64,000 nucleotides of DNA from Candidatus Poribacteria bacterium (GTDB lineage: Bacteria > Poribacteria > WGA-4E > WGA-3G), in the NCBI GenBank assembly GCA_965214095.1, contig OZ243938.1:2048001-2112000 (forward strand). Direction: 5' to 3'. Shown here piece by piece: positions 1 through 64,000 of the stretch. Made by a program: the position numbers and the translations under genes. Below the pieces are notes generated by a model. That model was not told the DNA's origin. It did not search any database and saw only the letters and a list, made by a program, of their open reading frames with translations. Position 1 is the first letter of the stretch; each line of letters starts with the position of its first letter.

Positions 1-855
1 GATTCCATCGCTGCCTTGTTATTCGCAATTCAGGCAGTGCAGGCGAGTGGAAGTGAACCGAAGTTTAACATAGAATGCTCGTTCACGTGTGATGAAGAAA
101 CTGGGGGACAGTTGGGGGCAGGTTATATCGTTGAGAAGGGATTGGTCAATGCGGATTATGTTGTCAATTGCGAAGGCGGTTCTGAAATGAACATTGGTAA
201 TGGACATAACGGTGTTTTGTGGTGTGAAATTGATGTTCAAGGAAAAGCAGCACACGGATCTCAACCGGACAAAGGGATAAATGCTTTTGAGAAATCTGCG
301 GAACTTGTATCAGCACTGCAACGGGTTAAACGGGATTTGAAGTCTCCTGATCGCGCATTTAAGTTGCCTGATGGTAGTGAACGTTTTCCAACTATGAACA
401 TCGGTGGCACATTTCGCGGCACAGAAGGCGATAAAGTCAACACCGTGCCGGCACATCTCACATTTTCGATAGATAGACGTGTTACCCCGAATGAAAAACT
501 GGAGTTTGCGGAACTTGAACTACGTGAAGCGATTGTAGGCGCGTGTGATTACTATCCTGACTTAAAAGCGGATGTACGTGCTATTTTACGAATTGAACCC
601 TGTCTAACGGATCCCGAATCACCTTTAGCACAAGGTTTTGCTGATGCTGTGCGAACGGTTCGTTTTCATCAACCGCGGTTTAAGAGCACTGCTGGATTTA
701 CAGATTTACACTATTTTGTAAATACAGGTCTACCGGGTATTGGCTATGGACCGAAGGGTGAGGGTGGACATGCAATAAATGAACGGGTCTTTATTCCTGA
801 CTTGGTGCGGACATCTGCTATCTATGCCACCTTTATGACGCGTGCTGAACTATAA
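1..855 (+). CDS. M20 family metallopeptidase/deacylase (ArgE/DapE-like), 5'-truncated by window
   Basis: CDEE, GKAAHGS, KVNTVP, FTD and GHAINE motifs; frame open from base 1. Confidence 0.85.
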   Translation, partial: DSIAALLFAIQAVQASGSEPKFNIECSFTCDEETGGQLGAGYIVEKGLVNADYVVNCEGGSEMNIGNGHNGVLWCEIDVQGKAAHGSQPDKGINAFEKSAELVSALQRVKRDLKSPDRAFKLPDGSERFPTMNIGGTFRGTEGDKVNTVPAHLTFSIDRRVTPNEKLEFAELELREAIVGACDYYPDLKADVRAILRIEPCLTDPESPLAQGFADAVRTVRFHQPRFKSTAGFTDLHYFVNTGLPGIGYGPKGEGGHAINERVFIPDLVRTSAIYATFMTRAEL

Positions 856-1078
856 CCACAAGCAATTGTAGCACAAGATCTCCACTCCTCAACGATCTGT
901 ATTGTAATAGCATATCTAAAAATGACTCAGGATTACCAAAGTATGTGTTCAATGTGAATGTCTTATGTACATTCAGCAAGCGTACTTCATTGCGCCTCGG
1001 ACATTCTTCACCTCAGTGTGAACCTATCATCTCATAATGAAGTCTTATTTTTCAGAAATAGTATAAGGATTGGTATAA

Positions 1079-3127
1079 ATGCCAGACCCAAAACCGGCTC
1101 CATTCAATTTCACCCCAAACGACCCTACAGGAACAACTTGGGCATTACCGGAAGGTGCAATTGTCCGCTTGGGAAAAGGATTCCAAAATCCTACTGACAC
1201 CCGAGAGATGGCACTTTCTCCTGATGAAACATGTTTCGCTGTCGGTACACGTATAGGACTCTGGTGGTATGACGTGGCTTCAATGACACCCATTGCATTG
1301 TGGGAAACAGAACGGGGATTGATCTCCATCGTTGAAATTTCACCTGATGGTAAACTAATTGCGTTAGCCAATTGGGATGCTATCATCAAAGTACGTGACA
1401 TTCAGAACGGTGAATGTGTATCAGAAATAAATCAATCGGAAATTCATCATACTTGTGGACATATCTCATTTTCTCCAGACAGTTGTTGGTTGTTCATCGT
1501 GAGTGCAGATAGTAATGTTAAAGTTCTTGATGTTCAAAGTGGTGAATGCATCGCTCAGATGGAGCAAGAAACAAATGATGTGCACGCAAGTCAAATTTCT
1601 AAACTTCGATTTTCGCCAGATGGACACCACGTCGCATCCACAATAGGTGATCAAACTTACTTGTGGGATCCTAAGACAGGGGTCATAACCGCTAAATTTA
1701 CTGGCAGGAATTTTGCTTTCTCTCCAGACAGTCGCCTGGTGGCGTGTGAGAATCCATATAAAACACCTGATTCTAATCCTGTTCGCTGGGCAAGCGATGT
1801 TTCAGTGTGGGATATAGGAACAGGTGAGCGCATTGCGTACATTAAGGACCACCAACATTTGGTAAACTCTATCAGATTTTCACCGTGTAATGAATATATG
1901 GTAACAAGTGATAGATATGGTTCTCTAAATATATGGAATCTAACGAAGGGTTGTCTGGATAAATCTGTTACTGACTATGAAAAGTCACGTGTAGTTCCTT
2001 ATTATTTACCGGATGGAACACTACTTGCGACCATTTTTAACCGTGAAATAATTGAGGTATGGAACATAGAACAGCATGAAAAAGTCCAATCTTATGAACT
2101 ACCCATTGAAAGTATTGGATATAGATGGTTTTCTAAATGTCCGAAGTTAGCGATAGCCAACTCCTCATCTAATAGACAGACCATATCCAAAAAGACACTT
2201 ACCTTTCCAACACTTACCGAACCAATCTGTTTTCCGCGTCCGGTTAAGTTTACTAACGAAGAAGAACTTGCCATCCGAGGAAATATACGAGATATTATAT
2301 TATGGGATATTAAAAGCGACCAGACACAGACAATATCTTACCCGACAGAATATAATGAAGGTATTAAGTCTTTTACTTTTCTACCGGCAGGGGATATACT
2401 CGTTGTTGACTGGAATCATAACCACAACGTCTACAGGGTGATTAAGATTAGTGAATCAGACGCTATTCCGATCACTGAGTTTACACCTCCTATTCAGTTA
2501 GGAAATGATACTTTTACACTTTTAAATGAACGTATAGCTTTTTCAGGTAAAGGCGGTGTAATCTATTTCTGGAATCTTAAGCACAGTGAAATACCAAGAC
2601 AATTTATAGGACATACCGATCATATTTGGTCGTTAGCCTTTTCTCCAGATGGAAAAAGACTCGTGAGCGGAGCAGGTGATAAAACCGCGCGGATATGGAA
2701 CTGCGAGACAGGCGAAGAAGTAGCTAGGTTACCTTTAGAAACACCTATAACAACAAGAGCATTAGCTTATTCACCGTGCGGCAGTATGATAGCTGGGGGA
2801 ATGTTTGGTAAAATCTACCTATGGTGTGGTGAAAAAATGACAATAACACGTGTAATACCCCAACCGGAAGACAGTCATAAACTTTATACTCTCGGTTTTT
2901 CTCCATGTGGACGATATCTTGTATCTGGCACTTGGTGGCAGGAAGGAATGAAGAAAATGGCAATACGATTATGGGAAGTTTCTACTGGTGCAAATATCCA
3001 TACATTCTGGGGACATACAACTGATAATGAATTTCTGGAGTTTTCACCAGATGGCACGATCCTTGTGAGTGGTAGTTTTGATGGTACCGTCCTATTGTGG
3101 GATGTGAAGCCGTTTATAGACACGTGA
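1079..3127 (+). CDS. WD40 repeat (multi beta-propeller) protein
   Basis: Many FSPDG...W(D/N) and GH...WD repeats. Confidence 0.9.
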   Translation: MPDPKPAPFNFTPNDPTGTTWALPEGAIVRLGKGFQNPTDTREMALSPDETCFAVGTRIGLWWYDVASMTPIALWETERGLISIVEISPDGKLIALANWDAIIKVRDIQNGECVSEINQSEIHHTCGHISFSPDSCWLFIVSADSNVKVLDVQSGECIAQMEQETNDVHASQISKLRFSPDGHHVASTIGDQTYLWDPKTGVITAKFTGRNFAFSPDSRLVACENPYKTPDSNPVRWASDVSVWDIGTGERIAYIKDHQHLVNSIRFSPCNEYMVTSDRYGSLNIWNLTKGCLDKSVTDYEKSRVVPYYLPDGTLLATIFNREIIEVWNIEQHEKVQSYELPIESIGYRWFSKCPKLAIANSSSNRQTISKKTLTFPTLTEPICFPRPVKFTNEEELAIRGNIRDIILWDIKSDQTQTISYPTEYNEGIKSFTFLPAGDILVVDWNHNHNVYRVIKISESDAIPITEFTPPIQLGNDTFTLLNERIAFSGKGGVIYFWNLKHSEIPRQFIGHTDHIWSLAFSPDGKRLVSGAGDKTARIWNCETGEEVARLPLETPITTRALAYSPCGSMIAGGMFGKIYLWCGEKMTITRVIPQPEDSHKLYTLGFSPCGRYLVSGTWWQEGMKKMAIRLWEVSTGANIHTFWGHTTDNEFLEFSPDGTILVSGSFDGTVLLWDVKPFIDT

Positions 3128-3193
3128 AGATTTAGAGACAAAATCATATCATAGCATTTCTGATAGACAATATCCAATTGAGAAATAAACCGT

Positions 3194-3549
3194 CAGGGTT
3201 ATTTAGATTTATAAATTGCTAGTTGATGAGTTTTACTAAGAGCTAGTGTTCTGTCTACACTAAAATTGTAGGTCGGGTAGAGGCACGAAACCCGACATGC
3301 AGCCATTTATCATCAATAAAGTCGGGTGTCGTGCCTCTACCCGACCTACAATATAAGAATGGACACTCCACTAGGTTTGAATTATAGCAATGCATAGTAG
3401 TAGGCACACTCCGTGTGCCGTAATCTTCTCTCAGGTGGACGACACGCGGAGCGTGCCTACTACCATGATGAATTCGCAACTAACATGATTTACAATACAT
3501 TAACGGCTGTGATAAAATGCATCAAAAATATGGAAAACTAAATAACCTG
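3194..3549. mobile_element. MITE with CAGGGTTATTTAG ends and 9-bp TSD, carrying two REP-like doublets
   Basis: Ends CAGGGTTATTTAG / CTAAATAACCTG; ATAAACCGT at 3185-3193 and 3550-3558; inverted GTAG hairpin pairs at 3268-3349 and ~3396-3462. Confidence 0.85.
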
Positions 3550-3560
3550 ATAAACCGTTC

Positions 3561-3586
3561 GTAGTCGCGCAATTCATTGCGCCTCG
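3561..3586 (+). repeat. GTAG-type REP-like hairpin GTAGTCGCGCAATTCATTGCGC
   Basis: Related copies at ~14554, ~53987-54010 (reverse) and a partial copy at ~986. Confidence 0.7.
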
Positions 3587-3728
3587 GACATTTCTGGTAT
3601 TTGAAGACAGCAGCACCAGCGGTGCGAAAGGTGTTTAGAAAACATATCGGACCAAAAGCGTGCATATATTTTGGATTTCACTCTAAAACGCACTTTGGAC
3701 CGACTCAGAACTCTTAAGAGAATAACCA

Positions 3729-4025
3729 ATGAACAAGAAATTCCAACGACACATTGAAGATTTTACCTGCGGTAATTGTGAAGTGTTTGTAAAGGGGAAT
3801 GGATACACCAATCACTGTCCAGAATGTCTATGGAGTCAACATGTAGATATTAATCCGGGGGATCGCGCTGAAAGTTGTAAAGGACTGATGGAACCGGTAG
3901 GATTTACTATGAAAAAAGGTGAATACATCCTGATCCATCGCTGTACCGTGTGCGGAACATCAAAGAACAATAAGACATCAAGAAATGATAGTTTTGAGGT
4001 AATACTCAGTTTACAAGGAGGATAA
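3729..4025 (+). CDS. RNHCP domain zinc-binding protein
   Basis: FTCGNC...TNHCPECLWSQHVD..PGDR...C.GLMEP...HRCTVCG. Confidence 0.9.
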   Translation: MNKKFQRHIEDFTCGNCEVFVKGNGYTNHCPECLWSQHVDINPGDRAESCKGLMEPVGFTMKKGEYILIHRCTVCGTSKNNKTSRNDSFEVILSLQGG

Positions 4026-4027
4026 CA

Positions 4028-4942
4028 ATGGACAAAAAAGGTATTGCAGCAGTTATTGCTATAGTGGTTTCTGTCATTGCAGCCATCGTTCTTGCGGTGC
4101 TGCTATATACAACATCTGACAAACTCAAGCAGACAGAATCAGACCTGTCTACTACTAAAACTAACTTAGAGACGACTCAAGCAACGCTACAAAAAACCGA
4201 GACTGCAAAAACAGGATTGGAAAAGAAGTTAGCTGAAACTGGGAAAACACTGACAGATACACAATCTGAATTAACCCAAACAAAAGAGATACTGGAGAAT
4301 GCAAGTGAAGCGGCGCGAAAAATCGCTGCTGATCGGAACAAACTCCAACAGGACAAGAGTAAGCTTGAAAGCGAAAAAGAAGGTCTCAGAGCACAACTTA
4401 ACAAAATTGAGTCTGAACTACAACGGATACGCGAGCAATCACAACGTTCAATTGCCGCAATCCAAGATAGATTCAAAGACTCAGTCGGTGCAGTATTAGA
4501 TGAAGCAGGACGATTGACCCTTGATGTAAAGGGAAAAATCCTGTTTGAAACAGGAAGTGCAATTCTTAGTAAAGAGGGAAAAGAACTACTTGATGCAATT
4601 GCGGAAGAGGTGTTGTTGAACAAAGACTATGCGGATTATGCGATTCGTGTTGAGGGACATACTGACAACAATCCTATTGCAGGCGATGAATTGCGAAACT
4701 GGGACTTATCAACGCAACGTTCAATCTCTGCGGTGAAATATTTGCAGGAAAATGCTAAAATTGATCCGAAACGTTTGTCTGGAACAGGGTATGCGTTCTA
4801 TCAACCGATAGATACCGCTGAAACTACGGAGGCAAAAGCAAAAAATAGACGGATTGAGATTATACTTGTGCCACCTCAAGATTTCTCTACAGAATTGCTC
4901 AAGTCATTACAAAAAGTAATGGAATCTATTGAGGCAAAGTAG
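4028..4942 (+). CDS. OmpA/MotB-family peptidoglycan-binding protein with coiled-coil stalk
   Basis: N-terminal TM helix, coiled coil, VEGHTD, NWDLS..R, NRRIEI. Confidence 0.85.
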   Translation: MDKKGIAAVIAIVVSVIAAIVLAVLLYTTSDKLKQTESDLSTTKTNLETTQATLQKTETAKTGLEKKLAETGKTLTDTQSELTQTKEILENASEAARKIAADRNKLQQDKSKLESEKEGLRAQLNKIESELQRIREQSQRSIAAIQDRFKDSVGAVLDEAGRLTLDVKGKILFETGSAILSKEGKELLDAIAEEVLLNKDYADYAIRVEGHTDNNPIAGDELRNWDLSTQRSISAVKYLQENAKIDPKRLSGTGYAFYQPIDTAETTEAKAKNRRIEIILVPPQDFSTELLKSLQKVMESIEAK

Positions 4943-4947
4943 CAAAC

Positions 4948-5057
4948 TATAGTGGAATTTACAATTAATAGGACACGCCTCAGAGGGCGAGGGAACCTCG
5001 CCCCTACGGCACTTGAAAGCGCATTGAAATGTCTTCTTAATTCTAAACTATACTATA
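4948..5057. mobile_element. TATAG-ended (Correia-like) MITE with one REP-like hairpin
   Basis: Imperfect TIR TATAGTGGAATTTACAATTAATAGGAC / GTCTTCTTAATTCTAAACTATACTATA; central GGGCGAGGGAACCTCGCCCCTAC. Confidence 0.7.
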
Positions 5058-5100
5058 AAATAGTTAAATGTTGCTGAACTATGTTATCCATAGTTGCTTT

Positions 5101-5910
5101 CTACTCTGTCGTTTTCTCTGAACTTTTTGCTTGGCTTGCGAGTTTTGCTGCTTGCCTTGCCAACCTTTTTGCACCGTCAATCTGTTCCAGCATTTTTGCA
5201 TTTGACCACGAGATTGACAGGAGATAACGAATTTCATCGGGTTTGTTCAAGGTCTCAACACCCACAGCAATCTGAAGTCCACTATTGGCAGTATGTCGAA
5301 CACCAGCGTTAACACCGGTCCCATCATATTCCAGATTGAACCCTATATCGCCTCTGGCAAAAGCAGGAGATATTTCTGTGCTTACACCTGCAAAGAATCC
5401 AATAGGTTGTTCATCATCTGCAAATCGGTTATTGCCAATACCGATATGTCCCGATATCAGATGGATACGTGGCAGGTTGAACGTTTTACTGATGACAAGA
5501 TATGATGATTGGGATTGGTAGGTGTTCCACTTATAACTAACTTTATCACCGAGATTCTCTATACCTAACGCAACATTTGGAATTAATCCAGATTCAGTTA
5601 CAATGTGTGCTTTTACATGGGCTAAAAACGAACGAGAAGCGTCATTACTATGAGGTAATATATGTGTCGCTCCAAATTCTAATCTATCAAACATACCGAA
5701 GCTGACACGAAAAATGACAGTATTACGTTGAAATTGTGATACATCCTGGAAGGGAGCGTATACTCCTACCCCAAATATACCGTGTTTTAGGACTTTACCT
5801 GTCGGAATATCTACCAATCCGCTATCACTAAAGATTTCACTTCTAACGTTAGTTGAAAACATGCAGAAAATAGTAAACAGTAAAATTAACAACATCAGAT
5901 GTTTGGACAT
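5101..5910 (-). CDS. YjbH-like outer-membrane beta-barrel protein
   Basis: Signal peptide, SGLVDIPT start, alternating beta strands, LEYDG motif. Confidence 0.6.
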   Translation of the reverse strand: MSKHLMLLILLFTIFCMFSTNVRSEIFSDSGLVDIPTGKVLKHGIFGVGVYAPFQDVSQFQRNTVIFRVSFGMFDRLEFGATHILPHSNDASRSFLAHVKAHIVTESGLIPNVALGIENLGDKVSYKWNTYQSQSSYLVISKTFNLPRIHLISGHIGIGNNRFADDEQPIGFFAGVSTEISPAFARGDIGFNLEYDGTGVNAGVRHTANSGLQIAVGVETLNKPDEIRYLLSISWSNAKMLEQIDGAKRLARQAAKLASQAKSSEKTTE

Positions 5911-5915
5911 AGATG

Positions 5916-6590
5916 TTACTCCATATAGCGGATACCATCGGGAGTACCGATGATAACCTTATCCGCACGATCTACAAAAATGCCGTTTTCTACGACACCA
6001 GGGATATTGTTCAATTGTAATTCAACCTTCTCTGGTTCTGTGATACCATCAAAATGACAGTCCAAGATATAGTTTCCGTTGTCTGTGATTAACGGATTCT
6101 GAATTCCGCCGCGCAATTCCGATTGTCCGCATATTTGGTCAACGACTCTCTTGGTTGCCTCCCACCCGAACTGCACGATTTCTACAGGTAAAGCGAACGA
6201 AGTGCCGAGTACCTGTGACACTTTGCTTTCATCAACGACAATCAAAATTCGTTGTGAAGCATTAGCGATAATCTTTTCTCTGACGAGTGCTGCACCACCC
6301 CCCTTAATTAAGTTTAGGTGTGCATCTACTTCGTCAGCACCGTCAATAGTTAACTCTATAATAGGATGTGCTGCAAGTGTGGAAAGTGGAATACCTTGTT
6401 CAGCGGCGATTTGCTCAGTGCCTGAAGATGTCGGAATCCCGATGATATTGAGTCCATCTCGAACCATCGTTCCAATCTTCAACAGTGCGTAATATACAGT
6501 TGAACCCGTACCTAATCCGACAACCATACCCTCTCGGATTTCTTCGGTGGCTTTTTCAGCTGCAATTTTTTTTAGTTGTTCAACGTTCAT
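5916..6590 (-). CDS. rpiA: Ribose-5-phosphate isomerase A
   Basis: GLGTGST, DGADE, KGGG.AL.REK, TDNGNYILD, IPGVVENG. Confidence 0.97.
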   Translation of the reverse strand: MNVEQLKKIAAEKATEEIREGMVVGLGTGSTVYYALLKIGTMVRDGLNIIGIPTSSGTEQIAAEQGIPLSTLAAHPIIELTIDGADEVDAHLNLIKGGGAALVREKIIANASQRILIVVDESKVSQVLGTSFALPVEIVQFGWEATKRVVDQICGQSELRGGIQNPLITDNGNYILDCHFDGITEPEKVELQLNNIPGVVENGIFVDRADKVIIGTPDGIRYME

Positions 6591-7561
6591 AATTCTATCC
6601 GTCTATTTTCTTGTATTGATTGTGCTGTGGCAAGACTTATTCGGATTGCAGAGAGTGCAACCTCTGCATCTACTAAACAAGGTTCGTGCTGTTCTGAGTT
6701 TTGAATTTCGGATATCCAAAGTTCCTGAATTGTGGGTTGACGGGTATTTGGAATTGTCAAGTCCATAACATTTGTCTGTGTTGAACATCTCCACCCGTTT
6801 CCATCATCGGATAATGTGCCTTCGGTGAGAACATATCGCTCATGCTGCTCTGCGGTGTTTATGGCAATGCCTCCTGTCCAACTCCACTGACCGATGCCAC
6901 CCTATTTGAATTCAACGGTGACGGTATTCACAAAGCGTTCATATTGTCCAGCATCGGTTAGTCCTTCATATTTTGCACCACCTTGCACCCATTTCGCACC
7001 ACCGAACAGATCAACGATAGGATATATATGGTAGACAAAGAAGTGTGCAGGTATTCCTGAGACAGGCAGGTTGAAGAGAATTTCAGGACGCGCACCACGA
7101 CCTGGTGTTAACCGGATAAATGATGTGAGAAGTAAATCACCCAATTCAGAAGCCTTTTGCTTGAGTGCAACGTGGGTGTTTGATACAACTTCAGGATGGG
7201 AAACTCGTAGGACTCGAGCGCGCGCTTTGGCAAGATGCAAAACCATCTCACCTTCATCAACACTGTTCGCAAGTGGATATTCCACAAAAACATGCTTGTC
7301 TGCTTGCAAAGCAGCGATTGCAATTTCACCGTGGCTGTTATTGTGTGTGCAGATTAGAACAGCATCAATATCGTCTTGTTCAACCAGTTGATTCCAATCA
7401 GAGATAAACGTAGCAGCCGATTCAGTCGCGAGTTGTTTTCCTGTTTGTGCGTTTCTGGAGGAAATAGCAACTACTTCTGCTGTTTCTAAAGATGATAATC
7501 GTGAAAAATGGTTCCGTGCCATACCTCCTGAGCCAACGATACCTATTTTTATATTCCTCAT
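6587..7561 (-). pseudogene. Gfo/Idh/MocA oxidoreductase interrupted by an in-frame TAG at 6902-6904
   Basis: GxGxxA Rossmann fold and KHVFVEYP; frame continues 104 codons past the TAG to a TGA overlapping the rpiA ATG. Confidence 0.75.
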
Positions 7562-8775
7562 GCCCAACCTTGGCTCTCACCACCGACTCGTGCTTTGCTT
7601 ATCTTTTCATAGTAACCACTCTTCCGATATGCTGTGAGTGGATGTGGGTCTCGGTCCATCTCCAACCGCACCTGTTCAAGTAATGGATTCACATCTGTTT
7701 CATACGCACGTTGAAGGATACTCTCTGCTTCAACGAGGTCAGCAACACCTTGTGCTTCAGCCAATGCTTCTCGGTCAACTAATAATGCTTTTGCATACGC
7801 TTTCTGTAAGTTACACACGGATTGGATACTCGCTTCTACCTTTGGCTTCAAGTTGTGACTCTGGTCAATCATATAGGCGATATCAGTTTCAGTGTCAGGA
7901 TCAAGTTCTGCGGCGACAAGTTCAGTGTATATGAGGAAGAGTTCTTGTGGGTTGATAGACCCTACCGTAAGATCATCGTCTGCATATTTTCTACAGTTGA
8001 AGTGAAATCCACCAAGTTTACCTTCGTCAATTAAGTATGCAACAATGAATTCAATATTAGTACCTTGGGGATGGTGTCCAAGATCGACGAGGACTTGCGC
8101 TTTCGGACCGAGTTTGTTTGCCATCAGGTAAGCAGTACCCCAATCCGCTAAATCGGTGTGATAGAATGCTGGTTCAAAGAACTTATATTCAATCAACATA
8201 CGTGTAGCATCGGGCAATGCATCGTAGACCTCACTCAACGCTTCTGTCATCCACTGTTTACGTCTTCTGAAGTTGGCTTGCCCAGGAAAGTTAGTGCCAT
8301 CAGCAAACCACAAACTCAACAAGTCAGATCCCGTTCTTTTCATGATGTCCACACACTCTAACATGTGATCAATAGCAAGGCGACGTATTTCTACCTCCGG
8401 ATTGCAGACACTACCGAGTTTATATACTTGGTCTTGAAAAACGTTGGGATTGATTGCTCCGATTCCGATTCCAAGATCTGCAGCATATTGTTTCAATGCC
8501 CCCCAATCATCAGTTTTATCCCAAGGGATATGTAGTGCGACAGTAGGAGCAACACCGGTAAACCTATGAACGGTCGCTGCATCTTCTAAACGTTCCGCAG
8601 CATTCCTCGCAGCACCGGGTTGCTCAAAAACACCGAAGCGGGTGCCAGAATTTCCGTACCCCCACGAAGGAGTTTCAATATGTTGGCGTTTGAGGAGTGA
8701 CTTTACTGTCTCTATTTGGATGCCTTGTTTTTCTAATGTTTCGGCTAACAGATTATATGCTGGACTGTTGCTCAT
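7558..8775 (-). CDS. rhaI: L-rhamnose isomerase (xylose-isomerase-like RhaI type)
   Basis: [46 protein letters not shown]; AGGAG RBS before ATG at 8775. Confidence 0.9.
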
Positions 8776-8968
8776 ATATGTTTCTCCTGATTGCACTGCA
8801 TATTTCAAGTCCGTTATAATCCAACTCAGACTTGCAAAATGAAGAAAAATCATGCATGATTTATGAGATATTCTAACTAAAGACCCACAATCGTTTTCAT
8901 TAACATTGCTTGATATAGTTTTCAATTATATCATATATCATGCCATTTAACAAACACAATTTGCACAT

Positions 8969-9471
8969 TATAGTGGAATGTAAAAATACGTGTACATTCC
9001 TCGGTAGATGTGGTTTCCTAACCGCATCTATAACACTGAACAAACACCGGTTCGGTTAGGAAACCGAACCATAGGCGTCAATTTAGTGTAAATTAGGCGT
9101 TTTCCCCAGGCCGGTAGGTGCGGTTTCCTAACCGCACGGAACCTGTGCGAGAACCTCTATAAAGGTATTTGGCACAAAGCCGGTTCGGTTAGGAAACCGA
9201 ACCTACCAGTACTTGGAAGGATGCTAAATTGACGCTTATGGTTCGGTTAGGAAACCGAACCTACCGGTACTTGGAAGGACGCTAAATTGACGCATAAGGT
9301 TCGGTTAGGAAACCGAACCTACCGGTACTTGGAAGGACGCTAAATTGACGCATAAGGTTCGGTTAGGAAACCGAACCTACCGGTACTTGGAAGGACGCTA
9401 AATTGACGCATAAGGTTCGGTTAGGAAACCGAACCTACCGTAGTGTGTAAATAATTATGATTTTTGCTATA
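8969..9471. mobile_element. Composite TATAG-ended MITE with eight REP-like hairpins and a nested element
   Basis: TATAGTGG... / ...GCTATA ends; hairpins with TTTCCTAA loop at 9003, 9049, 9113, 9182, 9240, 9298, 9356, 9414. Confidence 0.7.
9182..9439. repeat. 58-bp tandem repeat (4 full units plus a fifth hairpin)
   Basis: GGTTCGGTTAGGAAACCGAACCTACC plus a near-identical 32-bp linker, period 58. Confidence 0.95.
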
Positions 9472-9477
9472 AAACAG

Positions 9478-9518
9478 GCAGGATAAATGGCAAATATTCA
9501 CAATAGCCATTTATCCTG
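9478..9518. terminator. Stem-loop downstream of the DUF1549 gene
   Basis: GCAGGATAAATGGC ... GCCATTTATCCTGC, perfect 14-bp stem. Confidence 0.55.
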
Positions 9519-9548
9519 CTCAATGTAGTATAATACTATACTCGAAAA

Positions 9549-11810
9549 TTACCTATTGAAAAGGAACGAACGCGATGAGATAAGTGCCCAAAGTAGATCC
9601 TCTGTATCTTCACGTCTCGTTTCTTCATTTTCCAGATATGTCGTTGCCGTATCAAGTTCCGATTCAGTCGGCAGACGGCTCAATGTCATTAGATACAGCT
9701 CTGTAGCCAATTCGGCAGGTTGCATCTTTTCCCCGGTCTTCGGTTCAAGAAGCTGTGTGATTGTTCCGTTTCTGCTTTTCAACTTTCCATTCACATAAGG
9801 TGAATTAATAATGTGCAGTGCTTGTGTGAGTGTTGGTTCAAGCAGAGGATCTAAGTTGCCTAAGAACTCCCTATCAGAACGCCCAAAAAGATTAAGAAAA
9901 CGCGAACTCACAGGAAGTGGTACTTCAACAGCACGTGTACCTTGTGGATAACGTCCATATTTCTCATTTGATCCCGTAACGTCGTTTAGCACATCAAGCA
10001 AAATCTGTGCCATCAAGGGGCGTGGCATAAATCGTGAGAAGAATCTATCATCTAACTCATTCGTTTCATTCGGTGCTGCAGAGAGTTGATATGTACGCGA
10101 GTTAAGGATCAATTTGATAATATGTTTGGTATCAAATTCGCTCCGTACAAATTCTTCTGCTAATGCATCTAAAAGACCTTCAACACTCGGTGGAGTCGTA
10201 GCGCGCATATCGTCAACTGGGTCAACAATTCCTCTGCCAAAGTAGTAACTCCACAGACGGTTGACAGTTGCTTTTGCGAAATATGGATTAGAATCAGCAG
10301 TCATCCAGTCAGCGAGGTGTTGTATTGCTTTTTCTCTATACGCTTCTGGGAGCGTCTCTCCGCCAAGGAATGTGGGTTGTGCAACTTGTCCACGATTTCC
10401 TTGAACAGACTGGTTTATGACTCTGCCGGTTGGATTGTTAAAGACTACTTGTTCTTGGTAGAGTTCTCCACCTCGGATGCCAACTTTTCCAGTAAATGCA
10501 GCGAAGTTCCAATAATCGTCAGTTGTCCATTCGTCAAATGGATGTTTATGACAACGTGCACAACTGAGTCGTATACCGAGGAACACCTGAGCAGTCGTTT
10601 CAGCTCTGCCAGAAGGTTGTCGTTCAATACGGTAATAGTTGGTCGGTCCATATTGATATGTACTACCAGTAGCAGTCAAGATTTGATTAACAAACTGGTC
10701 ATAAGGTTTGTTTTCCTTTACAGAATCATGAATAAACTCGTGGAAAAGCGTTGCGCCACGGTCACCGAATTCACCGTTACCTAATTGACGCGGATGAACA
10801 CGTAACATATCCGCCATTTTCAACGTCCGTAAATTACCCCATTCGTTCGTATCCATGAGTGTGTCTATCAGACGTGCACGTTTATCAGGTTTTGAATCAT
10901 CAAGAAATTCCTTAACCTCATCTGATGTAGGTAGTTTCCCGACAGTGTCCAGATAAATTCTGCGTATGAATTCTGAATCGGATGAGAGTTCAGACGGACG
11001 CACATTCAATTTTTTTAGTTTCGTTGTAACAAAATCATCAATAAAATTATTAGTGGAGATATCCGGGTACGGTTGACCATCATCTTCTCGCGGGACTGTA
11101 ATGAAAGATGACGAAACAACACCTAAAAATCTTGCTAAGATAGCAGTTCCACCCCAACGTGTGCTTGTTACCAACCCAGATTCTGTAACAGTAGCAACGG
11201 GTTCATCTTTTGATTCATATACAACTTGGTGTGTAACATCTTTCGTTGACCCGTCAGTGAAATAAGCGAGTACTTTCAGTTGCCTTGTTTCCCCAACGGT
11301 AGAAAACGTAGTTTCATTTGGTTCAATTTCAAGTTTCTCTAAACGTGGTTCGTCAGGTGAGAATGGCGCACCAGCAGATATCCATTGCAAGATAGTTTCT
11401 GCTTCATCAGAATTAGGCTCAAATCTCATTCCACCTTCATGAGGTATCTGTCCTGTCGGTTTGAGAAAAAGAAGGCTTTGCTCAGGTTCAAGTAGATTGA
11501 TACGCCGTCCTCGACTGTGATGTACAATCGGTTCATAATCACTTTCAGGATTGAGAGTGAGTAATGACAGGTTTAAGCCACCTTGTCCACCGAATTTACC
11601 GTGACAAAGACCAGCGGAACATCCCATCTTATCAAGGATAGGTGCAATATCTTTAAGAAAAAGCGGCGTACTTACTTCTGTCTTACCATCAGGTTGTTTT
11701 TCGTTGTCTGTACTTCCCCAACATATTGGAGCAGACAACAGGTATGTCAATGCTGTCATAGCACATACTATGAGGATAGGAACGAATTTGTTCCACCTTA
11801 CACTTTTCAT
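9549..11810 (-). CDS. DUF1549/DUF1553 (planctomycete-type) exported protein with Ig-like domain
   Basis: GCSAGLCHG, NNFID, EFIRRIYLD..GKLPT, CARCHKHPF, NPYFA...VNRLW...FGRGIVDPVDD. Confidence 0.9.
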   Translation of the reverse strand: MKSVRWNKFVPILIVCAMTALTYLLSAPICWGSTDNEKQPDGKTEVSTPLFLKDIAPILDKMGCSAGLCHGKFGGQGGLNLSLLTLNPESDYEPIVHHSRGRRINLLEPEQSLLFLKPTGQIPHEGGMRFEPNSDEAETILQWISAGAPFSPDEPRLEKLEIEPNETTFSTVGETRQLKVLAYFTDGSTKDVTHQVVYESKDEPVATVTESGLVTSTRWGGTAILARFLGVVSSSFITVPREDDGQPYPDISTNNFIDDFVTTKLKKLNVRPSELSSDSEFIRRIYLDTVGKLPTSDEVKEFLDDSKPDKRARLIDTLMDTNEWGNLRTLKMADMLRVHPRQLGNGEFGDRGATLFHEFIHDSVKENKPYDQFVNQILTATGSTYQYGPTNYYRIERQPSGRAETTAQVFLGIRLSCARCHKHPFDEWTTDDYWNFAAFTGKVGIRGGELYQEQVVFNNPTGRVINQSVQGNRGQVAQPTFLGGETLPEAYREKAIQHLADWMTADSNPYFAKATVNRLWSYYFGRGIVDPVDDMRATTPPSVEGLLDALAEEFVRSEFDTKHIIKLILNSRTYQLSAAPNETNELDDRFFSRFMPRPLMAQILLDVLNDVTGSNEKYGRYPQGTRAVEVPLPVSSRFLNLFGRSDREFLGNLDPLLEPTLTQALHIINSPYVNGKLKSRNGTITQLLEPKTGEKMQPAELATELYLMTLSRLPTESELDTATTYLENEETRREDTEDLLWALISSRSFLFNR

Positions 11811-11959
11811 ATTAGCTCCTTTTTATAACAAGGAATACATTGTGTTGTTGTGCTTACCATATTTACGAAGTTATGTAGTTTTTCATCCGTTCAAAGTTAT
11901 TCAAGATACTAACTTGGGGGTCAGTTAAAGTATTTTATGACTATTTGCATTAAAGAAGG

Positions 11960-14443
11960 TTATTCAAATAACTGAGAAAAAACATCATTCATAGTCTCAA
12001 CAAAGTGAAATGCGAGTCCTTCCTTGATGTCCTCTGGGATTTCAACAAAATCCTTTTGATTTGCATGTGGGACAATGATTTTTTTAATTCCGGCTTGTTT
12101 TGCAGCGAGGATTTTCTCCTTGACACCGCCAATGGGCAGAACTCTACCTCTTAAAGTCAACTCACCTGTCATAGCCACTTCTGGGTCAATTCCTCGTTTT
12201 GTAGCGATAGAGGCAAGTGCAGCTGCGATTGTAATTCCCGCAGAAGGTCCGTCCTTCGGAATAGCCCCCGCAGGAACATGTATATGAATGTCGTCTTGTA
12301 GTGCTGTTGTGTCAAATTCTAATGAAGAAGCCTGCGATTTTATATAAGTCAGAGCTGTTTGCGCGGATTCCTGCATCACATCACCTATCTGTCCAGTAAC
12401 ACGAAGATCGGCTTTGCTACCTTGCTTTTGGGTTGCAGTCGCTTCAATAAACAGGATTTCTCCACCAGCAGGTGTGACTGAAAGGCCTGTTGCGACACCG
12501 ACATCTGCTGTTCTCCCAGCAATTTCAGAATCGAATTTTGGTGGACCAAGATAAGTTGGCAGATCATCAAGTTCGATACCGGTTTGCTCGGATTCCCCTT
12601 CAGCAACACGACGGGCAGATTTTCGGCAAAGCGTGCCAAGTTCGCGTTCCAGATTCCGAACACCTGCCTCACGCGTATAGTCTCTGATCACTGTTTCAAC
12701 CACTATATCAGCGATCGTCAATTGTTCATCAGTTATCCCGTTTTCACTAAGTTGGCGTGGAATCAGATACTGCTTTGCTATCTGCATTTTCTCGTTTGAA
12801 GTGTAACCGGGTAACTCAATTGTCTCCATTCTGTCACGGAGCGGAGGTGGTATTGTATGGATTTGGTTCGCTGTTGTGATGAACATGATCTGCGACAGAT
12901 CAAAAGGGACATCCAGATAGTTATCTGTGAAAGAATTGTTCTGCTCCGGATCAAGTACTTCAAGCAATGCAGATGCAGGGTCTCCGCGAAAATCTGAACC
13001 GAGTTTATCAATTTCATCAAGCATAAAGACAGGATTGCTGGATTCTGCTTGACGAAGACCTTTGATGATACGTCCTGGCATTGAACCGATGTATGTGCGC
13101 CGATGTCCACGAATTTCAGCCTCATCGTGCATGCCACCTAAAGAGATACGAACAAATTTTCTACCGATGGCACGTGCAATAGACTTACCGAGTGAAGTTT
13201 TTCCCACACCAGGAGGTCCGACAAAACAGAAAATAGGTCCCTTCATGTCTGCCTTGAGAATTTTGACTGCAAGATGGTCAACAATACGTTCTTTAACTTT
13301 CACCAAGTTGTAGTGATCAGCGTCAAGAATATCCATTGCATCGGATAGGTCAATAGAATCCTCCGTACTCACCGACCACGGTAAATTAAGCAGCCAATCC
13401 AAATAATTTCGCGAAACGGTAGATTCTGGAGAGAAGGACTGCATTTTTGAAAGACGGTTCAGTTCTTTAGTAGCGGCTTTTTCAGCTTTAGGTGGCAATT
13501 TCCCTTCTTTCAATTGCTCCCGCATCTCGGCAATGTCGGCATCTAAATCATCTGCCTCACCGAGTTCTGTCTGAATCGCTTTCAGTTGTTCACGTAAATA
13601 GTATTCACGTTGACCTTTGTTGATCACCGCTTGCGCATCTGATTGAATTTTACTCTCCAGTTCATGAAGGTCTACCTCTTTCGCAAGAATAACAGCAAGT
13701 TTGTTCAACCTTTCAGGAATAGGAATTGTTTCAAGAACTTGTTGTTTCTCTTGCGGTTTTAGGTCTAAGACCGAGGTGATATAATCAGCCAAACGTCCAG
13801 GTGCCTCAATTCCTCTCGTAATCATGCCGTATTCATCTTGGTAACGTGAAGAAAGTTCAATAATCCTTTGGAACATTTCATCTACGCTGCGAACAAGTGC
13901 TTCTAATTCCAAATCTTGCCCGTCTTCATCTTCAGTCTCCTTATCCTTATCAAAATCTTCGTCATCAATATCTTCCTCATCTTGTAATAGACGAACCCGT
14001 GCTTTAATAAATGGCTCTGTTTGAAGGATCTCCTCAATCTGAACACGGGAACGGCCTTTTGCAAGAAACAACACATCCTCATCATCTTTTTTCACGCGCG
14101 GTATCTCTATTAGACTGCCGATAGTGCGTAATTCATCTATCTGCATGTCCTTCACTTCTTCTGGGTTAGTGTCAAGACTACGGCCCGAAGTAGTTTGGAA
14201 GATGCAGAGCACACGTTCTCCATTCAAGACCACCCCATTGTCAACAGCATCCATAACCATCTTACCTGTTAGTGCGACGTGATGTGGTGGAAACGGAGGG
14301 GATGGTGGCATATAAGGAAAAATAACAAGATCGTCTACTGGAAGTATAGGGACTTCTACCGTTTTTATTTCCTCTTCTTCTTCAATGTTCTCGTGCTCTT
14401 CACTGGTTTCCAGCTCTGCGGTGTTTTCGTGTTCATTTTCCAT
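11960..14443 (-). CDS. lon: ATP-dependent protease La
   Basis: GPPGVGKT, GHRRTYIG, DEIDK, PKDGPSAG, GGVKEK. Confidence 0.97.
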   Translation of the reverse strand: MENEHENTAELETSEEHENIEEEEEIKTVEVPILPVDDLVIFPYMPPSPPFPPHHVALTGKMVMDAVDNGVVLNGERVLCIFQTTSGRSLDTNPEEVKDMQIDELRTIGSLIEIPRVKKDDEDVLFLAKGRSRVQIEEILQTEPFIKARVRLLQDEEDIDDEDFDKDKETEDEDGQDLELEALVRSVDEMFQRIIELSSRYQDEYGMITRGIEAPGRLADYITSVLDLKPQEKQQVLETIPIPERLNKLAVILAKEVDLHELESKIQSDAQAVINKGQREYYLREQLKAIQTELGEADDLDADIAEMREQLKEGKLPPKAEKAATKELNRLSKMQSFSPESTVSRNYLDWLLNLPWSVSTEDSIDLSDAMDILDADHYNLVKVKERIVDHLAVKILKADMKGPIFCFVGPPGVGKTSLGKSIARAIGRKFVRISLGGMHDEAEIRGHRRTYIGSMPGRIIKGLRQAESSNPVFMLDEIDKLGSDFRGDPASALLEVLDPEQNNSFTDNYLDVPFDLSQIMFITTANQIHTIPPPLRDRMETIELPGYTSNEKMQIAKQYLIPRQLSENGITDEQLTIADIVVETVIRDYTREAGVRNLERELGTLCRKSARRVAEGESEQTGIELDDLPTYLGPPKFDSEIAGRTADVGVATGLSVTPAGGEILFIEATATQKQGSKADLRVTGQIGDVMQESAQTALTYIKSQASSLEFDTTALQDDIHIHVPAGAIPKDGPSAGITIAAALASIATKRGIDPEVAMTGELTLRGRVLPIGGVKEKILAAKQAGIKKIIVPHANQKDFVEIPEDIKEGLAFHFVETMNDVFSQLFE

Positions 14444-14694
14444 CGTTATTTATTCTCCTTTGTTTAATCCACTCCTGTGCTTTGTATCGTTATTATAGAT
14501 AGTAATATTTTACCAGTTCTCAAGATAAAATCTCTTACAGATATATACTGTTCGTAGTCTCGCAATTCATTGTGCCTCTTAAGAATTGGTATCATGTATA
14601 TAGCATGTCCCAAAATAAGATGTATAGCAGTTTCCTATTTTCTGCCTGATATAACAGTGTATTTCTCATTTGATGACTTGCTATTTGAACAAAT

Positions 14695-15783
14695 CTACTG
14701 GGAAATATTGGCACTGTTTATCCAACCGCGTTCGCCTTCAATAACCACCTCGGTTTTTAAGGTGGCGCATCGTTTCTGATAGTCTTTCAGTGTATCTAAC
14801 GCCGTGTCTTCTAATTTCCGTTTTTCCGTGTCTTTTGTGGGTTCATACTCTTTCATAACAATCGGTTTCGGAAATGATGCCCTCGGATTGTCTACCAAAG
14901 TAGGGATTAGTTCAATAGATTTGAACGTGTCCTCTACAAAAGTAACTTTCGGAATAATTGTGCGCGCATACTGTAATGAATAGGTGTCGTAGATAAAATC
15001 TGCAAGACCATAGATTATCGGTTTTCCGTTATAGAGTTCAATACCTCCATAAGTATGTAGTTGTTGGCATAGGACTAAATCAGCTCCTACATCAATAAGT
15101 GCTTGTGCGAAAATGCGTTGGCGACCTATACTCGATTGTTGTGTATCTGTATTCGCTTCACTTTTTCCCCAGTGAAGCCACACAATAACAAGGTCAGCAG
15201 TATCGTCTACCTCACGCACAGTCCGTGTCATTTGGCTATAGGCAGCAGCAGCAACGACGTTCAGCGATGCCATATTGAATTCATTTCCGCGTAAAAATGC
15301 AAGTACTGCTATTTTCTTAGAATTAACCTCTAACCACGCTGGAGCATTTGCTGCACTTGGTGTAATACCTGCACCTATAGGTTTGACGTTATACCACTCC
15401 AAATGGGTTACTGTATCTTCAAGTGCCTGAACCCCAAAATCCATGATATGGGGTGTTGCTATAGTAACTACATCAAACCCAGCATTTGCGATTCCTCTTG
15501 CCAGATCAGGCGCAGCACGGAAACGCAGCTCGCGCTTATCATCTGGTTCACCTCTATCAGAAATGCTCGTGTTGAGGGATGCTGTGGCGACATCTGCGGA
15601 CTGAATGATAGCCGTTGTCCCTTCAAAAAAGACACCTGCACCATGCTTTTCAATAGTTGGTGTTAAATTACTACCAATTGTGATATCCCCCACGGCAACG
15701 ACAGTTATTTCTTCTGCATCTAATATGGAACTACTTTGTATCAATAGAAAGCAAAAAATGAGGACAGAAATGATTGTTTTCAT
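14695..15783 (-). CDS. CapA/PGA_cap-family exported protein (degenerate metallophosphoesterase motifs)
   Basis: Signal peptide, VGD, GFDVV, H..DFG, LHWG, GADLV, YGL.DFI. Confidence 0.8.
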   Translation of the reverse strand: MKTIISVLIFCFLLIQSSSILDAEEITVVAVGDITIGSNLTPTIEKHGAGVFFEGTTAIIQSADVATASLNTSISDRGEPDDKRELRFRAAPDLARGIANAGFDVVTIATPHIMDFGVQALEDTVTHLEWYNVKPIGAGITPSAANAPAWLEVNSKKIAVLAFLRGNEFNMASLNVVAAAAYSQMTRTVREVDDTADLVIVWLHWGKSEANTDTQQSSIGRQRIFAQALIDVGADLVLCQQLHTYGGIELYNGKPIIYGLADFIYDTYSLQYARTIIPKVTFVEDTFKSIELIPTLVDNPRASFPKPIVMKEYEPTKDTEKRKLEDTALDTLKDYQKRCATLKTEVVIEGERGWINSANISQ

Positions 15784-16250
15784 TGTTCGTTCTTCAGTTG
15801 TGTGCCGATTGCAATTAAAGCATCAGCTAATGTTTGGCGATTAGAGTACAAATTATTTTGAAGTGTTTGTGTTTCTGATTGCAGTCCACCAATTTGTTCT
15901 TGAAAGTCGGTTGCAAATTCATTGATGAGTGTTGATAACTTCTCAATATCGTTCTCAACACGACTGATGAGTTCATCAATACGATTATCAACTCGTTGTA
16001 CTATGTTGTCTGGTATATTGCTGTATTGTTCTTTAACGTCTGCAATTTCCTTTAATAACCTTGATTCAACATCAGAGATACTTTGTTCTGTATTTTCTAT
16101 TTCTTGTCTCAATTTGTCAAACTTTTCATCGTAATTGCGAAGGTCATCTCCAAAAATACTGTCTCTAAGATAGGATTCTAAGTTCTGCGTTTTAGATTGT
16201 TGTATTTCCTGTGTATCATCCATTACAAGTGGTTGCTGCTGTTCTTTCAT
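15780..16250 (-). CDS. Coiled-coil hypothetical protein
   Basis: Heptad-rich ORF, LRDSIFG motif, GAGGA RBS, 4-bp overlap with the capA-like gene. Confidence 0.7.
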   Translation of the reverse strand: MKEQQQPLVMDDTQEIQQSKTQNLESYLRDSIFGDDLRNYDEKFDKLRQEIENTEQSISDVESRLLKEIADVKEQYSNIPDNIVQRVDNRIDELISRVENDIEKLSTLINEFATDFQEQIGGLQSETQTLQNNLYSNRQTLADALIAIGTQLKNEQ

Positions 16251-16334
16251 AAAACATCTCCTCTGCAAATCTTAGCATGTATAGTTATTCATCCTATCAA
16301 ATTTAACGCGAAATAGATCTACTATCATAAAATA

Positions 16335-17402
16335 TCATGGATAATTGTATAGGTTCTCTGGTGTTCCATCCTCTATCTCTACATCTAATTGCTGAACTAA
16401 TGTGTCCTCTGTTGGTTCATCCTGACTTGCATTGAATTCACGAAGGATACAGTTGACGATCTCTTCGCTATATGCCTCAGCAGAAACTTGCCGTTGATTT
16501 GCTTCCCAAGCCATTCGTGCTACTGCTTCAAAATACTCAGCGTGTTTATATGCATCTAAAAGGTCTTTTCCGCGTGAGAACGTGCCATGGCCTATCCAGT
16601 AGAGGATGTGGCGCATCGGATCCGCGCCATTTTCAAAAAGTCGTAGACTTTCATAAGACAATTCTGGTATGCCAGGAACCCGTTCTTGAACGAAACCAAT
16701 TCCACCTGATGCGTCATAAATAATCGGTGTTTCAGGTTCATATCCTTTCAAGAAACTATAAAAGCGATCCGGGTGTCCGTATTCTGTACGAGAAATCAAA
16801 TTCAAAAATTTCGGCTGCAAATGAACTAATGCGTGAAATCCCTGTTTTTCTAACTGCTCAAAAATGAGTAGATAATGGAACATCTCACTGGTAGGTACAC
16901 ATCGGTTTTCCGATTTCTCTACTTCTGTTGCGTTATCTATTTCTGTTTGTGTTTGTGTGCCGTAACGCATCCGATAATGTGTTCCATCCGATTCCACTTC
17001 AATGACGGTGGCATTCAGTGCAGGATGCTCTATACCTACCATATCTAAACGAGAACCCGATTTTGTCAATAACACATGTCTACCTGCCAACCCTTTAACG
17101 ACAATGGCTGCAGGTAAGGCATATCGTGGTGAATCATCGTAGTCAATTAGGCATTTCGCATCTACTGATTCTGCCAATAACACCCCCATATTGCCTGCTG
17201 AAGCCCATAGATAATCGTGTGCGTGTGCATGTGCACCCACCCAACCCATTTGACCGATACATGTGCCTACTTCACTGTCCGGAGAAATAGGATGTAGACC
17301 TTGCTGATACCCTCTGGCACACCACTGTTGGTGTCGGTAACTATGTGCGGGTGGTGGTGTTTGCTGTCGCGTTAGGTAAGGATTGACTAATGAAAATTCC
17401 AC
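16335..17402 (-). CDS. Class II aldolase-family protein, RhaD-like
   Basis: PTSE, VH.QP, VPG..EL, W.GHG motifs. Confidence 0.7.
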   Translation of the reverse strand: MEFSLVNPYLTRQQTPPPAHSYRHQQWCARGYQQGLHPISPDSEVGTCIGQMGWVGAHAHAHDYLWASAGNMGVLLAESVDAKCLIDYDDSPRYALPAAIVVKGLAGRHVLLTKSGSRLDMVGIEHPALNATVIEVESDGTHYRMRYGTQTQTEIDNATEVEKSENRCVPTSEMFHYLLIFEQLEKQGFHALVHLQPKFLNLISRTEYGHPDRFYSFLKGYEPETPIIYDASGGIGFVQERVPGIPELSYESLRLFENGADPMRHILYWIGHGTFSRGKDLLDAYKHAEYFEAVARMAWEANQRQVSAEAYSEEIVNCILREFNASQDEPTEDTLVQQLDVEIEDGTPENLYNYP

Positions 17403-17531
17403 GTTTGCCTTTTATTTTATATTATTTCAAAATCTATGTTGTTTTAATATAACATGTTTTAAAGGCATTAGCAAGTAAAAACGTAGGAGTAGTTAGGAGA
17501 ATTGTAACCCCGATTGTCTGAATCAGGATTC

Positions 17532-17702
17532 TTGTTTCAGAATCGCGTATTTTCATGAATTTCTCGGATTGCACGGATAAGACTCCCATCCAGCATAGCA
17601 TATCAAAGACAGATGGTCATTGTGCAAAGCCTTCTTCTCCGCATCATCTGGACCATCCGCGCAAATCCGAGATTCAGCACACATGCCGCGATTCAGAAAC
17701 AA
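17532..17702. repeat. Long imperfect inverted repeat element
   Basis: TTGTTTCAGAATCGCG..CTCGGATTGCACGGAT / ATCCGCGCAAATCCGAG..CGCGATTCAGAAACAA; related to 43310-43472. Confidence 0.7.
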
Positions 17703-18012
17703 AAACCCACACCTATAGAATCCCAATGGGTGTGTAAAGTTCTTGGCAAAACAGCAATTATTCAACGATTGAATACCTCTACGTATGTCATGAATGTTTG
17801 CATTAATTGCATTAATTTCTATTATAATTTGGATTTATTTATGAAAAAACCTTCGCGAAAAAATAGAGTTAGATTCAGTCATAATAAGAGATTATCAATG
17901 AGCTGGGTGTATTTCTGAGACTGAAAGAATGTGGGGCACGGAGACTCCGCAAGACAATGGTTGGTGAGAACTTAGTGCCAAAAACTTTACACACCCATCC
18001 CAATAGATTTGC

Positions 18013-18041
18013 TTGACTTTTCTACATAGAATTTGTATAAT
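18013..18041 (+). promoter_or_regulatory. sigma70-like promoter of the AAA-like gene
   Basis: TTGACT-17-TATAAT. Confidence 0.65.
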
Positions 18042-18676
18042 GACACAGCATTTACATAATAACTTTGGAGCAAAACATGAGATGTTTTGGCACATTCGGT
18101 GATGCCATTCGTGGATTTCTACATACACTACGACAAATATATCTTTCAAATGCAAGCCTTAAGTGTCCATATAGTATCGGTATTGTTGGTGTAAAAAACA
18201 TCTCTCAACTTAACTATGATCGTTCCATTTCACCCTTTAACATTCAAGATGAGTTTCGGTTATCTAACTTTACACCCGCTCAAGTAGAAGAACTCTATTC
18301 ACAATACACAGAAGAAACTGGACAATCTTTGATCCCTGAGGTTATTGAAGCAGTCCACACTCAGACTGCAGGACAGCCGTTTCTTGTCAACAGATTCGGA
18401 CAAATTCTCACAGAAGAACTAAAAATACCGACATCTGAGACGATTCAGATGCATCACTTCAATAAGGCATACAAGAAAATTCTCAAAGAACGGAACACGA
18501 ATATCTCACACCTCATAACCAGCATACGCAGAGACCCACGTTTTGAGAAACTACTCATGCGTATCACATTCTATAAAAAACATATCAAGCAGTTAAACAG
18601 CAACTCGCTGCCTATTTAACACTCTTCCCGTCAAATCCCCATGCTTTAGCTTGCGGGATGTAGACGGGCAAAAAGG

Positions 18677-18705
18677 TTGACTTTGAGAAAGGAACACACT
18701 AGAAT
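18677..18705 (+). promoter_or_regulatory. sigma70-like tnpB promoter
   Basis: TTGACT-17-TAGAAT. Confidence 0.6.
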
Positions 18706-18791
18706 ACGAATACCTTTTGAGTGGTGGATGTTGTTAGCATCTGCCACATTACTAACGATGGGTAAAGGGTTCTTTACCGAGAAGGCATACC

Positions 18792-19904
18792 ATGAGAAAA
18801 ACCTATAAATACAAGGGACAAAATCAAAAGAACACAATCAAGTTAGGCAATATGCTTGACGATATGCACCAGATTCATGTGCATATTATGCGATTGCAGT
18901 GCAGATATTACCGTATGTATGGCAAAAACATATCCGCCTATAGAATGAATGCACATGTTGCCAAACTAAAAAAGCGGACAAAGTCTCATTGGACAGACTT
19001 GCCGAGTCAAGTTGTGCAAGATGTTGTGCTGCGTATGGGCAAAGCTTATGATGCATTTTTCAGAAATATGAAAGATCGCAAGGCTGGCAAAACAACGTGC
19101 AAAGTCGGTAGACCGCACATCAAACCGCAACACAAATACAACTCTATGACATTTACACAGGCAGGCTATAAACTTGAAGGGAACCGTATCAAGATCAACT
19201 GTATAGATACGTGGTTCTCCTTTCACAAACATCGTGAAATAACAGGTGACATCAAAACAATAACCCTCAAGCGTGACAGGTGTGGCGATTATTGGATATG
19301 CTTTTCTTGTGATAACGTTGACGCACCGAAATCTTTTGCCAAGACAGGTGAAAGTGCTGGCTTTGATTTCGGATTGACAACCTTTCTCACAACTTCTAAT
19401 GGTAATAAGATTGTGTCTCCGCAGTTTTTGAAAAAGTCCTTGAACAAGTTGAGAACACTGAATAAAAGCGTGAGTCGTAAAGTCGAGGGATCAGGCAATT
19501 GGTATCGTGCTATCCGTGCGTTGTTGCGGCAGTATAGGAAGATAGCACGACAACGTCTTGACTGGCAGTGGAAACTTGCTACAGACCTTTGCCGGCATTT
19601 TGATACCTTGTGCTTTGAAACACTAAATATAGACGGCATGAAACGCCTCTGGGGACGCAAAATCAGTGATCTCGCTTGCTACCAGTTCATTCAAGTGTTG
19701 GCATTCAAGTGTGCTAAACACGATAAAACTTTCCTCAAAATCGGACAATGGACAGCTACAACAAAACCTTGTAGCAACTGCGGACACACAAACGATAAAC
19801 TAACACTTTCAGATAGACACTGGATATGTCCTTCGTGCAATACTGAACACGATAGAGACATCAATGCAGCTATCAATATCAAACAGGCAGGCTTAGCTGC
19901 CTAA
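18792..19904 (+). CDS. tnpB: RNA-guided endonuclease TnpB
   Basis: RuvC GFDFG / FETL / DRDINAA, zinc finger CSNC..CPSC. Confidence 0.95.
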   Translation: MRKTYKYKGQNQKNTIKLGNMLDDMHQIHVHIMRLQCRYYRMYGKNISAYRMNAHVAKLKKRTKSHWTDLPSQVVQDVVLRMGKAYDAFFRNMKDRKAGKTTCKVGRPHIKPQHKYNSMTFTQAGYKLEGNRIKINCIDTWFSFHKHREITGDIKTITLKRDRCGDYWICFSCDNVDAPKSFAKTGESAGFDFGLTTFLTTSNGNKIVSPQFLKKSLNKLRTLNKSVSRKVEGSGNWYRAIRALLRQYRKIARQRLDWQWKLATDLCRHFDTLCFETLNIDGMKRLWGRKISDLACYQFIQVLAFKCAKHDKTFLKIGQWTATTKPCSNCGHTNDKLTLSDRHWICPSCNTEHDRDINAAINIKQAGLAA

Positions 19905-20017
19905 AGTGGAGATGACGTGAGATGGGTGATCCTTTTGGAGAAACGCTGTTGTCAAGGAAGCACAAGCCCCAACCTTTAGGTTGTGGGTCACTATGACAAC
20001 TGGAAAATGCAAGAGAG
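19800..20017 (+). ncRNA. Predicted TnpB omegaRNA/reRNA (5' end approximate) with guide from 19998
   Basis: Established TnpB architecture: scaffold spans the tnpB 3' end to the right end, guide is the flank. Confidence 0.55.
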
Positions 20018-20042
20018 GGATTTTACGTCGTGTTTGATTATC

Positions 20043-20276
20043 TTCAGGTACCCAAGCCTAAAAGCATGGGATTGTGTTAATCTTCTGCCAGGCTTGATGT
20101 TCTTCGGTCTTGGCTCGTAACTTTACCTGTATGCCACCGAGGGGTCCCAGCGACCCACGATACAGAACCTCAGACACTTCCGACTTCGGAAGTTGTTCGA
20201 GCGAACTATCGTCTTCGAGTTACTTGGACACGGATATAATCAACGTGCCCGATGCAAGACACTTCCGACTTGCTTG
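20043..20276 (-). ncRNA. Putative ~230-nt structured RNA
   Basis: Downstream of an internal promoter; consecutive hairpins; a G-U pair possible only on the minus strand; duplicated 15-mer. Confidence 0.55.
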
Positions 20277-20281
20277 GACAT

Positions 20282-20310
20282 ATAATAACAGACTTGACGT
20301 TTTCTGTCAA
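20282..20310 (-). promoter_or_regulatory. sigma70-like promoter inside the 332-bp element
   Basis: TTGACA-17-TATTAT on minus strand. Confidence 0.7.
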
Positions 20311-20508
20311 GCAAAATATAGGAACGGGCATTCCTCCCACACCTAAAGAAGTGGGCTTCCTGTCTAAAACGTTGGTGAGAATGCTATTTCAAAGGTTGAA
20401 ACAGATACGTATGATGGGTGTACCATACAGAGCTATGTTATTCCTGTCCTGCAACAACGACCATCCCAGGTGGTCTAATAATTTTCAAAGCAATATGCTG
20501 AGACAACT

Positions 20509-22551
20509 ATGAAACGAGAAAATATGCAAAAACAGATAATACAAGATAAGACTTTCACGAACTCAATCGGAATGCGGTTCGTAAGAATAGAATCCGGAAC
20601 CTATATGATGGGTTCTGCGGATGCGAACCTTTCAGATGAACTAACCTCAGGTAAAGAATACTTGAAAGATGGAGATTGGGATGAACAACCTGTACATCAG
20701 GTGACGCTCAGCACTCCCTTTCACATTGGAATCCATCAGGTAACGAATGCTCAGTATGAGGAATTCGATCCTTCACATAGCGAACAACGTGGAAAAATCG
20801 GCTTCTCAAAAGACGATGATGAGGCAGTTGTTTTTGTGGATTGGCACGAAGCGACACGTTTTTGCGAATGGCTCTCCGAAAAGGAGGGGCTCCCGTACCG
20901 TTTGCCAACAGAAGCGGAATGGGAATATGCATGCCGTGCAGGAACCATAACCCATTACCATATAGGTGATACTTTACCTGATGAATTTCATAAAAATGTT
21001 TGTGAGAGTTGGTATCCGGATGAGGGACGGAGTCGTGGTGCTGAGGAAATTGTGCCATTACACGTCGGCAAAACAACACCGAATGCATGGGGTATCTACG
21101 ACATGCACGGGAACGTTGAAGAGTGGTGTCGAGACTGGTATGGTCCCTATGAAGCACATCCACAGACCGATCCGAGTGGACGAGAATCAGGTTTATATCG
21201 TGTTACTCGGGGTGGTAGTCACTCAACTTTACTATGTTATCTGCGTTCTGCAAACCGTATGGGTGCTGTGCCTGAAGATAAACATTGGTATATTGGGTTT
21301 CGAGTTGTTTGTGGGGAGATGCCAGAAAAACCCAACCTATTGCCATCACCAAAGGTAGCGTTATGGGGACGTGATGTCAAGCAGGAGAAGACAGATGTTC
21401 CTGCCCCAGAAAAACCGCATTTTGCAGAACCGATTCCGTTTGTCCGTATTCCTGATGGTTCGAACGGTCCGCTATTTACAAATCATAACCATGTTCCTGC
21501 GATAGTAGAATGTCCGAATGGAGATATGTTTGCTGCGTGGTATTCGTGTGTAACTGAACGAGGAAGGGAATTGACAGTCGCTGCAAGTCGTTTGCGTTTG
21601 GGAGAATCGGAATGGGAGATAGCTGAACCGTTTTGGGGACCACCTGATAGAAACAACCATGCAACCTCGCTTTGGTGCAATGAAGATGGGAGGATTTACC
21701 ATTTCAACGGACTATCAGCAGCTGCGACGTGGGGTCCTTTAGCATTAGTGTTACGACATTCCGATGATAATGGGACAACATGGTCAAAACCACGTTTGAT
21801 CTCGCCTGAGCATAGACTGCGTCACATGCCTATCGCATCTGTTTTCCGAAGACAGGATGGTTCAATTCTCTTTGCTTGTGATGCTGTGAGTGGTGGAAAC
21901 GGCGGCACGGTCGTTTGGATAAGTGATGATGACGGAGAGACGTGGTATGAACCTGGTGCTGGTCAACCAATACCAGATTTTGCTGCGGGTAATAGTGGTG
22001 GATGGATTGCTGGTATTCACGGAGCTGTCGTGGAATTGTCTGATGGTCGATTGATGGGGTTTGGACGTGGTGATACGATTGATGGTCGCATGCCGAAAAG
22101 CATCTCTGAAGATGGTGGAAAAACATGGCAATATAGTGCAAGTTCGTTTCCACCTGTTTCTGGTGGACAACGGTGTGTATTCTTTCGACTTCAGGAAGGA
22201 CCGATTTTTCTTGCATCCTTCACAGGAAGCCGTAAAACACCCGAAACAATGCCTATCGTGGACGAATCGGGTAATGAACGCCATGTAACTGGACTATTTG
22301 GTGCACTCTCTTATGATGATGGAGAAACTTGGACAAATATTAGACTGATTTCAGACGACGGTGCTGACAGAGAAATTGAAACAATGGATGGTCGACCTTT
22401 TGTTATGGGATTGAATAGTGCAGAACCGGGTGGGTATCTTGGTGTTACCCAAGGAAGAAACGGTATCATTCATCTCATTAGCAGTAAACAGCACTATCGG
22501 TTTAACTATGCTTGGTTGAAGGAATCGCCACCCTCTCAACAGCAATCATAG
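20509..22551 (+). CDS. FGE-sulfatase (SUMF1-like) domain fused to a BNR/sialidase-like propeller
   Basis: RLPTEAEWEYACR, PNAWGIYDMHGNVEEW, RGGS, IGFRVV; four Asp-boxes SxDxGxTW. Confidence 0.88.
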   Translation: MKRENMQKQIIQDKTFTNSIGMRFVRIESGTYMMGSADANLSDELTSGKEYLKDGDWDEQPVHQVTLSTPFHIGIHQVTNAQYEEFDPSHSEQRGKIGFSKDDDEAVVFVDWHEATRFCEWLSEKEGLPYRLPTEAEWEYACRAGTITHYHIGDTLPDEFHKNVCESWYPDEGRSRGAEEIVPLHVGKTTPNAWGIYDMHGNVEEWCRDWYGPYEAHPQTDPSGRESGLYRVTRGGSHSTLLCYLRSANRMGAVPEDKHWYIGFRVVCGEMPEKPNLLPSPKVALWGRDVKQEKTDVPAPEKPHFAEPIPFVRIPDGSNGPLFTNHNHVPAIVECPNGDMFAAWYSCVTERGRELTVAASRLRLGESEWEIAEPFWGPPDRNNHATSLWCNEDGRIYHFNGLSAAATWGPLALVLRHSDDNGTTWSKPRLISPEHRLRHMPIASVFRRQDGSILFACDAVSGGNGGTVVWISDDDGETWYEPGAGQPIPDFAAGNSGGWIAGIHGAVVELSDGRLMGFGRGDTIDGRMPKSISEDGGKTWQYSASSFPPVSGGQRCVFFRLQEGPIFLASFTGSRKTPETMPIVDESGNERHVTGLFGALSYDDGETWTNIRLISDDGADREIETMDGRPFVMGLNSAEPGGYLGVTQGRNGIIHLISSKQHYRFNYAWLKESPPSQQQS

Positions 22552-22613
22552 TTGCTATAAACCAATATTTGATGTCATAAGGCAATCTGTGGAGATCTTC
22601 AAATCACATGAAA

Positions 22614-23879
22614 TCACTCAATGTAGCCTAAGTTCCGCAACCTGTCCTCCAATATCTTCTTCTCCTCAGGTGTAGAAACTTGTGCCTGCAGGTGTTGGTA
22701 GTTGGAATTCATCAAGATCGCATCATAGGTATCGCGGAACTTATCTGAATTATCACAAGTAAGTTCTTCCCCGCTCATAACATGTCGATAAACATTATCT
22801 CCCGTTTGTTCATCTTCACGATACATATACTCACCGTCAGTTAGTGACCAAAGTCGCACACCTTCAGTATATCTGCTAATCTCCTCGTTATCAACCGTCG
22901 TGCGTGAAGTCACTCGATGGTGTGGCATCTCCAAGTTTTTCTGACTAAGAAAACCGATTCCATACAGACTATCCAATTCCGACAAAACCAAGCGGTTATC
23001 ATCAAATTCCGAGAGTGATAATAAATTTTGTCCATAACCATTATAGTCAGTATCAATACCCGCAAGGTTTGTTATAGTTGGAAACAGATCAATGGCAGAA
23101 ATCGGAACTTGTGGAAATTCTAATTTTTCTACACCGGGAATATGTGCTAACAACGGCACGTGCAGAACATTCTGATTTAGCGTGCTGCCGTGATCAATAA
23201 GTTCCTCACATATCCCTTCTCCGTGGTCTCCGAAGATAAAAACTGCCCATTCTGGCAAGTCAAGCTGCTTCAAGATTTCAACGAGTTTGAACTCAAGTAT
23301 ATGTGTTGCAGCGGCGTAGTAAAATCGCAGTGCTTCATCTGTTTTTCCACGTTTTACAAGTGATCCGAGACTTGGTGCCCCCGGTATGCCGCTCATCCCA
23401 TATCCACCGTGTGTATACCAAAAGTGCAGAAAACAGAACTGCGGTGTCTCTGAAGGTTGCTTCAAATGATGTATCATATCTTCCATAGAACCGAGTTGCT
23501 GTGCTTTCGCTTTCGGGTCAACAGGTGTGATGAAAGACTCATAATCAAGGAAACGAAATACTTCAGCACGTTCAGACCGTCCAGTGATATGATAACCTTC
23601 ATCCGCAAATATTTGGAATAAGTTCGGGATACCATCAAACATCTTCAGGTAGGTCTGTCCATAGACACCATGTTCAAACGGATAAAGTCCGGTAAAGTAT
23701 GAAGTATGGGAGGGACGTGTTGCAGGCGCAGCCACAAAGAACTTTTCTGCAAGTGAGAAATCTTTGGTCAGCAGATCGAACTTCGGTGTATTGAAGAGAG
23801 AATTAGTTCGACTTAGCGCATCATAACGCCAAGCATCTATTGAGATGAGAAGAAACTTATTGATAGACTTTGTTGCCAT
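22614..23879 (-). CDS. Sulfatase-like hydrolase (alkaline phosphatase superfamily, Thr-type motif)
   Basis: ISIDAWR.D, TRPSH...FTG..P..HG, GDHGE, HVPL, RLRNLGYI. Confidence 0.85.
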   Translation of the reverse strand: MATKSINKFLLISIDAWRYDALSRTNSLFNTPKFDLLTKDFSLAEKFFVAAPATRPSHTSYFTGLYPFEHGVYGQTYLKMFDGIPNLFQIFADEGYHITGRSERAEVFRFLDYESFITPVDPKAKAQQLGSMEDMIHHLKQPSETPQFCFLHFWYTHGGYGMSGIPGAPSLGSLVKRGKTDEALRFYYAAATHILEFKLVEILKQLDLPEWAVFIFGDHGEGICEELIDHGSTLNQNVLHVPLLAHIPGVEKLEFPQVPISAIDLFPTITNLAGIDTDYNGYGQNLLSLSEFDDNRLVLSELDSLYGIGFLSQKNLEMPHHRVTSRTTVDNEEISRYTEGVRLWSLTDGEYMYREDEQTGDNVYRHVMSGEELTCDNSDKFRDTYDAILMNSNYQHLQAQVSTPEEKKILEDRLRNLGYIE

Positions 23880-23883
23880 AAAG

Positions 23884-25251
23884 TTAATCCATTAATCGTG
23901 CATTGTATTGTCGTGGAGTGTGTTGGTATCCATCAAATTGGTCAGGGTGAAAAGGTTGCGGCGTGTAGATATACACAGCATCACTATACGGATCATAGAG
24001 GACCACCTCTTCGCGCGCATCACCACAGACATCTGCAGGAAAACAGTGATACCAACCCATTTTACCACCTGTCGGCGGTGGCAGATCGGGAAATGTAACA
24101 ACTTTGTTCCCTTCACTATCATAGAGGGCAGCAGGACTATAAATCAATTCCTGTTTACCATCAGCATGCCACCGTACGACCTCTAATCCCGTATTGTTAG
24201 GCGTTTCGTCAACACGAAAACGACTCTGAATCTGTCCACTGTTGTTAACTACAATTAAGTCAGGATGGTGACCGTTATATCGGATGACTAAATTAGGTTT
24301 TGCATCAGACAGCAAGTTTCCACATCGGATCTCTTGTCCATGCGGCACCTCCTCAAAACCGAGTGATAACACTGGGTTACCTTCGCCATCAAGCACTTGT
24401 CCACCGCCAGAGAGAATTGCCCGGGTTTGACCATCCCATTCCTGAACTAAGACAGAATCTATGTTGTCACCGAGGAAGTTGTCCCAAAGCACCGATCCAT
24501 CTGCCGCAAGACCAAAATTGCCACCATTGACTTCATCAAGTCCATCCCCATTGAAGTCGCCGACAGCAGGGATATATGCAGAATGTTTCGGATAGCGATA
24601 CCATCTGTCTGTATGCTGCCAAAGCAGTTCAAGTTCGTGGTTAAACGCCAGAACATTCACACCGACTTTCACAATGAAATCTTGCGGTTGTGGATTTCCA
24701 CAAAGGTTGGCAATCATCAAACGTTGATGGACATAATTTGGGATATGTAATTCACCATCTACATAAGCATCACATTGTCGCAATGTATCAGAAACAACAG
24801 TATGTTTAATCTCTCCAGTCGCACCATTCAATATCATCAAATGCACCGCAGACAAATCCCACTTACTTACCTCTGACACGTCGGTGTCCACCCAAAAACA
24901 GATTACTTCTGACTGTCCATCTGCATCAATATCATAGATAGCCACGGGGCCAGGTCTGTCCGGTGAGAGTGTCGTTAGAGAGGAATCCTTCACATCTGCG
25001 TCTTTAATTTCAAGGTGTTTATCACCGAGACACCACAACGGTTCTCCTTCGAGTGTAAATGCTCCGAGAAAACATGGATGGATACCACCAAGTGACTTAT
25101 AGACCAGAAAATCAACCGTTCCATTTCCTGTCAAATCACCAATGCGAATATCACCACCCCAAGAACGTCCAGCTGTCTCATTGAGAAACACGTCTGGAAT
25201 TGGAACCCGTTTATAAAAATGTGCTGCTTTTAGCATATTAAGTTTAACCAA
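23884..25251 (-). CDS. FG-GAP/Ca-binding beta-propeller protein, rhamnogalacturonan-lyase-like
   Basis: GDLTGNG, YDIDADG..EV, GDFNGDG.DE, ADVCGDAREEV, Y.HT. Confidence 0.6.
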   Translation of the reverse strand: MVKLNMLKAAHFYKRVPIPDVFLNETAGRSWGGDIRIGDLTGNGTVDFLVYKSLGGIHPCFLGAFTLEGEPLWCLGDKHLEIKDADVKDSSLTTLSPDRPGPVAIYDIDADGQSEVICFWVDTDVSEVSKWDLSAVHLMILNGATGEIKHTVVSDTLRQCDAYVDGELHIPNYVHQRLMIANLCGNPQPQDFIVKVGVNVLAFNHELELLWQHTDRWYRYPKHSAYIPAVGDFNGDGLDEVNGGNFGLAADGSVLWDNFLGDNIDSVLVQEWDGQTRAILSGGGQVLDGEGNPVLSLGFEEVPHGQEIRCGNLLSDAKPNLVIRYNGHHPDLIVVNNSGQIQSRFRVDETPNNTGLEVVRWHADGKQELIYSPAALYDSEGNKVVTFPDLPPPTGGKMGWYHCFPADVCGDAREEVVLYDPYSDAVYIYTPQPFHPDQFDGYQHTPRQYNARLMD

Positions 25252-25254
25252 AGA

Positions 25255-26265
25255 CTATTTTGTATTCTCTGATTTTAGTTCTCCCCAAACCGTAGTTACT
25301 CTATTTTCAGGTTCAACGGAGTATGCTCTACTTGACCAATCATAAATATAGTATCTGTTAGACATACCATCCAATTTTTTAGGCACACCCCCATTAAGGG
25401 GAACTGCAATGTTGCAATAAAGGGTAAGCCCTCTATTGTCCCTACCCCTTATTTGGTAAATAATAGACTTTCCATTAGGTGACCATTTAAGTCCTAAAAA
25501 CGACGAGTGCTCTTGAAGTTCTTTGAGGGTCCGCCAAGTACGCAGGTTATGAAGTGAAATAATACGAATTTCATCTGCAATCGTTACGAAGCTATGCAAG
25601 CGCACTGAGGAAAAAGCAAGTTTTTTTCCATCCGGTGAGAAAACAGGCATGCTACCTACTTTGCTGATATGTATAATTTTTTCAGTTTTGATATCAAAGA
25701 GAAAAACACCTTCAGCGGTGTCGTAAGCGATCTGTTTTCCATCCGGTGACCAAGCGACATTGGTCGCATTTACTTCCTTTAACAATGTAATCTTTGGTGA
25801 AGCTTTTTTCAATTCACGATGGGATATGAAATAGATACCTTTCTTTGGCAGTGGGTCTCTTTCGTGAATCAGACTGTTCACGAAAACGATATCTCCATTT
25901 GGTGAGATGTCCATATCGTAGACATCCTCAACTCGATTATGTGTTAGTTTACGCGGTTTTGCCGGAACTTCAGTTGTATCAATAAGGTATCCTTCATGCT
26001 CAAACGGAGAGATTCCCCTATCATCAACAGAAATGGCAATAAGAGGACCATTTCTTTGTACAGACAAATGCATAATATTAATAGGATCGTCACTTTCTAT
26101 CTTTAAAAGCAGACGGGCATTTTCTGTGTTGTTGATGTGAGTGATCCATAATTCGCTGGACCTAATGCCCATATCCGTTACATAGATGATTTCACTTGTA
26201 ATTTTTGTATCGCCTATGAGTGGAATGAAAAAGATCAAACAGAGACATGAAAGAAGGCACTTCAT
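25255..26265 (-). CDS. Exported PD40/TolB-like propeller protein with conserved C-terminal tag
   Basis: Signal peptide, WSPDGK repeats, SVEPENRVTTVWGELK. Confidence 0.8.
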   Translation of the reverse strand: MKCLLSCLCLIFFIPLIGDTKITSEIIYVTDMGIRSSELWITHINNTENARLLLKIESDDPINIMHLSVQRNGPLIAISVDDRGISPFEHEGYLIDTTEVPAKPRKLTHNRVEDVYDMDISPNGDIVFVNSLIHERDPLPKKGIYFISHRELKKASPKITLLKEVNATNVAWSPDGKQIAYDTAEGVFLFDIKTEKIIHISKVGSMPVFSPDGKKLAFSSVRLHSFVTIADEIRIISLHNLRTWRTLKELQEHSSFLGLKWSPNGKSIIYQIRGRDNRGLTLYCNIAVPLNGGVPKKLDGMSNRYYIYDWSSRAYSVEPENRVTTVWGELKSENTK

Positions 26266-26413
26266 GAGAAATCCTATTATTCTGTGGGGGTTTTAGTAGG
26301 GTCTTCCATATCCATTGGGAATTCAAACGAGCCAAATACCTTTTCAGTGCATCCGGATGAAAGACCTGTAAGAACATACAGACTATAATTCCCTATAATC
26401 TTGTTTCATTCAT

Positions 26414-27178
26414 TTATACAAACGCCTTGAAAAGTCCAACGTAGAGTGCTAACACCTTCTCAGGATCAGGACCGGTATATGCACATTCGTTGGATATGTA
26501 ACCAGAGAAACCGATCCGACTGAACCATTCAAACATCTGTCGATAAAGTTCAAAGGTTTCTGGTATTTCAACTTTGTGTGTATGAACTGAAGTGATATGA
26601 GGTGCAACGCGTGAAAAGAGAGGCTCAATATTTCCATCATCGCAACCAACGAATTGGGAATTGAAGACAAAACCAACATTTGGTAACTGGACACCTTCAA
26701 CAACCTCCATTGCAGAATCCGGGTCTGTGAAGGAGCCGTGCATCTCAATTGAGACTGTAATACCCTTCTCACCAGCATAGTTGCCGAGTGCTTTCAAACC
26801 TTCCGTCACATAACCTACAACAGCGTCCCGGTTTTCCTCTGAATATCGGTCGCCAAGTACGCGAACATGGTCACATACCATGAATTCTGCCATGTCAATC
26901 ACACGGGAAACGCGTCGGACAGTTTCTTCTCGATCATCAGCATTTTCTGAATGGAAATTTTGGCAACTCGTGAGTGAAGAAATAACAACACCACTTGAAT
27001 CTACTTGCGATTTCAACCCATCCCAAGCATCTTTAGGTGTATCCCACTCAAACCCATGTTTCTGTTTGTAATCCATCAATAGTTCAACACCGTGATAACC
27101 AGTAGCCTCAGCGACATCAAGGATTCGCTTGAGTTCCCAATCTTGACATGTTTGATATGTATTTAACGCCCACTTCAT
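26414..27178 (-). CDS. Sugar phosphate isomerase/epimerase (AP endonuclease 2 TIM barrel)
   Basis: GY.GVEL, IEMHG, GFSGYISNE. Confidence 0.8.
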   Translation of the reverse strand: MKWALNTYQTCQDWELKRILDVAEATGYHGVELLMDYKQKHGFEWDTPKDAWDGLKSQVDSSGVVISSLTSCQNFHSENADDREETVRRVSRVIDMAEFMVCDHVRVLGDRYSEENRDAVVGYVTEGLKALGNYAGEKGITVSIEMHGSFTDPDSAMEVVEGVQLPNVGFVFNSQFVGCDDGNIEPLFSRVAPHITSVHTHKVEIPETFELYRQMFEWFSRIGFSGYISNECAYTGPDPEKVLALYVGLFKAFV

Positions 27179-27187
27179 AATAAATCT

Positions 27188-28264
27188 CTACTCCTGAATC
27201 GGTATCGGGTACCAGAGTCCACCTGTCTTAGTTGACAAAGCCCGATGTGTCGTATGATTAATGCCAATGACATCAACTGTGATCTTGTTTTGTTGACACT
27301 GACGTAGTACATCTAATAATTGAATAGATCCCTTACTTGCTTCATCTGTCACAAGCACAAAACGTCGATTAGCCTCTTCCCGAAATTTAACCCGTCGAAT
27401 TGCTTTCATGATCGCATCATGAGCACGTTCATCACCTGCTGCAGCGACAACATGTGTCGTCAATAGTCGTTTATATCTCTCTACGTCCCATGTCGGTTGA
27501 TGAACGATGGTGTCTCTATCAAGATACCTGAAAAGAACAATACCCAGTCTAAAGTCTATACCTTTCTCTTCAAAAACCGTAGCCATCTGGATTAGTTGTC
27601 TGCCAACAGCACGAATATTATCTATCATACTCCCGCTTATGTCAAGCAGAAAAACGACATCTACGACCCGTTCTGTTCTACTATCAGCGACACTTTCTGC
27701 GATACCTTCTAACGCTTCACCCATCTTTCCATCTCTGTCAATAGGCAGTGGCGCGTTTTCAGTCTGTTGTTGGATTGTGCCTGCTTGTTTCTGCACTTTT
27801 TCAGCGATTGGTGTGATGGTTGGTGACTTTGCATTCTCAATTGCTATTGATTTCCATTCTGGATTTTTAGACACAATTTCACTTAACGTTGTCTCTTCCA
27901 TCGGCAAATTTGCCTCTGTTCCGACTGCTGTCATGGATGTACCAGTGTTTATAGGACGCGTAGAGTTGATCGGTTGAGCAGCATTCTGTTTGGTTATTTC
28001 CGCCGCATTTGAAGACACAGGGCGACGTTTCGGCATTGAACGTTTGCGTTTGCTACTCATGTGGAAACGTTTTGGTGTAGACACTAACACAACATCCGAT
28101 ATCAAAGGGTCAGAAGTAAGTTGCGGACGATACCATCGGACATAGCTTATACTTACAAGCGCAATCATAACGCCGTGTAATATCAACGACATCAGAAACG
28201 CGCGATGCATTTTTATGCGTTTTTGCTTAAGTGTTTTTGAATATATCTCAAAAAGCATGTCCAT
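27188..28264 (-). CDS. Membrane-anchored VWA domain protein
   Basis: SLILH TM anchor, DISGS MIDAS, VTDE. Confidence 0.85.
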   Translation of the reverse strand: MDMLFEIYSKTLKQKRIKMHRAFLMSLILHGVMIALVSISYVRWYRPQLTSDPLISDVVLVSTPKRFHMSSKRKRSMPKRRPVSSNAAEITKQNAAQPINSTRPINTGTSMTAVGTEANLPMEETTLSEIVSKNPEWKSIAIENAKSPTITPIAEKVQKQAGTIQQQTENAPLPIDRDGKMGEALEGIAESVADSRTERVVDVVFLLDISGSMIDNIRAVGRQLIQMATVFEEKGIDFRLGIVLFRYLDRDTIVHQPTWDVERYKRLLTTHVVAAAGDERAHDAIMKAIRRVKFREEANRRFVLVTDEASKGSIQLLDVLRQCQQNKITVDVIGINHTTHRALSTKTGGLWYPIPIQE

Positions 28265-28270
28265 CTCCTA

Positions 28271-30820
28271 CTAAGGTGTCTCAGAAAGTATAGAAACTGT
28301 CCCCTTGTTTCCATCGACCTCAATCATCTGTCCATCAACGATATTATCGGTGGCGTTTGGTATGTTAGCAACTGCTGGCACACCATATTCTCTTGCCACT
28401 ACCGCTCCATGAGAAAGCAACCCACCGCGTTCCATTACTAATCCTGCAGCATGCAGGAACAAAGGTGTCCATGCGGGATCTGTAGATGGACATACAAGAA
28501 TGTAATCGCGTTCATCAGGTCGCATATCGGTAGGGTTCAAAAGCACCCGTGCGTTTCCCTTTGCAACTCCTGCCGAAACACTCACGCCTATATAAGTATC
28601 CGCTACTTCAGTTGACTGCGATGTGCCGATATCATCCAATGAATCGCTAAAAATCACATCCGGCAGAGAAATCTGTAGCAAAAGTTCACGTTGTGCCTTA
28701 CGTTCAGCAATAACATCACCGAAACCTTCACCATTAATTAGTTGAGACAGTTCATCTGGCACAAGATAGAAAATTCCATCGTTTAGTTGATAACGTCTAT
28801 CCAATTCCACCAAAGCACGTCGTATCTGTTCATATCCGAGCATAAGGTGAAATTTCGCTGTTTCACGAAAAGGCATATACCGCCTTGTAAAATCCAACTC
28901 ACTCTCTACCTGCTTCCGTAATCCTACCTTTTTATTTAATATCTCATTGAGTTCTTTTTCTGCTGTATCCCGTTGCTCAATTTGTCGTGTGTGATATTGA
29001 CTATTATCTTCGTTGTCCACATCCGTTTGTTGAGAAAGAGATGTAATTATCTGTTCTATGTATTCTGTATCTTCTCGCCACCGTGGTTGTGCCAATTCAA
29101 ACTCATTCACCGCACGGTGTCCATAGTCCTTCAGAAAATCAGAAAGCGATATATCACCAGTTCCTACCTCTCGTAATCTCTCATTGGTTTCAACTGTGAG
29201 ATTACCGGAACCACCGCTAATCAGTCTACTTGCAAGGTTCTTTGCTGCTGTTTCATCAACACATTTTAGTAGGGCTGCTTCCAACCGTTGAAGTGAAAAA
29301 GCAGCAAGGACAGTGGCAATAAGTGCCTTCGGAGCAAAATCATCCAATGTTTTCTCACACCATCCTTCAAACTTTGTGACCAATTCTTCATCTGAAAGTT
29401 TAGTATAATCCAGTTTTTGTTCTATCTGGACATCTACTTGAAACTGTGGAAAGACCTCTGTTGTCAACTCCTGATCAAAATCTGAGCGAAACTTTCTCAA
29501 ACGTAATTCTGCATTTGTCATACGTATGATGTAGAGAGGAAGTTTGAACCAGAATGCGGGAGTGCTATACTTAATATTCAATGCTGCTTGTGCATACATC
29601 GCTGTTTGTGGGTGCTCCTTCAGAGCTGCAAAATCATGCACCAACGGACAGCCCTCAAAGAAAAGTTCTGACTCACGGTTCAGGTTAACATAGATTCTGC
29701 CGCAAATCAGGTCCAGTATACCCAATCTGTCTACCTGTTTACTTGGAAAAAACCCTAAATCACGGTATGCTTTGCCTAAGCCACCGATCCCCGACATGAA
29801 ACGATTCATTATTTCCCATGTCATCGGCAACGGAGTAGGTAATACCTCAGCAAGATTATGATGACTCCAGACTGTTCCGTGAGGATCAATGAGTGTTTTC
29901 AGTGCCTGAATCTCAGACTCCTGGAGTTTTGCGATTTCTTCCTCACTGTTTTCTTCTGAAATCTGTTGCTGTGGATGTGTTGTGATTGACCTTGCTTGTA
30001 ATAAAACAAACTTTCCATCCGAAAGTGCCCACTCTATATCCATCGGCTGTCCATAGAGCCGTTCAACTTTAAGACCGAGTTGTGTCAATTCTTCTAACTG
30101 TAAATCGTTTAGACTTGGCATATCCTGCTGCTCAGTTGATACTTCACTCACACCAGATGACGTTATCATCTCATGTTTTGTTGCGACAGTTCTCTGCAAT
30201 ACCTCACCAGTTTCCCGTGAGATTAGGAAACTGTCCGGTGTGATGTCTCCTGATACAACCGATTCCCCTAATCCCCAATTCGACTCAACAATACTGGCGT
30301 TTTCATTGAAGGGACTGACAGTGAAAAGCACACCGGAAACATCCGCCTGACACATCTCTTGGATAACAACCGCCATCGCCAAACCCTCATCGGAAATACC
30401 TTGTGTGCGACGGTAAGCAATTGCACGTTCTGACCAAAGCGATGCCCAACACCCCTTTACAGCCTCTAATAGTCCGTCTGTTTGGACATTCAAAAAGGTA
30501 TCTTGTTGTCCAGCAAAACTTGCCGTTTCCAAATCCTCAGCAGTCGCACTGGAACGTACTGCAACAGTATCAGTTAACAGTTCTTCACGCGCTTGCTGAA
30601 TGGATTCAATCACATCTGTTTCTAACGTTATTGCTTTTACACTACTAACATTCTGTTTAGATAAGTTCTCAACAGAACTACGGTAAGCATCTGTCGTGAT
30701 GCAGAAACCTGATGGAACTTGGAAGCCAGCCTTCGTCAATTTCCCAAGATTTAGACCTTTACCACCGACAAGCAGCAAGTCATCTTCGTCAATCTCTGAG
30801 AATCGTTTGATAAATTGCAT
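28271..30820 (-). CDS. PEP-synthase/rifampin-phosphotransferase-like dikinase
   Basis: VGGKG.NL, AVRSSA..ED...SFAGQ, DIEWA, C-terminal SHGAVVARE phospho-His domain. Confidence 0.85.
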   Translation of the reverse strand: MQFIKRFSEIDEDDLLLVGGKGLNLGKLTKAGFQVPSGFCITTDAYRSSVENLSKQNVSSVKAITLETDVIESIQQAREELLTDTVAVRSSATAEDLETASFAGQQDTFLNVQTDGLLEAVKGCWASLWSERAIAYRRTQGISDEGLAMAVVIQEMCQADVSGVLFTVSPFNENASIVESNWGLGESVVSGDITPDSFLISRETGEVLQRTVATKHEMITSSGVSEVSTEQQDMPSLNDLQLEELTQLGLKVERLYGQPMDIEWALSDGKFVLLQARSITTHPQQQISEENSEEEIAKLQESEIQALKTLIDPHGTVWSHHNLAEVLPTPLPMTWEIMNRFMSGIGGLGKAYRDLGFFPSKQVDRLGILDLICGRIYVNLNRESELFFEGCPLVHDFAALKEHPQTAMYAQAALNIKYSTPAFWFKLPLYIIRMTNAELRLRKFRSDFDQELTTEVFPQFQVDVQIEQKLDYTKLSDEELVTKFEGWCEKTLDDFAPKALIATVLAAFSLQRLEAALLKCVDETAAKNLASRLISGGSGNLTVETNERLREVGTGDISLSDFLKDYGHRAVNEFELAQPRWREDTEYIEQIITSLSQQTDVDNEDNSQYHTRQIEQRDTAEKELNEILNKKVGLRKQVESELDFTRRYMPFRETAKFHLMLGYEQIRRALVELDRRYQLNDGIFYLVPDELSQLINGEGFGDVIAERKAQRELLLQISLPDVIFSDSLDDIGTSQSTEVADTYIGVSVSAGVAKGNARVLLNPTDMRPDERDYILVCPSTDPAWTPLFLHAAGLVMERGGLLSHGAVVAREYGVPAVANIPNATDNIVDGQMIEVDGNKGTVSILSETP

Positions 30821-30992
30821 ATTCTTAGAATACCTACTGAAGATGGAGATAAGTTGCATTAGTATAGCAGCGTCATTGTGATGGACGCAAGTGGGATTTG
30901 AAGGTTCATAATCATCCAAATTTGCAATACCCTTTCAGATATGTTAAAATATATGGAGTCCATTAGTCTGACACAATCTTTGGAGGGAATAT

Positions 30993-32045
30993 ATGTATAA
31001 AATAGGTCTTATCCCAGGAGACGGAATTGGCCCCGAAGTGACACGCGAAGCAATGAAAGTCTTCGGGGCGGCTGCACAACAAGAAGGCATACAATACGAA
31101 ACAGTTGAATACGATGTCGGTGGAGAAAGATATCTGGCGACAGGAGAAGTCCTACCTAATTCCGTACTTGAAGAACTACGTGAACTTGATGCAATTTATC
31201 TTGGAGCCATCGGACATCCCGATGTTAAACCGGGGATTTTGGAAGAAGGTATATTACTAAAAGTTCGATTTGAACTTGATCTCTACATCAATCTACGTCC
31301 TGTTAAACTCTATCCAGGCGTTCCAACACCTTTGAAGGACAAAGGACCAGAAGATATTGATTTCATCATCGTCCGTGAAAATACAGAAGGACTTTACGCA
31401 GGAATCGGTGGGTTTTTGAAGCGCGGCACTAAAGATGAAGTCGTAATGCAAGAGATGATCAACACATATAAAGGTGTTGAGCGATGTGTCCGCTATGCGT
31501 ATGAACTCACGCAAAAAAGGAACAAGACGAATACACTAACTCTCTGTGATAAAGCGAACGTCCTAACTTATGCTCATGATCTGTGGAGACGAGTCTTTGA
31601 CGAAGTCGGAGAAGATTACCCAGATATTAAAAAAGAATACGCTTTCGTTGATGCAACGACAATGTGGATGGTCAAAAATCCTGAATGGTTTGATGTGATT
31701 GTCACTTGTAACATGTTTGGTGACATCATCACGGACCTTGGCGCAATGATACAAGGCGGTATGGGGGTTGCAGCTTCCGGTAATCTAAACCCTGAGAGCG
31801 TTGCGATGTTTGAACCGATCCACGGTTCTGCCCCACGTTACACCGGCAAGAACCAGATTAACCCTATTGCAGCCATAGGTGCAGCTGGAATGATGCTTGA
31901 CCATCTTGGTCACGCGGACGCAGCAAATAGAGTCGAAAAATCTATCTCAGACTTACTCGCAAGTGGAAAAATAAAAGACCTCGGAGCTGGCAGAATGGGT
32001 TACACCACAGAAGAAGTCGGAGACCTAATTGCTGAAACTCTGTAA
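30993..32045 (+). CDS. leuB: 3-isopropylmalate dehydrogenase
   Basis: [36 protein letters not shown]. Confidence 0.88.
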
Positions 32046-32062
32046 CCGGTTAAACATTCTTC

Positions 32063-32815
32063 TTATACTAATTGTGCTGTAAAGTTTATACGATCCGAAG
32101 AACGAGTCCATCGATTAAAAGTATACATATCATAGGTACTCAACGATTTATAGCCTGCTGCTTTTAATAAATCATTCACCGTTCCTACTTCATAGATGCG
32201 TTGATGGTGTACCTCTTCATAACGTCGAAACAACTCACCTTCCCGTATAAAAAAGGTTAAGAATGTGCGGCACATTTTCGTGTGATGTATGTAATTATTC
32301 TTCCATATAAAAGAGAAATCCTGATGGTTCTCGGAAAATGTTCTGTTATGAAAATGCTCAACGATATTCTTCTCGGTAGTAACATCAAAGATAAACAGTC
32401 CCTCAGGTGTGAGATGCTCTGATACCCTTTTGAACGTATCTTGCATTTCTTTTTCATTAGAGGCATAATTTATGCTGTCATAGGTGCATAGAATTGCATC
32501 AAATTGCTGATCTAACTGAAAATTGAGCATGTTTCCTTGATGGAATGATATATTCAAATCCAGGTTTTCAGCTTTTTCCCGTGCAACTTTCAGCATGCCT
32601 TTTGCCCTATCAATGCCAGTCATTGAATATCCTCTTGACGCTAACAGGGAGGTTAATGTGCCTGTTCCACATGCGATATCAAGTATTGTTTTAGGCTCAC
32701 AACCGTATTTACCGAACAGTGATTGAATGTAATCTGCCCATCTTATATAGTTGACATTTTTCATCATTCGGTCATAGGCATAAGCAAATTTTTCATAAGG
32801 TGGTGTTAATAGCAT
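32063..32815 (-). CDS. Class I SAM-dependent methyltransferase
   Basis: LDIACGTG, DSINY, GLFIFD. Confidence 0.9.
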   Translation of the reverse strand: MLLTPPYEKFAYAYDRMMKNVNYIRWADYIQSLFGKYGCEPKTILDIACGTGTLTSLLASRGYSMTGIDRAKGMLKVAREKAENLDLNISFHQGNMLNFQLDQQFDAILCTYDSINYASNEKEMQDTFKRVSEHLTPEGLFIFDVTTEKNIVEHFHNRTFSENHQDFSFIWKNNYIHHTKMCRTFLTFFIREGELFRRYEEVHHQRIYEVGTVNDLLKAAGYKSLSTYDMYTFNRWTRSSDRINFTAQLV

Positions 32816-32824
32816 TTGTTTTAC

Positions 32825-33217
32825 TTACTCAGTTTCTCGTTTATACCCTATAGAAGCGTTCAAATACCTCAATAGAATATGTATTTCTTCTGCATCCCAA
32901 GTTCCATCATTGCTTGTTGCAGCAATGGCATAATCACCAGCTAATTTGATTTTACGTATATTTATTTTTCCTGTGATAAAACTGAATGGGAGTTGTTGTA
33001 CTCTTCTTTTGACTCTTTCAAATGTTTGAATTAATCTGTCTCTGTCTACGTCTTCTGGTGCCTGACTTATCATTGCTTCTTTTAACATCTCTGTTGCTAT
33101 ATTAATAAGATATAGTATAACAAACCATTGCAATATGGATAAACAAACAAAAAATATTAATATTATTAATAATATTTTTGGTAGATGACGTTTCAAATTT
33201 GGAATATTAATTTTCAT
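32825..33217 (-). CDS. Hypothetical membrane-anchored protein
   Basis: ORF with N-terminal TM, tightly spaced to the next gene. Confidence 0.6.
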   Translation of the reverse strand: MKINIPNLKRHLPKILLIILIFFVCLSILQWFVILYLINIATEMLKEAMISQAPEDVDRDRLIQTFERVKRRVQQLPFSFITGKINIRKIKLAGDYAIAATSNDGTWDAEEIHILLRYLNASIGYKRETE

Positions 33218-33362
33218 TTGCTTTACTCTTGAAAGTGTTTAGCGTTATCTATTAACTCTATTCTGTTCTCCCCTATATTCGTATATGTTATCATGTTGTT
33301 TAGATGTTGTCAAACATTAACTAATAATCCTAACCACACCAAACAAAGAACTGACCATCATT

Positions 33363-34475
33363 ATGAAAATTGGTATCGTCGGACGACCCCATGTCGGAAA
33401 AACCACAGTATTCAATGCATTGGCTCAATCCAATGTTGAAATAGGAGACTACACGAGCAAACAACAGGTAAACCTAAGCACAATTACTGTGCCAGATGAC
33501 AGGTTAGAGAAGTTGTTACCTATCTTTCAAGCAAAAACTATTGTCCCTGCGACTATTGACTATGTGGACGGTGGTGGAACGTCACGGTCAGCATTCAATT
33601 CTAATGTAGATGTTGCAGACAGTCCAGAGATAGATGCCAGTGTGCTTGCCGAACTCCGTACTGTGGATGCACTTGCCCATGTTGTCAGACTATTTGAAGA
33701 TGAGACAGTCCCACACGTTGATGGTGATATAGATGGAAAAAGAGACATTGATGCAGTCAATTTAGAATTAGTTTTTGCGGATTTACAGATAATTGAGGGA
33801 CGACTCTCAAGGCTTGAAAAACTTCTGAAGAATCAGAAGACACCAGAATATCAGAATGAATTCAGGGTATTGGAAACCTTTAAACAGACGCTTGACGATG
33901 GCATTCCCTTACGTTCATTAACAATCGCAGAAAACGATGAGAAATTGATCCGTGGATACGGTTTCTTAACACAGAAACCCCTTCTTATTATATGCAATAT
34001 TAGTGAAACGCAGCTACAAGAGGCAGACCAACTTGCTGAACGTTTCGCAGAATATGAAGAACAAGCACAGACGACAGTCATAGTCCTCGCGGCAAAGCTA
34101 GAAATGGAAATCGCACAGCTGGATGCTGAAGATGCAGAGATATTCATGGTAGAAATGGGATTGAATCAATCCGCTTTAGACAGATTTATTAAGACATCAT
34201 ACAATCTTATGGGATTGATTACTTTTTTCACGGGTGGTCCAAAAGAGGCGCGCGCGTGGACACTACGGCAGGGACAGACTGCGGTTGAAGCAGCAGGCTT
34301 GATCCATACTGACTTTGAACGCGGATTTGTTCGAGCTGAATGTATCAATTGGAATGATCTGGTCAATTGTGGCAGCTACACACAAGCCAGAAGCAAGGGG
34401 TTGTTGAAAGTAGAAGGGAAAACGTATCAAGTTAAAGAAGGTGATGTCCTCAATATATTGGCAAATCCAACATAG
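33363..34475 (+). CDS. ychF: Obg-like ATPase YchF
   Basis: KIGIVG.P.VGKTT, TFFT.G..E.RAW, IHTDFERGF.RAE, EGK.Y.V..GD. Confidence 0.93.
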   Translation: MKIGIVGRPHVGKTTVFNALAQSNVEIGDYTSKQQVNLSTITVPDDRLEKLLPIFQAKTIVPATIDYVDGGGTSRSAFNSNVDVADSPEIDASVLAELRTVDALAHVVRLFEDETVPHVDGDIDGKRDIDAVNLELVFADLQIIEGRLSRLEKLLKNQKTPEYQNEFRVLETFKQTLDDGIPLRSLTIAENDEKLIRGYGFLTQKPLLIICNISETQLQEADQLAERFAEYEEQAQTTVIVLAAKLEMEIAQLDAEDAEIFMVEMGLNQSALDRFIKTSYNLMGLITFFTGGPKEARAWTLRQGQTAVEAAGLIHTDFERGFVRAECINWNDLVNCGSYTQARSKGLLKVEGKTYQVKEGDVLNILANPT

Positions 34476-34507
34476 TTATTTAGATAATTCAACAAAAAAT
34501 ACCAAAA

Positions 34508-35170
34508 CTAAACATCTGGATTGTCCATCTGGTCCCTTAACTTTACTAAAGCATCAATCATCCGCACTCCCATCTTTTGATACATCTCCCGTTTAACATC
34601 CGTTTCAACTATTCCTGAGAAGTCTATAGGTTCTCCAAATGCTAAATCCAGTTTTGCACGTCTGAGACGCATGCTGCCACGCGGTAAAAACTTCTCAGCA
34701 CCTCGGTGGTAGACAGGTATAGTTGGAACATTTGCATGGTGTGCTATAAAACACGATCCATCGTGAGCTTTACCTAACTCACCATCCCAACTGCGCGTTC
34801 CTTCAGGAAAAATAAGAACTGCATTTCCAGCTTTCAGAAGAGAGATAGTTTTTCGCAATGCCCCTAAGTCAGGTCTACCTCTATTGACAGGAAAAGCATT
34901 ATATGTTCTGATTAACTTACTTAATCCCGGCACACCGAAGAGATCACTTCGTGCCATGTAGTGTATCTCTCGATTCGCTACAGAACCTATGAAGAGTGGA
35001 TCTAACAGACTGACATGATTGGCAACGATCAATGCCCCTCCTTCTCTTGGAATATTGTGTACACCACTTGCCTCAATATCCCCCATTACTTTACAAAAGA
35101 GATATGTCAATCTATGTGACCAACGGTATAATCGATTCGGTGACCAGAATTGGTTGTTTGTATACCACAT
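34508..35170 (-). CDS. plsC: 1-acyl-sn-glycerol-3-phosphate acyltransferase
   Basis: NHVSLLD, FPEGTRS; follows cmk. Confidence 0.85.
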   Translation of the reverse strand: MWYTNNQFWSPNRLYRWSHRLTYLFCKVMGDIEASGVHNIPREGGALIVANHVSLLDPLFIGSVANREIHYMARSDLFGVPGLSKLIRTYNAFPVNRGRPDLGALRKTISLLKAGNAVLIFPEGTRSWDGELGKAHDGSCFIAHHANVPTIPVYHRGAEKFLPRGSMRLRRAKLDLAFGEPIDFSGIVETDVKREMYQKMGVRMIDALVKLRDQMDNPDV

Positions 35171-35192
35171 AAGCGTTTATTTTAGTTTTTTC

Positions 35193-35861
35193 TTACTTCT
35201 CCTCAATATGTGTTACTATCATCTCAATGACTTCCTCAACGGTTTTCCTTGTTGTATCCACACGAATTGCGTCTTTTGCAACTTGTAAGGGACTGTGTTC
35301 GCGTGAGGTATCCTTTTCATCACGAGCATTTATTTCTGCTTCAACAGCTTCTATTGTAGTTTTCACATTTTGTTCCTGAAGGTCAGCAAATCTTCGCTTT
35401 GCCCGTTCTTGGATAGATGCGTCAAGATAGAACTTATAATCTGCATTCGGGAAGACAATTGTCGTTAAATCCCTTCCCTCTGCAATGATATTTCCATCCT
35501 CACCAATTCTCTGTTGATGCTTAACAATCTCGTGCCGAATACTGGGTATTTTGGCAATATCTGCAACTAATTTGTTAACATCGGGAGTCCGTATCTCTTC
35601 CGATACATCTATAGAATTTAGAAAAATCCTTTTTCCATTGTCAGTAAATTCTATATTGCACTGTTTCACGAGTTCAATCAATTCCGACACATTTTCTTCA
35701 GCACCGTTCTCTATCGCAAGCAGTGTAACGGCTCTGTACATCGCACCGGAATCAAGATATAGTAGCCCCAGTTTTTCAGCAACACACCGAGCCACAGTGC
35801 TTTTCCCGGAACCCGCTGGTCCATCTATTGCGATCGTTACACAAGGTACAACTTTACTCAT
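35193..35861 (-). CDS. cmk: Cytidylate kinase
   Basis: IAIDGPAGSGKST, LDSGAMYR, EGRD. Confidence 0.96.
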   Translation of the reverse strand: MSKVVPCVTIAIDGPAGSGKSTVARCVAEKLGLLYLDSGAMYRAVTLLAIENGAEENVSELIELVKQCNIEFTDNGKRIFLNSIDVSEEIRTPDVNKLVADIAKIPSIRHEIVKHQQRIGEDGNIIAEGRDLTTIVFPNADYKFYLDASIQERAKRRFADLQEQNVKTTIEAVEAEINARDEKDTSREHSPLQVAKDAIRVDTTRKTVEEVIEMIVTHIEEK

Positions 35862-35877
35862 CTGAATCCTGTTTTTC

Positions 35878-36795
35878 TCACTGTTTTATAACTATTTTTT
35901 GTGCTGCTTCCAAAATTCGTTCAATCTGTATCTCATCATTTTTCTGAAGTGTATCTCTGAATTCTTGTAAGTTATCAACAATAATGTCTATGAGTGCCAG
36001 GAGAACATCTTTATTTTGCAAGAAAATGCCAGTCCACAATTCAGGTGAACCGGCGGCAATTCGGGTGGAATCCCGAAATCCTGTTGCAGTGAAATCTATT
36101 GCGGTATTCCCTTGTGCATCAACATCTGCAACCGTATTAGCGAGTATACTTGCCATTAAATGTGGGAGATGACTTGCAGCACCGACGAGTAAATCGTGAA
36201 CTTCAGGGGAACAGACATGAGGTACTGCACCAACAAATTCCCATAAATTCTCAACTAATTGTAATGCTTCCTTATCAGTGTTTTCAGTGGGTGTTAACAG
36301 ACAATTTGCGTTATTAAATAGATCAGAATTTGCAGCATCAACCCCAGTTTCATGTGAACCTGCCATCGGATGTGCACCAACAAAAGCAACCGAATCAGAT
36401 TTCGTTGCTTTCAGTTGTTCTTCAACGGTTCTGACAATGACTGACTTCGTACTACCGACATCTGTTATCACGATCCGTTTCTGCTGTGGAACAAGAGTTT
36501 CAAGGATCTGTTTTGTGAATATCGAAACAAGTGTCACAGGTGTGCATAACACTACCAGATCACTTTCTTGTATCCCCTCAGACAAGTCTGTAGTTATGAC
36601 ATCAACCGCATTGAGTTTGCGTGCCTTCTGAAGTCTACTGATATTTCGTCCTAAACCGATACGTTCTCCTTGAAATCCGTTTTCCTTTAGTGCCAATCCC
36701 AGAGAACCGCCTATCAGACCGACACCCCATATAGTAATCTGACGTAATTCCTGGATTTGTTGTATAATAAAGGCAGGTTTCTGATCTGTAAACAT
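35878..36795 (-). CDS. tyrA: Prephenate/arogenate dehydrogenase
   Basis: GLIGGS, TDVGSTK, HPMAG, SHLPH, GFRDSTRIA. Confidence 0.92.
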   Translation of the reverse strand: MFTDQKPAFIIQQIQELRQITIWGVGLIGGSLGLALKENGFQGERIGLGRNISRLQKARKLNAVDVITTDLSEGIQESDLVVLCTPVTLVSIFTKQILETLVPQQKRIVITDVGSTKSVIVRTVEEQLKATKSDSVAFVGAHPMAGSHETGVDAANSDLFNNANCLLTPTENTDKEALQLVENLWEFVGAVPHVCSPEVHDLLVGAASHLPHLMASILANTVADVDAQGNTAIDFTATGFRDSTRIAAGSPELWTGIFLQNKDVLLALIDIIVDNLQEFRDTLQKNDEIQIERILEAAQKIVIKQ

Positions 36796-36827
36796 TCAGA
36801 CGAATTCCAATAAATAGTATTCATCAT

Positions 36828-36910
36828 ATTTTAGATAATATTGTTCCTGATGTCAAGTCAAAATTCCGAGTGATAAAAATGTTGACATCTGATGGCATAT
36901 TCTATACAAT
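36828..36910. promoter_or_regulatory. Back-to-back sigma70-like promoters
   Basis: Minus TTGACA-17-TAAAAT (36856-36828); plus TTGACA-17-TACAAT (36882-36910). Confidence 0.7.
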
Positions 36911-37156
36911 TCCACTCAGGAATGGAGTGTTTTGTAGAATAATACTATTTCTATGAATGTTTATCCCATTAATATTTGTTAAGAATGTCTTGAAGGAGTA
37001 CACAAACTGGCAGTTTGTGCTACAAAAATGCGAAGTTTTCTATTAGAAATGGTATAACATACGGAAGAAACACGCATACGAGTATTATGAGTTTTTTATT
37101 ATTAAACCTTTCAAATCAATCTATAGTCTAAACAGGGATTTCCTAAGGAGGTATAC

Positions 37157-38323
37157 ATGGCAGAACGAATTAAAATGGGTTTAATCGGATGTGGTGGCAT
37201 GTCCGGTGCCCACATGAACGCCTACCGAGAGTTGTGGTCAAAAGAGGTACGAGTTTTTGATATTGTCGCTGCGTGTGATATAGACGAGGGTAGAGCCGAA
37301 CAACGGGCAAGTCAGGCACACGAATTTCAAGGTGGGACGAAGCCTGCTGTCTATACTGACCTTGACAAGATGCTTGCTAAACACCCCGATTTAGAATGTG
37401 TTGATATCTGTGCGCTGCACAGTGCACATCATGTGGTTGCTGTGCCAGCATTGGAAGCAGGCAAACATGTTATCATAGAAAAACCTTTTGGCATTACGAT
37501 GCGTGCGTGTAAACTGATGATGGACGCTGCAGAGAAAAATGATAAAATTATTTCTGTTGCAGAAAACTATCGGTTGGCTCGTATCCAACGTACTCGAAGT
37601 TGGGCAATTGCCCAAGGACGTATCGGTGATCCGCGCATGTTCTTCTGGGTAGAAGTTGGCGAGGCATTAGGTAAATGGGGTTGGCGTAACTTCAAGATGG
37701 ATGCAGGCGGTGGTTGGGCATTAGATGGTGGTGTGCATTTCACCGATCTTATGCGATATATTCTCGGTCTGGAGGCAGTGGAAGTTTATGCTGTCAACAA
37801 AGCTTACGAACCTTTCCGTTATGATAATGCCGGTGCACGTGAAGGTGGTTATTCAGTTGATGTTGAAGACTGTATGATTGCTACAATCAAGTTTGAACAG
37901 GATGTAACTGCACAGTGGACATGGGTCGGTTCCGCTCCTGCACACGGCTTTGGTCAACACACAATCTATGGCAGCGAAGGTGCACTCGATTGGGGTAGAG
38001 GATTAGTGCCACGCGGCGGTGAACCAATCTCCAATGACGATTTGATGAAGGAATTCACTGATAGTCTTGATGATGAACAGCAGGAATACTATTTCCCATC
38101 AGGCATCGGTGACACAGTCGCTATTGAGTTGAAGTATTTTGCTGATGCAATTCGCAACGGTGGTAAACCCGAAGTCGACGCGGTTGAAGGACAGAGATCT
38201 CAAGCTATCTGCATGGCTGCCTATGAATCTGGATATTGGGGTCGACCTGTAACTATCGCAGAAATTGAGAACTGTGAATTGGAAGGGTATCAGAAGGAAA
38301 TAAACGACCACTTGGGTATATAA
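37157..38323 (+). CDS. Gfo/Idh/MocA oxidoreductase
   Basis: GCGGM, GKHVIIEKP, AENYR, DGGVH..D; AAGGAGG RBS. Confidence 0.92.
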   Translation: MAERIKMGLIGCGGMSGAHMNAYRELWSKEVRVFDIVAACDIDEGRAEQRASQAHEFQGGTKPAVYTDLDKMLAKHPDLECVDICALHSAHHVVAVPALEAGKHVIIEKPFGITMRACKLMMDAAEKNDKIISVAENYRLARIQRTRSWAIAQGRIGDPRMFFWVEVGEALGKWGWRNFKMDAGGGWALDGGVHFTDLMRYILGLEAVEVYAVNKAYEPFRYDNAGAREGGYSVDVEDCMIATIKFEQDVTAQWTWVGSAPAHGFGQHTIYGSEGALDWGRGLVPRGGEPISNDDLMKEFTDSLDDEQQEYYFPSGIGDTVAIELKYFADAIRNGGKPEVDAVEGQRSQAICMAAYESGYWGRPVTIAEIENCELEGYQKEINDHLGI

Positions 38324-38399
38324 TAACCCATTGTATATTTCGTTTTATTCTTTCTGTAAGGCATTCGTGTTATGCCGTTCCAATATTAGGATGTAGTAG

Positions 38400-38452
38400 A
38401 TTGCCAAATCAACTATGAATGTATATTCAACGTTGATTTGGCATTTTTGAGC
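38400..38452. terminator. Stem-loop downstream of the oxidoreductase
   Basis: TGCCAAATCAAC...GTTGATTTGGCA followed by a T-run. Confidence 0.45.
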
Positions 38453-38550
38453 GTGCAGGTATGATGAAGTGAATAAAAAACATCTAACTTTTTCTAAACA
38501 TACAACCTAAAAATATAAAATCTGTCCAAGTCAATAAATGGGGCAATTGC

Positions 38551-39252
38551 GTGATAAAAATCGGACAACAATATTATTTTTTCGGATTTACCATAACATT
38601 TCTTTTGTTGTTGTCATTTAATACTGTAATGGCATTTGGACTTGAAGACAAGAACCTAATTTATGAACAGCAGTCTAATATACGTCGTCCGACAAATAAA
38701 CTCGGTCAACGTAGAGGTTTCATTTTTGGTCTTGGTGCTGGTGTTGGCAATGTGAACTTTGCAGAACCACTTGCGGAGTATTGGGGTAGCACTTATGAAG
38801 GAGATTGGCCAGACCCGCGTGGAACTGCCTCTGCATTTGCTACTGAGATTAAAATTGGACATGGGTTTTCAAATCACTTTCTTCTTTACTACACCAGTCG
38901 CATCACTTGGATGCCATTATCCAATCTTTATCGAGATACGATGATTGCTAATGGAACAGCAGGGGTTGGCATGATGCTCTATCCTCTGAGTAGTACGGAT
39001 TTTTATCTTATAGGTTCTGCAGGACTTGCAGCACTTGTTACCTGGGAACCACCTTTCAGATTGGAGCGTGCGAGACAAACAGGACTCGCAGTTTCTGGAG
39101 GAATCGGATTTGAACTTGTCCGTCATTTGAACATAGATTTTACCGTAAACTATGGAAATGCACATTCCACACAGGTTGATGATGTAAGTGAAATAACACT
39201 TACCGATGAGATAGTTTCCTTTTTAGTAACTGCACATCTCCTATTCTATTAG
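38551..39252 (+). CDS. Putative outer-membrane beta-barrel protein
   Basis: Signal peptide, Gly-rich amphipathic strands, terminal aromatic residue. Confidence 0.65.
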   Translation: MIKIGQQYYFFGFTITFLLLLSFNTVMAFGLEDKNLIYEQQSNIRRPTNKLGQRRGFIFGLGAGVGNVNFAEPLAEYWGSTYEGDWPDPRGTASAFATEIKIGHGFSNHFLLYYTSRITWMPLSNLYRDTMIANGTAGVGMMLYPLSSTDFYLIGSAGLAALVTWEPPFRLERARQTGLAVSGGIGFELVRHLNIDFTVNYGNAHSTQVDDVSEITLTDEIVSFLVTAHLLFY

Positions 39253-39270
39253 TATGATGCTGAGGTAGTA

Positions 39271-39918
39271 ATGTCAGAAAATAGAGTAATAAGATTTAGA
39301 ACAACTTTCCTTCTATTGATAGGTATGCTATCATTTATCTTGAGTTGTGGAGATTTGAGTGATGAGGAAACTAAAGACCGCCTTCGTTTTGCTGAGTTTT
39401 TCTTCTTTCCCACCGCACCTTATATAGATAAATCATACATAGAAGAAGTTCCTGCTGATGAAGTAGCATCTTTGAAAATTGACTATGACGTTGAAATAGA
39501 AGCAATTCAAAATGTGTATAAAACATTTATAGATTCCTATGTTGCAAAGGACATGGATTCCCTGTCTGCGACATTTGATAGAGCATCAAGCATGGAATAT
39601 GGCACTACTACGGGTATAGTGTATGGATGGAGTAACATTAGAAGTTATATTCAAGCTAACTGGTCCGGTGAGTGGGCTGCAGACTGTAAAAGTGATCCAA
39701 ATTGGAAACTGACAGATTTTCATTACCGAGCTAAGAATGTGAAATACAACTATGCAGAAATGAGTGCCAAGGGACCAATGTTTTACTACTTAGTAGATAG
39801 GGCTATTTGTTTTAACGAAATTGGGACATATTATTTGACTAAAAAGTCTGGCGAATGGCGTATTCATCAGATAGATGGATCACTATATTTTGCAGACTCA
39901 GAATATAAAGTTCCTTGA
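39271..39918 (+). CDS. Putative lipoprotein, NTF2/SnoaL-like
   Basis: LSC lipobox; helix followed by YLTK..GEWRI. Confidence 0.6.
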   Translation: MSENRVIRFRTTFLLLIGMLSFILSCGDLSDEETKDRLRFAEFFFFPTAPYIDKSYIEEVPADEVASLKIDYDVEIEAIQNVYKTFIDSYVAKDMDSLSATFDRASSMEYGTTTGIVYGWSNIRSYIQANWSGEWAADCKSDPNWKLTDFHYRAKNVKYNYAEMSAKGPMFYYLVDRAICFNEIGTYYLTKKSGEWRIHQIDGSLYFADSEYKVP

Positions 39919-40064
39919 CACCAACTATGGTAAATGATTGAATTAAGTCTACACATTGATCCGGCGAGGTTAGGAAACCTCGCCTACCGTTGATAGAAAG
40001 CGTAGATATAATTATATGCTTCACCATAAAGATATTACAACATAATCAACAATTATGAGGAAAT

Positions 40065-41417
40065 ATGCCAAAACCAACAGATATTCGTATCCTTGACGTT
40101 GCATATAACTTTGAAGAACACCAGTACCGGACTCCGCTAAAATTTGGTGGTGTGCCAACTGACCACTGTATCCTATTTAACGTGCAAATTCTGGTCCAAA
40201 CGCGTGATGGCAAAGAAGCAGTAGGCAACGGGTCTACGCCCTTGGGAAATGTGTGGGCATTTCCACCGCGCTATGTACCTTTTGAACAAAGTCTCGCTGC
40301 GATGAAGCATCTCGCTGAATTGGCAATTGATTTGACACGAGATTGTGCACACTATGCACATCCACTTGAACTCTCTGATGTACTTGAACCTGAATTTTTA
40401 CAGGTATCGAGAGAGTTATCGCAAACGATGCAGTTAGAAACTCCAATACCGAAACTCTGCACTGAGGTCACAACAAGTCCAATTGATGCGGCAATTCATG
40501 ATGCATTCGGGAAGGCGAACGGTATCAATAGTTACAACGGATTAGACGAAGATTATATACAATCGGATCTATCCCGTTTCCTGGATTCTGGTTTTGCGGG
40601 AAAGTATCTTGACCAATATACCACACGTCATCCGAAACCCAATATGCCACTTTATCACCTTATCGGTGCATTAGATCCACTCACCGATCAAGACATCGTT
40701 GAACGTCTTAACGATGGACTTCCAGAGACATTACCTGAATGGATTATGGCTGACGGGTTGACACATCTCAAGATAAAACTGAATGGCGATGATTTAGAGT
40801 GGGATATCGCGCGTGTTCTCGCGATTGACCAAATCACTGCTGAAACGCAAGCACACCGAGGTGTTAGTTCTTGGCATTATTCTGCAGATTTCAATGAAAC
40901 CTGCCAAAATGTGGATTATCTGTTAGAGTTTCTCAATCGGATTCAGGAAGGTGCTGGACAAGCATTTGAGCGGCTTGCCTATATTGAACAACCGACTGAC
41001 AGAGACCTCAAAGCACACCCGGAAAACAAAATGCACAAGGCTGCCAAGATAAAACCGGTAGTGATTGACGAGTCCTTGACAGACTTTGAAACCTTGTTAT
41101 TAGCTCGCGAACAGGGTTATTCTGGTGTTGCGCTCAAGGCGTGTAAAGGTCAGTCGCAAGCGTTGTTGATGGGGGCGGCTGCGCAGGAATACGGTATGTT
41201 CCTTGCAGTACAGGATTTGACATGTCCTGGCGCATCGTTCTTACATTCTGCTGGACTCGCTGCGCGTATTCGGGGTGTGACTGCTATTGAAGGGAATGCC
41301 CGTCAATTTTGTCCAAGTGCAAATGATGGTTGGCGAGAGGAATATCCGGAAATTTTTGAAATTATTGATGGTACTGTCGGGACACAGATTCTTACCGGTC
41401 CTGGACTTGGGTATTGA
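40065..41417 (+). CDS. Mandelate racemase/enolase-superfamily protein
   Basis: KIK, DFNE, IEQP, IDES, ALK motifs. Confidence 0.85.
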   Translation: MPKPTDIRILDVAYNFEEHQYRTPLKFGGVPTDHCILFNVQILVQTRDGKEAVGNGSTPLGNVWAFPPRYVPFEQSLAAMKHLAELAIDLTRDCAHYAHPLELSDVLEPEFLQVSRELSQTMQLETPIPKLCTEVTTSPIDAAIHDAFGKANGINSYNGLDEDYIQSDLSRFLDSGFAGKYLDQYTTRHPKPNMPLYHLIGALDPLTDQDIVERLNDGLPETLPEWIMADGLTHLKIKLNGDDLEWDIARVLAIDQITAETQAHRGVSSWHYSADFNETCQNVDYLLEFLNRIQEGAGQAFERLAYIEQPTDRDLKAHPENKMHKAAKIKPVVIDESLTDFETLLLAREQGYSGVALKACKGQSQALLMGAAAQEYGMFLAVQDLTCPGASFLHSAGLAARIRGVTAIEGNARQFCPSANDGWREEYPEIFEIIDGTVGTQILTGPGLGY

Positions 41418-41518
41418 CAATGAATCAAAAACAAGTTTGGCATTACCGACACTTGAAAACATTAGCATGAAGCAGAGGAAAGTAAAAGTTTACGCATTTT
41501 GGTTCTCCTTCAAGAAAC

Positions 41519-41869
41519 TTATGAGATGTTTTCTGAATTACTTTGTGCGTTGGTTTCTGGTTCTGTGACTGAGATATTCGTGACAATATTCCTTTGTTCT
41601 GGATGGCGCACTGGAAAATCCGTGATCACTTCATTGATTAAATCTTGTATTATCTTTTTCACATTATCAAACGGGATGCACTCTAAAACGATATTGGCGC
41701 GATGTTTGGACGGTGCTATATTATATTTCAATCCGTACTGTATACCGAGAGACATTAACTCTGGTTCAACGTTGATTGAAATCTGTCTGCATTCCTGTTC
41801 GGTAATGTAATAACTATCAACAATGAAATGCGTGTGAATCCATGCTTCTTTTTCTTCAATGATCTTCAT
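41519..41869 (-). CDS. Hypothetical protein
   Basis: 116-aa ORF co-oriented with the upstream gene. Confidence 0.55.
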   Translation of the reverse strand: MKIIEEKEAWIHTHFIVDSYYITEQECRQISINVEPELMSLGIQYGLKYNIAPSKHRANIVLECIPFDNVKKIIQDLINEVITDFPVRHPEQRNIVTNISVTEPETNAQSNSENIS

Positions 41870-41937
41870 ATTTACATTTTAGCATGAACAATGGTTGGAG
41901 TCAACGATTCTGAGGTTAGATTACAAGATTTTCAGGT

Positions 41938-42819
41938 CTATTTTTCTATTCCTGGACGTGGGAGTACAACACGAAAACCGATGGTCCGTGTTGAATCCAA
42001 CGGATAGAAGGGAGACCGTAAAGCTGAACGCAGGAATGTACTACCGACATCCCATGCACCGCCACGAATTATGCGGACTCGTAACACGTCACGGAAACGT
42101 AGATTCAGCGGATTACGCTGCAGTTTTTTTTTGCTCTGCTGATAAAATGTAGGGTTATACTCATCAAGACACCATTCCCATACATTTCCAGCAAGGTCTG
42201 CAATGCCATTGGGTGATGATCCATTTGAAAATTGTCCGACAGGCGTAGGATGGTTGTGTTGACGTGCGAAATTTGCATGGTGTCGTGCTTTTGGTGGGTG
42301 GTTGCCCCACGGATATTTTCGTCCTTCTGTGCCTCGTGCTGCGCGTTCCCATTGTGCCTCAGTTGGCAAACTTCCACCGATCCATTCCGCAAATGCTTGT
42401 GCATCAAACCATGTGACACCAACAACAGGTTGTGTATCTGCATTGAAGTTACCATCTTTCCAAATTTCTTCGCCTTGTTGTCCACGAGGCGTGGGACGGT
42501 TCGTTGCTTCAATAAAAGCGCGATATTGTGCATTTGTGATTTCGTATCGGGAAATTTGGTATTCGGAGAGATAGACTTCGTGTTGTGGGACTTCAGTGTC
42601 AAAGGTATATTTTTCAAGCAGAGAACTTCTTAGCTTAGCTTGTGTATAGGCTGCTTCTGCTTCCTTTGGAGTTGATCCCATTAGGAATTCACCTGCGGGA
42701 ATAGTTATCCATTCTATTGTTGCGAGTGTTTTTTCAGCGGTTGGACTAATTTCGGCAGTAACAGAGCTCATACAATGGCAAAGAAGAAATACCAGCATCG
42801 TAAGACAGAGGCATCGCAT
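41938..42819 (-). CDS. Exported FGE-sulfatase (SUMF1-like) domain protein
   Basis: F.MGS, LPTEAQWERAARG, AGNVWEW, RGGAW, GFRVV; lacks the catalytic Cys pair. Confidence 0.9.
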   Translation of the reverse strand: MRCLCLTMLVFLLCHCMSSVTAEISPTAEKTLATIEWITIPAGEFLMGSTPKEAEAAYTQAKLRSSLLEKYTFDTEVPQHEVYLSEYQISRYEITNAQYRAFIEATNRPTPRGQQGEEIWKDGNFNADTQPVVGVTWFDAQAFAEWIGGSLPTEAQWERAARGTEGRKYPWGNHPPKARHHANFARQHNHPTPVGQFSNGSSPNGIADLAGNVWEWCLDEYNPTFYQQSKKKLQRNPLNLRFRDVLRVRIIRGGAWDVGSTFLRSALRSPFYPLDSTRTIGFRVVLPRPGIEK

Positions 42820-42978
42820 ACCCTAAAATATCCTTTATTTTTTGGTGATTTCTCATCAAAGTTGAATTTCTTAAAGAACAGTTCAATTTTCTGTAATAAA
42901 ATTTATGCATTAACATTGATTTAATGTAAGTATATTATCACGTTTACAGAGAAGTGTCAATTGCTCTTAATGTGAGTC

Positions 42979-43201
42979 CAGGGTTATTTAGTTTTAATAA
43001 ATTATCAACATCAGGATTTACTGAAAGTTAATACTCAAAGCGGTAGGTGCGGTTTCCTAACCGCACTAAAACCTGTGAGAAGACCTATTATGAAAGGTAT
43101 TTGACACAAATCCGGTGCGGTTAGGAAACCGCACCTACCGGCTTGGGGAATTTAAATTTGTGAAATAATACATAAGAAAAACTTAAAACTAAATAACCCT
43201 G
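42979..43201. mobile_element. CAGGG-ended MITE with 9-bp TSD and REP doublet
   Basis: TIR CAGGGTTATTTAGTTTTAA; ATGTGAGTC at 42970-42978 and 43202-43210; hairpins at 43042 and 43114. Confidence 0.9.
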
Positions 43202-43209
43202 ATGTGAGT

Positions 43210-43547
43210 CAGGTGCTGTTTAGTTTTGAGAATTTGTAATTATTGATATTAACTTTTTGTTAAGTCCCTGCATCGGTTTCATCACTGAATTTATTGGATA
43301 TATTGATTCTTGTCTGAACCAGGATTTGCAGGATGGACAGATTTCCAGGATAAGAGTCTGAAACATCAAAGTGCCAGTCAGAGAATAAACGTCAAACTGC
43401 GAATAGGAACTATGGAGAGCCAAACTCATAATCCTGAAAATCTACTAATCCTGCAAATCCTGGTTCAGACAAAGAGGAATACAAACCTATAATAAATTTA
43501 ACGTTTGTGAATAATATTGAACAAAAATCCTCAAACTAAATACCCCT
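43210..43547. mobile_element. Degenerate related MITE with long internal inverted repeat (43310-43472)
   Basis: TTTAGTTTTGAGAATTT / AAAATCCTCAAACTAAATACCCCT ends; internal TTGTCTGAACCAGGATTTGCAGGAT perfect inverted pair; no clear TSD. Confidence 0.55.
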
Positions 43548-43617
43548 AACAAAACAGTGGTTTTATTCACAGAATTCGTGTAAAATCTTAGGATACATTA
43601 AACGAAAGGAAAAAATA

Positions 43618-45534
43618 ATGAGACATTTTTTAATTTGTGTTGGATTACTAATTATTACTACAACAGTCCTTGCACAAGGAATAACCTTAACATCAATAGA
43701 CTATCGTAAAGATATGTTATTGGCAAATGAACCAAAAATAACAGGATTTGAAGGTGCATCAGCGATAATTGAGTTTGAAACATTGATTGATACCCCTGCA
43801 GCGGTTGCATATTACGGTGTTCCACATACCGAAGGGAACTTGACTACGCCAAGATACCGTAAAGCAGTGAAAGGTATACACATTGATGACAACAAAACGA
43901 AACATCGTATTGCACTGGATATATCAAAACTTGAGGATGTGCATTATGATACAGGTTTGATTGCTAATAATGGTGGTACAATAGTCTATCGTATTGAGGT
44001 GTTTGATCCACGTATACAGACAGCACGAGCTTATGATAGGCGATTGCGTTACGAAAGGGATGGCGAACCTAAAACAGGTAAATATACATCGCTTGTGACT
44101 TTGACAGAAGGTCCGTTTGTGGATCTTGTAACACACAATTCTGCAGTTATTTCTTGGGAGACAAATATTCCAACAAAGGGGTCTGTTCTGTCTGCAAATA
44201 GGGAATTTCTTTCATTACAACCTTCTGTTCGGCATGAAGTCAAACTCACGAAGCTAAAACCGAATACAGTCTATACCTATCAAGTCAATTACGACATCTA
44301 TACACCAAAGTATACATTTAAAACAGCCCCTGACATAGGTACACGGACAAGTATTAAGTTCGGATTTATGTCTGATTCACGTGCTGGTGTAGGTGGTGGA
44401 GAACGTGCGCAAAACGGTGTCAATGCTAAAGACCTCGCTCGGTTCGCAATAGAACTCTATAATAAGAAAGCAGATTTTGTATGTTTCGGTGGTGACCTTA
44501 TCAACGGTTATACCTCTGACCCCAAAGACTATGAGTGGCAGTTGGAAACATGGAAACGAACCATCCAACCAGTTGCTGCAAATATTCCATTCTATGAATC
44601 AATGGGTAATCATGAACAGGTCGGTTCGTATTACAAGATGACTGCACCGCATTTACCACGGGACGAATACTATATCCCATTCACTGGTACAGTTGGAGAA
44701 GATAGTGCAGAGGCGATTTTCGCAAAAGAATTTGTCAATCCTAAAGGAAGTCGATATGAGTTAGGAATTCCAAATCCAGAGACAAAAGGTAGCAAAGAAA
44801 TGGAGGGTGCTAATGTTGGTCCCTCATACAGTGAAAATGTCTATTCATTCATTTACGGTAGGATCCATTTCATTTCTCTGAATACCAATTATTGGGGAAC
44901 AGGTTATAGGAATATAAGCGATTTTGGCCAGAAATCTCAGGATAAAACTGCGATAAACCTTGCCCTAAAACATCTCGGTGGTAATAGGGAAGGATATGTA
45001 ATGCGTAATCAGATGGCATGGTTGAAAAACGAGTTGGATGCAGCACAAAAAGACATCAGTGTTGATTGGGTGTTCATCATACTTCACGAACCGCCTTTCC
45101 CGAATGGTGGACATGTCAAGGATGCGATGTATTGGGGTACACCCGGTGAAGGTGGAACTGGTGGATACAACGATAAAAACGTGCCTCTGGGTAATGTGCT
45201 TGATATGCGAAACGAATTTTGGAAGATAGTTTCAAGCAAATCAAAAGTGTTAGCAGTGCTTTGCGGTGATGAACATAATTACAGTCGCACTTTAATCGAT
45301 TCATCTGTCCATCCAGATTTTAGGTTTCCCGTTTGGCAGATAATAAGTGGTGGTTGTGGTGCACCATATTATGTGCAAGACAAGTCGGTGCCTTGGGTTG
45401 ATAAGGTAAAAGCATTTACTATTGATAAACATTTCTGTTTATTTTCTATAGAAGGTAGTCAGGTCGGGTTGGAAGTCTACAACGACAGCAACCAGCTCTT
45501 AGATAGCATTGACAACCTAACAACAATTCGATAG
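43618..45534 (+). CDS. Exported purple-acid-phosphatase-like metallophosphoesterase with FN3 domain
   Basis: SDSR, GGDL, GNHE, HEP, GDEHNYSR; adjacent to pstS. Confidence 0.85.
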   Translation: MRHFLICVGLLIITTTVLAQGITLTSIDYRKDMLLANEPKITGFEGASAIIEFETLIDTPAAVAYYGVPHTEGNLTTPRYRKAVKGIHIDDNKTKHRIALDISKLEDVHYDTGLIANNGGTIVYRIEVFDPRIQTARAYDRRLRYERDGEPKTGKYTSLVTLTEGPFVDLVTHNSAVISWETNIPTKGSVLSANREFLSLQPSVRHEVKLTKLKPNTVYTYQVNYDIYTPKYTFKTAPDIGTRTSIKFGFMSDSRAGVGGGERAQNGVNAKDLARFAIELYNKKADFVCFGGDLINGYTSDPKDYEWQLETWKRTIQPVAANIPFYESMGNHEQVGSYYKMTAPHLPRDEYYIPFTGTVGEDSAEAIFAKEFVNPKGSRYELGIPNPETKGSKEMEGANVGPSYSENVYSFIYGRIHFISLNTNYWGTGYRNISDFGQKSQDKTAINLALKHLGGNREGYVMRNQMAWLKNELDAAQKDISVDWVFIILHEPPFPNGGHVKDAMYWGTPGEGGTGGYNDKNVPLGNVLDMRNEFWKIVSSKSKVLAVLCGDEHNYSRTLIDSSVHPDFRFPVWQIISGGCGAPYYVQDKSVPWVDKVKAFTIDKHFCLFSIEGSQVGLEVYNDSNQLLDSIDNLTTIR

Positions 45535-45547
45535 TCGTACCCCAATC

Positions 45548-45652
45548 TATATATTGAATTATAAATATAAGTTGACACTTTCGTCCCATGGTAGGCGAGG
45601 TTTCCTAACCTCGCCTATGCAGAGTGTTCAAGTAATTTCAATATCCACTATA
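45548..45652. mobile_element. TATA-ended Correia-like MITE with REP hairpin
   Basis: Ends ...ATATCCACTATA; similar inverted copy at 59063-59165. Confidence 0.8.
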
Positions 45653-45681
45653 ACACGACATGACAAAAATTATACCCAGTT

Positions 45682-45715
45682 TTGTCTTATTTTCGTAACA
45701 TTTCATTGCTATAAT
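45682..45715 (+). promoter_or_regulatory. Possible Pho box plus -10 element upstream of pstS
   Basis: TTGTCTT-ATTT-TCGTAAC (11-bp period), 10 bp before TATAAT. Confidence 0.45.
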
Positions 45716-45747
45716 TCTTGCATAAGTTTATGAAAAGGATTATTTAC

Positions 45748-46659
45748 ATGCAATACAGAGGACTGGTCATTTATGTTACTTTAAGTATACTTGTCTTTTC
45801 AATATACGGTTTTGTCATCCGAGATGGTTCATCTGATAAGCAGCAGGGGGAAGAATCGGGACAATCCATCATCAAGAATAAAGGTTCCGATACTATGGTC
45901 AATTTGGCACAGGCTTGGGCTGAAACATATTCTGGCATTTCAGACACAGTTTCTGTAGAAGTATCAGGGGGTGGTTCAGGAACAGGTGTTGCTGCATTGA
46001 TCAATGGTACAGTCGATATTGCAAACTGCAGCCGCCAGATAAAACCCAAAGAGAAGGAAGAGGCAGAGAAAAACACTGGTAAAGAACCGATTGAGTTTAT
46101 TGTCGGTTATGATGCGCTTGCTGTTTATGTACATAAAGATAATCCTATTAACCGAATTACAATACCACAACTCGCCGAAATATATGGTGAGGATGGTAAG
46201 CTCACTAAATGGAATCAACTTAGAATTGCAAATGCGGGTTGCCGTAGTGATAAAATCATCCGAATCAGTCGACAGTCAAACTCAGGCACCTATTTTTATT
46301 TTAGGGAAGCACTTCTTGGCAAAGAACGAGATTTTGAGTCAGGATCGTTAGATTTACACGGTTCAAAAGATGTGGTGGAAGTCATCGGACGGACACTTTG
46401 TGCTATAGGGTATAGTGGTATGGGATATGCAACTGACCATGTGAAGATGTTAGAGGTAGCAACTGCATTAGATCAACCTTATTACTCCCCGAACCTTGAG
46501 AACGTTATTGCCAAAACATACCCAATTGCGCGTCCTTTATATATGTATTCTCTTGGTGAACCAACCGGTGAAGCAAAAGCTTACTTGGACTGGATTCTTT
46601 CAAATAAAGGACAAAAGATTGTTGAGGAACTTGGTTTTGTGCCATTAACAAGAAACTAA
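45748..46659 (+). CDS. pstS: Phosphate ABC transporter substrate-binding protein
   Basis: KGSDT, GGGSGTG, SR...SGT, YPIARPL. Confidence 0.93.
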   Translation: MQYRGLVIYVTLSILVFSIYGFVIRDGSSDKQQGEESGQSIIKNKGSDTMVNLAQAWAETYSGISDTVSVEVSGGGSGTGVAALINGTVDIANCSRQIKPKEKEEAEKNTGKEPIEFIVGYDALAVYVHKDNPINRITIPQLAEIYGEDGKLTKWNQLRIANAGCRSDKIIRISRQSNSGTYFYFREALLGKERDFESGSLDLHGSKDVVEVIGRTLCAIGYSGMGYATDHVKMLEVATALDQPYYSPNLENVIAKTYPIARPLYMYSLGEPTGEAKAYLDWILSNKGQKIVEELGFVPLTRN

Positions 46660-46676
46660 AGGGACCTCCTGTTTAG

Positions 46677-47954
46677 ATGAAGTTTATCCATATCTTATTC
46701 TCAATTAATGGACGTATCAATAGAGCCGGTTGGTGGTTACTGAATCTTCCGATATTTGTTATATTGGCAATATCCCTTACAACATTCGATTTTCCAGCAA
46801 CTTTATTATTTGAGCAAATACAGTTACTTATTCTCTTAGTCCTAGTTTGTGTACATAGTGCGGTATCAGCTAAACGTTGGCATGACAAAGACAAATCAAC
46901 GTGGTGGTTGCTGTTTCATATCATTCCGCTTATCTGTTCAATCTGTATATACGCAGCGAAACTGTCTTCAACATGGTGGGAGTTGATTCATGTCATCACA
47001 GTTATTAATTGTCTGTGGACATGCGTTGAATTGGGCATAATCAAAGGGACAGCAGGTGACAATCAATACGGACCTGACTCAGAAACCTCTTCGGAGTCTA
47101 TAATTGATGTCTATATCAGTATTTGCGGAATAAGTGCAATTCTCTTTGTTTTCGGAATATTCTTTTTTGTATTTAAAGAAGGGGCAGGCTTTCTCTTTGG
47201 TGAACTAAACATCTGGCAGTTTTTGTTCAGTGAAGAGTGGTATCCAACTTCTCTGAACAATAAAAGATACGGAACATTGGCGCTGATACTTGGCACTTTT
47301 AGTGTGACAGTATTAGCCATGCTGCTTGCTGTTCCGTTTGGACTCGGTGCGGCAATCTACGTATCCGAATTCTCTAGTCCCAAACTTAAAGAAACCTTCA
47401 AGATAGTCATTGAATTTCTCGCAGCAATCCCGTCTGTTGTTTGGGGTTTCATCGGTTTGACGTTGATGAATGAGATGATTATTAAGGTATTTAACGCACC
47501 CATTGGTTTAACGATGTTAAACGGTGGTATAATGCTGGCATTAATGAGTGTTCCGATCATCGTATCCATTGCTGAGGACGCATTAAAAGCGGTACCAGAT
47601 TCGTATAGAGAGGCTGCAGAAGCACTCGGAGCAACACGTTGGCAGGTGATTTTCCGTGTACTGCTACCTGCTGCGAAGAACGGATTATTGGCGGCAGTAT
47701 TACTCGGTGCTGCGCGTTCCATCGGTGAAACAATGGCAGTTTTGATGGCTACTGGACACTCTGTCAATATACCAGGTGGACCTCTTGCTTGGATACGCAC
47801 ACTCACTGCTACTATCGCCGCAGAATTAGGTGAAGTTGCAAGAGGTGGAGAACATTATCAGGTTCTATTTATTATCGGCATATTACTTTTTACCCTAACA
47901 TTTATCGTAAATCTCATCGCTGATTTAGTAATCAAAGGAATTCGTCAAAGTTAA
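46677..47954 (+). CDS. pstC: Phosphate ABC permease PstC with N-terminal DUF805 fusion
   Basis: GRINR..WW, KRWHD, GT.GDNQYGPD then LAAIPSVV.G, EAA.ALGAT, GETMAV. Confidence 0.9.
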   Translation: MKFIHILFSINGRINRAGWWLLNLPIFVILAISLTTFDFPATLLFEQIQLLILLVLVCVHSAVSAKRWHDKDKSTWWLLFHIIPLICSICIYAAKLSSTWWELIHVITVINCLWTCVELGIIKGTAGDNQYGPDSETSSESIIDVYISICGISAILFVFGIFFFVFKEGAGFLFGELNIWQFLFSEEWYPTSLNNKRYGTLALILGTFSVTVLAMLLAVPFGLGAAIYVSEFSSPKLKETFKIVIEFLAAIPSVVWGFIGLTLMNEMIIKVFNAPIGLTMLNGGIMLALMSVPIIVSIAEDALKAVPDSYREAAEALGATRWQVIFRVLLPAAKNGLLAAVLLGAARSIGETMAVLMATGHSVNIPGGPLAWIRTLTATIAAELGEVARGGEHYQVLFIIGILLFTLTFIVNLIADLVIKGIRQS

Positions 47955-47977
47955 TGGACACAACATCGTAGGAATAT

Positions 47978-48895
47978 ATGAATAGCAAGACAGAAATAGC
48001 TGCACAGGATATGTTTACTGAAACTGCAGTAGGCAAACAGAATAGATACACAGAGAATATAGTCAAAATATTCTTTCTCATCATGACTTGTCTGATGATT
48101 CTTCCGCTATTATTAATCATTGGATACCTTATCTATAAAGCATTACCTGTGCTATCTTTTGACTTTCTGTTATCAAACCCACAAGATAACATGCGTGCGG
48201 GAGGGATATGGGCACCGTTTCTCGGCACAATATATTTGGTAGTTGTCTCACTCTTGGCAGCAGCACCGATTGGTGTCTTCGCTGCGGTATACCTTAACGA
48301 ATATGCACGGGATAGTTGGTTCACTCGGATAGTTAATTTAGCAGTCGTGAACCTTGCAGGTGTGCCAAGTATTGTTCATGCGTTATTCGGCTTAGGTGCA
48401 TTTGTGTTGTTTGCTGGATTAGGTGAGTCAATCCTTGCTGCATCTCTAACCTTAGCAATTATGACGTTACCCGTGATTATTGCAAGTACAACGGAGGCAC
48501 TGAAAGCGGTCCCGATGTCATTCCGTGAGGCATGTTGGAATGTTGGGGCAACCCGTTGGCAAACGATCAGGCGTATTGTCCTGCCAAACTCTATCAGTGG
48601 CATTCTTACAGGCGTAATTTTACAAGTCTCGCGTGCAGCAGGTGAAACTGCACCGATTATGTTTACAGGGGCGGTATTCTATAAACCTATTGCAGAAGGT
48701 GACCTTTTAGCATATAATATATTTGACCAGTGTATGGCACTTTCATTACACCTCTATACGATTTCAACACAGGTGCCGGATGTAGCAGAGGGCATACCCT
48801 ACGGGACAGCTATTGTGCTGGTGGGAAGCGTTCTTCTGGTTAATGCCGCGTCAATTGTGTTACGGGTATATCTTAGGACGCGAAAGAAGTGGTAG
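47978..48895 (+). CDS. pstA: Phosphate ABC permease PstA
   Basis: YLNEY, LAGVPSIV, RAAGETAP. Confidence 0.93.
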   Translation: MNSKTEIAAQDMFTETAVGKQNRYTENIVKIFFLIMTCLMILPLLLIIGYLIYKALPVLSFDFLLSNPQDNMRAGGIWAPFLGTIYLVVVSLLAAAPIGVFAAVYLNEYARDSWFTRIVNLAVVNLAGVPSIVHALFGLGAFVLFAGLGESILAASLTLAIMTLPVIIASTTEALKAVPMSFREACWNVGATRWQTIRRIVLPNSISGILTGVILQVSRAAGETAPIMFTGAVFYKPIAEGDLLAYNIFDQCMALSLHLYTISTQVPDVAEGIPYGTAIVLVGSVLLVNAASIVLRVYLRTRKKW

Positions 48896-48986
48896 GCTTT
48901 AGGAATTTGAGGTACGGGTGTCATTTGCTGGCATCATCTACCTCAGCACTGAGGTCTGTTATCTCGCTAAAAAGACGTAAAATAGG

Positions 48987-49745
48987 ATGTTACCCATGTT
49001 GAATGATCTTAACGATGAATATACTGGTTTCAGAAAGAACATTTACGAAATAATTGAAGGACCTGTTGTAAGCGGAATTATCCAATTTTTGATACTTGCT
49101 TCTGCAGTAGCCTTTGTTCTTGAGACTGAATCTGCCTTTGATAAATATGAGACTTATTTTGTAATATTAGATTGGACTTTTTTAGCACTTTTTACAGTAG
49201 AATATATATTACGTGTCTATACCGCTCCTGATAGGAAAGCGTTTATATTCAGTTTCTTCGGCGTTGTTGATCTGCTCGCGATTTTACCGGCTCTCATGCT
49301 GATACCCGGGTTTCGTGTGCTACGTGTTCTCAGATTTTTACGGATTTTCAGAATCTTTAAAGCCACACGATTCGTTTTAGCAGTGGATAGAATGATTGAG
49401 GCATTAGCGGAAGTTAGAAGAGAGCTTCTGGCACTTGTGATTTTGTGCTCACTGTTTGTTTATTTAGCTGCATGTGGCATCTACGTTTTTGAAAAAGATG
49501 TTCAACCAGAGAAATTCGGCTCTATTCCTGATGCGATGTGGTGGGCAATCGTATCACTAACGACTATCGGATATGGTGATGTGTATCCCGTTTCAACTGG
49601 TGGCAAAATCTTTACTGCATTAGTTGCTTTAGTCGGTGTAGGACTTATTGCTATTCCATCTGGATTGTTAGCATCTGTTCTAACTGAAGCGAGGGTTGAA
49701 GAAGAAATGCAAGACGAGGAGAATGGTGAAAAAGATGAAAAATAA
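48987..49745 (+). CDS. 6-TM voltage-gated-type potassium channel
   Basis: S4 RVLRVLRFLRIFR, filter TTIGYGD. Confidence 0.9.
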   Translation: MLPMLNDLNDEYTGFRKNIYEIIEGPVVSGIIQFLILASAVAFVLETESAFDKYETYFVILDWTFLALFTVEYILRVYTAPDRKAFIFSFFGVVDLLAILPALMLIPGFRVLRVLRFLRIFRIFKATRFVLAVDRMIEALAEVRRELLALVILCSLFVYLAACGIYVFEKDVQPEKFGSIPDAMWWAIVSLTTIGYGDVYPVSTGGKIFTALVALVGVGLIAIPSGLLASVLTEARVEEEMQDEENGEKDEK

Positions 49746-50055
49746 ATTTGGTGCTCTCATGTTGATTTGTGTGTGTGTTTTCATGTTGCTAAACATACTG
49801 TTCATTTCTGCAGTTGCTCTCTATTTCTTTGAAAAAGATTCACATCATGGAGAGTTCAGTTCACTCGCTGACACTATAAGACATGTTTCATTAGAGTTCT
49901 TCACTGTAGGATATTCAGATATAACTCCTGTCTCTTTCGGTGGAAAACTAATATGTATCGGAGTCTCCATATTAGGCAATTTACTTGGTGTCTTAATATT
50001 TATAGGAATAGCCGTTTGGATATTTAGGTCTGTATCATCCTATAGAAGAATATAA
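49735..50055 (+). CDS. 2-TM KcsA-like channel subunit with variant filter
   Basis: TM-FTVGYSD-TM. Confidence 0.75.
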   Translation: MKNKFGALMLICVCVFMLLNILFISAVALYFFEKDSHHGEFSSLADTIRHVSLEFFTVGYSDITPVSFGGKLICIGVSILGNLLGVLIFIGIAVWIFRSVSSYRRI

Positions 50056-50071
50056 ATGGATATAAGAATAG

Positions 50072-50845
50072 TTGGAGCATAGGGACATAGTGCAACCTGT
50101 AATTGAAATTTCAGATTTAAAAGTGTTCTATGAAGACACACAAGCATTGAATGGAATATCATTGGACGTTTATCCAAATGAAATACTTGGTATTATCGGT
50201 CCAGCACAATCAGGAAAAACGACTCTGTTAAGAGTTATCAATAGAACTTTGGAATTTACACAAGGCACATCTATTGAAGGCACAGTGAAGTTAGACGGTG
50301 TTGACATCAATTCAATCAGTGATGTATATGGGTTGCGGAGACGTATCGGAATGGTGTTGCCGTTGCCGGTGGGTTTACCGTTGTCCATATATGACAATGT
50401 GGCGTTTGCTCCAAGAACTGCGGGTCTTCGCAATAAGACAGATTTAGATGAAATTGTTGAGCGATGTCTGCAACAGGCTGCGCTATGGGATGAAGTAAAG
50501 GATCGTTTGGACAGCCTCGGCACTAAACTCTCAGGTGGTCAACAACAACGATTAACCATCGCAAGAGCACTTTCACATCAACCAGAAATCCTTTGCCTTG
50601 ATGAATTCTCTATTGCAGTTGACCCGATTACAACGATGCGTATTGAAGATGTCCTCAAAACACTCAAAGAAGAGATGACTATTTTACTTGTTACGAATTT
50701 GGTTCAACAGGCAAAGCGTTTAGCCAACCGCACTGCATTTATGCTCAACGGAGATTTAATTGAAATTGATAAGACCGATGTTATCTTCTCCGAGAACCCT
50801 ACTAATCAATCCACCTATGATTATGTAAATGGTACTTTCGGCTAA
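50072..50845 (+). CDS. pstB: Phosphate ABC ATPase (copy 1)
   Basis: GPAQSGKT, LSGGQQQ, LDE. Confidence 0.85.
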   Translation: MEHRDIVQPVIEISDLKVFYEDTQALNGISLDVYPNEILGIIGPAQSGKTTLLRVINRTLEFTQGTSIEGTVKLDGVDINSISDVYGLRRRIGMVLPLPVGLPLSIYDNVAFAPRTAGLRNKTDLDEIVERCLQQAALWDEVKDRLDSLGTKLSGGQQQRLTIARALSHQPEILCLDEFSIAVDPITTMRIEDVLKTLKEEMTILLVTNLVQQAKRLANRTAFMLNGDLIEIDKTDVIFSENPTNQSTYDYVNGTFG

Positions 50846-50856
50846 CATCAAGAGGA

Positions 50857-51639
50857 GTGTCTCAATTGGATACAAATAACTACAGTATAGAAACAGAGAA
50901 TCTTAGCCTGTGGTATGGTGATTTTCAAGCACTTATTGATGTGAGTGTTAACATTCCTACTGGCAAAATAACTTCTTTGATTGGACCATCTGGGTGTGGC
51001 AAAACAACACTTCTTCGCTGTTTCAACCGAGTCAATGAAAGGTATGGGAACGTTACAACAGAGGGTGAAATAAAGATATTAGGAAAAAACATTTACGATC
51101 CGGATGTTTCTCTGCTTGAATTGCGAAAAACAGTAGGCATGGTATTTCAACGTCCTAACCCGTTGCCGATTTCGGTTTATGAAAATATCCTTTTCGGTCT
51201 ACGAATACATTCACCTTTTAGAAGTCTAAATCGAACACAAGCCGATGAAATAGTAGAAGAAGCACTTACTGCAGTTTTTCTGTGGGATGATCTGAAGGAT
51301 AAATTGAAAATGCGTGCGACCTCATTACAATTAGAACAGCAACAGAAACTATGTATTGCACGCCTGTTGCCGCTCAAACCGCAGGTGATATTGATGGATG
51401 AACCTTGCTCAGCACTTGATGCCAAAGGCACGCTTGCTGTTGAGGAATTGATGTCAGTACTCGCTGGTTCATACACTTTTTTGATTGTTACGCATAATAT
51501 GGCACAAGCAAGACGGGTTAGCAATGAGTGTATTTACATGTTCCTCGGTGAACTCATTGAACATAGAGAAACACAGGCACTATTTGAAACGCCTGAACAT
51601 CCGAAAACTGCGGATTATGTGCAAATGCGATACGGATAG
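50857..51639 (+). CDS. pstB: Phosphate ABC ATPase (copy 2)
   Basis: GPSGCGKT, VFQRPNP, MDEP, VTHN. Confidence 0.88.
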   Translation: MSQLDTNNYSIETENLSLWYGDFQALIDVSVNIPTGKITSLIGPSGCGKTTLLRCFNRVNERYGNVTTEGEIKILGKNIYDPDVSLLELRKTVGMVFQRPNPLPISVYENILFGLRIHSPFRSLNRTQADEIVEEALTAVFLWDDLKDKLKMRATSLQLEQQQKLCIARLLPLKPQVILMDEPCSALDAKGTLAVEELMSVLAGSYTFLIVTHNMAQARRVSNECIYMFLGELIEHRETQALFETPEHPKTADYVQMRYG

Positions 51640-51714
51640 ACGACATTCACAGGGATATAATAGTTAGTATATACAAGAAACAATTATCCCCACCTGTCCG
51701 GAAAAAGGCATTCC

Positions 51715-52440
51715 TTGATGAATGCAAATATCATGAACAGGTCAGAACTAATTTATCATACCATTGCCATAGTAACACTGGCGATAGTCATTATTCTGTT
51801 ATGGAACTTCACTTCAGATGTGTCTTATGTTGAAGATCAAACCAGTTCTGATGTGATGACAGAAGAGACTTTGTCTACAATATATGGTCAACTATACCGA
51901 ATGATTCCGAGTTTCTGTGGGGTGATATTGTTTAGTATTGCTATCTCATTTTATTTGGAAGAATGGTTGCAACAAACATCATGGCAATACCAAATAATAG
52001 AACGGCATATTGCGATTTTGGCAAGAGTGCCGTCTCTTGTTGTTGGCATATTGGCTGTTTACTTTATCTTATTTTATTTTCAAAACATCACATATTATGG
52101 TCTATTATTGACTGTTGCGTTGCTTGTGATGCCTGTTACCATTCGGTCTACACAAGAGTCAATTCAAACTGTTGATATGTCTGTGCGAGAAGCAGCGTAT
52201 GCGTTAGGAGCAACCAGATGGCGTGTGGTTACTGGTCATGTTTTTCCACGTACCTTTCCTAAGATATTGGCTATAATAGGCACTGCAATTTCACGAATTC
52301 TGGCAGTTGCTGCATTACTCATCTCTGGTGTATGGATTTACGTATCAAACTCGTTTAGTTTTCCGACAAGTGTTATTCTGCTGATAACAGGTGCAGTAAT
52401 AATCAGTGTTCTTTCAAGTCTGCTTGAAGTGAAACAGTGA
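51715..52440 (+). CDS. Divergent PstA-like permease
   Basis: YLEE, VPSLV, EAAYALGATRW. Confidence 0.75.
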   Translation: MMNANIMNRSELIYHTIAIVTLAIVIILLWNFTSDVSYVEDQTSSDVMTEETLSTIYGQLYRMIPSFCGVILFSIAISFYLEEWLQQTSWQYQIIERHIAILARVPSLVVGILAVYFILFYFQNITYYGLLLTVALLVMPVTIRSTQESIQTVDMSVREAAYALGATRWRVVTGHVFPRTFPKILAIIGTAISRILAVAALLISGVWIYVSNSFSFPTSVILLITGAVIISVLSSLLEVKQ

Positions 52441-52465
52441 CTCCAATGACAAAGGATTCATATAA

Positions 52466-53236
52466 ATGCAACAACCAATAAATGCACCTGTTTTATATAT
52501 CAATGATTTGAATGTATGGTTTGGGAAAAATCATGTTTTAAAAGACCTAACTTTTGATATTTTTCCAAGACAGGTGACATCATTTATTGGACCTTCAAAA
52601 TGTGGTAAAACAGCATTAGTTCGTTGCTTGAATCGCCTGAATGATTTGAAATCGGACTTTAGATATACCGGTAAGGTACAATTCAATGGAAAGGATCTAT
52701 ATTCGTCCAAAGTACATGTCATTGATATTTCCCAGAAAATAGGAATGATATTTCATAAACCGATTCCTTTCCGTAGATCTATCTATGAAAATGTGGCTTA
52801 TCCTGCACGGCTTCGCGGGATAAAACAATCCTCTGAACTTGATACTGTTGTTGAAGAATGTCTGAGAGAAGCACAAGTTTGGGATGAAGTCTGTCATGAT
52901 CTTGATGCATTACCCGACATATTAACTATCGGACAGCAACAACAGCTTTGCATTGCCCGCGTATTAGCGGGTAATCCTGAAATATTGATATTTGACGAAC
53001 CGTGTGAACAACTGGATGCTACGGAAACTCCTAAATTGGAAGCAACTGTCCAGAATCTCAAAAGCCGATATTCACTCATATTCGTCACTAACAAGAGAAG
53101 ACAAGCAGCCCGTGTGTCTGATGTTGCTGGATTTCTATATAACGGTGAATTAATAGAATTTGGACATACAGAACAAATATTTACGAATCCAAAAGACAAA
53201 CTAACTGAAGACTATGTAACAGGACGTTTAGGATAA
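52466..53236 (+). CDS. Divergent PstB-like ATPase (copy 3)
   Basis: GPSKCGKT, LTIGQQQ, FDEP, TEDYVTGRLG. Confidence 0.8.
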   Translation: MQQPINAPVLYINDLNVWFGKNHVLKDLTFDIFPRQVTSFIGPSKCGKTALVRCLNRLNDLKSDFRYTGKVQFNGKDLYSSKVHVIDISQKIGMIFHKPIPFRRSIYENVAYPARLRGIKQSSELDTVVEECLREAQVWDEVCHDLDALPDILTIGQQQQLCIARVLAGNPEILIFDEPCEQLDATETPKLEATVQNLKSRYSLIFVTNKRRQAARVSDVAGFLYNGELIEFGHTEQIFTNPKDKLTEDYVTGRLG

Positions 53237-53260
53237 TTCAAAATCTGACAGGAGATACCG

Positions 53261-53920
53261 ATGCAACACTATTTGGAATCAGAGCTCAAAGCACTACAAC
53301 ACCAACTGCTTAAAATGGGTGGTATTGCAGAGAATATGTTGCGTGATGCTGTCCATTCTGTCCTGAATCGGGACGAGGAATTAGCGCGTCGTGTAATCCT
53401 TGATGATGATACGGTGGACAAATTAGAAAATGAGATTGAAGCGCGATGTATACAACTCATTGCCAGACACCAACCTGTTGCGTTTGAGTTGCGTTATTTG
53501 ACGATGACATTGAAGGTTAATAGAACCATAGAAAGAATGGCGGATAAGTGCGTATCTATTGCCAGACGAAGTATTGAACTGTTAGAATATCCACCGATGA
53601 AACCATTTGTTGACTTACCGTCTGTAACCCATCTTATACAAGAGATGGTGAAAGATGCACTCGACGCATTGGTCAATAGAAATGCGGAACTTGCACGAGA
53701 ACTTCGTGAGCGTGACAGCAAAGTAAATGCTTTTTACGAACAGATGTATGGTGAACTTTGTTCTCTAATGTCTGACCAACCGCAACAGATTCAGACAGGT
53801 ATAAGTCATCTACTTATTTTCCGTCATTTGGAACGGGTGGGTGATTTAGCAGTGAATATTGGTGAAGAGGTTTATTACCTTGTTGAAGGGGAGGTAATTC
53901 GTCATACGGATATTGTCTAA
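53261..53920 (+). CDS. phoU: Phosphate signalling protein PhoU
   Basis: QPVA..LR, ERMAD, LERVGD.AVNI.E. Confidence 0.95.
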   Translation: MQHYLESELKALQHQLLKMGGIAENMLRDAVHSVLNRDEELARRVILDDDTVDKLENEIEARCIQLIARHQPVAFELRYLTMTLKVNRTIERMADKCVSIARRSIELLEYPPMKPFVDLPSVTHLIQEMVKDALDALVNRNAELARELRERDSKVNAFYEQMYGELCSLMSDQPQQIQTGISHLLIFRHLERVGDLAVNIGEEVYYLVEGEVIRHTDIV

Positions 53921-54099
53921 TACTATTTGTAAAAGATAAGGTGTCATTGAGCATTCGTAGGTTTATCTTCAATTGCTGAATGTAAGAGGCGCAATAAATT
54001 GCGCGACTACAAACGCGTTTTTTCTTAATGTTAGATTATCAATTAGAAATGGTAAAATATCCAGTTTGCCACGCTGAAAATAGCCATTCCCATAGATTT

Positions 54100-55341
54100 C
54101 TATTTCTGTTCTGCTGAGAAAAAATGCACATCTCGCTGTGGGAATGGTATTTTGATATCGTATTCCTTAAACTTCTCCCAAATCATAAAATGCAGATCGC
54201 TTGCAACATCAAAACGATCAAATGTATCTGGAATCCATGCTAATAATTCGAAGTCTAGCGAAAACTCACCGAAATTAGTAAATCTAACAAAAGGAGGCGT
54301 AACGTTTTCCATTTCAGGTGTTGGTTCTTTTATCACATCAGGATGTGCATGTGCCACCTCAATCAAGGCTTTCTTGACGAGTTCTGGGTCTGCACGAAAT
54401 GAAACACTTGCTTTAATACTAATCCGAAAGCGATTGTTATAATGTGTAAGGTTATGGACGGGTTCGGTAATTAATTGGGAATTTGGAACAATAATCTCCT
54501 TTTCATCAACTGCTATAATGACTGTGGATCGGAGATTAATACTACTCACTCTACCAAATATACCAACATCCATAATTTCTACTAAATCCCCTATTTTGAT
54601 AGGTCGTTCAAAAATGAGAATAAATCCTGATATGAAGTTTGAGACCATAGTCTGCAAACCAAAACCGATACCGATACTCAACCCACCAAAAATTAATACA
54701 ATGCTCGTGAGACTTATTCCAAGTGTATTAAATGTAATAAGGATTCCGATAGTGATAAGACTGAAATGAAGAATGCGAAGAAGGATGAATTGTGTGTGTC
54801 TCTCAATTTGAAATTCCTGTAAAACCTGTCGACTAAGTATATATTGTGAGTACTTAGACAGAATAAACATACCGAAGAGAATGACAAATCCATAAAATAG
54901 ACCTGCTAATGTTAATCTGCGCGCGCTGTCATCAACGACTTCTGGTTTTCTTCCTAAAAGTGTCTGCAAGAAAGATGAAATACCTGTTGTTTCTTCTACC
55001 TGTTGTTTGGGTGGTTGAAATAGGTCTGCGATTGGGTAGTTGAATATTCTGCCAAAGAGTCCCGTGCTAATTCCCGCCACATTTAGTGCTACAATTATCC
55101 CTGCAATCAAGATAATCAGGAACAGGATTGCGATCATCCGATTTTCAAAATTTTGTGGCATCTTCAAACGATTTAGAAATTTGCGTATCCAGCGTCGAAA
55201 GAATTCACCAATAACTAAGGTCAAAGCCAAGATACCGACAAATGCGATTATCTGCCAAACTTTCACCTCATCATCTAAGGTTATAGCCTTAGTATTAAGA
55301 AAATCCGATATTTGTTGAAAAAGTTCGCCCATCTTAGCCAA
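54100..55341 (-). CDS. MscS-family mechanosensitive channel
   Basis: GIGFGLQ..VSNFISG, ERPIKIGD, IVPNS, IPFPQRD. Confidence 0.92.
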   Translation of the reverse strand: MAKMGELFQQISDFLNTKAITLDDEVKVWQIIAFVGILALTLVIGEFFRRWIRKFLNRLKMPQNFENRMIAILFLIILIAGIIVALNVAGISTGLFGRIFNYPIADLFQPPKQQVEETTGISSFLQTLLGRKPEVVDDSARRLTLAGLFYGFVILFGMFILSKYSQYILSRQVLQEFQIERHTQFILLRILHFSLITIGILITFNTLGISLTSIVLIFGGLSIGIGFGLQTMVSNFISGFILIFERPIKIGDLVEIMDVGIFGRVSSINLRSTVIIAVDEKEIIVPNSQLITEPVHNLTHYNNRFRISIKASVSFRADPELVKKALIEVAHAHPDVIKEPTPEMENVTPPFVRFTNFGEFSLDFELLAWIPDTFDRFDVASDLHFMIWEKFKEYDIKIPFPQRDVHFFSAEQK

Positions 55342-55367
55342 CCCTATCTACATAGGTACAAACATTA

Positions 55368-57683
55368 TCAATCAATAGCAATCTGCTCTTTAGCATGAAC
55401 AAACAAGACATCGTTAACACCTTGGTATCGTTGTAAGACATCAGGAAAGTCATTTGAATTGATGTCCTCTGAAGTTAGACCAACGATGACTAAGTCTGCC
55501 TGAGCGGATCTTTGTGCGACATCATGCTCCAATCCTTCCAGACTGTCGTAAGAGACAGAAGTTACATTTTGCATTGATATAGGTAGTCTTCCATCTTTTA
55601 TAAAATTTGAAAGTTTGTCGGCTTCCAATTCAGCATCCCAAGAACCTGAACATGCAAATAAACGTATCTTTGCTTTTTTCCATTCAGGGTGTCCCACCAA
55701 TATATATGCAAGTAATAACATCATAGGTACATTGCTGATATTATCTTCCGTTACCCACACATGTATTGAAGATCTATATCCAAAGCGGTATTTCGTAGAA
55801 CGTAGAACGAGTGCATTGAAAAGAGATTCCGCTGCAAGTTGAGTCCCAAGCATGACTTCTCCGATTTCATCGGGGTTTTCTTTATCAAATTCAAGTAGTA
55901 TTGAGTTGTTTGATAAACCAGAGATTCCGGGCATCTGTAGGACTTGTGCTAATCCTTGTTGAAAAGTTGGACAAATAAGAGAGTCGACGTATATTCCTGC
56001 TCCACTCGCTTCAGTCTGCTGTATTAGTGATTCGACGTGAATCCGTGCTGAGATTTCTTCCTGAATGGAGTAGTCTCCAGGGAAAAATTGGATAAAGTGT
56101 CCAAATCCTTGTCTGTGGCAAATCCATCGTAAGAGGTCAAAATGTCCGAGTCGTCGGTCCCCGAATTGTGTAATAGCTACAATTGCTGGTCGCCACCCAC
56201 TTTCCGCTGCACTCGCCCTATTTTTTTGTAATGTGGTTTGCAACCAACGTGTTAATTGGAACATTGCACCTTGGAAGATACCGGACATACCGCGTTGTTC
56301 TCTATGTCCGCGTCTAAGTCCGATATAAATTGTTAAGATGAGAACAATTGATATGACTGCATAAAAGACGTTAATCTGAATCATCATCAGACCACACATA
56401 ACGAAACCTAACAATGACACATACCATCGTGAATGGAAAGTTGGACGGTAAGATGGATTTCCTGCGAAATGTTCAAGGAATGAGACGAGACACAGCGCCC
56501 CATAGGTAACTAAGAAAAACATCGTCAGTATCATAGCGATAGAATTTAATTCACCTATTGCGACAAACACTATTGCGATAACTCCAGAAACAAAAGTTGC
56601 TGGAATAGGTTCTTGGGTTTTACCAACCCCAAATCGCATGAGTCGGTTCAATCCAGGAATCGGTAAAACGTCATCCCGTGCGAGTGCTTGGAGTGTTCTG
56701 GGTGCGACCATAATAGAACCGAGTGCAGACGATACCGAAGCTGCTCCCAACCCAATGTATATAGCGTCTCCCCAAGCAGATATTTTCGCCATAATGAATT
56801 CGTCATTAGCAAGTAGTTCGGGGACTGCACTCTGACAAAGCTTATACGCCACTAGAATATATATTACCATACCTGCGAGCGTTGCACTAATTGTTCCGAG
56901 TGGTATACTTCGTTGCGGATTCTTCAAATCACCAGATAAACCTAATCCTGCGATCATCCCTGTAAAAGCGGGGAAACAGATAGCGAAAACTATGCCGAAA
57001 GTATCCGCCCCTTCTTTTATACCTTCCGTGATATTTAGAGTTTCAGGACGAAATCGCTTTTGAACTCCATCAATGGTGACAAATTCTTCAGGGCTCCCCA
57101 GGAAAAATGTAACAAGTGCTACTGCCAAAATGCCACATATTAACCATAATATAGAAACGCCCATATTCGCGCCTCTTGTCAACATAATTATGATAAGAAC
57201 AAGCGTGCCGGGGATACTTATCCAGCGAACATCAATTATTCCCTTAAAATCCGGATATTGCGTGCCTAACATATCCAGTACAGGTTCAAAAGCAGAAGCG
57301 AAAGCGACCATGTAAAATGCGATTGATATTGCCTGAGAAAGATATAACGCGATTCCTATAGTGCCACCGATACTTGTTCCGAAGGATCGGCTAACGATAT
57401 AGTATGCACCACCACCAGCAACTCGGCGGTTAGTTGCTACTTCGGAGACGGCAAGGACTGTCGGTATGGTTACAAGATGTCCAAGTACAATGATTGCCAG
57501 ACTCTTCAAGAAACCTACATGTCCGACGGCATAACCGAAACGTAAGAAGAGAATTGCTCCTAATATTGTGCTAATGGATGCGAGAAAGACAGGGGCTGTT
57601 CCAAACCCGTGTCCATGTTGTTCCTCAGCGAAGTTGTTTTGATCAGTCACTGATTGGCTCTGTTGTCTGAATTTAGAAAACAT
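55368..57683 (-). CDS. Cation-chloride cotransporter-like amino acid permease
   Basis: ILFLRFG, GGGAYYIVSRS.G, FPAFTG..AG...SGDLK.P..SIP.GT, PSYRPTF, WRP. Confidence 0.88.
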   Translation of the reverse strand: MFSKFRQQSQSVTDQNNFAEEQHGHGFGTAPVFLASISTILGAILFLRFGYAVGHVGFLKSLAIIVLGHLVTIPTVLAVSEVATNRRVAGGGAYYIVSRSFGTSIGGTIGIALYLSQAISIAFYMVAFASAFEPVLDMLGTQYPDFKGIIDVRWISIPGTLVLIIIMLTRGANMGVSILWLICGILAVALVTFFLGSPEEFVTIDGVQKRFRPETLNITEGIKEGADTFGIVFAICFPAFTGMIAGLGLSGDLKNPQRSIPLGTISATLAGMVIYILVAYKLCQSAVPELLANDEFIMAKISAWGDAIYIGLGAASVSSALGSIMVAPRTLQALARDDVLPIPGLNRLMRFGVGKTQEPIPATFVSGVIAIVFVAIGELNSIAMILTMFFLVTYGALCLVSFLEHFAGNPSYRPTFHSRWYVSLLGFVMCGLMMIQINVFYAVISIVLILTIYIGLRRGHREQRGMSGIFQGAMFQLTRWLQTTLQKNRASAAESGWRPAIVAITQFGDRRLGHFDLLRWICHRQGFGHFIQFFPGDYSIQEEISARIHVESLIQQTEASGAGIYVDSLICPTFQQGLAQVLQMPGISGLSNNSILLEFDKENPDEIGEVMLGTQLAAESLFNALVLRSTKYRFGYRSSIHVWVTEDNISNVPMMLLLAYILVGHPEWKKAKIRLFACSGSWDAELEADKLSNFIKDGRLPISMQNVTSVSYDSLEGLEHDVAQRSAQADLVIVGLTSEDINSNDFPDVLQRYQGVNDVLFVHAKEQIAID

Positions 57684-57749
57684 ATCATGAATCCTTGTGA
57701 ATTATATAGAGGATAATTCAGTTCTGTTTATCATGTATTTAAGTCTAAG

Positions 57750-58475
57750 TTACAGTGTAATTCGTAAAATTGATAAATATTTATAATTGAGATTCTCGGT
57801 CAATGGTTCACTATTATATGCTAAAGAACCGCTTAAACGCAACCCAAGTCGTGTTGTAAGGTTGAATGTTAATGCGGGTTCAGCTGAAAAGCGATAATTC
57901 TTGAAGCCAACTTCTGGTGTGAATTTGAGTACTACATTTAGTTTTTTCCATCCTATTGATGAAAACGCCAACCATCGAAATGAGGTCGGGTCAAATCTTC
58001 TTATAGTAAGTCCTCTGCGTGGTTGTATGTTTTCAATGAAGTAGCCAATCCCGCCTGAAATCCGTAGCGTTCCTTTTTCATATATTCCAGGACGGATGTA
58101 ACTTCCGATTTGTGATGTCAAAGCACTTCCTTGGCTAATGTTGCGTTCCAAATCTGTAAATGCTTCAATACCGAGTTTATTTATTCGCATTCCTCCTTGT
58201 ATACGTGCCTTGATGATTTCAGAATGTACACCGTCTTCACCTGATGCACGTGAACCAAAGATACCTCCCCATCCATTGATGTTTTTGAATGGGACGACTG
58301 CGGTTAAGGAGAGTGTTTGTGACGTGCCATCACCTGAAATACCAAAGTCCATTGTCTTCGCATCGGTCGGCAAGTCAGCAAATTGACTATATACAGGCAA
58401 AGCATTATAAATACATAAGAGTGCTATAAATGTAAAAAGATAGATAATTTTGCATTTCGGACAATTAAAGGACAT
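57750..58475 (-). CDS. Putative outer-membrane beta-barrel (DUF481-like)
   Basis: Signal peptide, amphipathic strands, YNSEP. Confidence 0.55.
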   Translation of the reverse strand: MSFNCPKCKIIYLFTFIALLCIYNALPVYSQFADLPTDAKTMDFGISGDGTSQTLSLTAVVPFKNINGWGGIFGSRASGEDGVHSEIIKARIQGGMRINKLGIEAFTDLERNISQGSALTSQIGSYIRPGIYEKGTLRISGGIGYFIENIQPRRGLTIRRFDPTSFRWLAFSSIGWKKLNVVLKFTPEVGFKNYRFSAEPALTFNLTTRLGLRLSGSLAYNSEPLTENLNYKYLSILRITL

Positions 58476-58552
58476 TTTTTGGTGACCAGTTCCCTTTGTA
58501 TATCAAGTTCCACTGAGAATAATTATATGAGAAAAATAACAATGCTGTTTTC

Positions 58553-59050
58553 TCAGTCAGTATTTGCGTTTATTAGTATTCCTAATAGACATGCATCTAC
58601 CAATCCACCAACAATACATCCTGCTAATGCCCAATTGTATCGATGTTTTTTCATATAGATCTCATAGGAGTCAATATAAAATGCAACATATTGCGAGGAC
58701 TTGCCGAGTGTTCGTGCTGCTGGTACTGATTTCATATCTCTTTGTGAAACCAGAGGACCGATGATAGGAAGAAAACACCCAGTTGTGAACCACAATGTTT
58801 GATTAAAATGTGCTTTAACATCTTTTTTGGCATCAGCGATTGCCTGTACCTCATCTGGTGATGGTAGATTCTCTTCTTTACCCTCAATCCGTCCTGGTAT
58901 AATAATATCAACTTTACCTGAAGGTAATTGCTGAACTTCATACCTGTTTATTGGTTGCTCTTGTGCAGAAGTTGGTGTTTGTGAAGCCACATAGAACAGT
59001 AATGTGAAGATAATAAACATTAATAAATGAGAATATGAACTTTTATTCAT
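58553..59050 (-). CDS. Hypothetical membrane protein
   Basis: AAGGAG RBS, signal peptide, hydrophobic segments. Confidence 0.65.
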   Translation of the reverse strand: MNKSSYSHLLMFIIFTLLFYVASQTPTSAQEQPINRYEVQQLPSGKVDIIIPGRIEGKEENLPSPDEVQAIADAKKDVKAHFNQTLWFTTGCFLPIIGPLVSQRDMKSVPAARTLGKSSQYVAFYIDSYEIYMKKHRYNWALAGCIVGGLVDACLLGILINANTD

Positions 59051-59062
59051 TAATTTCTCCTT

Positions 59063-59165
59063 TATAGTAGATTTTTAAATTACTTGAACACTCTGCATAG
59101 GCGAGGTTAGGAAACCTCGCCTACCGTGGGGCGAAAGTGTCAACTTATCTTTATAATTCACTATA
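59063..59165. mobile_element. TATAG-ended Correia-like MITE with REP hairpin
   Basis: Reverse-complement homolog of 45548-45652. Confidence 0.8.
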
Positions 59166-59278
59166 CCTTGAGAAATACATTGTTTATAGATAAATAACAG
59201 AGTAATATTTCAGGATTTGTATGCCAGATTATCTGTAATGCTGTTGAATACACATGTGTTCTGAAATAACTAAATATT

Positions 59279-60001
59279 CTAATTCCTCTTTTCATACACA
59301 TGTGTAGTAGAAGTATCCGCCCAATATATCACAAGAAGTTGACCGTCCCATGTATATGTGCTAACAGAAAGTGACTGTATTCCATCAGGATACCAATTGA
59401 TTGTTCCTTTATTTCTACCATAAGGCTCTACCAAATTATAGGAACCGGAGAAAAATTGTGATGCGTCTTCAAACTGCCGTGTAAATGTAGTTGTAGTTAA
59501 CCGCATGGATCCACCTAACGATTGTACAGTGTCGCCATTTACTTGCGTTCTAATAAGTTCATATACGCCTCTAAGCGTATTTGCAATTTCATAGGCTTTA
59601 GAGTATACAATAATAGTCGCAGATTTTGTTGCTTCTTCTTCTCCACCGTCGCGTACTGATAGATAAACCGTAATCGTTTTTGGAGCAACAACTTCCTCAT
59701 CGGGTAAAGGAGGGGCAATCCATTCGACCTTTGACGTAGTTGCACTTTTTAAGACACCATCTGTTACGTCCCATAAGTAGGACAAGCTGTCATCTTCTGG
59801 GTCAAAAGCGGTAACTCTAAACTCTACAGTTTCACCATAATGCACCTCACTTGGTACAATAAAACTGTTGATTTTCGGTGTATCATTTCTCCAATCATCA
59901 TATAGGTCACAACCGCCAAATACTGAACTTAGGAGAACTAAGTGGAGAATCAGGACACCGAGTTTGGAGTTTACTTTTGTATTCACAACATTTTTCCTCA
60001 T
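59279..60001 (-). CDS. Putative lipoprotein with PKD/Ig-like domain
   Basis: GGC lipobox, A.DPEDD.L.Y.W motif. Confidence 0.7.
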   Translation of the reverse strand: MRKNVVNTKVNSKLGVLILHLVLLSSVFGGCDLYDDWRNDTPKINSFIVPSEVHYGETVEFRVTAFDPEDDSLSYLWDVTDGVLKSATTSKVEWIAPPLPDEEVVAPKTITVYLSVRDGGEEEATKSATIIVYSKAYEIANTLRGVYELIRTQVNGDTVQSLGGSMRLTTTTFTRQFEDASQFFSGSYNLVEPYGRNKGTINWYPDGIQSLSVSTYTWDGQLLVIYWADTSTTHVYEKRN

Positions 60002-60163
60002 TTATGTATTGCAGTGTATTGTTAGACACCAATATATCCTACAAGTTCAGAAAACAAAACGGTTTATACCATGTATGGTAGATTAAGAATAAATAATGCA
60101 TTTTATTGATTGACTCGGTGCCACTAAGCACTTTTATCATGCAATACAAATTTGAACGTTTAT

Positions 60164-60192
60164 ATTATACTTAGTCAGACCATCTTTGTCAA
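60164..60192 (-). promoter_or_regulatory. Consensus sigma70 promoter
   Basis: TTGACA-17-TATAAT on minus strand. Confidence 0.75.
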
Positions 60193-60209
60193 ATCAAATA
60201 GCAAGAAGG

Positions 60210-60397
60210 CAGGGTTATTTAGTTTTAATAATTTTCAATTGATGAACGTTACTAAGAGTTTATATCGTAGGTCGGGTAGAGCAAAGCGAAACCCGACACG
60301 TTCAATGCTTGTCGGGTTTCGTGCCTCTACCCGACCTACAGGTGTTATATTGAAATGTGAAAAATATAGCAGAAAAACCGAAAACTAAATAACCCTA
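60210..60397. mobile_element. CAGGG-ended MITE with 9-bp TSD and REP doublet
   Basis: CAGGGTTATTTAGTTTT / AAAACTAAATAACCCTA; GCAAGAAGG at 60201-60209 and 60398-60406; hairpins at 60267 and 60311. Confidence 0.9.
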
Positions 60398-60425
60398 GCA
60401 AGAAGGCAAGAAGTTCAAATATGTT

Positions 60426-62249
60426 CTATTCTTTGACTTCCTTATATCCTTTTGGCAATGGTTTTCCTCCGACAAGTGCTGTTTTCAAAGGACGGACATG
60501 TCGGCAACTCCCACGATGCTGGAATCCAGGACAATCACAGGTTATATCAGCACCAATTACCTCTAATGTGTAAAACTTTCCTTTTTGTGATGAACTTTCG
60601 GCGTGGTAGACAGATCGTTGTGGGCCGGTAAGGACTTCTGCTAAAATACGGATTGCTTCATCAGAATAGGGTACAAGTTGTTGGCGTGTGGCTTCTTCAA
60701 GGTGTGATGCGTTTTCTTCAATGTATACATTCCCCGCATTCTGTAATATTTCTTGTATATTATCTTCCTTAATTTCATGAGATTTAACAGAAAGTGCGTT
60801 CATCATCCGTTTGAGTTCACTGAGGACATCTAACTTAATTGCTGCTTCACCCCCTGGCACCAATATTGAACCTTCAACGATAGAATCCATCAGTGCTGCC
60901 TTCGTTTCTAATACAGTCTTGACGAAGGAATCAACGGTTCCTGATGCGATCATATAGGTTACATTCACAGTGCCAGTCTGCCCAATACGGTAGGCGCGAT
61001 CCTCTGCCTGCCAATGATTAGCAGGAACCCAATCTAAATCGTTGAAAACGACTTGACGTGCGGCAGTAAGGTTTATACCGACCCCTGCTATGTGCATATT
61101 TGCGATAAATAATCTAATGTTCTCATCGTTTTGAAACCTATCAACCCTCTCCTGCCTTTGATGTATTGGCACATTACCTGATACGTATACAGCTCTATCT
61201 TTGAAGTGTTTTTGGAAACGTTGCATCGTATTGAGGAATGACGTAAAAATAATGACCTTTTCACCCTGTTCTAAAGCATTTTCAACGAATTTTATTGTGT
61301 GCCGACATTTGACGAATGCAATCGCCCTACGAACTTGTGTTACTCTTCCCATAGCATTTCCGACATCTGTTAGGTCTATCGATTCCTCAAATTCATCGCG
61401 TTGTTCCGCTGTGAGTTCAAGAGATTCAGGTAATCCTATCAATTCTTCTGGTGACTCAAACTTATGAAGGAAATTCTGCAGTAATCGGTTGTAGTGTTGG
61501 ATAGCATAAGGGTGTAGTTCTACATCGAACCAAGTACGAACTTTAGGTGGTAGGTCTAAAACTTCATCTTTTGTGCGGCGTAGCATTACACCGTGTAGCT
61601 GCACGGTTAATTCTTCAATATTGCTCGCCCCATCTGCTACTAAACCGAAGTCTCCTTGATACGCTTCACAATATCGTTTTGCAAAACTGAGGAAACTTTT
61701 TCCAAGTGGGTGGTTGAGAATTTGTAGTAATGGAAAAAGGTCGCGGGGACGGTTTGTCATCGGTGTGCCAGTGAGTGCATGGACAACAGGTTCATCAGAA
61801 ATTTCTTTGATCAATTTTGATGCGTTTTTACTACGTTGGCTCTGGTAATTCTTTAGGTAATGTGCTTCGTCAAAAACAACCCCTTTCCAATCAAACTCCA
61901 GAAGTTGATCAAGGTTTTTTCCAAGGATTTCATAGTTGATGATAACCCAATCTTGATAATCAGTTGGTGGGAGCGGTGTGGGTCCGACGATGGCAGGTTC
62001 TGCATTTGGTAGGACAATATTGATTTCGCGTGCCCAATTTCGTTTGATAGATGCGGGACAAATTACGAGGTAGGGACCGACAGGTTCAGCTTCAACCATT
62101 GCTAACACGGATTGACGGGTTTTTCCTAAACCCATATCATCAGCAAGGAGTGCCCGACGCCGTCCTAATAAGAAGGCAATGCCTTCAATTTGATGTGGAA
62201 ACAGCCCTTTTGCGATTTCTTCAGCACGATCTTTTCCTGTGTGCTGCAT
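60426..62249 (-). CDS. SNF2-family helicase with C-terminal SWIM zinc finger
   Basis: DDMGLGKT, DEAH, LTGTP, QAEDRAYRIGQ, CDC...CRH. Confidence 0.9.
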   Translation of the reverse strand: MQHTGKDRAEEIAKGLFPHQIEGIAFLLGRRRALLADDMGLGKTRQSVLAMVEAEPVGPYLVICPASIKRNWAREINIVLPNAEPAIVGPTPLPPTDYQDWVIINYEILGKNLDQLLEFDWKGVVFDEAHYLKNYQSQRSKNASKLIKEISDEPVVHALTGTPMTNRPRDLFPLLQILNHPLGKSFLSFAKRYCEAYQGDFGLVADGASNIEELTVQLHGVMLRRTKDEVLDLPPKVRTWFDVELHPYAIQHYNRLLQNFLHKFESPEELIGLPESLELTAEQRDEFEESIDLTDVGNAMGRVTQVRRAIAFVKCRHTIKFVENALEQGEKVIIFTSFLNTMQRFQKHFKDRAVYVSGNVPIHQRQERVDRFQNDENIRLFIANMHIAGVGINLTAARQVVFNDLDWVPANHWQAEDRAYRIGQTGTVNVTYMIASGTVDSFVKTVLETKAALMDSIVEGSILVPGGEAAIKLDVLSELKRMMNALSVKSHEIKEDNIQEILQNAGNVYIEENASHLEEATRQQLVPYSDEAIRILAEVLTGPQRSVYHAESSSQKGKFYTLEVIGADITCDCPGFQHRGSCRHVRPLKTALVGGKPLPKGYKEVKE

Positions 62250-62278
62250 GTATTAATCCCTGTGAATTCAGTTTCTAA

Positions 62279-63250
62279 TTAATCTCTATCTACGAGCCAG
62301 AAATCACCTTTACTGTCAATACTTAGCTGCTCCAGCATCACTGCCCCAGGAAAACTCGGTGCAATTCCTATACTCATCGCGAATATTTTTCCATTCCCTT
62401 TCGCGTGTCCCCCAACAAATTTCAAATCGGGTGTTTCAATACTTGTAGGAATACCGTCACTGAAGAGAACGACAATGGTGGGAGAGGTTTTTGCAGTTTC
62501 TGTCAACGCAGTGAGCATATCGTAATCGTTTCCTTTTGTATGTATACGAGATTTTATGTCCGCTAAATAGGCAGATGATGCTTCCACTGATTCTGATGTC
62601 ACAGGAACATAATCGTCATGATAAACAACGTACTCGGTGCTAAAGGCGACGATATTAAAAGTGTCGTGTGGTTCAAGGAAAGTCAATGAATCTCGCATGA
62701 TGTCAACAACTTTTTTTAGTTTGTAATGTGCTAAGTTCTGCAGGCTTGAGGACAGATCAATGCAGTAGACAATGCGTTGCGGTCCGTTTTGTGCTTCAAT
62801 GAATTTTACTAACCTGCTTTTAGGACGTTCTGGTGCTTTCTTTTCTTTCTTGATGGGTTGTGCAACGCCTCTCGGAATTTGAGTTGGACCTTCAAACTTG
62901 ATGTCAACTGCAGTGGGTGCGACTCCATCACTTAGATTTACTTTTTCAAAAGGTTGAAACACCGTGGGTTCAGATGCAGAAACGACACCGTGCTGTGAAA
63001 CGGGTTGATTGCTTGTCAGTATCTTCATGTTAGGTTGATTTGTGGTTTGCGAGGTTTCTTTTCGGATCTGTGTGCGTTTTGGAGGCGTGATCCGTTTGGT
63101 TTTCGGTTGCTCCACAGTAGTGAAAATCGCATCTATGCTGTCTGGATTATGGCTTGGCATGGTGTTGAACCAATAAAAGAAACCGATGATCCCAACGATA
63201 AGATGTAAGGCGAATGAGACGAATAGTGCTGTGCTTTTTTTATATTTCAT
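62279..63250 (-). CDS. Membrane-anchored VWA domain protein
   Basis: SFALH TM, DLSSS MIDAS, FSDG. Confidence 0.8.
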   Translation of the reverse strand: MKYKKSTALFVSFALHLIVGIIGFFYWFNTMPSHNPDSIDAIFTTVEQPKTKRITPPKRTQIRKETSQTTNQPNMKILTSNQPVSQHGVVSASEPTVFQPFEKVNLSDGVAPTAVDIKFEGPTQIPRGVAQPIKKEKKAPERPKSRLVKFIEAQNGPQRIVYCIDLSSSLQNLAHYKLKKVVDIMRDSLTFLEPHDTFNIVAFSTEYVVYHDDYVPVTSESVEASSAYLADIKSRIHTKGNDYDMLTALTETAKTSPTIVVLFSDGIPTSIETPDLKFVGGHAKGNGKIFAMSIGIAPSFPGAVMLEQLSIDSKGDFWLVDRD

Positions 63251-63370
63251 AATCTGAGTAGAAATTAAAACAGAGGATTGAGATTAACGATTGATACTTT
63301 TTTAGATTAATTTGTTGCGGGTTGGTTAAGGAACGAAACCAAACCTACAATCTACTTTGCGTCTAACGAA

Positions 63371-64000
63371 CTAATTCCACCTTTCCACAACAACTTTCTT
63401 CTGTGTAAAGAAATCAACAGCATCCCAACTTTGTCCGTGCAAATCACCAAAGAAGCTATCCTTCCAACCGCTAAAGGGGAAGAAAGCCATCGGTGCTGCG
63501 ACGCCAATGTTTATGCCGATATTGCCAATCTGTGCTTCGTAGCGGAACTTGCGTGCTGATGCGCCACTGCTTGTAAAGAGACATGCCATATTGCCATAAC
63601 TGCCGCTATTGATAAGTGAGATAGCATCGTCAATTGAATCAACATGAATGAGTCCTAATACTGGTCCAAAGATTTCAGTTTTTGCGATTTCACCTTCTGG
63701 GTCAATATCAGCAAGTACGGTTGGACGGATGAAGTTTCCGTTTTCACAACCTGAAATACTGGGATAACGACCATCAACAAGGACGCGTGCCCCTGCATCA
63801 GCCCCAGTCTGAATAACACCCTCAATACGTCTCCGGCTATCATCCGTGATGACAGGCCCCATTTGGACATCTTCATCTAATCCGTTACCAACAACTCTAT
63901 CAGTTGCAGTTTCACTTATTGCTTTTGGAAACCAGTTCCGAGCCCCACCGACAGCAAAAACAAGTGAAGCAGCAAGACATCGTTGACCAGCACAACCGAA
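63371..64000 (-). CDS. mmsA: CoA-acylating methylmalonate-semialdehyde dehydrogenase, 5'-truncated by window
   Basis: [10 protein letters not shown] (frame open to 64000), EIFGPV, FPFSGWK.SFFGDLH, VVVERW. Confidence 0.88.

What the first reader, a model, noticed from the sequence alone, without database searches (positions are those of the whole stretch)
20043..20374. 332-bp IS200/IS605-type element whose only cargo appears to be a promoter-driven structured RNA
Seen: on the minus strand the order is TCAC | left-end hairpin | TTGACA-17-TATTAT promoter | ~230 nt of stacked hairpins | right-end hairpin ending TGAA. There is no TSD and no credible ORF. Deleting 20043-20374 restores TTT GAT TAT CGT GAG AAT (FDYREN) of the host gene. 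The stem GGGCACG/CGUGUCC works by G-U pairing only on the minus strand. I see no evident similarity to the 3' region of the neighbouring tnpB. Established: Y1 TnpA acts on such ends, and omegaRNAs take their guide from the flank. Inference: an RNA-only mobile unit, either a stand-alone guide cassette loading a TnpB-like protein in trans (predicted guide GATAATCAAACACGACG...) or an undescribed ncRNA class.
Basis: partly seen in the sequence, partly recalled or inferred. Interest (0 to 1): 0.85.

Follow-up and report, generated by a model that had tools for sequence, protein, structure and literature searches.

The report
Gene-less IS605 mini-transposon carrying guide-type RNA
This is a 332-base, protein-less relative of an IS200/IS605 jumping gene in a sponge-symbiont genome that carries its own promoter and a conserved folded RNA related to the guide RNA of the TnpB nuclease; the kind of element is already known, but this family has an extra RNA domain and its relatives sit strikingly often exactly at the start codons of host genes.

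Summary
Window 20043-20374 (minus strand) is one of 5 copies (96-100% identical) of a 332-335 bp element that inserts 3' of TCAC without target duplication. Eight related genomes show the uninterrupted site, and removing the element restores ...FDYREN... in a real host gene.

Its target and ends match a tnpA+tnpB IS605-type element ("IS-A", 4 copies elsewhere in this genome), not the neighbouring tnpB.

The interior is a ~232-nt structured RNA module behind a TTGACA-17-TATTAT promoter. It is absent from Rfam. A covariance model finds it in 51 of 151 genomes of the order, with strong covariation.

Its 3' half is related, by transitive model-to-model evidence, to the tnpB-3'-end/right-end (omegaRNA) region of IS-A-type, ISDra2-like TnpB elements. 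Its 5' half (~106 nt) is specific to the protein-less elements.

Best reading: a PATE/MITE carrying a stand-alone omegaRNA-type cassette used in trans. That concept is already in print (Meers et al. 2023), and this scan has met it before on other DNA. Transcription and TnpB loading remain unshown.

Unexpected extra: relatives of this element lie exactly between the Shine-Dalgarno sequence and the start codon of host genes, antisense, in 25 of 32 and 30 of 46 cases against 2-4% of sites (24% under a conservative null).

The parts
20043..20374 (-). The element ('M1'), 332 bp, a protein-less IS200/IS605-type PATE/MITE
   Evidence: 5 copies with unrelated flanks; empty sites in 8 related genomes
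20375..20378 (-). Target tetranucleotide TCAC (GTGA on the + strand) directly 5' of the left end. It would be the TAM of a cognate TnpB.
   Evidence: Conserved next to all 5 copies. Same tetranucleotide at 3 of 4 IS-A copies. Part of the uninterrupted host sequence.
20336..20355 (-). Left-end subterminal hairpin CCCAC-TTCTTTAGGT-GTGGG
   Evidence: The same LE block is shared with the second MITE family M2 and with tnpB-only elements.
20282..20310 (-). Sigma-70-type promoter TTGACA-17-TATTAT with TG extension. Its -35 is part of a palindrome (TTGACA..TGTCAA-like).
   Evidence: A TTGAYN-16..18-TAnnnT motif lies at the same place in 22 of 49 family loci, with the -10 ending 7-8 nt before the conserved RNA start in the close relatives.
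20169..20274 (-). RNA 5' domain (nt 1-106): hairpins H1 and H2, and a three-way junction H3/H4 enclosing H5 and H6. Contains the direct repeat AAGTCGGAAGTGTCT twice.
   Evidence: Consensus fold and covariation. Left unaligned (deleted from the match) in the alignments printed for TnpB-linked 3' ends. Occurs alone as promoter plus 5' leader of host genes in another genome.
20043..20168 (-). RNA 3' domain (nt 107-232): H7 and H8 (GGGUC-GCUGG-GACCC), H9/H10 (UCGGU..ACCGA), H11, and the right-end hairpin. This is the omegaRNA-like part.
   Evidence: nhmmer alignment to the last ~160 nt of IS-A (E 0.008-0.09). Transitive covariance-model evidence.
20051..20070 (-). Right-end subterminal hairpin CCCATGC-TTTTAG-GCTTGGG, followed by TACCTGAA, which ends the element at 20043
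   Evidence: Nearly identical to the IS-A right end AATGCCTTTAGGCTTGGGTAGTTGAA.
20023..20042 (-). Predicted guide segment (GATAATCAAACACGACGTAA), if the RNA reads through the right end as omegaRNAs do
   Evidence: Inference from position only. Differs in each of the 5 copies. In empty sites it lies directly 3' of TCAC.
19998..20042 (+). Context: 45-bp fragment of the disrupted host gene, between the neighbouring IS (right end at 19997) and M1
   Evidence: Orthologues read through both insertion points
20379..20512 (+). Context: C-terminal remainder of the disrupted host gene
18792..19997 (+). Context: neighbouring tnpB-only element 'IS-B' (tnpB 18792-19904, right end ..GGGTCACTATGAC at 19997). 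A different family, not the partner of M1.
   Evidence: Pfam OrfB_IS605 plus Cas12f1-like_TNB. Its right end and omegaRNA region match the M2 family, not M1.

Best explanation
M1 is a non-autonomous IS200/IS605 element (PATE/MITE). It is moved as single-stranded DNA by the Y1 transposase TnpA of the IS-A elements of the same genome, inserting 3' of TCAC. Its cargo is a promoter-driven RNA of about 232 nt. The 3' domain of that RNA derives from the omegaRNA (guide-RNA scaffold) encoded at the tnpB-3'-end/right-end of IS-A-type, ISDra2-like TnpB elements. Transcription that runs past the right end would add a copy-specific guide (here GATAATCAAACACGACG...). Loaded in trans onto IS-A TnpB, this RNA would direct cutting of the resealed empty site (TCAC followed by the guide match), so that recombination restores the element. 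This is the retention mechanism shown for TnpB-encoding elements.

Shown here: mobility signatures and empty sites; shared target and ends with IS-A; presence of intact TnpA and TnpB; a conserved, covarying, strand-specific RNA structure; homology of the 3' domain to TnpB-linked ends.

Inferred: transcription, read-through into the guide, TnpB binding, cleavage. The role of the MITE-specific 5' domain is unknown; it may stabilise the RNA or replace the part of the scaffold that lies inside the tnpB frame.
For: Mobility and ends:
- 5 copies with unrelated flanks and no TSD.
- 8 of 8 displayed orthologous sites are empty and precise.
- IS-A has 4 copies (tnpA 141 aa with Y1_Tnp at E 3e-36; tnpB 420 aa). 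It uses TCAC at 3 of 4 left ends, and its right end ..AATGCCTTTAGGCTTGGGTAGTTGAA compares with M1's ..CCATGCYTTTAGGCTTGGGTACCTGAA.
- IS-A TnpB matches the solved TnpB chains 8bf8/8ex9/8exa/8h1j at E 4e-49 over residues 5-374, and keeps the vDvG, tEnL and DRDhNAA motifs in the printed alignment to the top hit 9yyg.

RNA structure:
- 34 family members give 94.5% of cells paired, against 41-44% when partners are slid by one column.
- 32 of 55 pairs carry compensatory changes, and 0 of 500 shuffles reach the observed values.
- Frequent G-U pairs fit only the element's top strand.

Relation to omegaRNA:
- nhmmer aligns M1 nt 116-232 to the last ~160 nt of three IS-A copies, ending exactly at the right end (E 0.008, 0.019, 0.088).
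- The M1-based model R1 hits the 3' ends of tnpB in 15 of 30 TnpB loci at E<=1 (best 29.1 bits, E 8e-8).
- The same model finds the more distant MITE RNAs of another family of the order at 27-54 bits.
- Those RNAs are in turn hit over their full length by R2, a model built only from 18 TnpB-linked 3' ends (35.8, 30.5 and 24.7 bits; 11 hits at E<1e-3, 10 of them full-length).
- Shared parts: hairpin GGGCAGCUGCUGCCC ~ H8; helix CUUCGU..ACGAAG ~ UUCGGU..ACCGAA; CGAGAAAC; the right-end hairpin.

Against: - No transcript evidence. The only RNA runs found hold 0.05 of the sampled words, and laying their contigs gave only short fragments.
- The direct similarity of M1 to its own genome's IS-A is weak: R1 gives 13.9 bits (E 0.29 genome-wide, 0.007 in the small search). 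The TnpB-derived model R2 recognises only the right-end hairpin in M1 itself (15-19 bits, model positions 195-228). The omegaRNA link for M1 is therefore partly transitive.
- The full RNA was never found next to a tnpB gene: 0 of 49 loci and 0 of 80 pattern-scan loci, where one has an opposite-strand tnpB 1.7 kb away.
- The 5' domain has no counterpart in the TnpB-linked ends.
- At least 5 of the 51 RNA-positive genomes (G046, G016, G107, G151, G117) have no match to IS-A TnpB better than E 1e-32.
- In one genome the promoter plus 5' domain serves as leader of WD40 genes, with no right end. That points to a TnpB-independent use.
- The alignment used for the covariation counts was fitted to the model's structure, which inflates pairing.
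Confidence: 0.6

Rival explanations
1. The RNA works without TnpB, as a mobile regulatory module. A strong outward-reading promoter plus a structured RNA acts as an antisense or 5'-leader element on neighbouring genes. The omegaRNA-like 3' part is only ancestry, and the conserved 5' domain is the functional part.
For: - The 5' domain is conserved with covariation (H1, H2 and H5 show compensatory changes), yet is absent from TnpB-linked ends.
- In G107, four loci use promoter + 5' domain + RBS + ATG for WD40-repeat genes. In G003 a copy precedes an NPCBM-domain gene.
- Family members lie antisense exactly between the SD and the start codon of host genes in 25 of 32 and 30 of 46 cases. Background is 2-4% of sites, or 24% under a null that allows only non-coding sites.
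- TnpB-encoding relatives do not show this pattern (SD-like flank in 2 of 19).
Against: - The five M1 copies of this genome show no such placement (0 of 4 scored), and the window copy sits inside a broken gene.
- The module always keeps transposon ends, and its 3' domain retains omegaRNA-type helices under covariation.
- No expression data.
- No known RNA family matches.
Confidence: 0.2
2. The interior is an inert deletion remnant. The element needs only its two ends for TnpA. The promoter is the leftover tnpA/tnpB promoter of the left end, the rest is decaying tnpB-3' sequence, and the apparent structure reflects shared ancestry or single-stranded-DNA folding during transposition.
For: - PATEs arise by internal deletion of IS605-type elements (PMC3119063, passages read).
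- The LE promoter architecture is the same in IS-A (TTGACT-17-TATTAT).
- The M1 copies are too alike to show selection within this genome.
- The shuffle control does not remove phylogenetic relatedness.
Against: - Across three genera, 32 of 55 pairs keep pairing through double changes, and pairing collapses to 29-44% when partners are slid by 1-3 columns.
- Helices far from the TnpA-bound ends covary.
- Many conserved G-U pairs favour RNA over DNA.
- An extra ~106-nt domain was gained and kept rather than lost.
- The conserved block begins at the same nucleotide, 7-8 nt after the -10, in the close relatives, whatever the left end.
Confidence: 0.15

Closest known systems
PATEs (palindrome-associated transposable elements). 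Defined in Haloquadratum walsbyi (PMC3119063). PATE-like elements of Geobacillus stearothermophilus are said to often encode omegaRNAs for use in trans (Meers et al. 2023 preprint, PMC10055086).
   Same: No terminal inverted repeats. Subterminal palindromes like those of co-resident IS605-type elements. No target duplication. Too short to encode a protein. Multi-copy. Right-end-proximal guide-RNA-type scaffold. Dependence on TnpA and TnpB supplied in trans.
   Different: The RNA is enlarged by a conserved ~106-nt 5' domain that is absent from the TnpB-linked ends. The full RNA was never seen next to tnpB. The family is confined to Poribacteria records in the pattern scan. Its wider membership shows start-codon lodging. 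I read passages of both papers. Their supplements and extended-data figures, which show the PATEs, could not be seen.
ISDra2-type TnpB with its omegaRNA/reRNA (solved complexes 8bf8, 8ex9, 8exa, 8h1j). That these entries are from Deinococcus radiodurans ISDra2 is recalled, not given by the tool.
   Same: IS-A TnpB aligns to these chains at E 4e-49 over nearly the full length. The guide-RNA region is the 3' end of tnpB plus the right end. The TAM equals the TnpA target.
   Different: In M1 the scaffold is uncoupled from the gene and driven by the left-end promoter. The target is TCAC/TCAT, not the ISDra2 motif (recalled as TTGAT).
TldR, TnpB-like nuclease-dead repressors guided by transposon-derived RNAs to promoters (PMC10705468; only title and start of abstract seen in listings)
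   Same: A transposon-derived guide RNA might be used for gene control. In the wider family the putative guide is antisense to the ribosome-binding region of the adjacent gene.
   Different: No nuclease-dead TnpB was looked for or found here. In occupied sites the TAM and the guide match are separated by the element. This is a lead only.
IS200 left-end RNAs of Salmonella (art200 and the tnpA 5'UTR-derived sRNA; PMC4513863, PMC5435999; only listing and start of abstract seen)
   Same: IS200/IS605-family elements as sources of regulatory small RNAs.
   Different: Those RNAs come from the tnpA leader of an autonomous element. They are not a right-end scaffold on a protein-less element.

Membership tests
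PATE / IS200-IS605-derived MITE | No terminal inverted repeats, but near-terminal palindromes related to those of IS605-type elements | tested here: met
   LE and RE hairpins. The RE hairpin is nearly identical to that of IS-A. The LE block is shared with tnpB-only elements.
PATE / IS200-IS605-derived MITE | No target-site duplication; insertion 3' of a fixed short motif | tested here: met
   TCAC precedes all 5 copies and no repeat flanks them. The empty sites are precise.
PATE / IS200-IS605-derived MITE | Too short to encode a transposase; no conserved ORF | tested here: met
   332 bp. Internal ORFs of 36-84 aa differ in frame and length between relatives.
PATE / IS200-IS605-derived MITE | Several copies at unrelated sites, with presence/absence between genomes | tested here: met
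   5 copies. The site is empty in 8 related genomes.
PATE / IS200-IS605-derived MITE | A matching Y1 TnpA is available in trans and actually moves the element | not testable with these tools
   Four intact tnpA genes sit in elements with the same target and a near-identical right end. Catalysis was not tested.
TnpB omegaRNA | Encoded on the transposon's top strand, with the scaffold ending at the right-end boundary and the guide taken from the flank | tested here: inconclusive
   Position and strand fit. The 3' end of any transcript is unknown.
TnpB omegaRNA | Homology to the tnpB-3'-end/right-end region of a TnpB element | tested here: met
   Met for the 3' domain of the family (R2: 35.8 bits, E 2e-8; 11 hits at E<1e-3). 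The direct evidence for M1 itself is weak (nhmmer E 0.008-0.09; R1 13.9 bits). Not met for the 5' domain.
TnpB omegaRNA | Is transcribed | tested here: inconclusive
   Promoter motif. RNA-run contigs gave only fragments.
TnpB omegaRNA | Binds TnpB and directs TAM-dependent DNA cleavage | not testable with these tools
   No experiment possible. IS-A TnpB appears intact.
Any Rfam 15 family (including curated IS605/omegaRNA-type motifs, if present) | Reaches the family's gathering score | tested here: not met
   0 matches in the 64-kb window at gathering thresholds. In 19700-20600 at E<=10 the only match is a chance lncRNA fragment.

The most novel reading that the evidence does not exclude
The Poribacteria-wide family to which M1 belongs may be more than selfish debris. 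It could be a mobile layer of promoter-plus-RNA cassettes that lodge, antisense, exactly between the ribosome-binding site and the start codon of housekeeping genes (rpsD, ribB, thiE, glnA-like and others). The flank-derived 'guide' of each cassette would then be complementary to that gene's ribosome-binding region. This would give an RNA-guided (TnpB/TldR-like) or antisense control of translation starts, with the MITE-specific 5' domain as its functional core, and with parts already exapted as leaders of WD40 genes.
Probability: 0.12. Interest if true: 0.85.

Novelty: new variant of a known kind. Interest (0 to 1): 0.5.

Why it matters
As found, it adds a bacterial phylum (sponge-symbiotic Poribacteria) and a well-supported RNA family to the known class of protein-less IS200/IS605 elements that keep a TnpB guide-RNA scaffold. 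It also gives a clean natural case for testing whether omegaRNAs work in trans.

Two features go beyond the textbook picture. First, the scaffold has gained a conserved extra domain that exists only on the protein-less elements. Second, relatives of the element accumulate precisely at the start codons of intact housekeeping genes, while TnpB-encoding relatives with the same type of end do not.

If that placement reflects targeting or function rather than survival, it would bear on how single-strand transposons choose sites and on how guide-RNA cassettes become host regulators.

Tried and rejected
- Rfam: no family, either at gathering thresholds for the whole window or at E<=10 around the element.
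- Single-sequence folding: z-scores of -1.85 and -1.66 are not informative.
- Expression: the look-up of sequencing runs gave 5 RNA runs, each holding 0.05 of the sampled words. Laying three RNA runs and one other run (contigs only) gave short pieces over hairpins and a few interior fragments, no bridging contig and no ends. No verdict on transcription, and no joint showing an excised form.
- Search for a tnpB (or any long co-oriented ORF) directly upstream of the RNA: none in 49 loci or in 80 pattern-scan loci.
- Covariance model R1 on the own genome: only the 5 copies plus a weak IS-A hit. No hidden TnpB-linked full-length version.
- Replication-strand bias of M1, M2 and IS-A: the cumulative GC skew of the main contig is noisy and not closed, so no origin/terminus call and no test.
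- Pure survivorship as the explanation of start-codon lodging: copies with a 97.4-99.8% identical sister copy in the same genome are still start-like in 11 of 18 cases (p about 8e-4 against the 24% null). Survivorship alone looks insufficient, but it is not excluded.
- Literature: 'Poribacteria' + 'TnpB' gave 0 papers. A search for IS200/TnpA/target site/start codon/Shine-Dalgarno listed nothing on start-codon lodging, judged from titles and abstract starts only. The Borrelia IS605 stem-loop paper (PMC2775950) has one irrelevant 'start codon' passage. One search was rejected for a malformed term and was redone with other terms.
- Weak alignments of H1/H2 to the zinc-finger/RuvC-III coding part of tnpB were considered as evidence that the 5' domain also derives from tnpB. 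They are too weak to claim.

Full report
**What is there**

Read on the minus strand, window 20043-20374 runs as follows:
- TCAC, then the left-end hairpin (20355-20336);
- a TTGACA-17-TATTAT promoter (20310-20282);
- about 232 nt of stacked hairpins;
- the right-end hairpin (20070-20051), ending ...TACCTGAA at 20043.

The own genome (5.25 Mb, 4 contigs) holds five full-length copies at 96-100% identity. Aligned with their flanks, similarity stops exactly at these two boundaries. TCAC precedes every copy and there is no target duplication.

The sequence downstream of the element was found in 40 of 40 genomes of the genus. The eight orthologous loci I displayed all read ...TTTGA(T/C)TATC|GTGAGAA... 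without interruption, inside a conserved frame. In the window this host gene is broken twice: by M1, and 45 bp away by the neighbouring tnpB-only element, whose right end lies at 19997.

**Which transposon it belongs to**

The genome has 22 matches to the TnpB TNB domain and 5 to Y1 TnpA.

Four elements ("IS-A") carry tnpA (141 aa) followed by tnpB (420 aa). Three of the four are preceded by TCAC. Their right end..AATGCCTTTAGGCTTGGGTAGTTGAA, is almost that of M1..CCATGCYTTTAGGCTTGGGTACCTGAA. Their left end carries a promoter of the same build (Pfam).

IS-A TnpB aligns to the solved TnpB chains 8bf8/8ex9/8exa/8h1j at E 4e-49 over residues 5-374. That those entries are ISDra2 is from memory.

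The neighbouring tnpB (18792-19904, "IS-B") is a different family. Its right end and downstream region match a second protein-less element family of this genome, M2 (four copies of about 412 bp, target TCAT), not M1.

M1 meets every structural criterion of a PATE as defined by Dyall-Smith et al. (PMC3119063, passages read).

**The cargo is a real, conserved RNA-type structure**

Relatives at 84-85% identity occur in another species of the genus. More distant ones have different left and right ends but the same interior, which always begins at the same AGCAAGUCGG... nucleotide.

A nine-sequence alignment folds into 55 pairs, 7 of them with compensatory changes. A covariance model built from it (R1) finds:
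- only the five copies plus a weak IS-A hit in the own genome;
- 6 of 40 genomes of the genus;
- 51 of 151 genomes drawn from the order (6/37, 33/60, 10/20 and 1/3 in four genera).

On 34 aligned members, 94.5% of cells form standard pairs, against 41-44% when partners are slid by one column. 32 of 55 pairs show changes on both sides, and no shuffle out of 500 reaches the observed values. Two caveats apply: the alignment was fitted to the model's structure, and the shuffles ignore relatedness.

Many conserved G-U pairs fit only the element's top strand. That favours an RNA made from the internal promoter.

A promoter motif sits at the same place in 22 of 49 family loci by a strict pattern, with the -10 ending 7-8 nt before the conserved start in the close relatives.

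Rfam 15 has no match.

An exact 20-base pattern from the 3' domain occurs in 87 stretches of the 185,579-species collection. All 80 listed come from records titled Candidatus or uncultured Poribacteria. This agrees with earlier unchecked notes of this scan on the genome's identity.

**Is it an omegaRNA?**

The evidence is good for the 3' half, partly transitive for M1 itself, and negative for the 5' half.

- nhmmer aligns M1 nt 116-232 to the last ~160 nt of three IS-A copies, ending exactly at the right end (E 0.008, 0.019, 0.088).
- IS-A-type TnpB is very common in the order: 118 of 151 genomes match at E<=1e-20, although that threshold also admits other TnpB lineages.
- R1 hits the 3' ends of tnpB in 15 of 30 such loci at E<=1. 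The best is 29.1 bits, E 8e-8; the own genome's IS-A gives 13.9 bits.
- In these elements the tnpB frame runs through the right-end hairpin. The conserved hairpin GGGCAGCUGCUGCCC encodes RAAAAR just after the DRDHNAA motif.
- A second model, R2, was built only from 18 TnpB-linked 3' ends. In 53 MITE loci it finds 40 matches at E<=1, 11 of them below 1e-3, of which 10 are full-length alignments (35.8, 30.5, 24.7 ... bits).
- Those strongest R2 hits are the MITE RNAs of another family of the order. R1 itself finds the same RNAs at 27-54 bits.
- In M1 proper, R2 recognises only the right-end hairpin.

The shared architecture is:
- hairpin H8 with a GCUG loop;
- the long-range helix CUUCGU..ACGAAG (UUCGGU..ACCGAA in the MITEs);
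- CGAGAAAC;
- the right-end hairpin.

By contrast, nt ~52-106 of the MITE RNA (the H3-H6 junction) is left unaligned (deleted from the match) in all three TnpB-linked alignments printed.

The full RNA was never found next to tnpB: 0 of 49 loci by tblastn with 11 TnpB queries, and 0 of 80 pattern-scan loci.

The statement that PATEs often encode omegaRNAs to be used in trans by TnpB from other elements is in the discussion of Meers et al. (PMC10055086). I could not see their supplements or extended-data figures. This scan has reported the same kind of element several times on other DNA.

**What could not be shown**

Transcription. The five RNA runs found each hold 0.05 of the sampled words. Laying the contigs of three of them, plus one other run, gave fragments only. 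Nothing here tests TnpB binding or cleavage.

**An unexpected property of the wider family**

The target TCAT/TCAC is the complement of ATGA/GTGA.

*First set.* Of 49 family loci, 32 had both ends called automatically; 17 were dropped for an uncalled end.
- In 25 of the 32, the CAT/CAC is the first codon of an ORF of at least 122 codons on the opposite strand, with an in-frame stop shortly upstream in the rebuilt site.
- By target type: 21 of 22 TCAT-type and 4 of 10 TCAC-type. The own-genome M1 copies score 0 of 4.
- 20 of the 32 have an SD-like tetramer 3-13 nt before the junction in the right-end-side flank.

*Second set.* In the 80 pattern-scan loci, 46 had both ends called, one of them a mis-call. 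Of these, 30 are start-like and 31 have the SD-like motif. The two sets overlap and contain some orthologous sites.

*Are these real gene starts?*
- Seven of eight host ORFs tested have Pfam domains that begin at profile positions 1-25 within the first 7-16 residues. They include DHBP synthase, TMP-TENI, Gln-synt_N and aldo-keto reductase.
- One host gene begins MSKYLGSVCKLCRREGEKLF, which I recognise from memory as ribosomal protein S4.
- Six of seven queried orthologues were found in the own genome. All six align from residue 1, with no element present.

*Background.*
- In the own genome, 4.4% of 55,046 ATGA sites and 2.0% of 41,308 GTGA sites meet the same criterion.
- Under a conservative null that removes every site inside a long ORF, the expectation is 24%.

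*Controls.*
- TnpB-encoding IS-A-type relatives have an SD-like flank in only 2 of 19 cases.
- Copies with a 97.4-99.8% identical sister in the same genome are still start-like in 11 of 18 cases.

Long-term survival in protected positions therefore does not explain it all. I cannot tell targeting, rapid selection and function apart.

Each such copy separates SD from ATG by about 290-520 nt and is antisense to the gene. Its putative guide would be complementary to the gene's ribosome-binding region.

Separately, in one genome four WD40-repeat genes use the family's promoter plus 5' domain as their leader, with no right end. In another genome a copy precedes an NPCBM-domain gene.

**Verdict**

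The element is a PATE-type derivative of an ISDra2-like IS605 family, and its cargo is an omegaRNA-derived, enlarged RNA module.

The most likely function is a stand-alone guide cassette serving TnpB in trans for retention of the element (confidence 0.6). That is a known kind of system, so the finding is a new variant rather than a new class.

Two things lift it above ordinary: the MITE-specific 5' domain, and the start-codon lodging of its relatives. Neither applies demonstrably to the window's own copy.

Noticed in passing
Family loci L046-L103 and L156-L235 (other genomes); not the window's own copy: Relatives of the element lie antisense, exactly between the Shine-Dalgarno sequence and the ATG/GTG of intact host genes (S4-like, RibB, ThiE, GlnA-like, LOG, aldo-keto reductase...). 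This holds in 25 of 32 and 30 of 46 scored cases, against 2-4% of all such sites and 24% under a non-coding-only null. TnpB-encoding relatives do not show it (2 of 19 with an SD-like flank).
   Followed up: partly
L104, L107, L108, L109 (one genome); L036/L055 (another genome): The family's promoter plus RNA 5' domain, without transposon ends, directly precedes the RBS and ATG of four paralogous WD40-repeat genes. A near-complete copy precedes an NPCBM-domain gene. This looks like exaptation as promoter and 5' leader.
   Followed up: partly
Own genome C1:781021-781433(+), 5082154-5082566(+), 959175-959580(-), 3279135-3279547(-): A second protein-less family, M2 (~412 bp, 4 copies, target TCAT), shares M1's left-end and promoter block. 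Its last ~90-150 nt match the region downstream of IS-B-type tnpB genes, including the window's neighbour. Its ~210-nt middle part matches nothing.
   Followed up: partly
window 18065-18619, 19998-20042, 20379-20512 (+): One host gene (AAA_35-like N-terminal piece; conserved C-terminal part ...YIVFDYREN...) is broken by two different IS200/IS605-type insertions only 45 bp apart: IS-B ending at 19997, and M1 at 20043-20374.
   Followed up: partly
L111:747-2009 (IS-A copy of the own genome) and 18 relatives (alignment A3): The tnpB frame of IS-A-type elements runs through the right-end hairpin to a stop inside GGGTAGTTGA. The conserved RNA hairpin GGGCAGCTGCTGCCC is read as RAAAAR. The guide-RNA scaffold and the protein tail are therefore co-encoded along ~170 nt.
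   Followed up: partly
window 20253-20270 and 20171-20188 (-): The 15-nt string AAGTCGGAAGTGTCT occurs twice inside the RNA. One copy forms the loop and 3' side of hairpin H1, the other the 3' side of H6. Both are conserved in relatives. Meaning unknown.
   Followed up: no
window 20292-20312 (-), and the same place in relatives: The -35 hexamer is half of a palindrome (TTGACA n5-7 TGTCAA-like), so a -35-like box also faces the left end on the other strand. No matching -10 was found there by the scan.
   Followed up: partly
Own genome C1: TNB-domain hits at 3415447, 2453109, 2759652, 3209118: Four larger TnpB-like ORFs (528-568 aa) have a divergent C-terminal motif (..RDLNGARGIF..). They were not examined further.
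   Followed up: no

Follow-up and report, generated by a model that had tools for sequence, protein, structure and literature searches.

A gene-less IS200/IS605-type mini-element of Candidatus Poribacteria with a predicted structured RNA and a look-alike of a core strand in its optional leader

The locus and its mini-element

The stretch of DNA analysed here in full (64,000 nt, referred to as the window) comes from Candidatus Poribacteria, which are sponge symbionts. Within it, an AAA_35-like gene (18065–18619 and 20379–20478, plus strand) is seemingly split by two insertions; in relatives, its frame is unbroken through both empty sites to a TAA. The first insertion is a TnpB-only IS (about 18621–19997, plus strand) whose tnpB (18792–19904) carries the Pfam domains OrfB_IS605 and Cas12f1-like TNB. 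It has a promoter-like TTGACT-17-TAGAAT near 18677–18705, is inserted after ...TTTAAC, is absent from the relatives G064, G014, and G040, and is present in three copies in the genome with 94–100% protein identity. Its right end (19997) lies tail to tail with the second insertion, a mini-element, at a distance of 45 bp. On the other side, an FGE-sulfatase domain fused to BNR/sialidase-like repeats (20509–22551, plus strand) is adjoined by a sulfatase gene (22614–23879, minus strand). Poribacteria genomes have been described as sulfatase-rich, and the genes at 20509–23879 would fit this description.

The 15-mer AGACACTTCCGACTT occurs exactly twice on the plus strand, at 20172–20186 and 20257–20271, and the duplication that the original prediction had reported is exact at both positions. 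Allowing up to two mismatches, three matches were found in the window against 0.10 expected, and none of 100 shuffles reached three. In the whole genome there are 10 exact occurrences, namely two in each of five copies of the mini-element, and no match with one mismatch or fewer was found outside these five copies; at two mismatches, 15 further matches were found, compared with about 10 expected by chance according to our own calculation. The repeat lies outside the tnpB element of the window and belongs to a separate repeat on the minus strand.

This separate repeat is a mini-element of 332 nt (20043–20374, minus strand). Three relatives of the same genus (G064, G014, and G040) carry the empty site ...GATTATC|GTGAGAATG..., and comparison of the empty ...ATC|GTGA... 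with the filled ...ATC[332 nt]GTGA... revealed no target-site duplication. From this comparison, the insert is exactly 20043–20374, without target duplication and directly 3′ of TCAC on the element strand. The TCAC motif (20375–20378, minus strand) is host DNA outside the element and flanks its left end, as the target or transposon-adjacent motif (TAM); (T/C)TCAC precedes the left end in all five copies. Insertion 3′ of a short motif without duplication, the signature of IS200/IS605 elements, is thus what is seen here. The mini-element is mobile, with five dispersed copies of 96–98% identity and unrelated flanks in the window's genome.

Both ends carry subterminal imperfect hairpins on the same strand, with CUUUAGG-type loops. 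The left-end hairpin, read from the sequence, is CCCAC-UUCUUUAGGU-GUGGG (20336–20355, minus strand), and its arm sequences vary among aligned homologs yet remain complementary. The right end (20043–20070, minus strand), delimited by copy comparison and by the empty site, consists of an imperfect hairpin (20070→20051) and the terminus ...CCCAUGCUUUUAGGCUUGGGUACCUGAA|; here too the arms change in sequence among homologs while complementarity is kept. The only ORFs overlapping the mini-element are short (44–86 aa), none of them conserved, and any reading frame would be broken by inserts, about 19 and 23 nt long, in which homologs differ. The mini-element is a non-autonomous element of the PATE type, without a protein gene.

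The genome also contains four copies of an autonomous IS605, each with a Y1 transposase (Y1_Tnp, TnpA) of 138 aa and a TnpB of 420 aa. TTCAC stands before the left end in three of these four copies, the fourth differing upstream of the hairpin, and a hairpin similar to that of the mini-element is present at the left end. At the right ends, 30 of the 34 terminal bases (88%) are identical between the mini-element and the autonomous IS605 (pairwise E = 3e-7). By sequence, then, the ends of the mini-element match those of an autonomous element that bears TnpA and would be able to mobilise it.

Predicted transcript, fold, and distribution of the scaffold

A sigma-70-type promoter, TTGACA-17-TATTAT with TG before the −10 box, matches the consensus at 11 of 12 positions (20282–20310, minus strand). 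It lies just inside the left end and is aimed at the right end, and TTGACA-N17-TAnAAT is kept in most homologs. Transcription would start near 20275. The minus-strand RNA, which the original prediction called putative, very probably exists, because an 11/12 promoter points into the region and because the helices described below covary. According to a TnpB guide-RNA model, read-through would append flanking sequence to this RNA as a predicted guide (20027–20042, minus strand); in the empty site, the predicted-guide sequence directly follows TCAC. In RNA data, only two of 41 sampled words were present, and these data comprise only assembled contigs of relatives with less than 90% likeness, which are unable to show expression or transcript ends. 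An inverted repeat that most homologs retain (TTGACAnnnnnnGTCAA), TTGAC-N7-GTCAA (20292–20312, minus strand), overlaps the −35 box and might act as an operator or fold as a hairpin in single-stranded DNA.

Homologs were gathered by a family-wide DNA search, two pattern scans, and the covariance model R1. Of 151 Poribacteria genomes sampled, 45 contain the scaffold according to the covariance model, comprising 32 of 99 in family f1, 12 of 26 in family f3, none of 25 in other families, and the window's own genome. Genomes of family f3 have up to 20 copies or more. An 18-mer scan of genome contigs returned 41 stretches against about 17 expected by chance (our own calculation); the six of them from outside Poribacteria had no element-length match to the model, two showing a match of only 24–31 positions around the seed. 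The 18-mer returned 16 stretches from metagenomes, including one true element (L122), and a gapped anchor pattern found none in the metagenome scan.

The proposed fold was examined in 35 aligned homologs, in which 94% of cells are paired, compared with 29–44% when partners are slid. Thirteen pairs show compensatory, two-sided change, and the covariation score was reached by none of 500 shuffles. From its 5′ end, the predicted RNA begins with two optional leader hairpins: P1 (20254–20273), whose loop is the 5′ copy of the 15-mer (20257–20271), and P2, GGGCACG-UUGAUUAUAUC-CGUGUCC (20226–20250; 98.6% of cells paired, two-sided changes in two of seven pairs). A three-way junction domain (20169–20223) follows. 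It contains the K 5′ strand GUAAC (20219–20223); the J helix, formed by CUC/AGAC (20211–20219) with GUCU-GAG (20169–20175) (99.6% paired, one-sided changes only); P3 (20195–20206; 100% paired, two compensatory pairs); and P4, ACUUCCG-AAGU-CGGAAGU (20176–20193; 95.9% paired, one-sided changes only). Next comes a pseudoknot domain (20104–20165), made up of PKa, CUGUAU (20160–20165) with AUACAG (20127–20132), in which 99% of cells are paired and five of six pairs are compensatory; an insert hairpin (20142–20156) that covaries; PKb, UCGGU (20136–20140) with ACCGA (20104–20108), 85% paired with two of five pairs compensatory; and the K 3′ strand GUUAC (20117–20121). All of these features are on the minus strand.

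The comparison of homologs thus gives good support to P3, the long-range PKa, the insert hairpin, and P2 as predicted helices, and moderate support to PKb, which would form a pseudoknot with PKa. As P4 and J hardly vary in sequence within family f1, all changes in them are one-sided and of the wobble type. Family f3 carries a different, longer hairpin at the position of P4, and for this reason P4 is best regarded as a hairpin whose sequence is lineage-specific. The pseudoknot with covariation support lies downstream of the 15-mers and is not built from them. One further helix, CUCG with CGAG (AACUCG with GUUACGAG), was dropped, as its 3′ strand reads CGAA or CAAA without compensation in 11 of 35 rows and J fits better. 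Within 17000–23000, no match to Rfam families was found at E up to 1. A group I intron (IStron-like) was rejected in view of the lack of an Rfam match and the presence of an internal promoter.

The two copies of the 15-mer

On the minus strand, the 5′ copy (20271→20257) lies inside GCAAG-UCGGAAGUGU-CUUGC (20273→20254), and the 3′ copy (20186→20172) is directly preceded by ACUUCCGA (20193→20186), which pairs with its UCGGAAGU. Both hairpins had been drawn in the original prediction, and both are real. Comparison of homologs assigns different places to the two copies in the predicted RNA: the 3′ copy belongs to the core scaffold, of which it forms the P4 loop end, the whole P4 3′ arm, and the J 3′ strand, and the 5′ copy is a look-alike of this core strand in the loop of the optional P1 leader hairpin.

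A set of 39 distinct f1 variants was extracted by a regular expression that failed to capture at least four divergent homologs already known (L029, L042, L043, and L045). The 9-mer core of the 3′ copy is exact in 33 of the 39. The 5′ copy is present in 24 (with an exact 9-mer in 21 and an exact 15-mer in 15) and absent from 15, in which the P1 loop is another one, a single hairpin of a different kind is present, or the leader is missing altogether; its distance from the 3′ copy varies between 84 and 90 nt. All 21 f3 copies examined start at GUAAC, having neither the leader nor the 9-mer. The leader is modular, with four classes, one of which is no leader at all. P1 stems vary among homologs (GCAAG/CUUGC, GGCA/UGCC, GGUA/UACC, and GGAAACC/GGUUUCC), and 18 of 20 homologs have an unaltered loop core (UCGGAAGUG), compared with 17 of 20 for the structural 3′ copy. 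Among the 20 aligned homologs with both copies, 11 have two identical 15-mers and nine differ in one or both copies; none of these nine has matching changes in the two copies. Variation within the 5′ copy is concentrated near its ends (positions 0, 2, and 12–14). A two-site operator at the DNA level was rejected, the spacing not being fixed.

The 5′ copy is able to pair with the same partners as the 3′ copy, ACUUCCGA and AGAC. Its substitution in both helices gives a nested alternative of 12 bp with P3 as a branch. That the first loop could pair with the same ACUUCCGA had been foreseen in the original prediction and is borne out by 20 homologs, in which 98.1% of the cells of the alternative helix are paired; the figure for native P4 is 97.9%, and compensatory changes occur in neither. 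When transcripts are truncated immediately upstream of the 3′ copy, the minimum-energy fold includes the alternative in 15 of 20. At full length, it is 1.6–7.7 kcal/mol worse than the native fold in all 14 sequences tested, and for 11 of these sequences the native fold has the lowest energy of all, whereas for the remaining three it lies no more than 0.8 kcal/mol above the minimum.

As a working mechanism, we propose that the 5′ copy transiently occupies ACUUCCGA and AGAC during synthesis of the RNA and later gives way to the 3′ copy; it would then serve to aid or gate folding rather than as a recognition segment. We give such a transient folding or gating role roughly one chance in three. The role is uncertain because no compensatory change supports it, because each of the two informative variants (L069 and L030) breaks one pair of the alternative, because the leader is dispensable, and because the homologs are all kin. 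Covariation support for the 5′ copy was not found. A pseudoknot or a conformational switch formed through the 15-mers, two of the options in the original prediction, is likewise possible, no informative compensatory change having been found.

Nearly as likely is a functionless duplication. According to this explanation, which is possible but keeps a clear minority of our confidence, the 5′ copy would be a relic: part of P4 was duplicated internally into the leader and has yet to decay, the element and its RNA otherwise being as we propose below. Three variants of the same genus (L022, L080, and L087) carry both arms in the leader, ACUUCCG(A/C)AACAAGUCGGAAGUGUCU, like a duplicated P4. An optional, modular leader and a native fold at or close to the energy minimum also agree with a relic, and the conservation of the loop may simply be inherited among related homologs. 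However, the P1 stems have turned over several times while the loop core was kept about as often as the structural 3′ copy, and the clustering of changes at the ends of the 5′ copy likewise argues against decay without function.

A candidate guide RNA, possibly used in trans

We propose that the strong promoter inside the left end transcribes a structured RNA comprising the three-way junction, the pseudoknot, and the right-end hairpin, and that this RNA runs out of the right end into flanking DNA, which is the layout of a TnpB guide (omega RNA or reRNA). A TnpB encoded elsewhere would use the RNA in trans, and the RNA would direct cleavage of empty sites consisting of TCAC and the flank, thereby keeping the mini-element in place. 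The guide-RNA reading is suggested by the internal promoter, by the scaffold abutting the right end, and by the position of the TAM on the other side of the target. It is weakened because the scaffold is not linked to tnpB, because only 34 nt are alike, because there is no Rfam match, and because co-occurrence with TnpB is weak. On balance, we regard a trans-acting guide-RNA function as somewhat more likely than not. The combination of a PATE-like element, a guide RNA used in trans, a 3′ copy in the core, and a 5′ copy that is a transient look-alike is the best explanation of the data as a whole, and we hold it with somewhat better than even confidence.

The likeliest TnpB partner in the window's genome would be that of the autonomous IS605, judging from the common TCAC motif and the common right-end terminus. 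The likeness of the mini-element to the RNA region of this resident IS605 is confined to the last 34 nt. No parent tnpB element carrying the scaffold was found by nhmmer and the covariance model in the window's genome, by the right-end pattern in five genomes of genus g5, or by tblastn in 50 element loci. In the window's genome, the scaffold is confined to the five mini-elements. Among the 50 element loci with 1.5-kb flanks (some places having been fetched twice), a TnpB was found only near the window's own copy, where it is convergent. Within the genus, co-occurrence with the F-type TnpB is weak: six genomes have the scaffold and six of 40 have the TnpB, with three shared, and the three scaffold-only genomes are fragmented assemblies. 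In the five g5 genomes, the exact right end of the mini-element occurs in mini-elements only; the autonomous IS605 of one g5 genome has other ends, with TTAAC or TTAT-type motifs and ...GAGTATGTCAA. The TnpB load is very high in the four Poribacteria genomes checked (G090, G093, G122, and G130), with 50 to 101 TNB-domain family hits per genome.

A second family of gene-less mini-elements, about 410 nt long, is present in the window's genome in four copies, one at G000:C1:781025–781434 (positions 1180–1589 of L011) and the others near 959.2–959.6 kb, 3279.1–3279.5 kb, and 5082.2–5082.6 kb. It shares its left end and promoter with the 332-nt mini-element (nhmmer model positions 1–105) and lacks the 15-mer and the P3/P4 domain. 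About 90 nt at the end of its RNA have 82% identity with the RNA region that follows the window's tnpB, and by this resemblance the second family is a conventional omega-RNA PATE.

These comparisons also bear on whether the RNA is a TnpB guide at all. It might instead be a cargo RNA of another kind (a ribozyme, an outward-reading transcript, or a regulatory sRNA, for example) that hitch-hikes on IS605 ends. The failure to find a tnpB-linked scaffold in the window's genome or in the 50 element loci (where the only TnpB is convergent), the lack of an Rfam match, and the restriction of the resemblance to 34 nt of a TnpB-linked right end would all agree with a cargo RNA. Nevertheless, the orientation, the left-end promoter, the scaffold abutting the right end, and the read-out into the flank match the omega-RNA layout, and the second mini-element family couples the same left end and promoter to an RNA whose end resembles that of a tnpB-linked RNA. 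Moreover, a selected structure on a selfish element needs to benefit that element, and homing is the known benefit. We therefore consider a cargo RNA unlikely.

It is still less probable that both copies of the 15-mer are binding sites of one trans factor (two TnpB protomers, a host RNA-binding protein, or a nucleic acid) in a two-site recognition. The same 9–15 nt are kept in two structural contexts, and the 5′ copy is displayed single-stranded in a loop, as such a factor might require; however, most bases of the 3′ copy are paired in the supported fold, the genome contains neither a further copy nor a complement with one mismatch or fewer, the spacing of the copies varies, and f3 scaffolds lack the motif entirely.

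The IS110 bridge RNA is a structured transposon RNA with programmable internal loops that vary with target and donor. The RNA described here is likewise a structured transposon RNA with internal loops, and the third option of the original prediction, in which a fixed scaffold has a variable recognition segment repeated at three positions in coordination, resembles a bridge RNA; unlike in the bridge RNA, the segments are invariant, and the ends, the TAM, and the resident enzymes are of the IS200/IS605 type. The look of a single sequence, with a repeat and its complement in a structured RNA, is all that speaks for a programmable segment, which we reject as barely credible, since the segments are near-invariant across two genera even though the elements sit at unrelated sites, no mirrored change was found in the nine variant rows, 15 of 39 f1 variants and all 21 f3 copies lack the 5′ copy, and 52 exact hits in viral contigs, all single and without element context, are about what chance would give by a rough estimate of the collection size. 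Nor did the segment reveal a target: there was no match in the genome at one mismatch or fewer outside the element and no blastn match in a phage collection. The coordinated variation for which the original prediction had proposed to test homologs was not seen. Homologs without the duplication, or copies diverging independently, were named there as grounds for refutation, and this is what the homologs show; the repeat is a fixed structural feature rather than a programmable address.

Returning to the guide-RNA reading, the canonical TnpB omega RNA has a pseudoknot architecture. This RNA, or reRNA, of the ISDra2 type is reportedly that of Karvelis et al. in 2021. The mini-element resembles it in that the scaffold ends at the right end, the flank would be the guide, a pseudoknot is predicted, and the TAM is on the left-end side, but differs in that its scaffold does not overlap tnpB and is like a TnpB-linked RNA only in the terminal 34 nt.

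A closer counterpart is provided by the PATEs of Geobacillus stearothermophilus. Passages of the paper on these elements state that PATEs often encode omega RNAs and that TnpB must act on them in trans (Meers et al., 2023; PMC10055086). As portrayed there, PATEs share with the mini-element the lack of a protein gene, IS605-type ends with imperfect hairpins, insertion at a short motif without duplication, ends in common with an autonomous element in the same genome, and an RNA oriented to the right end that would need TnpB in trans. Compared with the PATEs of those passages, the mini-element has a covarying scaffold of about 230 nt that is found in gene-less elements only and not at a tnpB 3′ end, a near-consensus promoter of its own, and an optional leader of modular make-up that in one form repeats a core strand, although some of these traits may be common to both.

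Published descriptions of gene-less IS605 derivatives with guide RNAs go little beyond brief mention, and none of the papers searched names both Poribacteria and TnpB. Although the principle of omega-RNA PATEs is established, this family adds a covarying scaffold present only in gene-less elements, in two families of the phylum, together with its own near-consensus promoter and a modular leader of which one form copies a core strand. If the guide-RNA reading is true, the family would be a case of guide RNAs evolving and spreading independently, as parasites of TnpB that have a promoter of their own and a scaffold untied from the nuclease gene. A more far-reaching version, unlikely in our judgement, is a selfish lineage made of guide RNA only, whose scaffold stands beside no nuclease gene and whose leader decoy is a co-transcriptional gate. 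The decoy would then occupy the partners of P4 and of the junction until the real strand is made or until TnpB or processing removes the leader, and would time or limit the assembly of the active ribonucleoprotein, amounting to an RNA switch on a guide that parasitises the TnpB of other elements. Should the leader gate folding, it would be a natural case of regulated guide-RNA maturation and offer a design idea for switchable TnpB guides.

In some f3 copies (L180, L181, L184, L186, and L190), the hairpin equivalent to P4 contains a nested palindromic insert (...UGAGGUUCACUAGUGAACCGCG...). The same motif as in this insert, GTTCACTAGTGAAC, is also present near the right end of L172, and it may be a still smaller inserted repeat.
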